DNA from: Perna viridis
Taxonomy: Eukaryota
Length of the DNA stretch: 64,000 nucleotides
Direction of reading: 5' to 3'
Assembly (NCBI GenBank): GCA_037379345.1
Contig: CM074519.1
Coordinates: 30,282,103 to 30,346,102, forward strand
A program made the translations under genes and the position numbers. Of the stretch, positions 1 to 64,000 are shown in pieces. How positions within the stretch are numbered: the stretch's first letter is position 1; the number at the start of each line of letters is the position of its first letter. A model generated the notes under the pieces. It did no database searches and was not told the DNA's origin. It was given only the letters and a program-made list of their open reading frames with translations.

Positions 1-214
1 AAGGGTTCCTATAAATCCTATTTTGGTTGATGAGCCCACGTACTATATCCAATTTATTTTGCTTTTCGTGCGGAAGTTTATTAATATCTGAATAAGTAAT
101 GGTGTAAGTACACCAATGATAAAGTATTGTGAATTGATAAATATATATTTTTATAAGCTAGGATAATAATGAAATTTCAACACATGGACACGACATTGAT
201 GCATGTGCACTTAC

Positions 215-540
215 ATTGTTCTGTGTGAATTCTTTTCTATCGGAAGATATTTCTAAGTCAACCATTCCTTCGGGATGTTGAGGCGCTTGGCAAACCACAT
301 GATTCAATGCTAACCATTCACCTCTCACAATAACTTTACCAAATTTACATTGATATGAATCAGATGAATTTGGAAAGTTATGACCCCAAACATGAACAGA
401 ATTTCCCCCGTTATCAAGACCTCGATTTGGTATGACACTATGAACCATCATCAAAGGTAAACAGTTCTGTCCGTAGTACGTCTCACTGCATTGATTACAT
501 AACTCCCCTGTCCACTGCTTACCGAAACAATCGCATACTC
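215..540 (-). CDS. Exon 19: end of laminin-EGF repeat plus IPT/TIG domain
   Basis: GVCDCFGKQWTGELC...VIPNRGLDNGGNSVHVWGHNFP...CKFG...VVCQAP; AAT|GTAAGT donor. Confidence 0.9.
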
Positions 541-3500
541 CTACGTAAATAATAACCCGCTGTTGTTTTCAATACATTACATATAAATGTACTCACTGTA
601 CAGAAATTGATGATTAACAGAATGTTCTCTGTGTAATACTTTTTGTTTTCTATATCGGACTGTCGCACAAAAACGTTAAGACCTTTTTTGCTTTCGTAAC
701 TGGTATCGCATAAATTATGTAAGTATTTTTTTATTTCACGAACAATTAAAGCTTTGTCTATACAATTCTATGACATTTAAAAAAAATACTTATTTGTTTC
801 GCCATTCAATACTCCCCTTTGTAGGAGGCTTTTAGGAAGTTGTACGTAAATATATTTTAAAGATACAGTTGCACATCATATCAAATACCACTAATTAAGG
901 GTAACAACAAAAATACCAAACACTATTCCGATTGATAATCAAGTCAAGTTCAAAAGAAATTTGGCAAAATAGATATTACACCACCGGAACAGATGGTACC
1001 GCAATTGTCCTGATTTGGTTACTTTCACTTCAAACAAAAAGGTGCGTTAAATCTAGAAAAAAAGAAAACCTACCAGTTTTATCGTTACATTGACCATTCA
1101 CACATCTAGGACATGGTTGACAGTCTTTGCCCCAATGTAGAGGTACGCAAGAGCTACAGTCATCTCCAATAAATCTGTCACCACATACACAAACATTCGG
1201 ACGGACACATATACCATGTCCGCTACAGCTGTTAACGTCTCTGAAAAGTAGTTGGATCAATTCTTGTCTGTCTAAGAATCAGGCAAAATGTGAATAAGGT
1301 GTGTACATGAAGGAAAGAAACACATATATTTTAATGCATTATCCATGCATTTCTACCTCATAATCACTAGAAATAAAAATGAAAGTGTTTATAAAGCTTG
1401 CGTTTTTAAGATATTGATTCGTCAGGTTTAGTTGAAATATACTATATACAAATGGTGGGAGCATTTTTCAGCACTTTTTCCCTATATAGGCATGCAATCA
1501 AACATATCTAAGTCACAGATGCTTCAGGACAGATTTAAATAGCTTTTTAATGGTTTTCTAGATGTATTAAATATATTTTAGGCAAAAATGACTACTTTGC
1601 GAAAAATGATGTGCCACCTACTGCCTGATTCTTACCCTGATTCAGGGAATTTTAAAAATTAAACATGTAAACTCTGTATCAACTTAAGTAGCTGTCTTTG
1701 TAAGAATCATGCAAAATCTGAAAGATGTGATACACCCAAAAAAGGCTACATATTTTTATTTTTATAATTAAGTTGCGTTATAGGTCTATACCATGAAATG
1801 TGTAATTATTCATTCAAATCTGCCTGCTCTTGAGAGATAATCAACATTGAAAATCCAATAGGTTCTATTGTATTTGAATGTCATGTACAGAGTTATATCC
1901 CTTAATTTTAAAATCTACAGTGCATTCTATATAATTTTTATCTCATAAGAACACGTGTTATATGAAAAACTGAATGTTAATGTCTGTTTACTATGGCTAT
2001 TCAAACCAAATATCAAAAATAAAAATATGTAGGCTTTTTACCCATGAATCACCTTTCGCATGATTCTTAGCTTGAGTGCTACATAACAATTCGACGTTTT
2101 ATGTACGTGTATTAATTTAAATGTACACGATGTTGATAATTAACTATAGAAAAGTATCAACAGTAAAACTAAGGCGAGATTAATTATACCAACATTATTA
2201 TATAATCTTGGAAGGTATTTATCAATATATTTGTCTTATACATATATATGTCTTTTGGATGCGTAAAGCTGTATTTTCCCCAGGCAACATAGGGGTCCAA
2301 TACATTCATTCAAGCAATACATTAGCCTTTCCAAGAATAACATACAGAACCAAATCAAGAAAATAAAAATATTTTGTGGCATAGACAACCAATCGCTACA
2401 CTTACCTGTCGAACGTCAAGCGGTAAAATGTTCCAAAAAAGAAATCATAGAGAAGTTTCATTGCTTGTGAATGTTGAATATATCGAAATATTTCAACTCG
2501 CTTTATTTTAATGTACCTTCATAACAAACTCCCCAAGGCTTGTTTCGTATGATATTGGAATTTACTTTAGTTGATATTCAGCAATATTCAACTTTCACTC
2601 ATCACAAAACCTGTAGACAGCTCACTGTGAACTGATAGTTGTTGCTATAAAACAGTAAACCAGTATTTTCAATATTTCTCGAGATTTGCTTTCGGAAAAA
2701 AAGAACGAAATATCGGAATATGCTAAGCTAGATTACATATCAAGGATGTTTCTATATTAGATTTTTTTTCTACTAGTAAGCCTATTTTCCATGTTGGTCC
2801 TGATAAATTACATAAATGGTATATAAATTACATACCTACATAATGCCCGTGTGCACTGCTTGCCAGCCCATCCACCACTACAGTTACAAACATTTGGACC
2901 AATACATTCTCCGTTACCATAGCAACTGTTTACATCTGAGCAGTCGTAATCTGTACACATTTCTCCCGTCCAACCTAAAAATAAAAAAAAATGGAGTTCT
3001 ATCACAAAGAATATGACCCCCACCAAAAAATAAACAAACAAACAACACAAACAAACAAACCAACAATAAACCAAAAAAAAATAAATAAATAAACACTCTT
3101 CCTGATTACCAAATGCATATTTCTCATAATCAAATGCGATTCCTATTTAGTTTGTATATTGAAAGCCACCATTTATAACTTGAAGAATTATGGAAATTCA
3201 CATATATTTAACAATATATAAATTTCAACTTAAAAAAAAACCCATTTTATCGGTAATATGTATTTTTTCCTATGATCTCGTTGACAGTAATTTCTCTATC
3301 TCTTATAGGTGACAGGATATTCTACAGGGTCCTGTGCGTGTCCAGGTGTCAAACGAATAGACCAACAGTAGCGCTAAGCTTTGACTACTTGGGGTTTAAA
3401 CACAAGCAATCATTCAATCAGCCAAGACATTGTTAGTGATTGTGGTGACGTAATCAGATCTCCTTTATAGGGTTGCATGAAAATGATGTCACGCATCAAT

Positions 3501-6500
3501 AGTACTGTCAAGTCACACTACCAGTTTTTTTTTCGCGACAAAAGTAGTCCTAATGTACATCAAAATGACTAGAAATGCAATAATAAAATTACCGATAAAC
3601 AGAGTAATAGTTAACTTCGATTTTGATACTGAAAAAATGATGAATATTTCAACTCTCGTTCACTCGATCGGCGAGATATTTCACATAATATGGTCAATAT
3701 CAAAATCGAATTAAACTAAAATTTAATATCAGTAGATCCCATTTATGCATTATAACGTTTTGATAACAACCTAAAGAGGAACCATATGTTTAACCGTTTG
3801 ACTTTCAAACAGACAAACCTGATTGGCAGCGACATCTATTGGGCCTTACACATTGTCCCTTGTCACTACAATTGTTGACCCCAGAGCAATCGATATTGTT
3901 GTTTGTCAACACGGGAGTGATGTTGACAAACAGTAACGAAGTGTCACGATGACTGTCGTAGATACGGTTATAGGCGTGGCTAAAGTTGTAACTCCCCCAC
4001 CAATTATATGAGGCATTTACATGATCTTGTGCTGAAATATAAAATAAAAGTAAAACAAACTTCATAACGTTTAACTCAGTGTTTGGTTTACAACATGCGC
4101 TGTAATGGCTTCCATTTTTACTTACACCGAGAAGTGCTTTTTAAATATTTGTATGATGAATCAAAGATAATTATAAGACAAATGATACTTAGCATTTGGA
4201 AATTGATTTTTTTCTATACTAGTATACTAGTTACATATCTCAAAGATTTATAACCTTGTTTGTCCAATGTATTGTAGAATATTATATTGATACATGTAGC
4301 AGTGTTTTATCGAATGTTCTCAGTGTAATAAAGTTTGATATTTCACACTATGGAATAAATTAGGTATTTTCACTCTCGGACTTTCTTCCGTCAAAACGTT
4401 TCAATAGGGAATAGCATTCCATCGTCAGTGTTTTATCGAATGTTCCAAGTGTAATAAATTGTGATAATTTACACTGTGAAATAAATTAGGTATTTTCACT
4501 CTCGGACTTTCTTCCGTCAAAACGTTCCAACAGGGATTAGCATTCAATCGTCAGTGTTTATCGAATGTTCCAAGTGTAATCAATTGTGATAATTCACACT
4601 GTGAAATAAATTCGGTAATTTCACTCTCGGACTTTCTCCCTAATGGCTTGAAAACGTCACAACAGGGAAAATTAATCCGCCGTCAGTGTCTTATCGAATG
4701 TTCCCAGTGTACCAAATTTTGATAATTTACACTGTGAAATTAATTCCGTAATTTCACTTTCTGACTTTCTGCTGACAAAACGTCACAACACGAATATCAA
4801 TCAGCCGTTCCCAAAATTTTAAAATTCATTTTAACAAAAAAGCAATGAATAATGGAGGAACTCTACATAATAAATACAATTAATTTTTTATCGTGAATAA
4901 CCAAAATATGATCACTTGTGCCTAGAAGCATAAAGATTTAACTCGTGCGCGGGACAAGTTCCGTACACTCGTTAAATCTAGGCCTTCTTCGGTCCTCGTG
5001 ATCATCTTTTGGTTATTCTCTCTTTTCAATTAACTTTCCTATTATTTCTTACCTTTCCTTTTCACATAAATATCCAACGATGTCTCTGGGTTGTCAAATA
5101 TGTTATATGACAAATTGAAATGCCGAGACTCTAAAATAATTGTGGCTAGATTAGATTGAGTAGACAGGAACTGGTTGTAGTAGAATGTTCCATTTAATTC
5201 GCCTATGACGTCGCTTGTAAACACATTGACACAACACTCACTGTCGATGTTTGTGAAGATATTTGTACTAAAATCAATGTATCTTCCCACATGAGTTGAT
5301 TTGGTTTCAGTTAACAAATCAACTAAGCATTGGTTCGGTTGTCTACAGAAGGCGTTCTGAATTGTGTTGTCGTGAAAACTCAGGGAAGCATTGTTCCAAG
5401 TTTGTAAATATAAATGACAGGTATTTGTAAAAACATTCAATCCAATATTTGCATGTCCCATATATGCATTGGTATTGTATTCATTTGAAGGTAATTCTAT
5501 GTGTAATGCGTCCCTTGTGATGTTTGAAAAATTATTTTCGTTGATTTCGACGGTATTCTTATCCGATACATAATGGGTCCTAAAATCGACCCCGTTAGAA
5601 CAGTTGGCAAACGAACACCGTCGTACTTGTAAAGTACCTCCATAATATCCTGATTCCGTATACACACCTTTTATACTATTGGTAATATTGCTGTCAAAGA
5701 TTTGCAAGTTAACTTGTTGTTCTTCCATCACAATGCCTGTTGAAACACTGTTTATGTGCACATTCCGAACAATAACACTACCACTTTCGGTAATAAGAAT
5801 ACCATGGCTCTTACAGCTGTCAATTAATGTTTTAGAGAAGTCATAAGTTATGTCACCATCTGATGAAGGAGTAATGGTAATACAAGATCCCTTGGAACTG
5901 CTTATACGTGATCGTTTAATCTCAAACTGAGATGTGTATGCTACAAATCCTTTCTCAGTATTTGACATGTGAAGTAGGTGTATTGATGAAAACTCTACAA
6001 ACAATCGAAACATCAAATAGAGGCTCCCAGGAGGCTGAATCGCTCACCTAGTTAAATTTTTGCCTTTTAAGGGCAATAACTCTAACAAGGAGTTGTCAGA
6101 CAATTTTGACTCCATTTGATTCATTGGACACATTTATAAGCCTTATAATAAGGATCACCTCATCAATTGAAAGCTATTGGCTAAACCTAACAGATTTGGA
6201 GATACAGATTTGGAGATTTATGCAAAAATCTGCTGTCTGACCCCATTGTTATATTTTGGGAAACGGCAGCCATACCCTATAAAACAAAAATGTCAACTTT
6301 CGTTGAATTCTCTAGAGCAGATTTTTTAAAGTAATAATATCATAAACAGAAAAAAACGTCCAAAAATGGTAATAACTCCAACATGGGTCAACAAATTTTC
6401 ATCAATTTTGACCAAAGATAGATCTCTTCATGCTGATTAATTTGACTTCATGTCAGATTTTGGTCAAACCTAACCGTTTTGTAGATATATGCAAAAAATC

Positions 6501-9500
6501 TGCTGTCTGACCTCAATGGTAAATTTTTAGTAACAGCGGCCATGCTTTATACATGTAACAGATCAAAAATCAAAACGGTCAATATGTTACGGATTCCCTT
6601 TAAAAAAATACCAACTTTCATTGAATTCTGTAAAGTAGTTTTTGAGAAGATTTTTTAAAATAATAACATTAAAAAAGCAAAAAACGTCCAAAAAGGGCAA
6701 TGACTCCAACATCTCCAACATGGGTCAACATATTTTCACCAAATTGTGCCCACAAATAGATCTCATCATGCTGAACACTTTTCCCCATGTCAAAATTCGG
6801 CAAAACCTTACGGTTTTGGAGATATATGTAAAAAACTACTGTCTGACCCCTATGTTCTATTTTTAGAAACGGCGGCCATGTTTTTCGACGGATCAAAAAT
6901 CCCCACATCAGTTCTATGGACAATATCCCAAGAAACATTTAAAGTAAGTTTGTTTCCAGTTGGTCGAGTGGTGTCAGAGGGGAAGAGTTTTGAAAGAAAT
7001 AACATTCAAAATAGCAAAACAAAAACGTTGAAAAAGGGCAATAACTCCAACATGGCTTAATAGATTAAAATGATAATTTGACTGCAGATAAATCTTATCA
7101 TGCTAAACACTTTAACACGATCAGAATTTGGCTAAATCTAACGGTTTTGGAGATATATGCGAAAAAACTACTGTCTGACCCCTACGTTCTAGTTTTAGTA
7201 ACGGCGGCCATGTTTTTTTCGACGGATCAAAAATCTCCACATCAGTTCTTTGCAAGATACCACAAGGAATTCTTTGCAAGATACCACAAGGAACATTCAT
7301 ACCAAGTTTGGTACAAATTGGTCAAATAATTTCAGTGAAGAAGAGTTTTGAAAAAACTGTTAACGACGACGACGGACGCCAAGTGATGGCAATAGCTCTT
7401 ATGGCCTTCATGCAAACTTGTTTAATCTTCGCATAATATGGTCAAGTAAAGTAGATTATAATTTGTGAACAATAAACTGTCATTATATTTTTCTGATAGA
7501 GGTAGGTCACCGAAATATTTCAGGTCAAATGTCCAAATCTCAAATCAAAGTGAGGCAAATGTGTTGAGATATAAAAGCAACTGTAAAATATCGTTAATTC
7601 TAATATGAAGTATTTCAAAGCTCTTTACACCACAGCCATGGTAAACACGTGGTAATAATATGACCAACGTCATAGACGTATGACCGTCTTTTGGAGACGT
7701 CATAGATAAATTTTACCTAATTTCACAGACGTTTCAATTTCCATTTCGCGCAATATATATTCTGCGTCTATTAAAAATATGAAGAAACTAGTCCTATAAA
7801 TATCGAAATAAATCACGGAAACTCAACGTTTACATTGTAAAATCACGGGCTGGTTGGCCATTTTTATCTTTCGCTCAAGATAAACAATGCGGCAAAAATG
7901 GCCAGTCTTTGGTAAAACAATAATGGAGTTTCAGTGATTTATTTCTTAATTTTATACTGAAGTCAAAAGTGTAAAGACAAATAACACGTTTTGTTTGATA
8001 AAAACAAAACACACATGACATTGAACAGGTTTTGTATTTTTTGAAGATTCTGTTCAAAAACTTGCACGAAAATCCTTAGGTTTTGTCATGTCTTACCATT
8101 CGATCGAAGCAGCACACCATGCCAGTATGATTCTTGTATCGTATCGAACGCTGTGAAACTGCTCATTTCAAACACATCATTTGCATCGTTTATTTTTAGA
8201 GATCCTGAAACAAAAACGAAATAAACTTTTCTCATATAGCATTTCACCAAACTATATAACAAAAGAATTATCATGTTTGATGAGGCACAATTATCAAGTA
8301 AGCTATAAAATGCTTCTATTTCGTATGTATTCTGATATATGCAACATATGTATAAGAGTAATCAAGGGAACCAAGGTTATAGCGGTAATCAAAAGAATGT
8401 AATCCAGGGACAAAGACAAGACATGGAAAACAGACATACACAACAAAGATCATAAAGTTACTAAAATTATACATACAAAGTGACAAAAGCAAATGAGCAA
8501 CTCGGACTCTACTAGCAACTGGAAGCATGGACCAGGTGTACCAGTAGGGTAAGCGTCCTCTGCTTTACTAGAAACACCCGCCGAGTTGCTCATAAAATGC
8601 CAAGTCCGGGGTAGAAAAACGAGGAAGGAAAACTATGACCCGTCGAGTAAATCAGTTTTCATGCTGCTGATGGATACACCAAAACGGTCCACGAGTTCAT
8701 GATGACGACCATAAAACGTCTGTAGTGATAACTTCAATCTTGTAGCAACCAAACCAAAACTTCTGTAGTGATAACTTCAATCTTGTAGCAACCAAACGCT
8801 GTTCCAGAAGCTTGTTTGTTAGAGTTCTAGCGCGATCGATACAAACAATCTGCGTAGTTTCGGCAAGCTATAAATAACTATTTGCGTACGTGGCCATTTG
8901 TTTTATGTTATTGACTTTAAGTAGACATAAACAGTTTATTAACTTTGGTAATTACATATTTTTATTTATTTTGGTTCCAATTTGAATAAGAGCTAAGTAA
9001 AATACTCATTAACCTCCATATCAAAATAAAACAGAAGATTCAATATATCAACCATTAGATTTATAGATAAACTCTTTACCAATGTATTAACTAAAATTTC
9101 ATGTGAAGTAAAAATTATTCTTACCTGCTATATAAATTCCTCTATTTTTCTTGAAATTCAACGTAATCGCACCTATGATCGTCAATCTTACCCCAGGTCT
9201 GTAAAAAATATTTGGTGATAAATTCTTATGTAAAAAGTGGTACAAAATATCATTTTTATCCAAAAAATTGATATGGGGACTGTGGTTACATATCTGGCAC
9301 AACAAACGTTTCTGATATAGACTGAATTTTGACAAAAATCAAAATTTGAATTCGATAATGACTTCTCATAATTCAAGATCCGAAATCTAAATACAAGGTT
9401 TAATTAAGCATACCAGGACCCCGAAAATTCAAATTGAAGATGATAATTTTGAAACATCTAGAATTTGATGGAGAAAATTGTAATTTTATATCAATATAGC

Positions 9501-12500
9501 AGAAACAAAGCGTTCAATTCAATATAATATTAATTTTAATTTAAAATTAAAACTATTGGGTATCAGTGTGCGGGTAAAAAACTCCAGAAAAATAAATCTT
9601 GATACATAGTTAGATTTACATATAGTTTATAAACTAACATTAAATGTTCAAGAATACGAATTAAATCCTCTTTAAAAAATGTTTAAAATAACCGTACAAA
9701 GCTCGAGAAAACTTGTTCAGTCCTTATAAGATTTCATCCTTTTGGTCTACAATTCTAACAAGTTTTTGGAACATGTCCTCCAAAATCTACCAACTTCCTT
9801 TCGTCTTACATGTATGGGACATTATGATTCAATTCAACTTTGATAATTCCTTGAGTACCATCCTGTGTAAGAATCAGGCAATAGGGGGCACATCATATTT
9901 CTCAATTTGTTTTTTGTTTTTTGCCTTAAATATACTAAATACATCTAGAAAACAACTGAAAAGCTATTTAAATTTATCCTGAAGCATCTGTGACATAGAA
10001 CTTTTTTGACTGCTTATATAAGGATGAAGTGAGGGAAAATTTTCTCGGCCATTTTGTTTTAACATATAGCGCTTTTCAACTAATTTTGACCTATCAATAT
10101 CTTAAAAAGACTTTGATGGTTATTTCTGAAGGTTATCGGGTATAAATGCTTGGTCAATCCAATAAAATCTCTGTGTTTTTTTCCTTGATGTGCCACACCT
10201 TATACACATTTTGCCTGATTCTTAGACGAAGAAGTACTTAAATTCTCAAGTCATTGTTATTGGACGAGGACATTGTCAGAGGACTATACAATCGACATTT
10301 ATATCAAGTCGTGATATCACTCTTTCTATGACATACAGTTTATTCTATACCACCGTTAATCATGTTGATCTGTAGAACAAAATGCTGAATCAATTGGAAC
10401 CTAATTATGTAGTCCATGTTCTTGTTAAGACAGTTTATGCTACCATATGAACATCACAATTGCGGATAATTTAGCCAAATAAACACTCAATTGAGTTTCG
10501 GTGTTTTCCTTGTGGCTTAAATAGATATTTATTCTAAATTGCTAAGATTAAAATATTTCAAGCGGAAGTAAATTAAAAAAATTACATCAAAACAAATGTA
10601 ATTATCAAAGAGAAATTAAAAAGACTATACTTATACCTGATGAATATAGACCTAGATATTACTGTCAAATTTCCTTTTGATTGTACGTCAAAGGTTATGT
10701 TGCTATTTATTTCACCCCCAAAAGCACCATCTACGGCGAAATCTTCATGGGAAGAATTTTCCAGCTGACTAAGATGTCTGTCCATGTAGTATGGTATGTA
10801 TTTGATAAAACTCTTAGTCATGTCCTTCTCAAATCCACATACACGCTCAATAATCTCATTACAGTTGCCTGTTCCCCAGTAGTTATAAGTAGCCATTATT
10901 GCGTATTCTAATCGATCGTTTTTAAAAATTGGTCCCGTTAAGATGCATGCTGTAGGATGATTGTTTGTAAAAATATTATTTTGAATTCTTAGCAAAAAGG
11001 CATTTTCTACATCAATGAGTGTACTTGAGGCATAATTATCAACAAATACATTGTTTTCAAAAACAATATCGTTCATTAACTTCCTGATAGCGTAATTGTC
11101 AGAAAATATAATCATCCTACTGGCTTTGTTGCCTGTAAATCGATTATTTATCATTTTGAAATCTCCAACATAATCTGTGTCAAACACTACCATTGTTCTT
11201 TCAGTCATGGTGTTGTTAACTACCGTATTGTTGTTAAAACTTATATACGCCATATTTTCATAATATGTGTAGTGTCTACTTAAAACATCTAGAACAGAGA
11301 AACTAGTTTTAAATGTATTGTTTTCAACATTCAATTTTAGGTCGCCCTTACTATTCCACTGCAACTCTATTTTCATGCCATAGTTCGTATTGTTGGTGAA
11401 TAGATTATTTGTAAATTGAATTTCCCAGTCCGCATCTATTGTCTTTTCCATGTAGATAAATGACTTTCTATCCCATGCATATCTGCTGTATAAGCGATAG
11501 CTGTGATGTTCTATAATACAAGAATCTGCAACCAAACGACTGTTTCCAATTACCTTCATGGCGTAATGGACATTATGGGAAAATAAGGTTAAATAAAATT
11601 CTATTTCGCCTTTATATTCCTGATCCACGTATACCCCATGCTTTTTATTCCCAGTAATCTGACACTGTGAAAACTTAACTATTACTGCTGCAGTAACGTA
11701 TATCCCATTCAGATTATTGTCTGAATAACACCCATCAATTTGAAACGAGACATTCCGATTGACACTTTGATCAGATATAATCATCAAACCATTTCTACCA
11801 TTGTTAGACGCTGCTAGCTCAGTATAGATGTTTTCTGGCTCTGTTCCACTAATAAGTATAGTTATTCCGTCCCCTGAGGATGATGTGGAGTTAACATTAT
11901 TCAAATCTGTATTACAGCTCTTTATCCGTAAACCGTCTGTCGTTTTTTCAATTCCTGTATGACGAATTACCGACTTTTTCGATTTCCCTGCATATAATGT
12001 TAAGAAACAAGCTTTTAATGAGTTAGGTATAGCACCAATTTATGACTGTAATCAAAAACACAAAATTAAAAATATTTTTTTAAATACAAAATGAAAACAC
12101 TTTTAAGTAATATTGTTCATAGAAATCATAGTGTTCTATCCAATTTTTCATTTCATCATGTTAATTTTATCATCAATGTCAGTATGCTGAATAGCTGAAA
12201 TATTGCTGCTTGGGTGTCAAACACCAACAATCAATCACTAAAGTGTGCCCTCGTTCGTGCATCATTGCATGTTATCCATTGATAGCACTTTGGTGAATTC
12301 TCAGTGGCAATTATTAATTTTTATAGAAATCTGTTAACGGGACCAACAATTTCTGCGGAGGGAACTTTTAGTAGGAAAGGATTAATTTTGGCTTAGGAGA
12401 GTAACATTTTAAATATACAACAGACGTAGTCCATCTAAATAAATTCGTATATCACACTATTCCTTGCATAGTGATTAATCATTTGCAAAGAACGTACTCC

Positions 12501-15500
12501 AATAGCCAGACCTGGTTAATACGCCACAGGTTCACTAGTTGGTAGGCTTTCATGTCGGGCAAATGTAAACACTGTTTTACTATTAGACAGATGTTACAAG
12601 TTTCAGCATCCACCCTTCACATTTCAACGTGTGATAAACTACTATATAAGGCAAGATTCTAGCGGAAATCAAAAGAATGTAATCCATGGAGGAAGACTAG
12701 ATAGAAAAAATAGACACACACAACAAAACAAGAAACACCAAAAATAACATATACAACTCGGACTCCAATCAAAAGTGAGAGTATAGACCAGGTGTAAGCG
12801 TCCTCTACTTACAAAAACCCACCAAAATGCTCATGAAAAGTCAGTCCATGGTAGACGAAAGAGGAAAGGAACACAATGACACGGTAAACAACTTGGATCT
12901 CATGTTGAGGATGAAAACGCCGTAACAATCCACGAGTTCGGCGAAGCACTCGACGTTCAAAATCGTATGCTGACGTGTGCTTTAGTTTACAACCATTTGT
13001 TAATTTCAAAAAAGGGATAGGACACAAGTTTCGTGTTTCAACGCGTTTGTAACGTATTTAAAAAATGCTCCTAAACTATACCAGCATGTAAGTATACAAT
13101 CATTGTATGCATATCATGTTTGATAAAACACTTGAAAGTGATCTCTCTTATTTTTTTCAATAAAACATTGTATGCAAATAGCAATAGCTGTTGCGTATCT
13201 CTGTAGAAATGTTGAGAATTTCCTTCTCAGTCAATTTTTTTTAATTTAATTTGGTCAAGTATAACCATTGTTTTATGTTTTTGTTTTGCATTCCTTTTTC
13301 AATGATCACATTTAATCAATCTGACCAATTAATATTGACTCTGCCTCGACAGTATTTAAATGTCTCATACATTTTGTAATATAAGGAGAATTAATGGAAA
13401 GAGTGAATATATCAAAGAGACAACAACCCCACCAGGATGACAAATATCAGCTAAATTCCACCCTTTGGTCTTCAATGAAATCCTCACACTACTTGGGAGG
13501 CTGCAGCTGGCAACAAAACAACATTATACACAAGTACAGCAATATGGTTGCATCTATATACCCCAGCAACAGAGAGTAAATTGAAAGTGAAAACGAAACA
13601 AGAATGCAGAGGTCAGAAATGTCTGACTTGGGACATGTGCAAGAAATGTGGTGGGGTTTGAGTACTTTGGTGTGATCACAGCCAATCCCATTTTAAAACT
13701 GGCCACCGATGAAAAAAAAAATTGAAATATTCAATCATACCTAAAATCAGTTCAAAATTAAAAGGTCTGAAAGTTTGGTTTGGCAGGTATAAACCGATAA
13801 CGTATAGTTCCATTCTACTATAAATGAAGTACGGAAAAAAATCCACTTAAACATCCAGAAAGTAACACAAAAATAATACAAGCATATGTTCTGTTATATG
13901 TTACGCAGGATTTTTTTATATATAAAGTATACATTTTTGTTTGTCTTTTGTCATTTAAGAGGACACGATTTAGAATATATTCTTACAGATTTTAACTTTC
14001 GAACTGGATTCGTACTTAAAGATTAAAAAAATCCATTTTTTTCATAAATTCTATGAAAAACGTTTATCATACAATAGCGTGCTTGATTTCGGAGGCGAGG
14101 TGGAGTCGTTAATGTATGTTGGACTTTTTACCTACGACGCGGAGGAGTGTTGTACTTAAGCAACGAGGCGGATAGTGTCGTACAGAAATATCCTACATAC
14201 AGCCTTTAATTACAATTTCACGATTTCATACTACCTCGTTCTGACCGAATATCAATTCCTTTCCACCTTTTTGTGTCGTCTTCTGCTTTCAAGTTTACAA
14301 TCGCATCTGAGGTTCCATTCGAAATAAAGACGCCTGTACAGAATATGAACGTTTTCATCGTGAAAGTTTTATAATATGCGTTTGTCTAGATACATAATAA
14401 ATTATAATATTTCTATATTTTATTTCCTTTCGAAAAATTAATGTGTAGCGATGTATAGTTTCATTATATTTAGTTCATGTTTAATTTCTATAGACATATT
14501 TTGTTTTTTTTTCTCGTTCGTTTTGTGTTCAGAAGTAAAGTTTTAAACGGTTTTCAAAAAGAAAAATGAGGAAGTACAGTATTAATGTACCTAATCAAAT
14601 ATTGCTTTCAGTCTTCGATTATTTTAGTTTTGAAAATCACTTAGAATTTTCAGTTTTTTCCCCTTACCGTATTTACGTATATGTGTTTTACTTTATTGTA
14701 CGGTGTACCTACCATGCACTACTACTCCAAGATCCTCTTTAAAAAAGATCTCTACCCCAGCCTCTAGTATCAATGATGTTTTTTCAGGAATGACTATATT
14801 GGAAACCGCTAAATAAGGGCTACCCGCTTTTCTTAGCACAGTATCTTTATCTACATTGCCACCGATTTCCCCAGATGAATGTACAAATTCTGCTGTTTCA
14901 TTCCTGATATCGCTGAAGTTGTTAGATCCTAAGTATGGCTTGTAGTTTACGTCAAACAAAGTGTCATCAAAATCGTGGTCAAAGATAAATTTGTCAATAG
15001 TTTTGACATCCGTCGTTCCCCAGTAGTTCAGTGATGCATTAATCACTAAGCCCGAGTTATCCAAAATTCCAGGAATCACCTTAACGTTATATGCAGCAAA
15101 AGCGCTGTCAAATACATTATGATGTATGTTGATATTCGCAGAGTTTATCAGCACAACAGTTCCGGTGTTGTTTATGAATGCATTTCGTAAAAGGTCAATC
15201 GATGAATTCCCTAAATTCATTTGCATCAATGTGATGATTCCGTTGCCGTTATTTTCTGAAAGTTCATTTCCGGATATCACAATACTATAGAACCGGAGGG
15301 AAATTACAGATATATTAATGCATTTAGCGTTTTGTGCGAAAATATTGTTTTCGATGTCCATAGAATAAACAGGTGCATTGATTTCAATAGATACTGTTTT
15401 TGTTTTCTGAAATGTGTTGTCGAGGATCGATAACTCTCCCTGTGGGCTTGTGTTGGTGTCTGCAACAATGCACCCTCCAAGAGATATCGCCTCGCTTCCA

Positions 15501-18500
15501 CCAGTAAAACTATTATTAAGGACTTCAATTTTTTCCACTTTTGATATTGTTTTAAGAATCGAGCCAACATTGCCTAGGATTATAAAGGATGATCGACGTA
15601 ACGCACTATTGAAATTTGAAGAACATAATTCAAACTTAAACATATCGTTCCTGACTGTCTTAAACGCACTATCATTACATTCGAACATTACATGAACCTG
15701 ATCGACTTGTACGTGCTGCTCCGTTATGCGAAACAAATACCCTGTCTCACTTGAAAGTTTACTTTCTGTTATCCGTATTGTAATGTTACCCTTTTTATTT
15801 ATGTGTAAATCTGCCAAACCTGTCTGTGTTGTTACGTAAGAGTTTTGTATGAGAAGAGTAAAGTCCTCTCCTCTACTGTATGCCTCTATAAGTCTGTTTG
15901 TTTGTGTCACAGTGCTGCTTTCTATGTTAATTATCGAAGGGGCACTTTTAATGACAGAAACTTCGATACAATCAGACAAATTTGAGCCTGCAATCTGTAT
16001 ATCTACAATTGAAATAAATGAAAGGCAAACTTGATAAATAAGACGACATCGGGACATTGATTAAAGACACTGTGTACAACATATGTAAATGTAACTGATT
16101 TAAATGAATTATGTAAACTTAGAAATGATTGCGTGCATTCATAATTGCAATTTTGTCATTTATATTGCAAGCTTTTATTGAACATGGTAGGACCTCTCGG
16201 TGATGTATTCAGCTTCTTATTTCGATAGTTTGTTCAGAGTACTTCTTGTATACAACTAAATTTTGGATAATGATTTTCCTACTTCTCGAATTATAATGCT
16301 GCTGAAGAGAAGTTACTCTTGTTCAAGAAAAATAAGATTTAATTTGACTAAGAAAAATAAGATTTTGTTGAATTACATACATTTTTGTGGTTTTAGTCCT
16401 AATATTTCCTTGTACTTTTGATCAAAATCCTCTGTTTTAAGTTTCGAAACTTAAGCGTTGCATACTTGGTAATATCAAGAACTTGATTTGAATTATTTGA
16501 ACCATTTATCTTCTTCGGTATAAGGAGCTGATAGTTTGCGCCACTATTTCACAACAGACAATGACAATCAGACGACATTGTAAACTAAAACAGAAGATTA
16601 CACCGATAATAGTTTATTCTGGCAGCCTGTTTCCAATCGCAAAATCGTTTTATGGAATAAGAATGCAATTTCTATATATTGTCACAAAAAAAATACATTG
16701 TTGTATATATATTCCACACAAAATATTAGAAATGAAACCGGGGAATGAAACCCTTGTGGTTACTTTTTAATACCTGAACTATACACATGAATGCCATTCC
16801 ACTTTCCTTTGCCAGTTTCACCTCGTATGGTTGTTGTAACCGTAGAATTTCCGATATCGAGTGGTCCTTAACAGACAAAAACGTGTGTACAGTAAATATG
16901 ATAAGATGTTGCTAACCATAAATTTTATACTGTTTCAAATGAAAGTATAAGTCATTGTGCGACTGTTATAATTAGACAAAAAGTCTTCATCTGCCCCATT
17001 ACAGAAAACAAAACAAAAATTGACAGACCTAAATTTTCATGTTTTTTTTCTTTGTTATTTCAAGTTATGACATAATTTACAAATCCACAAACATTTTCTT
17101 TATCTCTAAATAAGTACTGTTAAACATATTTTTTTGCAAAGGCATGGGCAACAAAAAGAAATAATAACAATAAAAAATAATAACGCAAAATAAACGCGGC
17201 AGTTGAAAAGATACCTTGTAATATAAATCCTCTCTTTGGTTGCACTATTAAAATTCCCCCACTGATATTAAATCTTGATGTCTTGTTGACAATAATTGTG
17301 CGATTTACGGACACCTTCTCACTTTCAGTAAGTGATAACACAAAATCAGACTCAATGACCCCACCAATAATGGTAAATCCTAGCTCCGGATCATAGTGAC
17401 GACTGAAAATATCTGCTGCCCTTACGTCATTTGGTGATGTCATTTCCGAAGTCAAGTATATCATATCAGTCAACACACGACCTTTTGTAGAATCAATGAA
17501 AACGTCACAAATTTTGCTTTTTACTAAATGTACATTGTCCGTTCCCCAGAAATTATAGCTAGCAGTAATATGCTGGTCTTTATCGAATTTTTCGCCAATT
17601 TTAAGTAGGCAAGTTGCTTGAGTGTTGTTTATAAAACTATTATAAGACATAGTGTGTCTTAGGTCCGTTTGAAGGTACACCACAGTTGGTACGCTGCTTT
17701 CTTTAAAGGTGTTTTTCGTAATGGACAGGATAGAGTTCATCGACAAGATTGCAGATTGTTCCACACCATAGACGTTGTCAAACGTGTTATTTTCTGCAAT
17801 GATGTTGACAGGTGTTTTGGAATTCCCCTTTATTTTGAGTCCACCCCTAACGTTACTCAGGATATTGTTGGTTATAAAGGCATCACTTCTGACCCCAAAC
17901 CTAAGATAGACAGGGTACTCATGGTGATATTTATGGTCACGGATAATGTTGTTTGAAATTATCAGGAAGATAATTAGATTTGCATTATTGAAGTACGAAG
18001 AATACTCTAGGTAAACTTGCTGATGATAATTTCCTTTAATCACATTGTTGTCAAACAAATGACTTAAGTTGGATGAACAAGTCCAACAATGATATTCTAA
18101 ATAAACACCGGAATATCCGTTTAACGTAACTTCCGAATTCGAAACATTCACCTGGATTGGGAAATTAGTAAAGGATGTACTTAGATGTATGCCATATCTA
18201 CCATTCCTTGAGAATGTCGAATTTTCCAAAGATATCGATATAGGGAGTCTATCGGAAGAAACTAATCCAGCGTGTTTATTACCATTCAAATAACAATAAT
18301 ACAGCTTGAGCTCAGTGTATGCAGTATCGGTTTTGTCCCAATTTTCTATAACAAATCCGTGATTTTCATTCCAACTAAAATCTGATTTTTCAATATAAAT
18401 AGATGGTCGTTCTTGAACTCCAATCAAATATATGCCATAATTGTTGTACATGGATTTGGTATTAGAAACGATAGGGGAAGACGCGTTTTGACCATTAACG

Positions 18501-21500
18501 GATTTGCTTTCTGTTCCTCCTGATATTTTAATTCCTGAGTAACAACCGTAAATTAAAACGTGGTCGAGGCGAATTCCGAGTCCATCGCCCTGTACCCCTA
18601 CTGATGCTTGACGAACTGTTGTATGTGTCAGAGTTATATTTCCTGAAAGATGCATTTAAAAATCTTTAAGAATTGACTCAAAATGCTATTGGAAATATGT
18701 GAGAAAAGTTTTTCTCTTCGAAACGCGAACCTTATTCGTAGAGACAACCATGGTCACATTACCTTAACTACATTATAAATTGAGACCTTAACGACTCAGT
18801 TAACTAAGATGTTTTTAATCCAAAGAGTATGAATTAAGGGAGGACGTATGATGATTAGTTTACTGTAAAGCGAAGCCAGGCTGAAAAGGTCTTTTGAGAA
18901 AAATTTTGGAAAATCACAAATTCAAGCAAATAATATACAATTTGTCTAATCTTTGAGTTTTGTTTGTTTTTTTTTCGGGGGGAAGGGGGTGGGGTAATAT
19001 ATTTTTGTCGATTTTAGGGGCAAACGTTTCCTCAACTATCCCCCTTTTGAATCAACTACGGAATAATATAGCTGTTTGTGTTAATTCGTTTGTACCTTTT
19101 TTGTTGGTAAATCTAAGCCGTGAACTTTTTTATTTTTCCACTTGCAGTACATAAATGCAGGATGTAAATGCTTATTTTAATTCTATTAGAAAGGCAATAT
19201 AAAACTGTTTTTCAATTTATTTAGACATCCGCTTTCGTTATTTTTTACCTTAATATGTCAAAATTGCAAAAGTTCACATTTTAAATTTAATTTAATCAAG
19301 GCGTCTCAATATTTTTTGTTAAATTTGCAATATGTATATATAGTTACATCATGTGCTAATGTTCGCGCTCTAGATTTACTTACGAGGAAGTATCACTCGG
19401 TTAATGAAAGCTATATTTTATTTGGCCGAGTGGTCTAGAGCGTTGGACTTAGTGCAGACGGTGTTGACATAGATGTCAGTGAAGAGAAGGGGTTCGAATC
19501 CCGCAGAGGGGGCGACCATTTTTGCATCGCAAATTTGCAACCTCGCATCGTTCCTAGAGTTGGGGTGTAGTTTAGACTTGATTAGAGAGAGAGATAAGAG
19601 AGCAAATTAGATTAAAGTATTTTTTATTCCCATACAGCACATTTTTTTCAAGTCTGTTTCTGTAGCGAGAACTCATTACAAACATTCATTACACACGTTA
19701 CTACAAGAATACCAACCTCCAATCTTTCGATGGACACCGTTCCAAAGACCTTTCATGTTCAGCACAGGAAAGTAAGTCTGTTTCTGTAGCGAGAACTCAT
19801 TACAAACATTCATTACACACGTTACTACAAGAATACCAACCTCCAATCTTTCGATGGACACCGTTCCAAAGACCTTTCATGTTCAGCACAGGAAAGTAAG
19901 TCTGTTTCTGTAGCGAGAACTCATTACAAACATTCATTACACACGTTACTACAAGAATACCAACCTCCAATCTTTCGATGGACACCGTTCCAAAGACCTT
20001 TCATGTTCAGCACAGGAAAGTAAGTCTGTTTCTGTAGCGAGAACTCATTACAAACATTCATTACACACGTTACTACAAGAATACCAACCTCCAATCTTTC
20101 GATGGACACCGTTCCAAAGACCTTTCATGTTCAGCACAGGAAAGTAAGTCTGTTTCTGTAGCGAGAACTCATTACAAACATTCATTACACACGTTACTAC
20201 AAGAATACCAACCTCCAATCTTTCGATGGACACCGTTCCAAAGACCTTTCATGTTCAGCACAGGAAAGTAAGTCTGTTTCTGTAGCGAGAACTCATTACA
20301 AACATTCATTACACACGTTACTACAAGAATACCAACCTCCAATCTTTCGATGGACACCGTTCCAAAGACCTTTCATGTTCAGCACAGGAAAGTAAGTCTG
20401 TTTCTGTAGCGAGAACTCATTACAAACATTCATTACACACGTTACTACAAGAATACCAACCTCCAATCTTTCGATGGACACCGTTCCAAAGACCTTTCAT
20501 GTTCAGCACAGGAAAGTAAGTCTGTTTCTGTAGCGAGAACTCATTACAAACATTCATTACACACGTTACTACAAGAATACCAACCTCCAATCTTTCGATG
20601 GACACCGTTCCAAAGACCTTTCATGTTCAGCACAGGAAAGTAAGTCTGTTTCTGTAGCGAGAACTCATTACAAACATTCATTACACACGTTACTACAAGA
20701 ATACCAACCTCCAATCTTTCGATGGACACCGTTCCAAAGACCTTTCATGTTCAGCACAGGAAAGTAAGTCTGTTTCTGTAGCGAGAACTCATTACAAACA
20801 TTCATTACACACGTTACTACAAGAATACCAACCTCCAATCTTTCGATGGACACCGTTCCAAAGACCTTTCATGTTCAGCACAGGAAAGTAAGTCTGTTTC
20901 TGTAGCGAGAACTCATTACAAACATTCATTACACACGTTACTACAAGAATACCAACCTCCAATCTTTCGATGGACACCGTTCCAAAGACCTTTCATGTTC
21001 AGCACAGGAAAGTAAGTCTGTTTCTGTAGCGAGAACTCATTACAAACATTCATTACACACGTTACTACAAGAATACCAACCTCCAATCTTTCGATGGACA
21101 CCGTTCCAAAGACCTTTCATGTTCAGCACAGGAAAGTAAGTCTGTTTCTGTAGCGAGAACTCATTACAAACATTCATTACACACGTTACTACAAGAATAC
21201 CAACCTCCAATCTTTCGATGGACACCGTTCCAAAGACCTTTCATGTTCAGCACAGGAAAGTAAGTCTGTTTCTGTAGCGAGAACTCATTACAAACATTCA
21301 TTACACACGTTACTACAAGAATACCAACCTCCAATCTTTCGATGGACACCGTTCCAAAGACCTTTCATGTTCAGCACAGGATAGTTAGATGACAATGTCA
21401 CCAGTACGTCTTCTACTCCGATTGTCAATAACATTCCTGAGAGGTACATGTAAATTAAGAGTAATATCATTTCATTATTTCGAATTCGCAAAACGTTAGC

Positions 21501-24500
21501 TGAAATAAAATGCTTTATTATGGGAAGAGAAGAACAAAATAAAACAAGTAAGCTAGCACTGAATGTAAGGAAAATTTCACAACAAAGAATAAAATATAAT
21601 GTTGCTAAACATGTGATAAAAGACTTCATTAGAGAAGGCATTGATAATGAGAATTAATTCTCACGAGAAATGAAAATTATAACTTTAAAAAAACTATGAA
21701 CAATGCCCACTAAAATGATATCCCCTACATGTATGTCCCATTAGATAACACACACCTCTTCGCGTGCACATTTATTTGGATCATAATCTAAAAAAGGAGT
21801 GTATAACAGGAATATCTAATAAAGACTGTGAAAGTTTCATTGAATGATTTAGGAGTAGTAACGGATAAGATGGGTACCCTTGATTTTCTATATAAATGAA
21901 TGACGAAGTCCATGTTTTGTTTTATATAACTTACAAAGAGATTAGGAACAAAATCGGAAGTAGAAGGTGGACAATCAGAATATGTAATAAAGAATTCATG
22001 AAAGTTTCAGTGATGTTGGATAAGTACGAGATAGTTATCCCTCTGCGTAACAGAGGATGTACAGACGCAAGAAAGAACGCGGAACAAAGGACGGACATCC
22101 CTATCACTACATACCCCCACTCTGCAAAAAGGGATGTATATATATACAACGTCTCAGAATGTGACGACTCTATTCTCTACACTGCTCCATCGGATCAACT
22201 TGATACAGGGAAGATAACGTAAACTTATGGAAGTGTCTGAAAAATTTCCAACGATGTTAGAACTGTCAAATTTGCGAAGCAAATTTTTGTCGTTCCCTCC
22301 GCGGGACTCGAACTCATACCGCTGTGGCATCTATGGCAACATCGCCTGCACTAAGTCCAACGCCCTAGACCACTCGGCCAGCTAGGCTATATAAAATGTA
22401 GCTTTCGCTGGCCGGGTGATTCCTGTCCCGTACTACCATACATCATGTACTAAGTTACAGCCCTAGATTAATCCTACGAGGAGGAATCACCCGGCCAGCG
22501 AAAGCTATATTTTATATAGCCTAGCTGGCCAAGTGGTCTAGGGCGCTGGACTTAGTGCAGGCGGTGTTGCCATAGATGTCACAGCGGTACGAGTTCGAAT
22601 CCCGCGGAGGGAACGACAAAAATTTGCTTCGCAAATTTGACAGTTCTAACATCGTTGGGAATTTTTCAGACCCTTCTATATATATATATATAATGGGAGG
22701 TATAAATCAAAAAGAAAAGATCTAATTCCAAATTTTTTTACCTCGTTGAAATATGACAAATTTTTGTACAAATATATACAAAATAGCTGGATACCTCAAA
22801 TATTGGATTTAATCAACCGTGATAGGAAGTGAACCAATATTAGACACTTAACACTTATGACTAAGTTAAAACATTTTTAGATCTTATATTGATATTTTGT
22901 CTCCCGCAGTGGGGCTGTCGGATCAAGAGGAAGGGTTCCAGAGGGGGATAGAACCAAATAATACCATGTAAAGAAATACTTTGACTTTTTGTGTGTACTA
23001 AAACATAGCGGAACTCGATTGAGGAAAATGTTATGGCATTTCTGTGTTTTTAAGAAGAAAAAAAAAACAACTTACAGCAAAGTTGTTTTTTTAACTGATA
23101 TAACAATATATAACACATCTTTCTCTATCTATCTATCTGCTACATTGTAACTCGACGCGGTAGCATATTATATATATCATACAGCACCAACACACCTTTA
23201 AGGGTATAACATTTTTACATACCATACACGTCAATTCCAGCGTCCATAGTTGTAAATATGACTGATACCCCAGCTTGGATTTCCAGTGTGGCGAGAGGTC
23301 GTATTTCTATCCTTTTTTCTATTACAATAGGGCTCTGGTTAGGTATCCACACTGTATTTGTCTACAAATATATATATATAAGGGTCTGAAAAATACCCAA
23401 CGGTGTTAGAACTGTCAAATTTGCGAAGCCAATATTTGGTTGTTCCTTCTGCAGTACTCGAACTTGTAAAAAGTAGTTGTTCTCCTTTGTATATTCCGAG
23501 TGATCGTCGCTGTTCAATATAATTAATTAAGTGTTAGTAAATAAGTATGTATCTAATTTGTCAGTTAGGTTTTGTTGTATCTAAATATGCGTTTGTTTGA
23601 CTCCTTTCCTACAAGCCTTGAAATGACCATTCATCCATTAAAAACAATTCTGACAAATTATTAGAACAGGTGTAATACATATACATGTATACTTAACATT
23701 TATGATGCTAAATGTATGAAGAAAGGTGGATTTTTAAGTGCCCACCTTACCATTAACTACACTGATGTGTATGATCCGAAGTCATTTTCTTTTCATGTTA
23801 TATTTAAACCCGGATTTTTTTTTAAAAGTGGACAATGAAGAAGTCTATACTGAAAAAATGTAAATATTTTTGTTGCAAAATCTTACTGAACAGTAGCGGA
23901 TCTTGAGACTTTCAAAAAGTTGTTCCATTCTATAATGCCATTTGGTCAGATCACCAAAATTTGGCACGACATTTACAAAGTTGTTATTAATAAAGGATGG
24001 GATTTCATCCCCACCGACCCTCTCCAAGAACCACCACTACTGCAGTTGTTTATAGTTCGATCAACAAATGAAACAACTTGCTGCAACAGTTCAATGTAAT
24101 TCATGGCGACTGTTTCTATGTCAATCTTCTAACCATTTCAACCCCTAGTCATAGCAAACAATCAAACTTTTTTTTTAATTTTTAAACCTGGAACTTTGGT
24201 GTATATTCCACCAGATTTAAAACAAATGCGAATTTTACTCTCTAATACGAACTAGATATTCTAAAAATAATGATATTCTGATGCTTTGAAATTTCTTTTT
24301 CCAATTATATACAATATAAGAGTTTGTCGCAATGTAATCGTAAACATTCTTTCCCGTCTGCAGCCCTAAAAGAAATTAGATAATATTTATGATAAATGAC
24401 TATACAAAATCTTCTTTTTTCATAGTACACGAATTCTTCGTTCGTTCCACGATTTTCCCATCAGAACTTGAGTAACTTACATTTATGTCTTCATTGATAT

Positions 24501-27500
24501 GAGTACTAACTCCGTCACCAGATTCTCTTTTTTGGTTACATCCCACCAGCTTCACGAGTAAGGACGGATTACAGTGATATTCTACAGGGTTAAAAACAAT
24601 GAATCGTGTCTGGAAAGGAATAATGTAAAACTGTGAAATGAAAAAATACCTGTAGAATGAAGACGTATAGTAAATATAGATTTCATAGACTAATATTGAC
24701 CGCTTATTTCGTCTCGATAAAACATAGTTATATAGTTTTCCGCTTAACATTGTAACCGTGGTATCATTATATTTTGAATTTAAACATTTTCCATAAAAAC
24801 ACACATATTTTTAAGTATTTGATCATTTTTTAAATTTCAAATGACAACCGATCGAGTAGGCCTTGGAAAATCAGTTCATCATCGTAAGTAGAAAGTTCAC
24901 AATATAGGTGAAGTTTGTAATGTCCAAAATATATCCCTAATGTTATTATTACATGGACAAGAACAATATGCATGTACATAAGCGTCTTCAAAAACCGCAT
25001 TACACACCTTGTTGGTGTCTGGAGTACAGTAACTGTTGGAATTGTAGTTATCAGTTTCTTATAAAGTAAGAGTTCCGTATTTCACTGAACGATTTCGACT
25101 GTTTCCTAAAGGTTGCTATTGAGACTGTCCTGTGAAGTTGTTTGAAACGAATAAAGTCATTATCGGTTTCGATTCGGTTTGTTGATTATGAATTGCTCTG
25201 TTTACAATTAATCTCCATTTTTTTTGGTGGGAATAATCCTATATCAATATAGTCTACCAGGTATTCATTAAGGTTGTACAAACATAGAATGTTGAAGGGG
25301 CGGATCCAGGATTTTAGATGGGTGGGGGGAGCAAATTAAAATTTTCGCCGAGCGGAGGGAGGCGAAAAATTTTTTGAGGTTAAATTTTTGAAATATTCTT
25401 CTCGAGTTGGTGCAAAGTAGATATCTTTTGTGGTAAAATTAGCGAAAAATTTAAGTTTCAACCTAAATCCGCCTAAATCTACCTCTGACAACCCATGCTT
25501 TGCAAATTTTAGGGGGGGGGGAGAACGCCCGCCAAGCCCCCGCCTGAGTCTGCCCCTGTGTTGATGACATCCGGAATAACCCCGTACATTTGTCTTCCTG
25601 AGTATTCTTTTGTGATTGCAACTGATGATCGGATGCAGTCCAATGATACTTGCACACACATATCGATTTTTTTGTGGATATGTGTAAATCAAAATTTATT
25701 TAACAATAATTCTAATCATGAGATTCTTCATAGTTATAGCCGTTTTTGATTGGTCGAGAACGTCGTGGCCAGAAAGTTCATACATGCATGAATTTCGCCA
25801 GATCGTTCATACATGCATAATTCTAATCATGAGATTCTTCATGCTTATAGCCGTTTTTGATTGGTCGAGAACGACGTTGCCAGAAAGTTCATACATGCAT
25901 GAATTTCGCCAAATCGTTCATACAGGCATAATTCTAATCATGAGATTCTTCATGCTTATAGCCGTTTTTGATTGGTCGAGAACGTTGTTGCCAGAAAGTT
26001 CATACATGCATGAATTTCGCCAGATCGTTCATACAGGCATAATTCTAATCATGAGATTCTTCATGCTTATAGCCTTATTGCCAGAAAGTTCATATTGTTG
26101 TATTTCCTTAATAATTATATTCCTGTTGAATTGTTTACATCTCATATTTTTCAATGCCAACTATCACTTCGTTGATGCCGCCTTCACTGTCGTTGTGCAG
26201 CCTTTATAATGAAAAGCATTTTTTTCCCTTTCTTGCAAGCAGCTTCACTTCTCTTCTGTGATTTAAAAGGAAATTTAAGTTTTACACCGTATACTCGTCA
26301 ACCATTGAAATTATTTCGTCACCCATACGCCAAATAATATTGGAAACAAATATCGAGAGTACGTTGGGGTGAGATACAGGTAGTCGACACACATTATAGT
26401 AATACCGTATTGGTGTTATTTTATGGCCTGGGAACTAAACACATTGTTTTGGCTATCAAATCCAATCTATAACTAAATATACATAATACAGACTTAGACA
26501 TAAATGCACGTGTAGCATGCAAAGCAAACTCAGCCCACCTCTCACACTATCGGCTTATTTTAATGCATTACAATTATATATATTTAGCTAAAGAAGGTGA
26601 TGAACTTCCAATTTCCTTACTATGATTCTCATGTTACAAATTAAATCATTAATAATTTCCAAATATAAAAAACCTGACAAAACACTATCTTGTCTAACAC
26701 CCTCTAACACAGAAAATGAGGGTGATTGACATTGGTTTACAATCACAGAACTCTTTGTGTTAAGACGTAAATCATTAACAAGTGAGCTTACAATTTCAAC
26801 ATTAAACCCTTCCTCCATACAGTATCAAACGCCTTTTGGCTGTCTAAAAAAAAGCTACAAAGACTTTGCTATTAGATTCAAGATTGTGAAAAATAGTTTC
26901 ATGAAAGTTGAAGGAGGCGGTTAAGCAACTGAGATTCTTCTGAAATCCGTTTTTGTTGAGGATTCGAAAAAGCCTTCACCAATAGTTTAGGTTAGTCTAC
27001 TTTTAATCACATGTTCGAACACTTTCGATTTTCAAGGCAGACGTGTGATGGGCCTATAACGGAGCTTGGTTTATTGTTTCCTTTAAACAGTGGTACTAGT
27101 AAGCCGAATTTCCAATCGGACGTCACATGACCTTTTCTTACAATAAGATTGCACATGGACGTCAAAATTTCAATTAACAAATCACCTCCCTGTATTAAAT
27201 GTATCATAACCTTCGGCTTTCTTTCGTTTTAATGACTTAATGATATCACGAACCTCACTACATTCAATTTTACCTCCTGGAAGATCACCACTATTGGAAT
27301 TACAGTTAGTAATTATGTCTTCATAATGAGAACTGGCGTGCTGTTCCTTGTCTGTATCAAACGTATCATGTTCAGTATTGTTTAAGTTTGCAAAATATTC
27401 CATAAAGCCATTTGCAATCAAAATCGGATTGTTACACACTAAACCATTTTATATTATTCTTGAGTAAATTTCCGACATTTTTGGTTGAAAGTTTTTAACC

Positions 27501-30500
27501 ATTTTCCAGAATAAGCGTAAATCGCACTCCGTGGCTTTATTTGTTTGTAGATACTTTTGAAATGCATCCTGTTGTGTATTTCGAAATTCTCTCTTTGTTG
27601 TTTTATATTGCCTGTATGATTCATGTTTTATCCCCCTTGGTCGAACATTTTCAACCCACTTATTTTGCAGTGTTCGTTCTGTTTTTGTGAGCACACTTTA
27701 CCTCGTCAGACCAGTACAGTTAAGCATGCGGGTTAAATCCACACTGAGGAATACTCTTTGCGGAAGCATCGTGTAAGCTTTGTACAAGTTTTGTATCAAT
27801 GTTATCTAAATTGGAGTAATTTTCATCATTTGCTGATTTTTTTTAAGTAGCTGTCTTTGTAAGAATCATGCAAGATCTGAAAAATGTGATACACCCCAAA
27901 AAAGGCTACATATTTTTATTTTTGTAATTAAATTGTCCTATAGGTCTATACTATAAAATGTGTAACTGTTCATTCGAATCTGTCTGCTCTTAGGAGATAA
28001 TCGACATTGAAAATACAGTAGATTCTATTGTATTTGAGCGCCATTTACAGAGTTATCTCCCTTAATTTTGAAATCTACAGTGCATTCTATATAATTTTTA
28101 TCTCCTAAGAGCACGGGTTATATGAAAAAACCACGTTATTTTCTGTTTACTATGACATTTCAAACAAAATATCAAAAATAAAAATATATAGGCTTTTTAC
28201 CCATGAATCACATTACTACTACATAAATACATAAGTTTATTAACAATTACTGCGATACATCGCAATTCTCTTACAGCCCAGGGTAGCTGAATAAGGGGTT
28301 CCCTATTTTTACACCTCTCATATCCAGGGAACATATGAGAGTCAAATTACTCCCGTTTCTTAATGTTTCTTTCTGTACACTGAACAATCTAAATGTATTT
28401 CTTTGTACTATTATCCTACATTTAAAAATACTGAAATTGCTGTGTCTTGATACATTTTTATCTGCTGTGTGTAATTTTATACCAAGCCGGTAGTTTGTCA
28501 AATGAATTTATCACTACATGTTGAGTCAAGTCCGTTCTAAATCCGACTGCAATAGGAACGGATGTACTAGAAAATGAACCCTCTTCAAGGATTTCATAAG
28601 AGCTCAGTTGCTTAGTCACAACAGGACTAAACAGTACATAGTCAAGCATTACTTTTTCGTAAAAAAAAAAATGTAATCGCGACCTTTATGATTGACAGTA
28701 CCACCAGCATATGATAATTCAAATTTTGAAACAATTTGCTTTACTTTTCCTAACTTTTGCTAATTAGAGTGAACTAAATCTTTACTCAAACAAATGGCAT
28801 TGAGGTCTCCTGCTACAACTTTACAACCATACTTACAATAATTTGTATGCAAAATCATTAGCTTGACCATAAGATCAAATTAAAGGTCATATAACACCAT
28901 CTTTAATATTATGCTACACATCTTCATGAACTAGGCTGAAATAACCTCGTACCGAATACAGAAAGCTTACACCAAAGGACAAGTCGGGCACTAATTATAG
29001 CCCAAGCATATGTGTTATCTCATATAACTATTACTTATAAAGTATATTTTAGGTGAGGTTAATTTGTGAAAAAATCGCCTACGTTAAAAACCGCGCCGGA
29101 AACCAAGAAACTTACCGTCAAGACGGGATTGAGGTTAAATGTTGTGACAGTCTCTTGTCGCTGAAATACTTCTCCGAGTACATCACTTGACAATAAAGAA
29201 TTGTATGAACTCCAAAGAAGGCCATCGTTACTATATGTGATCCTGGAATTGTTAACAAAAAGAGATACAAAATGTTTATCAAAATTTTTAATCCTCAGTT
29301 TATTTCTAAAAGTCTGGCAGGGTATGACGTTAACATTTAATGAAACTTGTCCTACCGAGCTGATGAAAATTCAACTTATCCAAACTGAAATCTAGTTTGT
29401 CCTTTAGTAAACGATTGTTGAAAAATAAAATTTTGTTGTTCTCCTTGCAAGTATAATTTAGGTTTTAATTGTCCCCATGGTAGTTTCACTTGTCTCGGGC
29501 AACATGACAACCTTAAACATCACACCTTGTATGGAATATTTTTATACGGTCTTACATTTGTCACTTTTGTCACGTAGGATTGATTTGTTTATGGTAATCC
29601 CAATCATACTAAACTGTGTCGACATGACTATATATAAACTTATTAAAAACATTGGCTATCTTTTCTTTTTATTTAAACATCAGGTTTGCATGTAACAGTT
29701 GTTAAGTTTGTAATTTCCTTTACAATTCTCCAGCCTCAATTTTGCTAATTTATTTTTTTCATGATTTTTTTTTCTATCTTGATAGAAATGCATTATCTCG
29801 ATCTATTTATTGAATAGATGCAGGTGCCTTTCTGGGTAGACAATTTTGTTACTAGTCTAGTAATACCTGAATGATTCTGTTCGACAATAACTTTCAACAT
29901 CTTTTATTTCTATCGCAGTAATCTTCGTAACCGCTTTTAAATCAATTTGTAGATACTCAAAAATAGTTCTTTTTCCAGCAATCCAACCCTCTGAAATCAT
30001 GCATTAAGTGTAACTCAAATATTTGTAACAACAGAGCGAACAAACATTTCCCTACCGATGCACCTGGTCCATGCTCCCAGTTTTTAGTGGAGTCCGAGTT
30101 GCTCATTTACTTTTGTTTCTTTGTATGTATGATTTTAGTTACTTTATGTTCTTTGTTGTGTATGTCTGTTTTCCATGTCTGGTCTTTGTCCCTGGATTAC
30201 ATTCTTTTGATTACCGCTATAACCTTGGTTCCCTTGATTACTCTTTCGAATGGAAATATCAGGCCTTGGATCAAACTCCAATATAAAAGATACAATATCA
30301 CTACTTTCATCAAAAGAACTATGCCAAAGTCATTGAATTACACATACAATGACAATTTCAAGGGAAAAATGTAGTGTCAAATCATTCTAATAGAGAGGTC
30401 ATTTCTTTTTTAAACATGTACATGTAATACAAACCAGTGTCAGGGGTAGATCAAGACGCTTTGGAAAGGAAAGGAGCCAGACTGGGTACCTCAGACAAAA

Positions 30501-33500
30501 GAGGTGCTAAGACATTTTTTGACAATTTTTACACATGAAAATAACAAATTTTCAAACAAAAAGGGGGTGCTGACCCCCTGTACACTCTTGTGGTGTAGTA
30601 AGTTGGTTGCATGTCCAGGTGGGGTTTCTTAGAAAAATAGGGTGCTAGGTCATTATTTGTAATTTTTTGTTACTTTTACAGATGAAAATAACACATTTTC
30701 CAATAAAAATGGATTCCAACCCCCCTGTACACCCCTTTGAATCTGCCACTATAAGTGTAGTAAGTAGGTTGCATGATCCAGGCAAGAACAAAAATACATG
30801 TAACAAGTCTTGCAATTACTTATAACATGTATATAGATGTAGCAGCGGTTTATTGAATGATTGATTGATAAATTATCTTTATTTCCTCCACTTTATGAAG
30901 ATTTACAAAGTACGACACATAAAGTAATTTAACTACAACATATACATACTGCTCATGAAAAAACAAAAACATACTGAATATAGTGAATTGTGGTAGATTA
31001 CAAGTACCTATTGTCCAAAATTAAATTTGTTATGAAGTAAGACAACACGGAAATCATTGTACATTTTAAGCAAGTGACAAGCTATACAAAACATCATTTG
31101 CTTCCATGTATCTGAGTTAAGTTCGTTAACAAAGTCGGTAACGCCACCAAAGAGAGTAAGAACAAAATGTACCAATAAAAAGGGGTGCCAACCACCTGAA
31201 CACCCTCTAGGTCGGCCACTGACTGAAGTATGTAGGTTGCATGTCCAGGTGCGAACAAAAATACATGTAACAAGTCTTGCAATTACTTCTAACATGTATA
31301 TAACTAGCAGCGATTTATTGAATGTCCCCTGTGTAATGCATTTATTCGACAATTCACATGAGAAATAGATTAAGTACACCTGTACTTCCTCCCGCCATTT
31401 ACGTCAAAACACGAATATCAATCCGCCGATCACTAAATTTAACTTTTATGTTGAAAAAGCAAAAAATAAAAATTAGAAAACTATGTACATGTAATTGATT
31501 CGTCGTTGTAAAAAAGAAAATAATTAAATATAGTTGTTCATGCCAAGAACGCTCGAAAGTTTAATTCGTGCTCTCGTTAAATTTTGTCGTTCTTCGGCAC
31601 TCGTGGTCATATTTTGGTTATTCACTCCAAGGAGTTAAATATCCTTGTTCACTCTTTCCAGTTACATGTAGTTAGCCTATCATAAACTTTCTATTTCGGC
31701 CATTTGGTTCTATCCTTTAATGGTTATGCTACATTGTAGTATATTCATATATTACCAGTTAGAAAATATAGTTCTTCTGCACAAGCAGATCCGGATGGGG
31801 TGTCCGCCGCCTTACGTTATTAAATTCTGGTAGATTATATAGAAAGTTCCAGGAGCGGGTCTCCTTAAAGGCCATACACTCAGTGAAACACCCTTTTGAA
31901 ATGCAGTTACATTAATCGGACATCACACTTACAAAAGTGATAGATGGTTGACCGATGGAGATCGTCTTGTCTTAAAAAAGTTTTACGTCAATTAAAATGA
32001 ATTTACAAACCTCCATCTATTCTTCCGGCGCTGGCATTATGGGCATCACTTGTGTACGATGAGGCAGAGTACTGATGGTACTCAATATTGTCTGTCAATG
32101 TATCATTACAGGAACTAGCATCTGTAAATAAACATACTTACATATTATTGGAATAGCAACAAATCGAACACCAATCATAATCGAATCATCATTTATCCTG
32201 GATTTTCACTTTTCAAAATCTACGTTAGTTTTTTTACATTGATAATAAGTTAAAAATTAACATTTGGGTTTATGTTCAGATACTTTATTCATGGATGGGG
32301 TGGCAATTTTACACCTAATTTAAATTGGTAAAGTTCAAATATTTTGTTACTCGGGCTCATTTGAAAGCTAAGACATTATATAATTATATTTGAATATACA
32401 AAAGATTTTTTGAAGGTATTATATTCGAAAAAAAATTGTCCATTACAGGTGAAATGGAGGAAAATATGAAATTCCGAAAATTCCCTATTTTATGATAAAC
32501 TCATTATGATCATATTGAAACTGAAAAATACTCATCTGAAGTGAGAAGATATGTTGAATACATCTATAATTAAAAGACAAGTACCCAACATGTCTATTGT
32601 ACATCGTTTATATGCTAAAAATTAACATTTTAGTTCACGCTCAGTTCTTTTTTTTCATGGTTAGGGTTGGCAATTTTTCACCTAACTTGAAAAGTTCAAA
32701 TATTTATTACTTGGGCTCATTTGAAGCTTATACACTATATTAATGTACCATATCACACAAAAAAAATTGTTTCAACTGTGGTTTGTGAAAAAAATGACAA
32801 TAATGGGTGATATACCCATTTATTTTTTATTTTTTAGCAAATTTAACCACAAAAATAAAATATAATCGCCTGAGGTGATCAAATATGTTGGGTACATTAT
32901 TATCTTAATTATGATTGCCTAAAATATGAGTTCTACAGTGTCGGTATGCTGTGAATGAGAATTATGTTTGATATTGAGACCAGTTTTCTAGGGGTAGGTG
33001 TAATATTTTTAACATTATTTGAAAATTCGTTATTGAAAATTAGTTTTTCGTGGTTTATTTATGTAGAAAATTAAATTATCTATGGAATGACACCAAATTC
33101 GAGACGTTTTTGTGAGCATTTAATTGTAGAGTCTAACTTATGTGACTTTTTACGGAAAAAATCGAAAATCCCATTTTTTGCACATTTTGATACATTCTGA
33201 CTACAAACATCGCCGAAATTCATCAAAAGAACCCCAAAAGTATTAATTGTGTTAATACTAAACAGAAAATACCAAATTAGCAATTTTTTCCCTGAAGCAT
33301 AGTTACTCTAGGGGTTTTGACATTGAAAATAATGCCAATTTGGGCGATTTTTCGGTGGGATTGGGGTACATTTTTTTCATGTACCCTACCGGTGCACCTG
33401 GTCCATGCTCCCAGTTTTTAGTGGAGTCCGAGTTGCTCATTTACTTTTGTTACTTTGTATGTATGATTTTAGTTACTTTATGTTCTTTGTTGTGTATGTC

Positions 33501-36244
33501 TGTTTTCCATGTCTGGTCTTTGTCCCTGGATTACATTCTTTTGATTACCGCTATAACCTTGGTTCCCTTGATTACTCTTTCATTTTAACCAAAAACCCTA
33601 AGTGTTACCGCAACTTTCATGGTACCATTGTAAAGTTGAGACATTGGGATACATGATGATACCTATATTTGTTTAGTTTGTTCACACATGCTATCCAAGG
33701 AAAGCTAAGATTCTCAAACAATTGAGACACAAAAATCTTGGCTTTTTGACCCAATGTGGTACAAATATAGGCTTATACTGAAAAAGAATCCGAGAATATT
33801 CTTTGGCGACAAATTGATTCGGTAATGGAAGGTGTTTAGGTCCCTAAAAATCACTGTGAAGTTGATGATGGGGTTGCATGGTGGACCCTCCCAGCCCATG
33901 GACTAATACACACCACCCCAGTAAAGTCATTTATGTTCATGTATTTAGAATTGCCACTGGAGACTATTAGGATATTGTAAAAAATTTGTGGAGTATTTAA
34001 ACATGTATACTTTTCTAGTTTATAAAACCATGACGAGGTAGCGAGCCAATTTTTTTTTTTAAAGATTTTTGCGGAGGTCAGAATATTTATTTTAAATTTA
34101 CTAGCCAAGATCAGAACATTTATTTTCAATTCACTAGCCAAGGTCAGAGTACATTGTATTTATTTTCTAGCAATTTCCAAAGTCAGACTAATAATTTTCT
34201 GGTATGAGGCCGGATTCCCAGACAACATGCCTCCGTTGGGCCAACGTTGGCTTATGGTTGGTTCGTTGGCTTTTAGTTGGCGTTGGCAATACTACGTTGG
34301 CCCAACGTTGGTCCAATGTAGCAGTGAGTGGTTTGGGAAAATATTTCCTCTTGATTTATTTTTACCAAAATAGTTTATACATGTCAAGTCAAAGGTTAAA
34401 TATGCCGTTTTGAAATTTTAAATACTTTCATATCATAAAAAGGTTTTACGTTGGTCCAACGTTGGCCCTACTATTCAGAATAACCTTTGCATTTAATGTT
34501 TTTCTTTAATAACTTTTTAGAAGCTGTTTGTACTTGAGAGTATTGTTACATTTCAATTTTTAAATCAAAACCATGCTTACATAATTTATATTTTTCTACA
34601 TTAGTCCAACCCAGAGCCAACGGTGAGCCAACATTGAACTAACGTCAAAACAACTTTCGTGATACACATGTTAAAACAGACTTCATATTATTCTTGATGC
34701 AAAAGTGTCTTTTTATCTCAAGTAAAGTGAAACAAGAAATCAAATCCGGACATATTGAAGAAAAATTGTGTTGCATCTAAACTGCAATACTAAGTTGGAC
34801 CAACGTTGGCCCAACTTTGAAACACTAAATATATATATATGTTTACTTTAATAAAAAAGCACTGTATACATATTTCCAATGTAAATTCTACCTAAAGATA
34901 AAACAATGATAAGCATTATCATGTTTCTATCAAATGCAAACGATTTGCAAATTTTCAATATTTATTATACCAATGCTTGTTTTATTTGCCAATTTGATAA
35001 TAGATTGTTTGTTTAAATCTTAACTGCAATCAGCTTGTTATAGGTACATTCTTACTGTTAAGAAGGTGTCATCCTGGTTTGCCCACTTTTAATTGAAGGT
35101 TTAAATAGACATAGGGGATTGCGTTGTTTTAACAATTAAAGTTTGTTTCTGAAATGTAGATATAATTTTACCTGCAAATTAATGATCAACTACTAAATTA
35201 AGAGCAATATGCATTTTTTTTCTATCCTCCTCATAATCAATTCTTTATATCCCTTAGATAGAGGTTACAAGTACAAAATCAGTGTAGGATTAAACAATAA
35301 AGATAAAAAAAACAAACAAATATAAATGAATAAATAAAAAGTAGAAAAAAAATGTTAATAACAAATGTGCATTATATATCCACAATCTTACTATACAGTA
35401 CTAGGCAGTAAGAGAAAAAAAATAAAATATATAGCACCATGTCTTGCTGACACCATTATATGCAAGCAGTCGATGTAACCAAATGTTTCTCAGATTTTTT
35501 CCTTAAGTATAGACTGTCTGGTAGCATACTGTAAAATTATATTATATTGGATATGCATTTCTTTCCTTTTTCTACATTTTTATGCATCAAAAGAAGACAC
35601 AGTGAAAGCAATTTTTGCTTACAAATACATACAGAAACATACATTTTTATACATGTATGACACATAGTGGGGTATTTTAATACAGACTATACAACTTCAT
35701 GGTTAGTGAACCCTTTGTATTTATTTTGTTTATACAACTGATTGATAATTGGAGTAATTCAAAGTGGGCAAAGCAGGATTAAACCGTTAAGAATTTACAT
35801 GATAAATTGAGGGGAATTTTGAGTGCTATCTTTGATATCTAGTGCATAGCATCACCACTCTGCGACATAACAAATTATAAAATTTAATTCTAATATATGT
35901 ATCTCAATGAATACCATAGTCAGACCGCTTGGTTCGGTAAACGTTGGGTTTATGTTGGGCCAACATTGGGTATTCGTTGGGTCAGTGTTGGCATTACTTT
36001 GGGCCAACGGGGGCATGCTGTCTGGGTTATTTATTTCCTAAATAATCAGGGACAGATTATTTATTTTTTTTTAAATCTGCCAGCTCCCCCACCCCCACTA
36101 AGAATCTAATGATCGTTCCCTAATTCTTAAATTATGTACGCTGATCTAGAAGTTATTACCTGATCTTATTGCCGCCATGCACACGAATACACAAAACACA
36201 CATAATAACAAGTAGCTATATTTTTGTTTCACCGTAGTATACAT
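215..36244 (-). CDS. Large secreted or cell-surface protein (19 exons in window, 3' end outside): signal peptide, F5/8C discoidin, 4 right-handed beta-helix modules, EGF repeats, IPT/TIG
   Basis: Manual splicing gives one open frame of 7053 nt with GT/AG at every junction and matching phases. Motifs: GWIAG..YLQIDL, YSNDG..W, L.GC (F5/8C); repeated W.G[IV] and A[ST].N[YFW]WG (beta-helix modules resembling bark beetle/Anakonda-type repeats); C.G.G.C..PN.C.C..G (EGF); P..G...GG..V.V.G.NF (IPT). Confidence 0.88.
1074..1240 (-). CDS. Exon 18: EGF / laminin-type EGF repeats
   Basis: DVNSCSGHGICVRPNVCVC...CVNGQCNDKTG; phase 2-1. Confidence 0.9.
1262..1640. mobile_element. MITE family A copy
   Basis: Reverse-complement homology to 9868-10228. 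Confidence 0.75.
1684..2087. mobile_element. MITE family B, related to A; second copy at 27843-28211 inserted in a LINE fossil
   Basis: Inverted repeat TAAGAATCATGC/GCATGATTCTTA; strong similarity to 27843-28211. Confidence 0.78.
2836..2974 (-). CDS. Exon 17: EGF-like repeat
   Basis: GWTGEMCTDYDCSDVNSCYGNGECIGPNVCNCSGGWAGKQC; phase 1-2. Confidence 0.9.
3819..4031 (-). CDS. Exon 16: end of module 4 (ASYNWWG) and first EGF repeat
   Basis: tttcag acceptor, CAG|GTTTGT donor, 213 nt; CSGVNNCSDKGQCVRPNRCRC. Confidence 0.9.
4299..4800. repeat. Diverged tandem repeat, ~125-132 bp x4, followed by a hairpin-ended repeat segment (to ~5020)
   Basis: CAGTGT..TATCGAATGTTC recurs at ~4300, 4425, 4552 and 4684; the downstream segment resembles 31410-31627. 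Confidence 0.8.
5053..5994 (-). CDS. Exon 15: beta-helix module 4 body
   Basis: Within the 324-aa ORF; ttgtag acceptor, AAG|GTAAGA donor, 942 nt, phase 1-1. Confidence 0.9.
6017..7410 (-). mobile_element. Helentron-associated (HINE/Pearl-like) non-autonomous element with internal ~300-bp tandem units
   Basis: Minus-strand 5' part ...CATCACTTGGCGTCCGTCGTCGTCG (microsatellite), repeated AAGGGCAATAACTC units, 3' end AGGTGAGCGA followed by an imperfect hairpin. Confidence 0.7.
8097..8204 (-). CDS. Exon 14 (GSLKINDANDVFEMSSFTAFDTIQESYWHGVLLRSN)
   Basis: tttcag acceptor, ATG|GTAAGA donor, 108 nt, phase 1-1; WHGV motif. Confidence 0.85.
8354..8870 (-). mobile_element. Penelope-like element family 1, 3' fragment (RT C-terminus plus 3' UTR)
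   Basis: Reverse complement of the ...CCCTTGATTACTCTT-terminated tail seen at 44.6 and 50.06 kb; contains an internal ~44-bp duplication. Confidence 0.85.
9125..9198 (-). CDS. Exon 13 (RPGVRLTIIGAITLNFKKNRGIYIA)
   Basis: tttacag acceptor, CAG|GTAAGA donor, phase 2-1. Confidence 0.85.
9851..10241. mobile_element. MITE family A; copies at ~1262-1640 (inverted) and 42111-42504
   Basis: Subterminal inverted repeat TAAGAATCAGGCA/TGCCTGATTCTTA; ends near TTAA-GTAC...GTAC-TTAA; three homologous copies. Confidence 0.8.
10637..11987 (-). CDS. Exon 12: beta-helix module 3 body
   Basis: The 440-aa ORF extended upstream to a tatgcag acceptor; CAG|GTATAA donor; phase 1-2; ATYNYWG. Confidence 0.92.
13385..13790. 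repeat. Dispersed repeat, also at ~47840-48215 and ~36600; possibly the 3' region of the second Penelope-like family
   Basis: Shared GAC.GG[GA]ACA.G.GCAA..A.TG.GG.GGG.TT motif. Confidence 0.5.
14235..14333 (-). CDS. Exon 11 (GVFISNGTSDAIVNLKAEDDTKRWKGIDIRSER)
   Basis: gtacag acceptor, GAG|GTAGTA donor, 99 nt, phase 1-1; WKGI motif. Confidence 0.82.
14713..16002 (-). CDS. Exon 10: beta-helix module 2 body
   Basis: Within the 454-aa ORF; 1290 nt, phase 1-1; ASLNYWG and SPY..AGV motifs. Confidence 0.92.
16774..16866 (-). CDS. Exon 9 (GPLDIGNSTVTTTIRGETGKGKWNGIHVYSS)
   Basis: gttaag acceptor, CAG|GTATTA donor, 93 nt, phase 1-1; WNGI motif. Confidence 0.82.
17215..18642 (-). CDS. Exon 8: beta-helix module 1 body
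   Basis: Within the 511-aa ORF; 1428 nt, phase 1-1; Asn-rich PbH1-like repeats; ASYNFWG. Confidence 0.92.
19347..19552 (+). repeat. tRNA-Leu-like dispersed repeat
   Basis: A box TGGCCGAGTGG (19423-19433), B box GGTTCGAATCC (19491-19501); homologues at 22.2-22.7, 23.4, 41.2, 60.8 and 61.1-61.3 kb. Confidence 0.75.
19650..21381. repeat. Perfect tandem array, 124-bp unit x ~14
   Basis: Identical units, reflected in identical 61-aa ORFs every 124 nt; each unit is the 3' half of exon 7 plus the start of intron 7. Confidence 0.97.
21329..21436 (-). CDS. Exon 7 (GMLLTIGVEDVLVTLSSNYPVLNMKGLWNGVHRKIG); its 3' half lies in the first unit of the 124-bp array
   Basis: ctctcag acceptor, GAG|GTTGGT donor, 108 nt, phase 1-1; W.GV motif shared with exons 9, 11 and 14. 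Confidence 0.82.
21720..22140 (-). mobile_element. Degenerate HINE-like element
   Basis: GGACGGAC-type microsatellite followed by a TACCCCC...GGG terminal motif, typical of HINE ends. Confidence 0.4.
22230..22676. repeat. Head-to-head inverted pair of the tRNA-like repeat (foldback, ~200-bp arms)
   Basis: 22230-22432 is the reverse complement of 22474-22676 with few mismatches; (TA)n follows. Confidence 0.9.
23223..23361 (-). CDS. Exon 6: start of beta-helix module 1 (TNTVWIPNQSPIVIEKRIEIRPLATLEIQAGVSVIF...GIDVY)
   Basis: ttgtag acceptor, ATG|GTATGT donor, phase 0-1; homologous to the SPY...AGVEIFF segment at the end of exon 10. Confidence 0.88.
24481..24609 (-). CDS. Exon 5: end of F5/8C domain (TRFIVFNPVEYHCNPSLLVKLVGC...) and linker
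   Basis: ttccag acceptor, AAT|GTAAGT donor, phase 0-0. Confidence 0.85.
25296..25558. mobile_element. Short MITE (AGGGGCGGATCCAGG...CCTGAGTCTGCCCCTG)
   Basis: Imperfect TIR with flanking direct repeat TGTTGA (25290-25295, 25559-25564); related remnants at 30440-30750. Confidence 0.7.
25708..26092. repeat. Tandem repeat, 111 bp x ~3.4
   Basis: AATTCTAATCATGAGATTCTTCAT at 25708, 25819, 25930 and 26041. Confidence 0.92.
26300..28830 (-). mobile_element. CR1/L2-group LINE fossil (endonuclease and RT remnants), interrupted by a MITE
   Basis: LDYV (EN), IKSLKRKKAEGYD, WK.G..VPLFKG, FLDSQKAFDTVW, GVRQ.SVLS..LYL..INDL; many stops and frameshifts. Confidence 0.8.
27843..28211. mobile_element. MITE family B copy (one end truncated)
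   Basis: Direct homology to 1684-2050. Confidence 0.78.
29116..29242 (-). CDS. Exon 4: F5/8C domain (ITYSNDGLLWSSY...FNLNPVLT)
   Basis: ttccag acceptor, ACG|GTAAGT donor, phase 2-0; YS.DG..W motif. Confidence 0.88.
29867..29990 (-). CDS. Exon 3: F5/8C domain (EGWIAGKRTIFEYLQIDLKAVTKITAIEIK...)
   Basis: tttcag acceptor, CAG|GTATTA donor, phase 1-2; YLQIDL motif. Confidence 0.88.
30051..30246 (+). mobile_element. Penelope-like family 1, 3' tail
   Basis: Near-identical to the 33381-33579 and 49865-50062 tails. Confidence 0.85.
32011..32121 (-). CDS. Exon 2: start of F5/8C domain (DASSCNDTLTDNIEYHQYSASSYTSDAHNASAGRIDG)
   Basis: ttacag acceptor, GAG|GTTTGT donor, 111 nt, phase 1-1; SASS and GR.DG motifs. 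Confidence 0.85.
33381..33579 (+). mobile_element. Penelope-like family 1, 3' tail
   Basis: Same tail, same 3' terminus. Confidence 0.85.
34217..36026. mobile_element. Non-autonomous CACTA/EnSpm-like DNA transposon
   Basis: ~28-bp TIR CCCAGACA.CATGCC.CCGTTGG.CCAA, TT target duplication, many subterminal CCAACGTTGG palindromic motifs. Confidence 0.8.
36160..36244 (-). CDS. Exon 1: start codon and signal peptide (MYTTVKQKYSYLLLCVFCVFVCMAAIRS)
   Basis: ATG, basic n-region, hydrophobic h-region, CAG|GTAATA donor; phase 1 matches exon 2. Confidence 0.75.
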
Positions 36245-36869
36245 ATTCACTTAATGTCTGATTGTTTATTTTCATCCACTTAATGTCAATATTAAGTACA
36301 CAAATCTCGCACGAATACACTAAACTTACATAACAACAAGTGCATGTAGTTTTGTTTCATCATCTATTTAATGCCTTTGCTTAAGTGCACAAAACTTATC
36401 TTGCGCCCACGCATTTCTTCTTTGTTCGATTTGATTTTGTACAATATATTTCTTTCTGGTTAGCTTAAATCACAAATCGACCTCATTGGTTGTCATGTTT
36501 TCATCTATTGTAATGCATGTGAAACTAATTATACAAGTAAATTTAAATCATTGGACCCACCAAAGACCTAATATTACGTTATTATACCTAATGCAGTATA
36601 GGGACCGGCGCAAAACCAGACATGTGGGTGGGTTTAAAACGAAAGTGTAAGGGTTGCAGACTTTCATTTTTTTCATTTTGCCTAAATTTATTTGACGTTT
36701 CCAACAAAAAGGGGTATTCCAACCCCCAGATCCCTTCTGACTTTGTGAAGAGAATATTTTGTTTTTACAGTATCATCCAAGAATCATGCAAGCGGTAATA
36801 AGTCAACTTTTTAAGTGTACATGCATGCATCTAGTATGTCCTACATGTATTTGTGACATCAGAATCAAT

Positions 36870-37435
36870 GAAAGAGTCTGTCGTAAAGTTTGGTCAACAG
36901 TTTTTCTTTACCGTCGATTTCTAAGCGTAGGTCAAGATATGAGGCTGATTTCACAGTGTCTGTAGTATCTTTTATTTCAACTTCTGTGGGGTAGATGCGA
37001 TGTATCAAATCCCCGAAATTAGGATTGTTTAAAGATAATACGTCATCTATATAGCGGAAACTGAGATTAAAGGATCTAGCCAAACGATATTTTTTTCTTT
37101 CGGTTCAGATCAGCTGTAAAGTCAGCCTCATATGAGTGAAGGAATAGGTTAGCATGCAGAAGAGCACAATTTGTTCCCATTGGAATGTCGACCGTTTGTT
37201 GAAAAACACGTCCACCACACTGGACAAATATGTTTTCGATTAAAAATTCCAGCATTTTGTTAACAACTTCCCCTGTATATTTGGAAGATGATTTGGAATT
37301 ATTTCTTACAAAATATGAGGAATCTCTACTAAGAACTATATATTTGTATCTAGGTGTACCGTCTTTTTGTAAAAACAACGATGTAAAATGTTTTTAAGTC
37401 GGGATTTTAACTGAGTATGGGGAATAGAAGTACAC
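36870..37435 (-). mobile_element. Penelope-like reverse transcriptase fragment (degraded)
   Basis: IPMGTNCA.L.A.LFLHSYEA, FRYIDD and SASYLDL motifs with frameshifts. Confidence 0.88.
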
Positions 37436-38172
37436 GTGGTAACGAAGGAGGTTGAGAAAGTAGAATTTTCATTATATTTTTTTCTCTATAGCTACATACA
37501 TGAATGTTATTGTTTTTATCATGTAAAGAGGTTAGGTTGTTTGGAAAGTTGAATAAAGGTTTTATGTGAACTTGTACTTCATATGGTGGTTATTTTATCA
37601 GTGCCTCAGTGCAACCAAATTTTGTAATAGATTCATATCAGACTTCATCATTGTAAATCTGTATATTATTTATAGTTCTGCAAGAGTTGTTTCGTGTGTG
37701 AACGTAATCAATACACATACTTTTTTTAGCAAGGTTCACGACCTTCAATATTAACAACTACAAAGTAGTAAAAATCACGATGAATCAATTTACTATTCAG
37801 GCTGAACTGCCTGGTTCTTACTTTGATTTGAGATAGTTTTTTTTTAAAGGGACAGAAATAGACTTCCATAGAGATGTGATTTTTACACACTGTTCAAATT
37901 GTTCACGATCGTTCAGCATTATTAGATTCACTTAAAAGTCATGCACTGGTTCCCTTCCCGATATCTAATTTTGTTTATTCTACACTTATCTATACCAGAC
38001 CCAGTATATAGGTTACAGACCACCAATTCAACCAATGAGCATTTGGAACGTACGCAAAAATAGTCCTACGCAGAAATTACCTCTGTTCCTCATAGTGCTG
38101 TGAAAAAAGTTCTCATCTTATTTAAAAAATTTAAACAGTTTCTGACAGGAAAAACATTTCTGTACATTTTAT

Positions 38173-39027
38173 AGGTGCATTTTGCTTCTTGTGATGTGAA
38201 GCCTAATCTCCACAATGATTTTTAAATATACCCCTATCTTGTGAAAACACTGGGATTTCCCATGCTATTTATAGACCCTTCACTTCCGGTGACCAGTACT
38301 GCACTGCAAGTCTGCTAACCCCACATGCCATTCTGAGGATTGTGAGCTGACATATGTAGAATCATGCTGATATATAGTCCTCTGCAGGTTAAAGTTAAGG
38401 TAAAGTCCAGAGAAGCCATTGAATATTGTGAAATTAGCATAGAAGCCTATGGGAAGTGGAATTAGTGGTTTTTAGCCTATATAACACAATAACTTGAAGT
38501 AAATATTCCACCAATTATGAAGCAGTTACTTGCCAATTAACTAGTTGATAACCTTTGACTTCCAAACAATATTAAGTGTACCAGTGATACGATCACCTGG
38601 TTACACTGACCCTACACAGTCCTGACATCGAATTCAAAATGGATTTGATTGACATAGTTTCACAGCATTACATTAAACGACTGATAAAAGTGAACAACAT
38701 TTTACTTGTCTTGTGGTATTCTGGTTTTCCCTGTCTTTTCTTCATGCGATGTGTTGACAAATAGCCGTTTTCTCATTTTTTAAAACAATTCTAAATTAAG
38801 ACCGTCAGTTAAAAAGATACACATGTAACCACCGGAAAATTGCAGAAATGGTCATTAGTAGTTTAGATGGTAATTGGGTTGTTCTATCCTTTATTCTTTA
38901 CTCAAAAACTGTCAGACAAATGTGCATAGAAAAACAATGCATCGTGAATAACGGTCCTGAAACTATTATTTTTTGTTAATTTGAAGGGGTTGCAATTATG
39001 CATAATAATATGTTATTAGATGCACCT
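38173..39027. mobile_element. Possible Kolobok-like MITE
   Basis: AGGTGCAT...ATGCACCT ends with TTAT/TTAA flanks; only a short TIR supports it. Confidence 0.35.
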
Positions 39028-42000
39028 TTAAAAGTGAAATTGTTACAGAAATAGCGTGAACGCTTAATCTATAACGATAGTACTGCCATACGAAAAATAA
39101 TGTCTGGCCGATATGTATCCTATAACTTATATCATATCGCTTGCTTCCCCAATAAGAAGAAACGCCTCGATGGTCTCTGGGTACTTCGAGTCAATATTTC
39201 TTGTCCTGCATGAAATATTTGCCATAAAAATGTACAAAATGTAAACCAATAAATCTATCAATACCAACCGTATCATCATGACGTACTCTTATTCTAATAA
39301 AAAAACGATACTTGTAAAACTGGGAGCAAATTAGGCTTTCTTGATATTATCTCCTTTACTCCCCCAAAACATATAGGTGTCACTATCTTCTAAAACAATT
39401 TTGAAAGTCTCATCAAATTCTATTTATCGATTTCAGAGGAGGTAGAGAATAGAAGATGGACTCATCCTTATCGACTAATGACATATAGTCCATGTATTGC
39501 ATCAAGCAACCCCACAAAAGTCGTGCAAATGGAAATACGACATAAGAGGTGCAAAGTGATATCATGGGATAAACAATTGTGAAAGTAATTATATCAAATT
39601 CTATTCTGCCTTTTGAAGGCCTTTTTCGACAAATTACTTATTGTGAAAGCCAGATCTATATTGCTCAACAATGCAAACTTTGTTTCATGGATTATTTTAA
39701 GTTGTTAGTACAATATCATCATATATGAGTTTGTAAATCTCAAATGACCCATAACACAAACTTTCAGCAGAAATGAATCCAATTTATTGACATAAGCACT
39801 AGTGCAATATGCCTGTAGTTTTCCTTTGGTAGTGTTTATATTCAATAAATATGACTATAATTTATTTTTATCATTTCAATCAAACGTGTTCAATAAATTT
39901 CACTCGGTCATGTTAACTCCATGTATCAGAAGAGTCGATTGGCAAATTGTTCCTATACTTTCCTGGTCAGTTACAACCACTGCGCGGCTGGGACACTGAT
40001 ATAACATTGAAATTTAACTTAAATGTACAGCTATTGAATACAGATCATTGCTTCAAGTTCGACAAATGTTAATACGAGCCACTTGACTGTGTACGCCATG
40101 TTTAAGGTCACTGTTTGTACAGTTTACGGTGCTACAATAACTATTAAAGAATTTCGTTAACTCACCAAATTCACGACAAAAGACGATAGCCATCGTTACA
40201 ATTATACAGTAGAAGCCAAGCAAGAAATGCCGTAACAAAACGTGTTCCATCGCTGTCTTAAATTATTGGAATACTTTTCTACTGTAGTAATATCCGGCTT
40301 GTCATTTTGTCCAAGATATCTCCAAATACCAGGATGTTATATAAGGACAAACATCTTTTAACATCGGACTGTATTATTATAATTAGAAAATTTGTCATCC
40401 TTTCCGGAAAATTATTTGTGATTTTAAATCAAGTTAGTGATAAAATACCCTTCAAGCGACATGTTCCTTAGATACAAAGTAACAGTGAAGTTAACAGTAT
40501 TTCTAATGATAGGAATTCGAACTCTTAATGCCCATGGTACACATAGTAACATAGTTAAGAAGGATATAATTTAAAATTGCAGATAACACACTCCTATTTG
40601 TTTACGTTGGTACATGAGAGTTAAAACTTTGTTTTTGTTTGGTTTTAAAACGATTACTTTTAAGTCTCCTTCTTTCCGAGCTTTGTTCAAGTGCAATCTG
40701 AAGAGTTGTTTACCATATTTCCATACTTAACTAACAAAAAATTCACATCTTATAGTATAGCCTTTAATGCTTATGCTATACTATATTTATGAATAAAAGA
40801 AAGAAATTTTCAAAAATGTTCATGTAAATTCAAAAGTGATTATTGCTTATTAATAATGTGATTTATTTTTTCGATTAATGTTTCGTCCAGCATGTTGTAC
40901 TAGATCAATCTATAAAGCAGTCTTTTATATTGTGTAAATACGATTCGTGTTGGTCAAGTGCAGATATGTTTAGACGTTTATCAAACAGTTTCATTTGTTT
41001 ATGTTAATATTCACTTTGACATGTAAGGGGTTTTTATTTGCAATTAAGTTCATTATTATGTAAGATAATCTACCAATGCCGCATTATTTACTTTATTTTG
41101 AAGTATTGACAGAAGGGGCCTTTAAACCATTAAAACCAGTGTTAGTGTAAATTAACCAACCTTGCAAGCCAATAATATGTTTATTTTTTCCTGATATTGT
41201 ATAAAATAAAGCTTACGTAAATTAACCGAGGGATACTTCGTCGTAAGTAAATCTAGAGAGCGAACATGATGGGACATGATGAAAATGAAAGGGGCAACCT
41301 CTGATGGCATCGGGGAAGACAGTAGAGGACCTGAAACCGTATGCAGTTACAGCCACACAAAGAAATTAATGCATACAAAAAGTCTAATGGGATGTGGGAA
41401 CTCTACAGTCTACTATATTTTAAACAATCTATCTACTTGTGTGACATTGCCATGTCTTGTAGATCTAATATGTGTAATCGGTCTTGGTATAACTTTCTGT
41501 GATTCGCTTCGGACTTTGGTTTTACCTTGCCCGTATCGTTATAACCTTGTCCAAGTAACTTTTATGTACGCTATTGGGTCCTATCTAGAAACTCGTAGCA
41601 ATGATTGTAATTTCTTTTAAAACAATCATTGCACTTAGATTGTAACTACAAGTACTTAGAAAAGGATAGATGACAATGATGATTGCAAAATTGTAGTGGT
41701 TGTCATATAGATTAGTTTAAATCTTTGTTTCATATATTTCCAAGTCGAATGACACTTTTCATCTCTCATCATATCTTGCCGTCATAAAAAAATATTTTTT
41801 TCAGACCATATGTACATGTATACGTATAAACTTTATTCCCTGCGAATAGAATCAGAGCGGTTTGACCCAAGTAATTGGTGGAACGAATTGTGAAGGCGGT
41901 GTCTCCTCATACGCAACTTATGTACTCGGGGCCGCAGAGGCTCCAGGTACACAACTTAATAATGTAATGTACATGTAATTGGTAAAGAACATTATCTTAT

Positions 42001-42110
42001 TAAATGTACATGTTCATAAAGTGTGTACATCCGTGACAGGCGGAACTCGAGCCGACTGAAACAGAAGTCTACACGTATTTTACATTTGATTGCAGCAATA
42101 AAGTTAGTAT

Positions 42111-42504
42111 TTAAGTACTATTCTGTGTACGAATCAGGCAATGGGTGGCACATCATATTTCTCAATTTAGTCTTTTTTGCCTCAAATACATTCAACACAT
42201 CTAGAAAATAATTGAACAGCTATTTAAATTTATCCTGAAGCATCGGTAATGTAGATATTATTTGACTGCTTATATAAGGAAAAAGTTTGGGAACATTTTC
42301 CCGCCATTTTTTCACAGTGCATTTCAACTAAATTTGACCTATCAATATCTTTAAAAGGCAATTTTTTCAAACACTTTGACAGTAATTTTTTGAGGTTATG
42401 AGGTACAAATACTTGGATTATGCAATAAAATGTCCGTGTATTTTTTCTTCATGTGCCACACCTTATACACTGTTTGCCTGATTCTTAGACGGAGAAGTAT
42501 TTAA
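42111..42504. mobile_element. MITE family A copy
   Basis: Homologous to 9851-10241; TTAA at both ends. Confidence 0.8.
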
Positions 42505-43699
42505 GTTTATTGTATTACCAATTAATGACCCCTGATATTCGATGAATTCCCCGGGAATTTTGGCATATCCCATTCTGTCTGACAAATAAAGGTACAATAT
42601 TCTGACACACTTTCTTTAATGGAATCTTATTGCAGTTATCAAATGTTACATTTTAGATCCATGGAGATACGCCGAACCGCTTTACCTGACCGATGAAAAT
42701 TCATTCGGTCAAGTAGAAAATTCGGATTTCTTCAGTTATCCATATAGGAAAAAAGATGACAAAATAGCAAAACTAGGCACTGGTGACCACAGAATGATTT
42801 TCGATGGGTCTGATATTGTCAAAGATCATACTATTAATAGCATACATAACATCGGAGTTCTTGTTATTTATTTCAACGAAAGAGCAATCTCGATGTAAAC
42901 CGAAGAATAATTAAATATTTTTCGTAATACCATCAAACAAAGTGACATACATTACAAGATCAGAAATTATTTTGTTTATTATCCAGTTAATTGAGAAAAC
43001 CGTCACATTATATAACAAAATGTTCTTTTCCAATGAAACTGCAGTATTTTAGTTGTGTACGTTCAGCCACTGGGTCTTCTAGTACACAAGTTGTGTACAC
43101 GAAACACTACCAATTTTGTTTCTTTTGTACAATTTCAGTTAAAATATCTACAATATCAAGACGTGAAATTGCAATCCATGATTAGATACTTTAAATTATT
43201 TCAAATCTCAATAAAATAATTACGGACGCAATGACATCATCAAAATAGAGGAAATCTTTCAAGGAGATATAATATTAACGCAAATGTGATGAAGTAATTC
43301 GAAAACTAACCAAGATGGATAAGGAGTGGTTGCCATTCTACTGTACATCTCCTAAGATGCTTGATTTCTCGATAGATGGTAGTCTAAATTCGCACTTATA
43401 ACCTAACTGCATCTCTATACAAAGCAAGTTTTGAGACTCAACTTTCTGAGCCATCATTTTATGGACTTCATTTTGGATATAGGTTATCGCAGACCCTTTC
43501 AAACAGTTTGTGTTAAAAGGTCAAGACGAAGTAAAACGTCCATGTCTTACACTCCCTTTGTTAATACAGGTCAAGATGCCATTATTTTTGCTAAACACCA
43601 TCGATCAAAAATGGTGTCGAACAATTTTCAGTCGTATTTCGACGACGTATCAACGCCAATCATTTCATATTCCTATTCTTCACCTATTACATCTATATA

Positions 43700-44624
43700 G
43701 TTCTTGGTAGAGATTCCTCATACTTTGTAAGAAATAATTCCAAATCATCTTCCAAATATACATAAGAAGATGTTTAATCGACAACATGTATGTCCAGTAT
43801 GGTGGACGCATTGTCTAACAAATGGTCGGCATTCCAATGGGAAAAAATTGTGTTCCTCTACTTGCTGACCTATTCCTTCACTTTTATGAGGCTGACTTTA
43901 TACCTGATCTGATCCGAAAAAAGAATATCGTTTAGCTAGATCCTTTGATCTCAGTTTCCACTTTATAGATGACGCATTATCTTTAAACAATCCCAATTTT
44001 GGGGATTTTATATACCTCATCTACCCCAAAGAATTGAGATAAAGGATTCTACTGACACTATGAAGTCAGCCTCATATCTTGACCTACACATAGAAATCGA
44101 TAGTAAAGGAAAATTATTGACCAAACTTTACGACAAACGTGATTTTGTTTCATTCAAAATTGTCAACTTTTCTTTCATCTGTGGCAACATACCTTCAGCA
44201 ACTTCGTATGGAGTGTTCATATCACAACTCATACGTTATGCCAGAGCTTCCTGAGACTACGCATACTTTTTGTATCGCAAACTCGTGGATCGTTACGGTG
44301 TATCCATCTCCGCCATGAAAACTGATTTGTTCAACGTGTCATAGTTCTCCTTTCCTTTTTCGTCTACCCCGGACTTGACTTTTTATGGGCAACTCGGCGG
44401 GTGTTTCTAGAGAAGCAAAGGACGCTTACCCTACCGGTGCACCTGGTCCATGCTCCAAGTTTTTAGTGGATTCCGAGTGGCTCATTTGCTTTTGTTACTT
44501 TGTATGTATGATTTTAGTTACTTTATGTTCTTTGTTATGTATGTCTGTTTTCCATGTCTGGTCTTTGTACCTGGATTACATTCTTTTGATTACCGCTATA
44601 ACCTTGGTTTTCTTGATTACTCTT
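43700..44624 (+). mobile_element. Penelope-like (probably Naiad-type) element: degraded RT plus 3' UTR
   Basis: GIPMGKNC.PLLADLFL, IDD, SASYLDL, YGVFISQLIRYAR; the frame ends after the thumb with no C-terminal GIY-YIG, consistent with the Naiad/Chlamys domain order (inference). Confidence 0.85.
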
Positions 44625-45299
44625 TTAAAATACAAAATGGTTTTTCAGGATCTCATTATTTTGGACTTAAATGCTAAACTATTTGACTGTCCTTGCACAA
44701 AAGCTCTCCATTTGAATATGATTCTCTGTTTATCTTATCACAAGTAATTAAGACATTTAACAGAACGAAAATGATTCATTGCTAAAGATTCCAAATACCG
44801 TGAACCACGTTCATAAATTTAAATTATGATTTTTGTATGGATGGCGTGGTAGACTATGTCAAAGTGGGTGTAAGCTGTGAGGTTTTTAATGTTGAAGCCT
44901 TTGAGAGTTAAAAATGGTCCAATGAGTGTCAATGCTTCATAATTTTGCAAGGATCCAGATGTAGCCAAATCATTATCTAATATGCATGACGTGTGTAGTG
45001 TTGTAGCAGCACGCAAAACCCAAAATAACATTGTTTTTGTTTGCAAAACATATTTTATCAAATGTCTATTGTTTACTTAAGATGTACAAAAATAATTGTA
45101 GGGATCAGACCCATACTGTTTACACACTCCCCAAAGAAGACTTGGCCACCATAAATCTGTAATATATTCTTTTGTTCTCTTTTCTAAAGTGGACGATTGT
45201 AACCTTCTGTCTGTTTATTTGGTCCAAAATCTCATCAAGAAACCGTACAAACAACACTTCAAAGCCTAATCTACAAAATGTAATATATAGCTTTTTTCG

Positions 45300-46350
45300 A
45301 ATCGAAACTATTGACTTATATAGTCCAAATGTCAAAGAGGGTCTACAATCTTACAGCAATTCCCTTAATGGTATCAATTCAGTGTGGATCTTCTAACCCC
45401 CCAAAGTTAGTTTTTTTACGAATCATGATAGCATCAAGACCTATGATTTTCCAACATGTCCAATTCTTCATAAAATGATTTCCCATACTCAGTTGAAATC
45501 ACGACTCGAAACATTATATATCGTTGTAACTAAAATACAGTTACGTATGACTTGGTAGAGATTCTCTATACTTTGTCAAAAACGATTCAAAATCTTCTTC
45601 TTTATGAACCCTCTTATCGACAACATATTTGTCCAGTATGGTGGATGTGTTTTTCAACAGATGCTCGACTCTCGTGCAGGTCCGGGTGTTAAAAGAGTAG
45701 GCCTGCAGCAGCGCTAAGTTTGTCGTAAAAGGCGACTAAATAGTGCTCAGAACCCTAGCCGGGGGCTAGGGCGCTCTGCCCACAGAGCAACTGAGATGTG
45801 TGCCCCAGGAGGTGGAATGGGGTACCCCTGGCGTGTTACATGCTGGGGATGTCCGGCTATAATACGGAAAATCTGCCCGCAAACCATCGTGGTGCACCGT
45901 GTTGGGAAAGATGCCACGTTCCGCGCACGTTAAAGAACCCTACTGTGGTATTCACCCGGAGTAGGAACCATAGGGCTCCGCCACAGGAGGCTAAATTGCC
46001 CGACCCTACCCACCTCCATTTTCCCATTTCCAGTGGCAATTAGAATTTGTCGACCCCATTGTCCTTATGTCCCATCCCTTTTTCATTTCATCATCATTTC
46101 ATGTTCATTTTATCATACACTTCATGTTCATCGTCTGAATATAGCTGAAATATTGCTGCTCGGACGTTAAACCCCAACAAACAAACAAACATCAGATGAT
46201 CGGCATTTCAGTGGGAACAAATGGGCTCCGCTTCTCGCTGATCTAATCTATTCTCTCATCAATCAATGAGGTTGACTTTATAGCTGTTTTGATCCAAAGA
46301 AGGAACATCTTTTAGCCAGATCCGTTGAACTCAGTTTTCGCTATATAAAG
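45300..46350 (+). mobile_element. Older Penelope-like RT fragment, split by a SINE-like insertion
   Basis: GLQSY..NGINSVWI, SIKTYDF, IPHTQLKSRL and VFQQ|GI..GTN motifs flank the insertion. Confidence 0.7.
45668..46192 (+). mobile_element. SINE-like non-autonomous retroelement with structured 5' region, Deu/Nin-like core and (CAAA)n tail
   Basis: TSD CAGATGCTCG (45658-45667) / CAGATGATCG (46193-46202); GCACGTTAAAGAACCC core; second copy at 61411-61905. Confidence 0.85.
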
Positions 46351-48215
46351 ACATACACCTGTAATTAAAGAGATTTGCATCGAAATGAAATCCTTCATTA
46401 GCACGCGGTGGTAAACGAGATTTCGTATGAACTTAATCGACAATAACAACTTGACTTTCATGATCATGGCTAAAATGTATTGCAAATATTGAAATGAAAC
46501 CTTTCACTTTGCCAATTTACAATATCTTAGACTCATGTTCATGCCATTTGTTTTCTTTTTGCCAAAACAAAACAAAACAGAAGTATTGAAAACAAGCTAC
46601 CTGCCCCTCTATTTTTACGAAAATGAAAATAATTTAAGATTAAATTCATAATTTTGACAAAAACCTATCAACTTTTTTTTGTTGTCATAGATCATGGAAT
46701 AAAATCTTCGGTTCTCCATTTTCATGTCTACTGAGTGTCTGCTACAATTTATTTCAGACCATTTCATCAAAGTAATTTAATAAATAACTGAAAAGGTCGG
46801 GGAATCCTGTTTTCCACCACATGATAATTCTATCGATAAATATGTTATTTAGTTTCTTATTCCTTTTATTGTATCTTTGATAGAGATAATATTTTTATAG
46901 TTAATAATCTTAGTTTCCGAGATCTGATATATGGCATCTATCCAAAAAAAAACTTGAAAAAATGGACATCACATATACCATGAAGTCCTTCCTTATGGAG
47001 TTTAAATGTCAGAGGTTGCCTAAACTACTCGGACTTTCTGTACCGTTCTACACTTATTATAACAAGACTTAAGGAACAGTATTATGCTGTTACAAGATAA
47101 AGTCAAAGTTACAAAAGTTTTATGATCGTCTTCATGAACATGTGAACCGATATGGTGTATCCAGCTTCACAATAAGAACCGATTTGTCCATAATGTCATA
47201 GTGTCTTTCTTTCTTCTGTCGTCTTTTACGGACTTGACATGTAATGAACATCTCGCTCGGCTAGTGTTCCTGAAAAGCAAAAGACGCTTACTCTACCGGT
47301 CCACACAGTCGATTATCCTAGTTTTTTTTAAAAAAAGCCCGAGTTGATCATTTACTCTTGTTTCTTTGTAGGTGTGTGTTTTGGTAATTTCATGCTCTTT
47401 GTTGTATGTTTTTATTTTCTCTGTATAGTCTTTATCCTTTGAATATATTCTTTTGATTTTTGCTCGAATCTCGGTTCTTTTTATTATTCTTTCATGCAAG
47501 GTAAAAAAAAAAACAAATTTGAATTATAACTGTCAAAACAGTACAACCTAGATTCAAGCTTTCTTAGTCACGAACTTCATCGTTTGTGGCTAATTTGATA
47601 CAAGAATCTAGTTTCAAATGAAGTATATATATAGAGTAGATTATTCCCAAAATAAATTCTTACAAATAAAAATGGGGAGGTTTAATTGTTCGTGGGGTAT
47701 CAAATTTCGTGTTTTTTGTGAATTTTGGAAACAACGAAATTTGTAGGCATTAAATATACAACTTCACTTCTATGTTGACAAAAAGGTCAGTGTTTATCAA
47801 TGACAACAGAACTGCACGTAACTAAAAATTGTGAATTCAAAGTAAGAAAAGAATGTTTGGGATTTTTTTCTTTTTGAATATAACGACAATAAGTATGGTA
47901 AGTACATCAACGAGAGAACCAATTCCACCTTTTGATCTTCAATTAACGAATGAAATCCTCACACCACAGAGCAGACTGCACCTGGTGTCAAAACGTCATT
48001 ATTTACAAGTACAGCGAAGGATTTGCTATACACTCAAGTAACATCAGAATAAACTAAAGGTGAATACGAAATGATAATACAGTGGCTAGAAATTCCCGAC
48101 TGGAGACAGGCGCAAAAAAATGCGGCGGGGTTAAAGTACTGTAGTGTGATTATAACACTCCCTCTGTACAATCTGACCACTGTGGAAAAATATTACACAA
48201 TTACAGTACCTGCAT

Positions 48216-50430
48216 AACTTCCCATTTTATGGGGTATGGGGCGATGGGGCGATGGGGCGTGTGGAATGGGGAATGAGGGAATTGGTCAATCAAAAAAAAA
48301 ATGTGCTGACTTTCTCCGCAAGCAACTTACTTATCATAATTAATTTCAGTAATTTAAGGTGTTTGTTTAAAAAAAAGAAAAGCTTGTTTTATAGTAATTT
48401 TTAATGATTACAGATGTGACAGTTCATATTCATTGACATTTTTTAAATAATTACCGGAAGTACATTTAATTTCTGGTCATTATAGATTGAAAATATTAGC
48501 GCTCATACGATGTCTAAACAAAAGAAAAATAAAGAGTTAATTCCTTTTCAATTGGCAGAAATATGTTATTTATCACAACCTACAAAAGGATAATAATATT
48601 GCCAATTGTGGTATTTAAAAAAAATAAAGTTGGACCATTATTGAATTTAAAATTGATCATACCCTTTTAATCTGCAGAAATATGTCATTTTTTGAGAAAT
48701 TGAACTGAAATTAATGTGTCACAGTCACACATATAATGCTTATGTTGACAATTTTAACATTTAAACACTAATATAAGACCATAAAGGTGATTTCAAGTGT
48801 TCCCACTCATTCAATTTGTAAAATAAAATATATTGTTTTCAAGATTTTGATCTGAAATATATGTATAACAGTCATCAACATAAAACTGATATATTTTTAA
48901 CATTTTTAAAAATAATTTTAGACTAATAGGTACATTAAAAGTGTTCGAACACATACACATTGCAGATATATCTCATTTGAAGATTTGTGACTGAAATATG
49001 TGTGTTGCATCCACCAACCGGCTACTAATATTGCTATATTCAATATTTTAAACAACGATTTTGGACAATTATTGAAATTAGAATTGTTTGCACCATTACA
49101 ATCTGCAGAAATATGTCATTTTTTTGAGACATTGGACTGAAATTAATGTGTCACAGTCACACATATAATGCTTATGTTGACAATTTTTACATTTTAAACA
49201 ATAATATAAGACCATAAAGGAAATTTCAAGTGTCCACACTTATTTAATTTTAAACAAATATCTCATTTTCAAGAATTTGAATATATGTAATACAAATATC
49301 AACATAATACCCATATTGACAATTTTAACATTTTTGGAAAAGTCAAGAATCATTTTGGGAATTAAATTCATTCACAATTTATATAATATTTTTTTAAAAA
49401 TAATCATCATAAGTCAGCCTCATATCTTGAACTACACTTATAAATCGATGGTAAAGGTAAACTATTGACCAAACTTTACGACAAACTTGATGACTTTTCA
49501 TTCAAAATTATCAACTTTCCATTCAGCTGCGGCAGCATTTCTTAAGCACCTGCGTATGAAGTGTTCATATCACTACTCATACGTTATGCCAGAGCTTCCT
49601 GAGACTACGCAATCTTTTTGTATCGCACTAGAATTCTAACAAATAGGCTTCTGGAGCAGGGTTTTGTTGCAACAAGATTGAAGTCATCACTACAAAAAAA
49701 TTATGGTCGTCGTCATGAACTTGTGGATCGTTACGGTGTAACCACCTGCGCCATGAAAACTGATTTGTTCAACGTGTCATATTATTCCTTTCCTCTTTCG
49801 TCTACCCCGTACTTGACTTTTCATGAGCAGCTCGACGGGTGTATCTAGAAAAGCAGAGGACGCTTACCCTACCGGTGCACCTGGTCTATGCTCCCAGTTT
49901 TTAGTGGAGTCCGAGTTGCTCATTTGCTTTTGTTACTTTGTATGTATGATTTTAGTAACTTTACGTTCTTTGTTGTGTTTTTCTGTTTTCCATGTCTGGT
50001 CTTTGTCCCTAGATTACATTCTTTTGATTACCGCTATAACCTTGGTTCCCTCGATTACTCTTTAAGAATATTTTGCATGATTATTTCTCATACAGTTCTG
50101 AGTGGCGATAATACACGTTAGCAATGCAAAAATCGCGTGATTTCGGTACTTCCTGAACTCGGCTGCGAGATTCTGAAATCAATATTGATTGCACAAAACT
50201 TATTGCATCCTAACGCATTATATGCGTTTGATAAAATATTAACTTAACTTTTTCTTTTGATTTCGTAATGGGAAATAGGCATTGGACAACATGAAATAAG
50301 TCAATGCAATGGGAGATTGAGCAATGGAGGAAAAGGGCTACGAGCAATGGGGTATGGGGCAATTGGGGATTAGGCTATTGGGAATGGGGGATGGGGGATG
50401 GGGGATGGGGAAATTGGGCAAGTGAGAAGT
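48216..50430. mobile_element. Element with short TIR and G-rich (ATGGGGN)n at both ends, carrying a nested Penelope-like copy
   Basis: AACTTCCCA...TGAGAAGTT ends; internal duplication ~48672-48850 vs ~49101-49280. Confidence 0.55.
49413..50062 (+). mobile_element. Penelope-like family 1, 5'-truncated copy
   Basis: SASYL..KLYDK..RLLEQGFVATRLKSSLQK..MKTDLFNVS followed by the 3' UTR. Confidence 0.88.
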
Positions 50431-51569
50431 TTATCCCATACAGGGACTGTAAATACACGTACAAGTCCCTCGTTACAACGGAAATAATACAAATGAATAT
50501 AAATAACACAGATGTAAAAACTAAGGACTACTAGCAATTAACTGAAATACCAACTCAAGGTAAGTTTTAAAGCTACAAAAAAGTTATGTCCCTATGGTAT
50601 GTAAAATCATTCCCAATTCTTCCATGTGGGGTTTTGAATTATAAAGGAATCAATGTTAATACCAAAATATGCTATTCTTAACGACTTGACAACAATATCG
50701 TTACTACACTTAACTATCGTAACTATGCCCTTTACGACAGTTTAGTTAAATAATTAGGTGAATATCGACCCTTCGGTGCTTTGTAAAGAACATAGTGTAT
50801 ATCAAAGGGTGAGCTACCCGCACGTATAAATCTTTTACACGTCTAACTGTATTTTTTTATTGAGTTCATTGAATTGTATCGGTTGAAAAACAAATGTAAA
50901 CATTTTTAAGAGCTATTTATATCAAAAACATTGATGTAGTTATTCCTCGGTTATGTTATAACAAAAATGTCAAGGTCAGAAAGAGCCTCTTAGAAAGATT
51001 CAGCCAACAAGAGACAAATTACAATTTCAATAATTTTAATTAAACTAAATAAGTAATGTGTTACAATTTACAGTAGTTATAGTTACAAAAGTTAATTATC
51101 AATACACAGATTGGAAGGTTTGCTAATCCGTCCATTTTTTTTATGTCCACTTTTTAATTATGTTATATAGCAGGGAGCCAAAAGTTAATTTAAATAATAT
51201 TAGCCCTGCATAGAATAATTTCAATCACTTAATCCAATCTGCAAAGGTGTTCTCAGAAGTTCAGTTTTAAAGAGTGAATGTACTCACAAAACAGCATTCA
51301 GTCATTTATCAGTCCATTAGATTAGTTTCCTTTTCAGATGTCCAGTATTTATGTAAAATATCATAAAAATCTAGAAATACTAAGAAAGTTCTAGAACAAT
51401 TTAGAAAACGATAAATCATTAATGAGTCAAATAAAATAAATAATACAAATTCAAAACATTCTATTAGTAAAATAACATGTTTACAAATATGCCCATTTCT
51501 ACATTTAGTGTTTATAAGATCAAACAGATAAGGCCAAACAATCTTAAAATTATTGCAAATATACATCAT

Positions 51570-52190
51570 CCTTACAGTTATATAAATATTATATCAATTA
51601 AAATCCCAGTGTTACAAATACGAGCAAATCGAATCAATTGTGATATGTAAACACCATTTGATGGTGACAAGAGGACGTCACTATCTAAAACAGGATTGTT
51701 GAGAATAGGGTATGAAATATTATTCCTTTTATCGTTATTTTTAGTATTAGGTTTACCATTATCGATATCAATACTGAGATCAAGAATTGGACATTCTGAA
51801 TTATCAATATGAACTTTATTCAAAGACAGTTCTACAGGATACATATTTTTTTTTATTTAATATTGAATCATTGTTGTTTAGAGCCAAAGCATCGTCTAAA
51901 TATCTAAAGGTGATATCAAATGTCGTTTGGCAGGATTTATTTATTCTAGCCATAAATTATGATTCGTAACAGTACAGAAAGAGGTGCACAAGGCTCTTCA
52001 TGTGAATTACAATAACTGCACAATTAATGGTTTCCCCAAAGCGTACACAAATATTGTATATTAGGAATTTGAGTGCTGTAAGCATATCAAAAGAAGCGCA
52101 ATTAACGTAGTTTTTATGCTTTCTCGTAACTAAAATATATTCTAAAAGTTTTTTTTCTCCTGAAACTGAAATAGATAGCCAATCATATGT
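51570..52190 (-). mobile_element. Penelope-like RT fragment, second family
   Basis: YPVELSLNK..CPILDL..GVYISQLIRFARIC and FRYLDD motifs. Confidence 0.8.
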
Positions 52191-52191
52191 C

Positions 52192-52640
52192 AGATTTGTT
52201 GCACACACCCCTCAATTCGAACTCGAGTATTCACGTATATACAATTCCGAATAATCTTGTGTTACAATCACACCTGGCTGAAGAAACAACAATCGAAAAG
52301 TGTCAATAAAAGGGAATAATGGTGTTAGGACAAGGGACTTCTACTATTCAAAATGTGCATATCAACAATGTTTTCACTGGACTTTTTATGAATGAATAGC
52401 GAGGTAATTTGCTGATTTTCAACAGCATTGTTACCAATAGTAAATGGGGTGTTTATACTGAATTAAGAAATTATGGAGGAACTCTGCACATACGCGTAGC
52501 AAATTTACAAATTGTACTAACGGCATTGACTTCAGAACAAACTACAGGAGTATTAGTTACTCTGATATTAGTGAAAATGTCTTTTCAAATATAAAAGATG
52601 AAGCATTACTCATTGAGTTCCCTTCATCTAATTCTTATAA
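52192..52640 (+). pseudogene. Degraded paralogous copy of exon 15 (beta-helix module 4), opposite orientation
   Basis: Translates to FVAHTPQFELEYSRIYNSE*SCVTITP...NVHINNVFTGLFMNE*RGNLLIFNSIVTNSKWGVYTELRNYGGTLHIR/FTNCTNGIDFRT, aligning with exon 15 FVAYTSQFEIKRSRI...NVHINSVSTG...GVYTESGYYGGTLQVRR..FANCSNGVDFRT; contains stops and frameshifts. Confidence 0.85.
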
Positions 52641-54142
52641 CAAACTTTACTTAGCCAACTATGCCAACTGATCATCTGAAACTAATTTTTCAATCGGTTA
52701 GTGATATAAACTGTTTGAATAAACTGTTAGAATGCATTTTATAGCAGTATATATTGTATTTACCAAATATTCCAGTGACTCATTATTACATAAAAATAAT
52801 TTGTTACATCTATAATACTTTTTTTCTAAACATACCTGTTTCAAGTTAATAAATGCAAACGTTGATACTTGCATTCGTGTTAAGTTCGACCACCCAAGCT
52901 TGTCATATCATAAAGAAATATATTTGAGCTACAGATGAATGCGTTGTGCGTTTAGTTTACATTGTCTACAATCTTAAAAAAAAACAGATAGGTTTACATT
53001 CTCAAAAAATGACACGAGTTCTTTTTGAATTTGCTCATTATATAGTAAGGCTATTACTTTTGGAAGATTCTTCAAGAATAAAGAAGGTACACCTAGGGTA
53101 AGGGAAATAACTCTTTAAATCAGTGGTATGTTTGTATCATATTCAATTTCACCAAAGACTTTCAAGTTTTCCTTTGAGATAGAATGAAATCATCCGAGTT
53201 GCTTTGTATACATGATTTTAGTTACTTTTTGTTCTTTGTTGCGTTTGTCTGTTTTCCGTGTCTGGTCTTGGTCCCTGGATTAAATTCTTTTGATTACCGC
53301 TATAACCTTAGTTCCCTTGATTATTCTTACATAAGATCGATGTAAAATGGTGAATACCAGCGATTCAATGATTTGTAACAGTTGTGTACCTTACTCTAGG
53401 TCTACCTCCTTAAGTGAATACATTTTGTTACACTTTGTTTTACTTTACATTTTATGTAAGAATCCTGTAAGAAATGAAGGATAAGAAACCGATCAGCCAG
53501 AGGTTGCGGAAGAATGTATCTTAATTATAATTATAACTAAACAATAAGTATATTAAAGGTCTTTGAGAAGTAGGCATGTTATAATGGTTTGTATTTATGG
53601 GAATTTAACTCAAGATTTTGAGCTTGAATCATACTTCACCGCTTAAGGGCTCTATGCGAATGCTAAAATAACAATTTCGTAGCAAAAAAACTTGTTCAAT
53701 GATTTTTTAAGACCTAATTAATTTACTTCAAGAAGTCTAGTTTTGACAATGCATCATTACATAATATAGTTCATGTTCATTTTTGCATTTTTGTTCACTT
53801 AAAGTTCGGATAAAGTAAGCTCGATTTGTCATTTTGTCTCAAATGTTGGTTCCATACTTGGTTCCATACTGCATCTCAATGTGAAAAGTTGATTTATTAA
53901 AAAAAATAGTGCTGCGGACAGGTATCAAACATGACTTTAGTTTTCGAGGTTAATGGGCCTAGAGGGTATACGGCAATATCATATGGCAATGGAAAGTTAA
54001 ATCAGTGTGGTTTTTGAATATCGTACTTATCACAGTGAAAACAGTAAAGTTTTCTGTTATTTTGCATTAATTAAAGAACGGATCAAAGATCAATATACCC
54101 ATTACACTTTGATAAGTAATTTAAATGAAATAGTTTATCGTA

Positions 54143-57100
54143 GGTATTGGGAAACAAGTAACATGTAAAGATCACATATATAGAATTTCAAAAATGTAAA
54201 AACAAAAGTTGACTATTTAATCACAGAACTAAATTGCCTCTAACAATTATTGCATTTTAGTGCATTTTCATATGTTAAGAGATAACGAGGCATCGTATAA
54301 TATAACAATGTATATTTAAACATTCTGTACTGAATAACAAATAAAGTAAACACAACGTTCTCGATTCGATCTGCAACATGGACTTAGCAAAATGAGTTTA
54401 AAGTTGCAAATTTTCAAAAATTTAAACTACTTATTATATAAAATTTTTAAATTCCCATAGAACTGTTTCAGGAAAGTATGAATATTACCCAAAGTAACTT
54501 ATTTTTTTTACATGATAATGAAAAATATTTAAGTGCTATTTAAGCAGACAGATAAAAGTTAAACAATTTTTTTTTCTCTTATTCAATAACTAAGCGAGCA
54601 ATAATGTTTATTTTGTGGAAGTTGGAAAGAAGAGCAGGATATCCATACCAAAGACAAATAACACCCAAAAAAAATAGTCACAAGAATAACATATACACAT
54701 TTAACGAGCAAATGAGCAGCCCGGGCTTGATAAATAAAAAACAGGAGTTCGGACCAGGTTCATTTGTGGGATATTAATTTTAACGCATTTGCTCTGTTTT
54801 TCTTCAAGCGCCCGTAGATCTATTCTTATATAAATGATGTCCGGATGTAACTGAAGAAGGAAAACTCCGACATTGCTTAAAAGTCATCTGATATGTGACT
54901 ATGAAAAAAAGAACGTTAAAAAGATTTTTTGTAAGCGGATTATTTCAAATAAAATCGGCCTTTACTATCATGTAGACCGATCAAAGGCTTGCTTGTTATG
55001 AGTTGCTTAATTCAGATTCCTTGCTTTTACAACCTCTTCACTTAGCAAGGGTTACGTCATGCACTTCCCATTGCGTGAAGGGATTGGACAAGACCGTAAC
55101 TCTTGGTTAGCGAAGCTGCATTTACATTTGTGATAAATCCCAGATTTGTTCCTCTTTTAGTGAAAGATGATAATCTTATTTTCGATGAACTCGAAAAATC
55201 GAACATGTTCAACGAATATTTTACTTCACAGTCTGCATTAGACGATACTAATACCACTTTACCAGAATTACCTCTTAACGGACCACCAAAGCTTGACAAC
55301 ATCATAATAACCGAACGCAACGTTAATGATGTACTATCTATATTAAATGCATCAAAAGCTTCCGGACCAGACTTGATAAATACGAGTCTGTTAAAGGAAG
55401 TGGCTCGCGAACTTACTTACACTTTAAGCAAACTATTTAACCTATCTTTGACATTAGGAACTTTTCCATCTTCTTGGAAAAGAGCAAACGTGACTCCAGT
55501 CTTTAAGCAAGGAGCAACGAGTGATGTAAAGAAATAGACCTATTTCTTTATTATGTGTCATGTCAAAATGCATGGAACGTTGTGTTTGTAAATATATGCA
55601 CAACTTTTTGTTAGACAATGCTGTCATTACATCGTATCAGTCTAGCTTCACTCGTGGCGACTCGGCGGTTGACCAATTGGTAAATATCTCAAATGAAATT
55701 GGGAGAGCACTTGATTGCGGAAAGGAGTTCAGGGTTGTTTTTGTGATATCAGTAAAGCTTTAAATCATGTTTGGCACAAAGGACTTATTTTCAAAATTCA
55801 AAAATATGGCTTCTCGGGGGACGTTTTAAAATGGACAGAGAATTACTTGTCTGACAGATGCCAATGTGTTGTATTAAACGGATCTAATTCAGACTGAGTA
55901 GATATAAATGCAGGTGTTCCGCAAGGTTTATTTTAGGACCCTTGCTCTTTATTTTATTTATAAATGACATCGTCGAGGAAATTCAAGCCGAAGTGAGGCT
56001 TTTTGCGGATAACACTAATATTTTGTTTTATTATTGATAATCCAGTATTGTCGAAGGAAAAGCTAAACCCTGATCTAGATGCTGTCCATAATTGGGCCCA
56101 AAACTGGTTAGTAACGTTCAATCCCCCCCAAAAAAACGAGGCTATGACGATTTCGCGTGAAGTAATCAAACATATCTATCCAGTACTCCAGATGAAAACT
56201 GCACCTACACAAGAAGTTCTCAATCATAAACATCTCGGCATCACTATATCAAATAACGGGGCGTGGCATGAACGCATACACTTGATCGTCGAAAAGGCAT
56301 ATCGCCGTTTAAACATCCTTAGAAAATACGATTGGTTGGGAACGCTTAGCCACTAGACATGAAGGGCATAAGTTAGTTCTATTCCATAAAATGGTTAATG
56401 GTATCGTACCGTTATATTTACAAAATATGGTTCCTAATCTTGTCGGCAACCGTCACAATCATAATACTCGTCAGGCTCATCTCATATCCGAACCTCGAGT
56501 AAGAACTCAGTTCTTCGCTGATTATGTTTTACCTTCTACTACCAAATCGTGGAATAATTTTCCTTCTGATATCATTCGTAACATCGAGTCTCCTTATGTT
56601 TTTTAAAAAAAAACATGTAATTAAGAACACGAAGAAACGTGAACACCTATTCGTTCGCAACATGGTCGATTCACCTAATTGCGCATGCAAAAATATTGAA
56701 TCCACTTCCCATTACTCATTCAGATGCAACCGTTATGCTCAGCTGAGACTCGACACGTTTTCGTCTCTTCCCTTCCGACGAACACACTCTACTATTCGGC
56801 TCTGTTGATCTTTCAGATGACCAAAACAAACTATTATCCTTACAAGTCCACGAGTATCTCATAGACAGCAAACGGTTCACTTGATATGCACTTCAACCTC
56901 ACACATTGTATAAAAATATTTAATATTATTTATATAATTAATATTGAATTCAATTTCTTTATTAACTTTTTTTTCTCCCTATTTTTTCTTTTACTACAAT
57001 TTTTGTTCATTTCATATTGTTAAATGTTGTCCTCTGTATTCCATAAAACCTCAACACTATCAATTAGCTTCTATCAATTCATCGTTTTAGTAATTTTGTA

Positions 57101-58026
57101 CATAGAGCATCAAACTATGTTATAAAATATTATAATTGTCATACTTTATAAGGAGATAGAATAATATAAGCTTTGCTTGTTTCATGGTCCAGTGTGTATT
57201 GTACTGTGTAAAATCCAAACAGAAATGTATTTGACTGAATAAATATGTTTAAACAAAATCCCAGATTCAGTTTAATTTCTATTGGTATCTAGGTATTTAC
57301 GTTATAATAAATCAGAATTCGAGAAGTGAACCATACAGTGGCCCATTTATTAGTTTTTTTTTAATTGAAGCAGACAGACGTGATTGAGTGCCCCAAAATT
57401 AAAGTTATGGCATTGTAAATGTTAAAAAAATGCACATGTTTTAATGCAAACTACAAAGTTCACAGTTTATGTATTGTAAGATCTATTACAAAATTCAGCT
57501 TTGTCATGAACCACCGAGAATCCCCGATTAATGATCAAATTGAAAACGTTTTATTTGAAGTCCAAGCAAATAAAGACAAATGCAATTGAAATATGTATAA
57601 TTATTGTATGTACAAAAATATATCTCAAAACCCTACGTCTTTTCGTCAAAACGTAAGGTTGACTCGACACTTTACATGTGTCTTTGTTCATAAACGGAAA
57701 CTACACAAATTGCCCGGATCAATCAATAGTTTAAATATGTGTAAATTTGCAACTTAAACTCATTTTGCAAAGCCTATAATGCAGATCGAATCGAAAAAGT
57801 CGTGTGTATTTTATTTGATAATCTATACAGAATGTTTCGATATACGTTTTGATAATCTACGGCGCCTCATTATCTCTTAATCACTGAAAATGCACTAAAA
57901 TGCAACCATTTGTAGAGGCACTTTTGTTCTGTGATTAAATAATCAACTTTTGTCGGCAAAAGTTATTTTGCACATTTTTGGAATTCTATACGAGTGGTCT
58001 TTACATGATACTTGTTTTCAAGTACC
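54143..58026. mobile_element. DNA transposon remnant with long (~290 bp) TIRs and TA flanks, containing nested LINE and Penelope fragments
   Basis: 54143-54432 is a diverged reverse complement of ~57725-58026; TA at 54141-54142 and 58027-58028. Confidence 0.75.
55130..57256 (+). mobile_element. CR1-group LINE, 5'-truncated RT fossil with 3' UTR
   Basis: KASGPD, FPSSWKRANVTPVFK, RPISLL, FCDISKA..VWHKGL, AGVPQG..LGPLL, RLFAD motifs. Confidence 0.9.
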
Positions 58027-58039
58027 TACAATGAACGAT

Positions 58040-58322
58040 TTCACGCCAGATTTCTAACAAATAGGCTTCTGGAAAAGAGTTATGTTGCTACAAGATTGAA
58101 GTCATCACTACAGAAGTTTTATGGTCGTCTACATGATGTTATGGTTCGTTACGATGTATCCATCTGCGCCATGAAAACTGATTTGTTCAACGTATCATAG
58201 TTTTCCTCTTTCGTCTACCCCGGACTTGCCTTGTTATGAGCAACTGGGCGGGTGTTTCTAGAAATGCAGAGGACGCTAACCCTACCGGTGCACATGGTCC
58301 ATGCTACCAGTTTTGGTGGAGT
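58040..58322 (+). mobile_element. Penelope-like family 1 fragment; further remnants at ~12650-12935, 47090-47480, 53195-53328, 54650-54762 and 62075-62190
   Basis: RLKSSLQKFYGR..MKTDLFNVS and partial 3' UTR. Confidence 0.8.
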
Positions 58323-60055
58323 AAATTTATCTTTCAATCGATATATACTATAGCCGTACACCCACTAGGTCCATTCAAGTTCGAAAAAATCCGTAGGCAT
58401 CCGCAGCACTAGATGCTGGGCGGTAAATGTTTGTATTATTTAATAAGGTTTTTAAAAAGCACTACGCGAAAACACAATTTCAAGGTAAAATAGTATTTTT
58501 TTCGCCAAATAACTTATGCAGGCAGAATGTTGATCTTTAATACGTAAAACTTCTAAACTTTGATTTTTATCTCATTTTAAGGCTGACATTACTTATATGT
58601 AGTATACGCAATTTAAAACTATTAATTTGTGCATGGTCTATCTTTCCGTCGATCAGTCTATCGCACAATTTTCCGAATTTCGTCTTAACGATTGCAATTA
58701 TTCGGGTAATTTGTTTTATGCGTCTGTCTCTGTTTTGGTTACAGATTTTGTTAATTTTTTATTCCGCTTTAATATTGTTTGACAAAAACTATATGTGTTC
58801 GGCTAAGTATATGATTTTCAATAGCACTCTTTATGATTTTTAAAGCGTCTAGATATCAAGATATTTATATATATATGTGGTTACATCATTATGAGTTAAA
58901 GATCAATTATATTTTTTTCAGTTTCATTATTTATCGAAACTGTGGGCTTGACCAAAGATTTAGACTTTTCAAATAATTATATCTTTCTTGTCATTTACTT
59001 CAAATTCACTTGTCTGATCCATTTGCTAACTTGGCAATAGGAGATGTTTATAAGCGACTAATTTTCCAATCTATTTAGATAGTTTTTGGATGGTTTGTTT
59101 TTTAAACAAATTAAGGAAAACTTCCTGACCGGCAACTTTATTTATAATGTCCCCGAAACTAAAGGGAATAATATTGTCCGTCATTCATCCATCAGTACGT
59201 CTGTCCACCCGTTATGTAGATCAAGCATACGTTGTTATCGAGTTTGGAACCTCTCCGACATCAACTGCCTGCTTCATGGGACTTTGCCAATTTACCACTT
59301 TACAATCTTAAAGAATACAAGAGAATATTTTCGTCATACAAATAAAAGCTTCCACTGGACATATTGATTTCAATGTAGAAGGGGCAATAAAAGTTTACAT
59401 TGGCCTAAAATACAAATGGAAGTCAATTTATGAAGTGTTGAAAAAGTTAGACGTTAATCTATAACAAAGAAGAAAACTAAAGACTGATGATTCTTGCATT
59501 AAAAGGACAAAATAATTACTTGAAGTTTACCACAATTCTGATATTCTGTCATTGTCGCACTTTTGATCATTTTCCAGTTATTTATGGCAAAGAAATGATG
59601 TCGTCACCAAAGAAACAACTTACATTTTAGTGAATGCATTTATAAAATAAAATTGCTTTTTGTGTGTGGACATAATTTTCCAGATCGATGCAAGTAGTTC
59701 CCAAAAAAAACCAACTTTTACAATTTTCAATAAGATTGTTAAATTACTTATAAACTGTGGCACCATTATGACGTCTTACAAAACACTCTTTTTCCTAATA
59801 TTTATATATTGTATTTTTTTGAATGAACGATTTAGATGCATTTACAACAAAGTCCATATTTTTTGTAATATCCATTGGCGATTTCCAATACAACTTTTGT
59901 GTCTGGCTTTATATTATTACCACATACGTGGGTACTGATTTTAGTTGCCCTCCAATATAAAATGCCTGTTTCTTGGGACTTTCCCATTTTAGACTTTATA
60001 CATTGATAGGGAAGATATTCGTCAAAAAACTTTCTGTTTAAATTAACTTCCAATA

Positions 60056-60500
60056 TAAGCTCACCTGTCCCAAAGGGTCAAGTGAACTATTGCAATCAGA
60101 TGGTGTCCCTTGTCAGCGGTAAACATTTGTTTAAATAGCTTGACATGTTTTGGAAGAAGTGGCCATTAACGTTTCTTGTGATATTTTTGTGGAAAAAAAC
60201 GAGTTTCAATTCATGATCGATTAGAAAATATAGCCACTGTTCCTATTAATATGATATAGGGAGAAAGCCACTCATTTCACGGTAGATATCAAAACCTATG
60301 ACAATTAGAAAAATAGAAAGCCATCTATTTTCCCTCGGCTTTAACAGTACTACATAGGGTCAAATTTGTAGGACTTATCTTATCGTAGTTATTGACATTG
60401 AAAGGCAACCAGCGAGATTTTTGCTTACTACTTTTGGCATTTTCCTAACAGCTAAAATGCATAGCACAAAAAACTTTAAATTGATGAAACGGTCCTCATG
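60056..60500 (+). mobile_element. Degenerate HINE-like element, 5' part
   Basis: Starts AGCTCACCTGTCCCAAAGGGTCAAGTGA, the HINE-type 5' hairpin. Confidence 0.45.
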
Positions 60501-60789
60501 ATAAAGTCTTCGAACGCCTTCATTGGGTTTTATTTGTAGGATGATTCTTTGGTAGAGCTCTTTGTTTCATCCTGGACCGTCCTGTTTTCGCACAGAAACT
60601 TAACAAAAACGTTTGCACTTTTGGAAAAAGTGTGAATATCTATAGTGGTTAGTTCTCATTTTTGTTTTTGATGCTTTTATGTTTCGCACAATAACTCAAA
60701 AGTTATTGCGCCAAAACATGTTGATGCAAGAATGCATATACTTACATAATCAAGTCTAAAGTACCCCCAAAATCTGGAATCGATGCGAG

Positions 60790-61345
60790 GCTGAAAATTT
60801 GCGATGCAAATTTGGTCGCTTTCTCGGCAGGATTCGAACCCCTTCTGCTCTGACATGTATGGCAACACCACCTGCCTTAAGTCCAACAGTCATATATGGG
60901 CAAACAAAAAAAAAAATCTGCAAAGTTGACAGTTCTTACATCGTTGGGAATTTTTCAGACAATTACATGTCAACATTAATTTCCCTGTTTGAATATGATG
61001 CCAGGAGGTATTTAGTAAATAGAGTCGTTATATTCTGAGAAAGATGTTAATGTATATTGATTTTTTTGTGACATGTATCGTTAACTTGATCCTGTACAAT
61101 AACAATTAGAGCTTACCTGTACTACCACTTATGCTGAGTTACAACTCTAAATTCAATATACGTGGAGAAACGACCCGGCCAGCAAAAACTATATATTATA
61201 TAGCCTAGCTGTCGAGCGGTGTATAGTGCTTGACTTAGTGCAGGTGGTATTGCCATAGTTGTCACTGGGGTAGGTGTTGAAGACCCGCAGAGGGAACAAA
61301 ATCATTTGCTTTGCAAATTTGACATTTCTAACATCGTTGGAACTT
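60790..61345. repeat. Degenerate tRNA-like repeat copies (inverted and direct fragments)
   Basis: Homology to the 22230-22676 arms. Confidence 0.7.
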
Positions 61346-61410
61346 TCCGTCTCATATGTACTCACATCATTCCTAGCACTGAAGGTCATAATTTGACTAA
61401 CATATTTGCT

Positions 61411-61905
61411 CGTGTCAAAAGAGTAGGCCTGCAGCAGCGCCAAGTTTGTCGTAAAAGGCGACTAAATAGTGCTCAGAAACCTAGCCAGGGGCTAGGCGCT
61501 CTGCCCACAGAGCAACTGGGATGTGTGCCCCAGGTGGTGGAATGGGGTACCCCTGGCGTGTTACAAGCTGGGGTTGTCAGGCTATAATACGGAAAACCTG
61601 ACTGCAAACCATAGTGGTGCGCCGTGTTGGGAAAGATGCCACGTTCCTCGCACGTTAAAGAACCCTGCTGTGGTATTCGATAGGAGTAGGAACCTTTGTG
61701 CTTTGCCACAGGAGGCTAAATTGCCAGACTTTACCCATCCCTCCCCTTTTTCTTGTGGCAATCGGAATTTGTCGACCTTATTGTCCTTGTGTCCCATCCC
61801 ATTTTTCATTTCATATTCATTTTATCATTCATTTCATGTTCATCATCTGAATATAGCTGAAATATTGCTGCTCGGACGTTAAACCCCAACATTCAATCAA
61901 TCAAT
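61411..61905 (+). mobile_element. Second copy of the SINE-like element
   Basis: Colinear with 45668-46192; (CAAT)n tail; degenerate TSD CAT.TTTGCT. Confidence 0.85.
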
Positions 61906-64000
61906 CATTTTGCTGGTTTAAATTCCCTTATAAAATCTTTATCAGGTATCGCTGTACAATCCTTTAGACTTGTATATTGTTTGCTGGTTTGTGTTATATC
62001 GTCATGACTCAATGATCCCATACCTATTATGTTTACTAGTTGGTAGCTTCCTTTAGACTGTATAATTATTTGTGAGAACCGATTTGTTCAACTTTTCATA
62101 GCTTTCTTTCGTCTTTCATCCTACCTGAACGTGACATTTCATGAGAAAATCGGATGGTATTTCTAGAAATGCAGAGGACGCTTACTCTAGCCAGTCAGTA
62201 TTGCAGTATTTTTATAAGGGTATGGTGTCACTTCTAATTTGTGGTCATCAGATTATAGCATTTATCTAAAATTGTGTAATTCTAATCAAAGTAACTGATG
62301 GGTGTGTTTTAAATAACCTGTAAATTGTAAAAAGCGGCTTTGTTTAAATTGAGGTTCATTTTCCTTGCCAGGTGTCTAATGTTGTATTTTTCTGTCCTTG
62401 TGGATCTTGGTAAAGAAAATGCGTTTTATAGTTTTGCCGATTGTAAGATATTATGCTATACACTGGAAATATAAAACTTTAATGTTTAATAAGTTTGTAT
62501 ATATCTTCTTTAAGTACAAACTTTTTGTTGCACTTTTCTCTGCAACTTTTTATCAGCCATAATCTTATTTGTTTTGAAAAAGATTTATTTCCGGTATATC
62601 ATTTTGAAACCAGTTAGCCATCCATATCAGTTCACTGTTTGTCGATATTGTTTACAATGTGAACAGAGAACTGTTTAAACACAATGAGCATGTCACAATT
62701 ATCTTAACAATAACTTAATAATTCGTGCGTATAAGAAATTATCAATGGTGAGCTATATTTTTGACCATACATGTTGATATAGGAAACCTCAACTTTCTGT
62801 TTAAAAAGGGAAGGAATGTCACTAGTAAGGGAAGACTCACGGTACATCCCGTTATTGTTTGCTTAATTTTCTTTCTGAGACGTACAGGTAATAATATTGC
62901 TGTTTTCTTGTTGACAGATGTTCCAATAGTACATGGTCCTTGGGTTTACTTTATTGGTAATAGTGTTGATGGTGAAGGTGGTGTAAGTGGCAATGATAGT
63001 TACAGATGCGGTATAGAGTTTAAATCAGTTACACGGTTACGTGTGATTGTAAGGTGACAGTGGTAAAAAAGTTGTATCTTGTCGTTTATTCCATATGTCG
63101 ATTGTGCCGTAGCAGGATATGATCTATGGCAAACGGCATGGTATACATGGATTATTATCCAGCCCATAACATCATTGTAATTCGACATGGGCATTCCATA
63201 TTAAGCACATGGATGTTTAATCATGAAACAATGCGTTCATTCATTGCATTTATGACCTTAACCCTTGATTTCAAGATCAACATCATAGCTTTTTGTCACA
63301 TGGTTCCTGGTCTGGGACGCCAAAAGACAATTTGTTGAGTACATGCATGTTTTTTTATAGTACCGGTGAACTCTGAACTAAAATTAAAATTATTAGATTT
63401 GGATTATTCGCACCATATTTGGCACATGGATATATGACCATGATACGATGTACGGTTCAAAATGATGTATAGGAATCACTCTATCCGTCTGTTTGTCTGT
63501 CTGTCTGGGCAGATTTATGACCGGGCCATACCTTCCTTGTGCGACCATATATGGCACATTTCTTGTCTTGGACACAACTGCTTTGTCTTTTGATGTTTGC
63601 TTTCTACTTTTAGTGTGTGGGGAATCACCTTCAGACAATGTTTTGACAATATTTTAATATCAATACCATTTATCACCTTAATATGTCATTGAAAGTTTTT
63701 TCACCATAGTGTTACAATGTTTAAGCGTAAGTGTCTCAAGTCAGCACAAACAATATGTGGATGGCGGCGGTATCGTTTGTACGTTTACTCACAATCAAAA
63801 GTCCAAACTTGAAATTATGATGAATTATTGTGTAATAAAAGCGTAGCCGTTAATACGGTTGTAATTTAACCGGCGCTATAGCAACACCACTTAATCGAAA
63901 AACCTCTTTTTTAACAATGTATTATTGCTTTTAGATAAATCATATAGTATACAGAATATCAAAGTAGGTACACTGACCTCATAAAAACTCTTGTTAGGGT

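What the first reader, a model, noticed from the sequence alone, without database searches (positions are those of the whole stretch)
19650..21381. About fourteen identical copies of an exon-intron junction: a tandem array of splice donors inside the gene
Seen: the 124-bp unit is the last ~53 nt of exon 7, its GAG|GTTGGT donor and the start of intron 7, joined by 4 extra nt (AAGT) that duplicate the unit start. Each unit also has AG candidates (CTACAG, AAACAG) 57 and 63 nt after the donor, defining 67- or 61-nt pseudo-exons. Neither length is a multiple of 3, and read-through past the first donor hits a stop (...WYSCSNVCNECL*). Inference: only the first donor gives a productive mRNA. The other ~13 are decoy donors or poison exons, so copy number could tune expression via NMD, yield a truncated secreted discoidin-only product, or template circRNAs. 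Perfect identity implies very recent amplification or an assembly artefact.
Basis: partly seen in the sequence, partly recalled or inferred. Interest (0 to 1): 0.7.

Follow-up and report, generated by a model that had tools for sequence, protein, structure and literature searches.

The report
Splice-donor minisatellite in a mussel gene
A 124-base piece holding the end of an exon and its splice signal is repeated 14 times in a large, likely mussel gene and roughly half as often in another animal; such repeats are already known from human and lancelet genes, and splicing likely keeps using the first signal, so this is probably an ordinary variable repeat, not a control switch.

Summary
The array is real: 14.0 x 124 bp (19650-21385), 13 identical units plus a boundary unit differing at one base. 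It spans the exon 7 donor of a minus-strand discoidin/beta-helix/EGF gene. Short-read contig depth gives 14.0-fold over flank in one sample (possibly the source) and 6.3-fold in another animal: no artefact, and variable in copy number. It belongs to a described class, minisatellites whose first unit spans an exon-intron boundary (human F7, CBS, LMNB2, PDGF; amphioxus 'mirages'), where the first donor is usually used. This scan found the same on other DNA at least six times. Here the first donor matches 7 of 8 homologues. All internal AGs score below every real acceptor, and no pseudo-exon joint appeared in two RNA runs (thin: 4 raw reads, 2 reaching the donor, none passing it). One loose end: one RNA-type run holds the whole repeat at 3.5 times exon depth, which is retention, pre-mRNA or DNA. 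I found no mollusc case in print. Interest is low.

The parts
19650..21385 (-). Minisatellite, 14.0 x 124 bp; each unit is 57 nt of exon 7 end + donor + 67 nt of intron 7; 13 units identical
   Evidence: depth support
21262..21385 (-). Boundary unit (first in transcript), holding the authentic exon end; differs from the other 13 at 21382 (Tyr codon, shared with the paralogue)
21329..21436 (-). Exon 7, 108 nt, phase 1-1 (symmetric), GMLLTIG...WNGVHRKIG
   Evidence: RNA coverage stops at 21437 in both RNA runs
21323..21331 (-). Authentic donor GAG|GTTGGT; 13 identical copies follow at 124-bp steps, the last with its GT at 19716-19715
   Evidence: same donor position in the paralogue; raw-read depth ends at about 21328
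18643..21328 (-). Intron 7, 2686 nt (1074 nt without the 13 extra units)
17215..18642 (-). Exon 8, 1428 nt, downstream partner
23223..23361 (-). Exon 6, 139 nt, upstream partner
21205..21312 (-). Example of the 108-nt in-frame, stop-free pseudo-exon defined by the AG at +16 (repeats every 124 bp); predicted only, weak acceptor, no RNA support
24481..32121 (-). Four small exons encoding the N-terminal F5/8 type C (discoidin) domain of the host gene
   Evidence: (one of six exons hits PF00754 at E 0.005, below cut-off)

Best explanation
This is a real tandem repeat of an exon-intron junction that differs in copy number between animals, and it is likely a near-neutral passenger because splicing likely pairs the single exon 7 acceptor with the first donor and removes the other 13 copies as intron. 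Shown: the array, the gene structure around it, and unequal read depth between two samples. Inferred: origin by one local 124-bp duplication, growth and homogenisation by unequal exchange or slippage with the boundary unit left out, and first-donor choice by exon definition, since downstream donors have no good acceptor ahead of them.
For: Depth of the 154-nt repeat contig against the adjoining flank contig: 536.3/38.4 = 13.97 in X1 (13.73 expected for 14 units) and 354.7/56.3 = 6.3 in X3, whose flank differs at 2 of 795 nt. A 12-exon model using the first donor reads 1690 aa without a stop. 7 of 8 aligned homologues run through the exon 6-7-8 joins with only 1-2-residue gaps. The paralogue has the same exon end and donor in one copy. 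All 7 AGs of the unit score -9.1 to +0.2, below all 12 real acceptors (0.7 to 8.3, leave-one-out); 34-72% of 733 intronic AGs score as high as the +16, +57 and +63 sites. Raw RNA X21: 4 reads on exon 7; depth 0.47 in bin 21302-21335 fits 2 reads ending at the first donor; depth 0 in all array bins beyond. No joint is listed within 21200-21437 in any of 4 runs. Precedent: only the first donor is used in F7, LMNB2 and PDGF, and amphioxus mirages splice normally, vary in length and exclude boundary units from homogenisation.
Against: RNA evidence is thin. The exon 7-exon 8 joint was not seen directly, only 2 reads reach the donor, and it is unknown whether the X21 animal carries the array (its exon 7 haplotype differs at 3 sites). 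In X9 (RNA by guess) the whole repeat contig, intronic part and junction included, has depth 16.5 against 4.69 for spliced exon 7. That is 24-53% of exon depth per copy if the animal has 14 or 6.5 units, and 3-7 times the background judged from a dispersed repeat. Contigs drop rare junctions. The acceptor matrix rests on 12 sites and ignores branch points. In human CBS and 6-16, two downstream donors are used. The tool warns that contig depth is not a copy number in general, and X1 may be the source sample.
Confidence: 0.76

Rival explanations
1. Leaky dosage effect: extra donors compete with or delay removal of intron 7, so a share of transcripts that grows with copy number reads through or keeps the intron, meets the stop 12 codons in and is likely degraded (CBS-like).
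For: X9 holds the entire repeat at 3.5 times exon depth while upstream intron 21438-21947 has depth 0. The donor is non-consensus at +3/+4. CBS and 6-16 use downstream copies, and a cited title links the CBS VNTR to lower activity. Copy number differs about two-fold between samples.
Against: Ordinary pre-mRNA or DNA multiplied by 6-14 or more copies could pass the contig threshold where single-copy intron does not; the X9 copy number is unknown. X21 raw reads show none in the array. The donor scores 8.1, within the gene's range of 4.8-9.8.
Confidence: 0.16
2. Exon birth: the AG at +16 (or +91) lets alternate units splice as in-frame 108-nt (or 33-nt) exons, adding to or replacing exon 7 and giving protein isoforms; this is the mirage route to intron gain.
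For: Both pseudo-exons are in frame and stop-free, and the 108-nt one equals exon 7 in length and shares its last 57 nt. The model is proposed for amphioxus globins.
Against: The +16 acceptor scores -3.9 (56% of intronic AGs score as high) and overlaps an identical donor 16 nt upstream; +91 scores 0.2, below all 12 real acceptors. No such joint in 2 RNA runs. Homologues carry no insertion here.
Confidence: 0.04
3. Selected device for a secreted discoidin-only product or for circular RNAs.
For: Read-through would stop shortly after the discoidin domain.
Against: The stop lies upstream of many further junctions, so decay is expected (general knowledge). The paralogue has no array, copy number is not fixed, and no back-going joint was listed in RNA runs. 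Back-splicing needs an acceptor, and those in the unit are weak.
Confidence: 0.02
4. Assembly artefact (one unit wrongly expanded).
For: 13 of 14 units are letter-identical; no comparable array in 1.34 Mb of background; no single read spanning the array was seen.
Against: The junction-containing 154-nt contig is present, with 0 differences, in X1, X3 and X9 (three studies); the X1 depth ratio matches 14 units.
Confidence: 0.02

Closest known systems
Amphioxus 'mirage' minisatellites (Adh3; globins BflGb6 and BflGb9), PMC3087553: passages and section 16 read; the original Adh3 paper (its ref. 68) not seen
   Same: Tandem copies of an exon-intron boundary in an invertebrate; unit of similar size (150-160 bp); copy number differs between haplotypes (6 vs 3); boundary unit excluded from homogenisation; BflGb9 duplicates the 3' boundary of an exon.
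   Different: Here a mollusc, 14 copies and 13 of them identical (BflGb6: 81-100%); normal splicing was shown there by RT-PCR and is only thinly supported here.
Human F7 intron 7 37-bp VNTR, PMC1557585: abstract, Introduction and Discussion read
   Same: First unit spans the exon-intron junction; identical donors follow; polymorphic (5-9 units); only the first donor is used.
   Different: Unit holds 4 exonic nt against 57 here, so ours can define pseudo-exons; mechanism tested by mutation there, not here.
Human LMNB2 (100 bp x 10-15) and PDGF intron 4 (81 bp x 16-18) minisatellites, as summarised in the Introduction of PMC1557585
   Same: Closest in unit length and copy number; only the authentic donor is used.
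   Different: Primary papers not seen; vertebrate.
Human CBS intron 13 31-bp VNTR and 6-16 intron 2 repeat (Introduction of PMC1557585; table row and reference title in PMC1395315)
   Same: Same architecture; the precedent for leakage to the next two donors and for a dosage association.
   Different: Leakage is not shown here; every downstream donor here adds 124 nt that include a stop.

Membership tests
Exon-intron boundary minisatellite (mirage / F7-type VNTR) | Head-to-tail tandem array whose terminal unit spans an authentic exon-intron boundary | tested here: met
Exon-intron boundary minisatellite (mirage / F7-type VNTR) | Splice signal repeated unchanged in the intronic units | tested here: met
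   13 identical donor copies
Exon-intron boundary minisatellite (mirage / F7-type VNTR) | Unit is specific to the locus, not a dispersed element | tested here: met
   14 of 14 genome matches at this locus (lower-bound search); single diverged counterpart in the paralogue
Exon-intron boundary minisatellite (mirage / F7-type VNTR) | Copy number varies between individuals or haplotypes | tested here: met
   depth ratio 13.97 vs 6.3 in two samples; by contig depth only, alleles not resolved, sample might be pooled
Exon-intron boundary minisatellite (mirage / F7-type VNTR) | Mature mRNA mainly uses the authentic donor | tested here: inconclusive
   2 raw reads end at the first donor and none pass, carrier status unknown; repeat contig abundant in X9; exon 7-8 joint not seen directly
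Regulated poison-exon (AS-NMD) cassette | Functional acceptor ahead of the pseudo-exon | tested here: not met
   all 7 AGs score below all 12 real acceptors (small matrix)
Regulated poison-exon (AS-NMD) cassette | Inclusion seen in RNA, raised by NMD block | tested here: inconclusive
   no joint in 2 RNA runs at low depth; no NMD-block data
Regulated poison-exon (AS-NMD) cassette | Conserved across related genes or species | tested here: inconclusive
   absent from the in-genome paralogue; orthologous introns of other species not available
Tandem coding-exon duplication (mutually exclusive exons) | Each copy has its own acceptor and whole exon | tested here: not met
   units hold only the last 57 of 108 nt and lack the exon 7 acceptor

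The most novel reading that the evidence does not exclude
A segregating splice-donor VNTR acts as a natural dial in mussels: more copies mean more read-through or retention of intron 7 (the high repeat signal in one RNA-type run would be its trace), and a 108-nt in-frame pseudo-exon of exactly exon 7's length could be an exon in the making. It would be a natural allelic series for 5' splice-site choice and intron gain in a mollusc.
Probability: 0.15. Interest if true: 0.45.

Novelty: new member of a known kind. Interest (0 to 1): 0.2.

Why it matters
If ordinary, it extends the 'mirage' class to a mollusc, gives a length marker, and shows again that 13 spare donors are tolerated. I found no mollusc case in six paper searches. 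If the dosage reading held, it would offer natural alleles for testing first-donor choice and the mirage model of intron gain outside chordates, though in a gene of unknown function.

Tried and rejected
Homologue search with exon 8 among longer proteins found none; exon 12 found 2 Mytilus proteins; the full HMMER search found 42, of which the 8 with a long N-terminal part were aligned. The run search listed no holder on record as RNA, which is no evidence either way; 4 of 24 listed runs were laid, on one side of the array only. The heuristic search for a signal-peptide exon gave 2 unverified candidates, so 'secreted' rests on homologues' hydrophobic N-termini. The equal length of exon 7 and the 108-nt pseudo-exon looks coincidental: their differing 51-nt halves match at about one third of positions (compared by eye). 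Age from unit identity is uninformative: zero changes has probability 0.11 even without homogenisation. The AG|GT at each donor as a recursive or proto-splice acceptor was rejected (score -1.3, 4 pyrimidines). PMC10078293 and PMC12783039 (passages) gave nothing on this architecture. The notes search for bivalve cases returned 0. No supplements were read.

Full report
Observation. TRF reports 19650-21385, period 124, 14.0 copies. Thirteen units are identical and the unit at 21262-21385 differs at 21382 alone. A search of the genome gave 14 matches, all here. On the minus strand each unit is 57 nt of exon end, the donor GAG|GTTGGT and 67 nt of intron.

Host gene. The window encodes a large minus-strand gene with beta-helix, EGF and TIG exons. 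Its nearest named relatives are uncharacterised Mytilus proteins at 29-34% identity, so the animal is likely a mussel. A 12-exon model using the first donor reads 1690 residues without a stop. Of 42 HMMER hits, the 8 with a long N-terminal part were aligned: 7 run through the exon 6-7-8 joins with only 1-2-residue gaps and 1 (P0005) lacks exactly the exon 7 segment. All 5 homologues scanned have an N-terminal F5/8 type C hit, 4 above the Pfam cut-off. Exon 7 (21436-21329, 108 nt) ends WNGVHRKIG, like sister exons of later modules. A broken paralogue about 60 kb away has the same exon end and donor in one copy, with the Tyr codon of the boundary unit. The first donor is therefore the authentic one.

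Real and variable. Four of 24 listed runs were laid on 21200-22200. In X1 a 154-nt contig, one full turn of the repeat with its junction, has depth 536.3 against 38.4 for the adjoining flank: ratio 13.97, with 13.73 expected for 14 units. X1 may be the source sample, so it checks the assembly but is not an independent animal. In X3 (another sample and study, flank differing at 2 of 795 nt) the ratio is 6.3, about 13 units per diploid genome against about 28; 6+7 cannot be told from 12+1. The tool warns that contig depth is not a copy number in general; I rely on the within-run ratio of adjoining contigs and its match to expectation. The same unit with 0 differences is also in X9 (third study). 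So this is a standing length polymorphism, not an artefact and not private to one animal.

Origin (inferred). The junction reads ACTT twice. In X21, 3 of 3 reads carry the array-type base at 21382 within true exon 7, on a haplotype with two more differences. The simplest reading is a plain 124-bp duplication on such a haplotype, with the boundary unit later exchanged; a 120-bp unit plus a 4-nt insert with an independent change remains possible.

Splicing. With matrices from the gene's own 12 sites, the donor scores 8.1 (range 4.8-9.8) and all 7 AGs of the unit score -9.1 to +0.2, against 0.7-8.3 for real acceptors; 34-72% of 733 intronic AGs score as high as the +57, +16 and +63 sites. Raw RNA X21 has 4 reads on exon 7; the depth of 0.47 in bin 21302-21335 fits 2 reads ending at the first donor, and the array bins beyond are 0; whether that animal has the array is unknown. 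No joint is listed in 21200-21437 for any run. Against my reading: X9 (RNA by guess; its exon contig leaves at the acceptor and the upstream intron is empty) holds the whole repeat at depth 16.5 against 4.69 for exon 7. That is 24-53% of exon depth per copy for 14 or 6.5 units, and 3-7 times the dispersed-repeat background of about 0.35. Retention, pre-mRNA, DNA or a higher copy number could each explain it. The exon 7-exon 8 joint itself was not observed.

Background. In 134 stretches of 10 kb spread over 14 large contigs (six stretches beside the window left out), 4 arrays had unit >=30, >=5 copies and >=95% identity (3.0 per Mb, about 600-5500 genome-wide), and 0 were as long and perfect as this one (upper bound 2.8 per Mb). 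With a recalled order of 150,000-200,000 donors, some tens of such arrays would span a donor by chance; this is a rough inference.

What is known. PMC1557585 (abstract, Introduction, Discussion read) lists F7, LMNB2 (100 bp x 10-15) and PDGF (81 bp x 16-18), where only the first donor is used, and CBS and 6-16, where two more are. PMC3087553 (passages and section 16) describes amphioxus 'mirages' of 150-160 bp with variable copy number, normal splicing by RT-PCR and a model for intron gain. Six searches found no mollusc case; most subscription papers are not covered. Earlier notes of this scan list at least six donor arrays in other genomes with the same verdict and one where the last donor is used (unchecked).

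Verdict. A new member of a known kind, likely neutral (0.76); leaky dosage effect 0.16; exon birth 0.04; selected truncation or circRNA 0.02; artefact 0.02. Interest 0.2.

Noticed in passing
G000:C9:30237000-30244400 (L022, L018), about 40-60 kb beyond the window's low end: Broken paralogue of the host gene with in-frame stops; its exon 7 counterpart (30244277-30244369) is single-copy with the same donor position.
   Followed up: partly
window 52195-52659, + strand: Stray fragments of the same gene family in opposite orientation, one with a stop codon.
   Followed up: no
P0005: A close homologue lacks exactly the 36 residues of exon 7: an in-frame skipped isoform or an annotation miss.
   Followed up: no
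window 22137-22680, also about 19380-19560 and 23380-23468: Very high-copy dispersed repeat (about 43,000 single-copy equivalents by depth at 22152-22185 in X1), arranged head-to-head at about 22230-22680; a piece ends just upstream of the exon 6 acceptor.
   Followed up: no
window 25706-26074 and 4300-4790: Two more intronic tandem arrays in the same gene (111 bp x 3.3, 96%; 126 bp x 3.8, 84%), away from modelled splice sites: local duplication of this size is common here.
   Followed up: no
window 21382, 21390, 21399, 21574: At least three exon 7 haplotypes among four samples; 21382 changes Tyr to Phe, and the Phe-type base is the one fixed in the 13 internal units.
   Followed up: partly
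L067 578-9625 (G000:C11:26.0 Mb): Long mucin-like coding repeat of 66-nt units met in the background sample.
   Followed up: no
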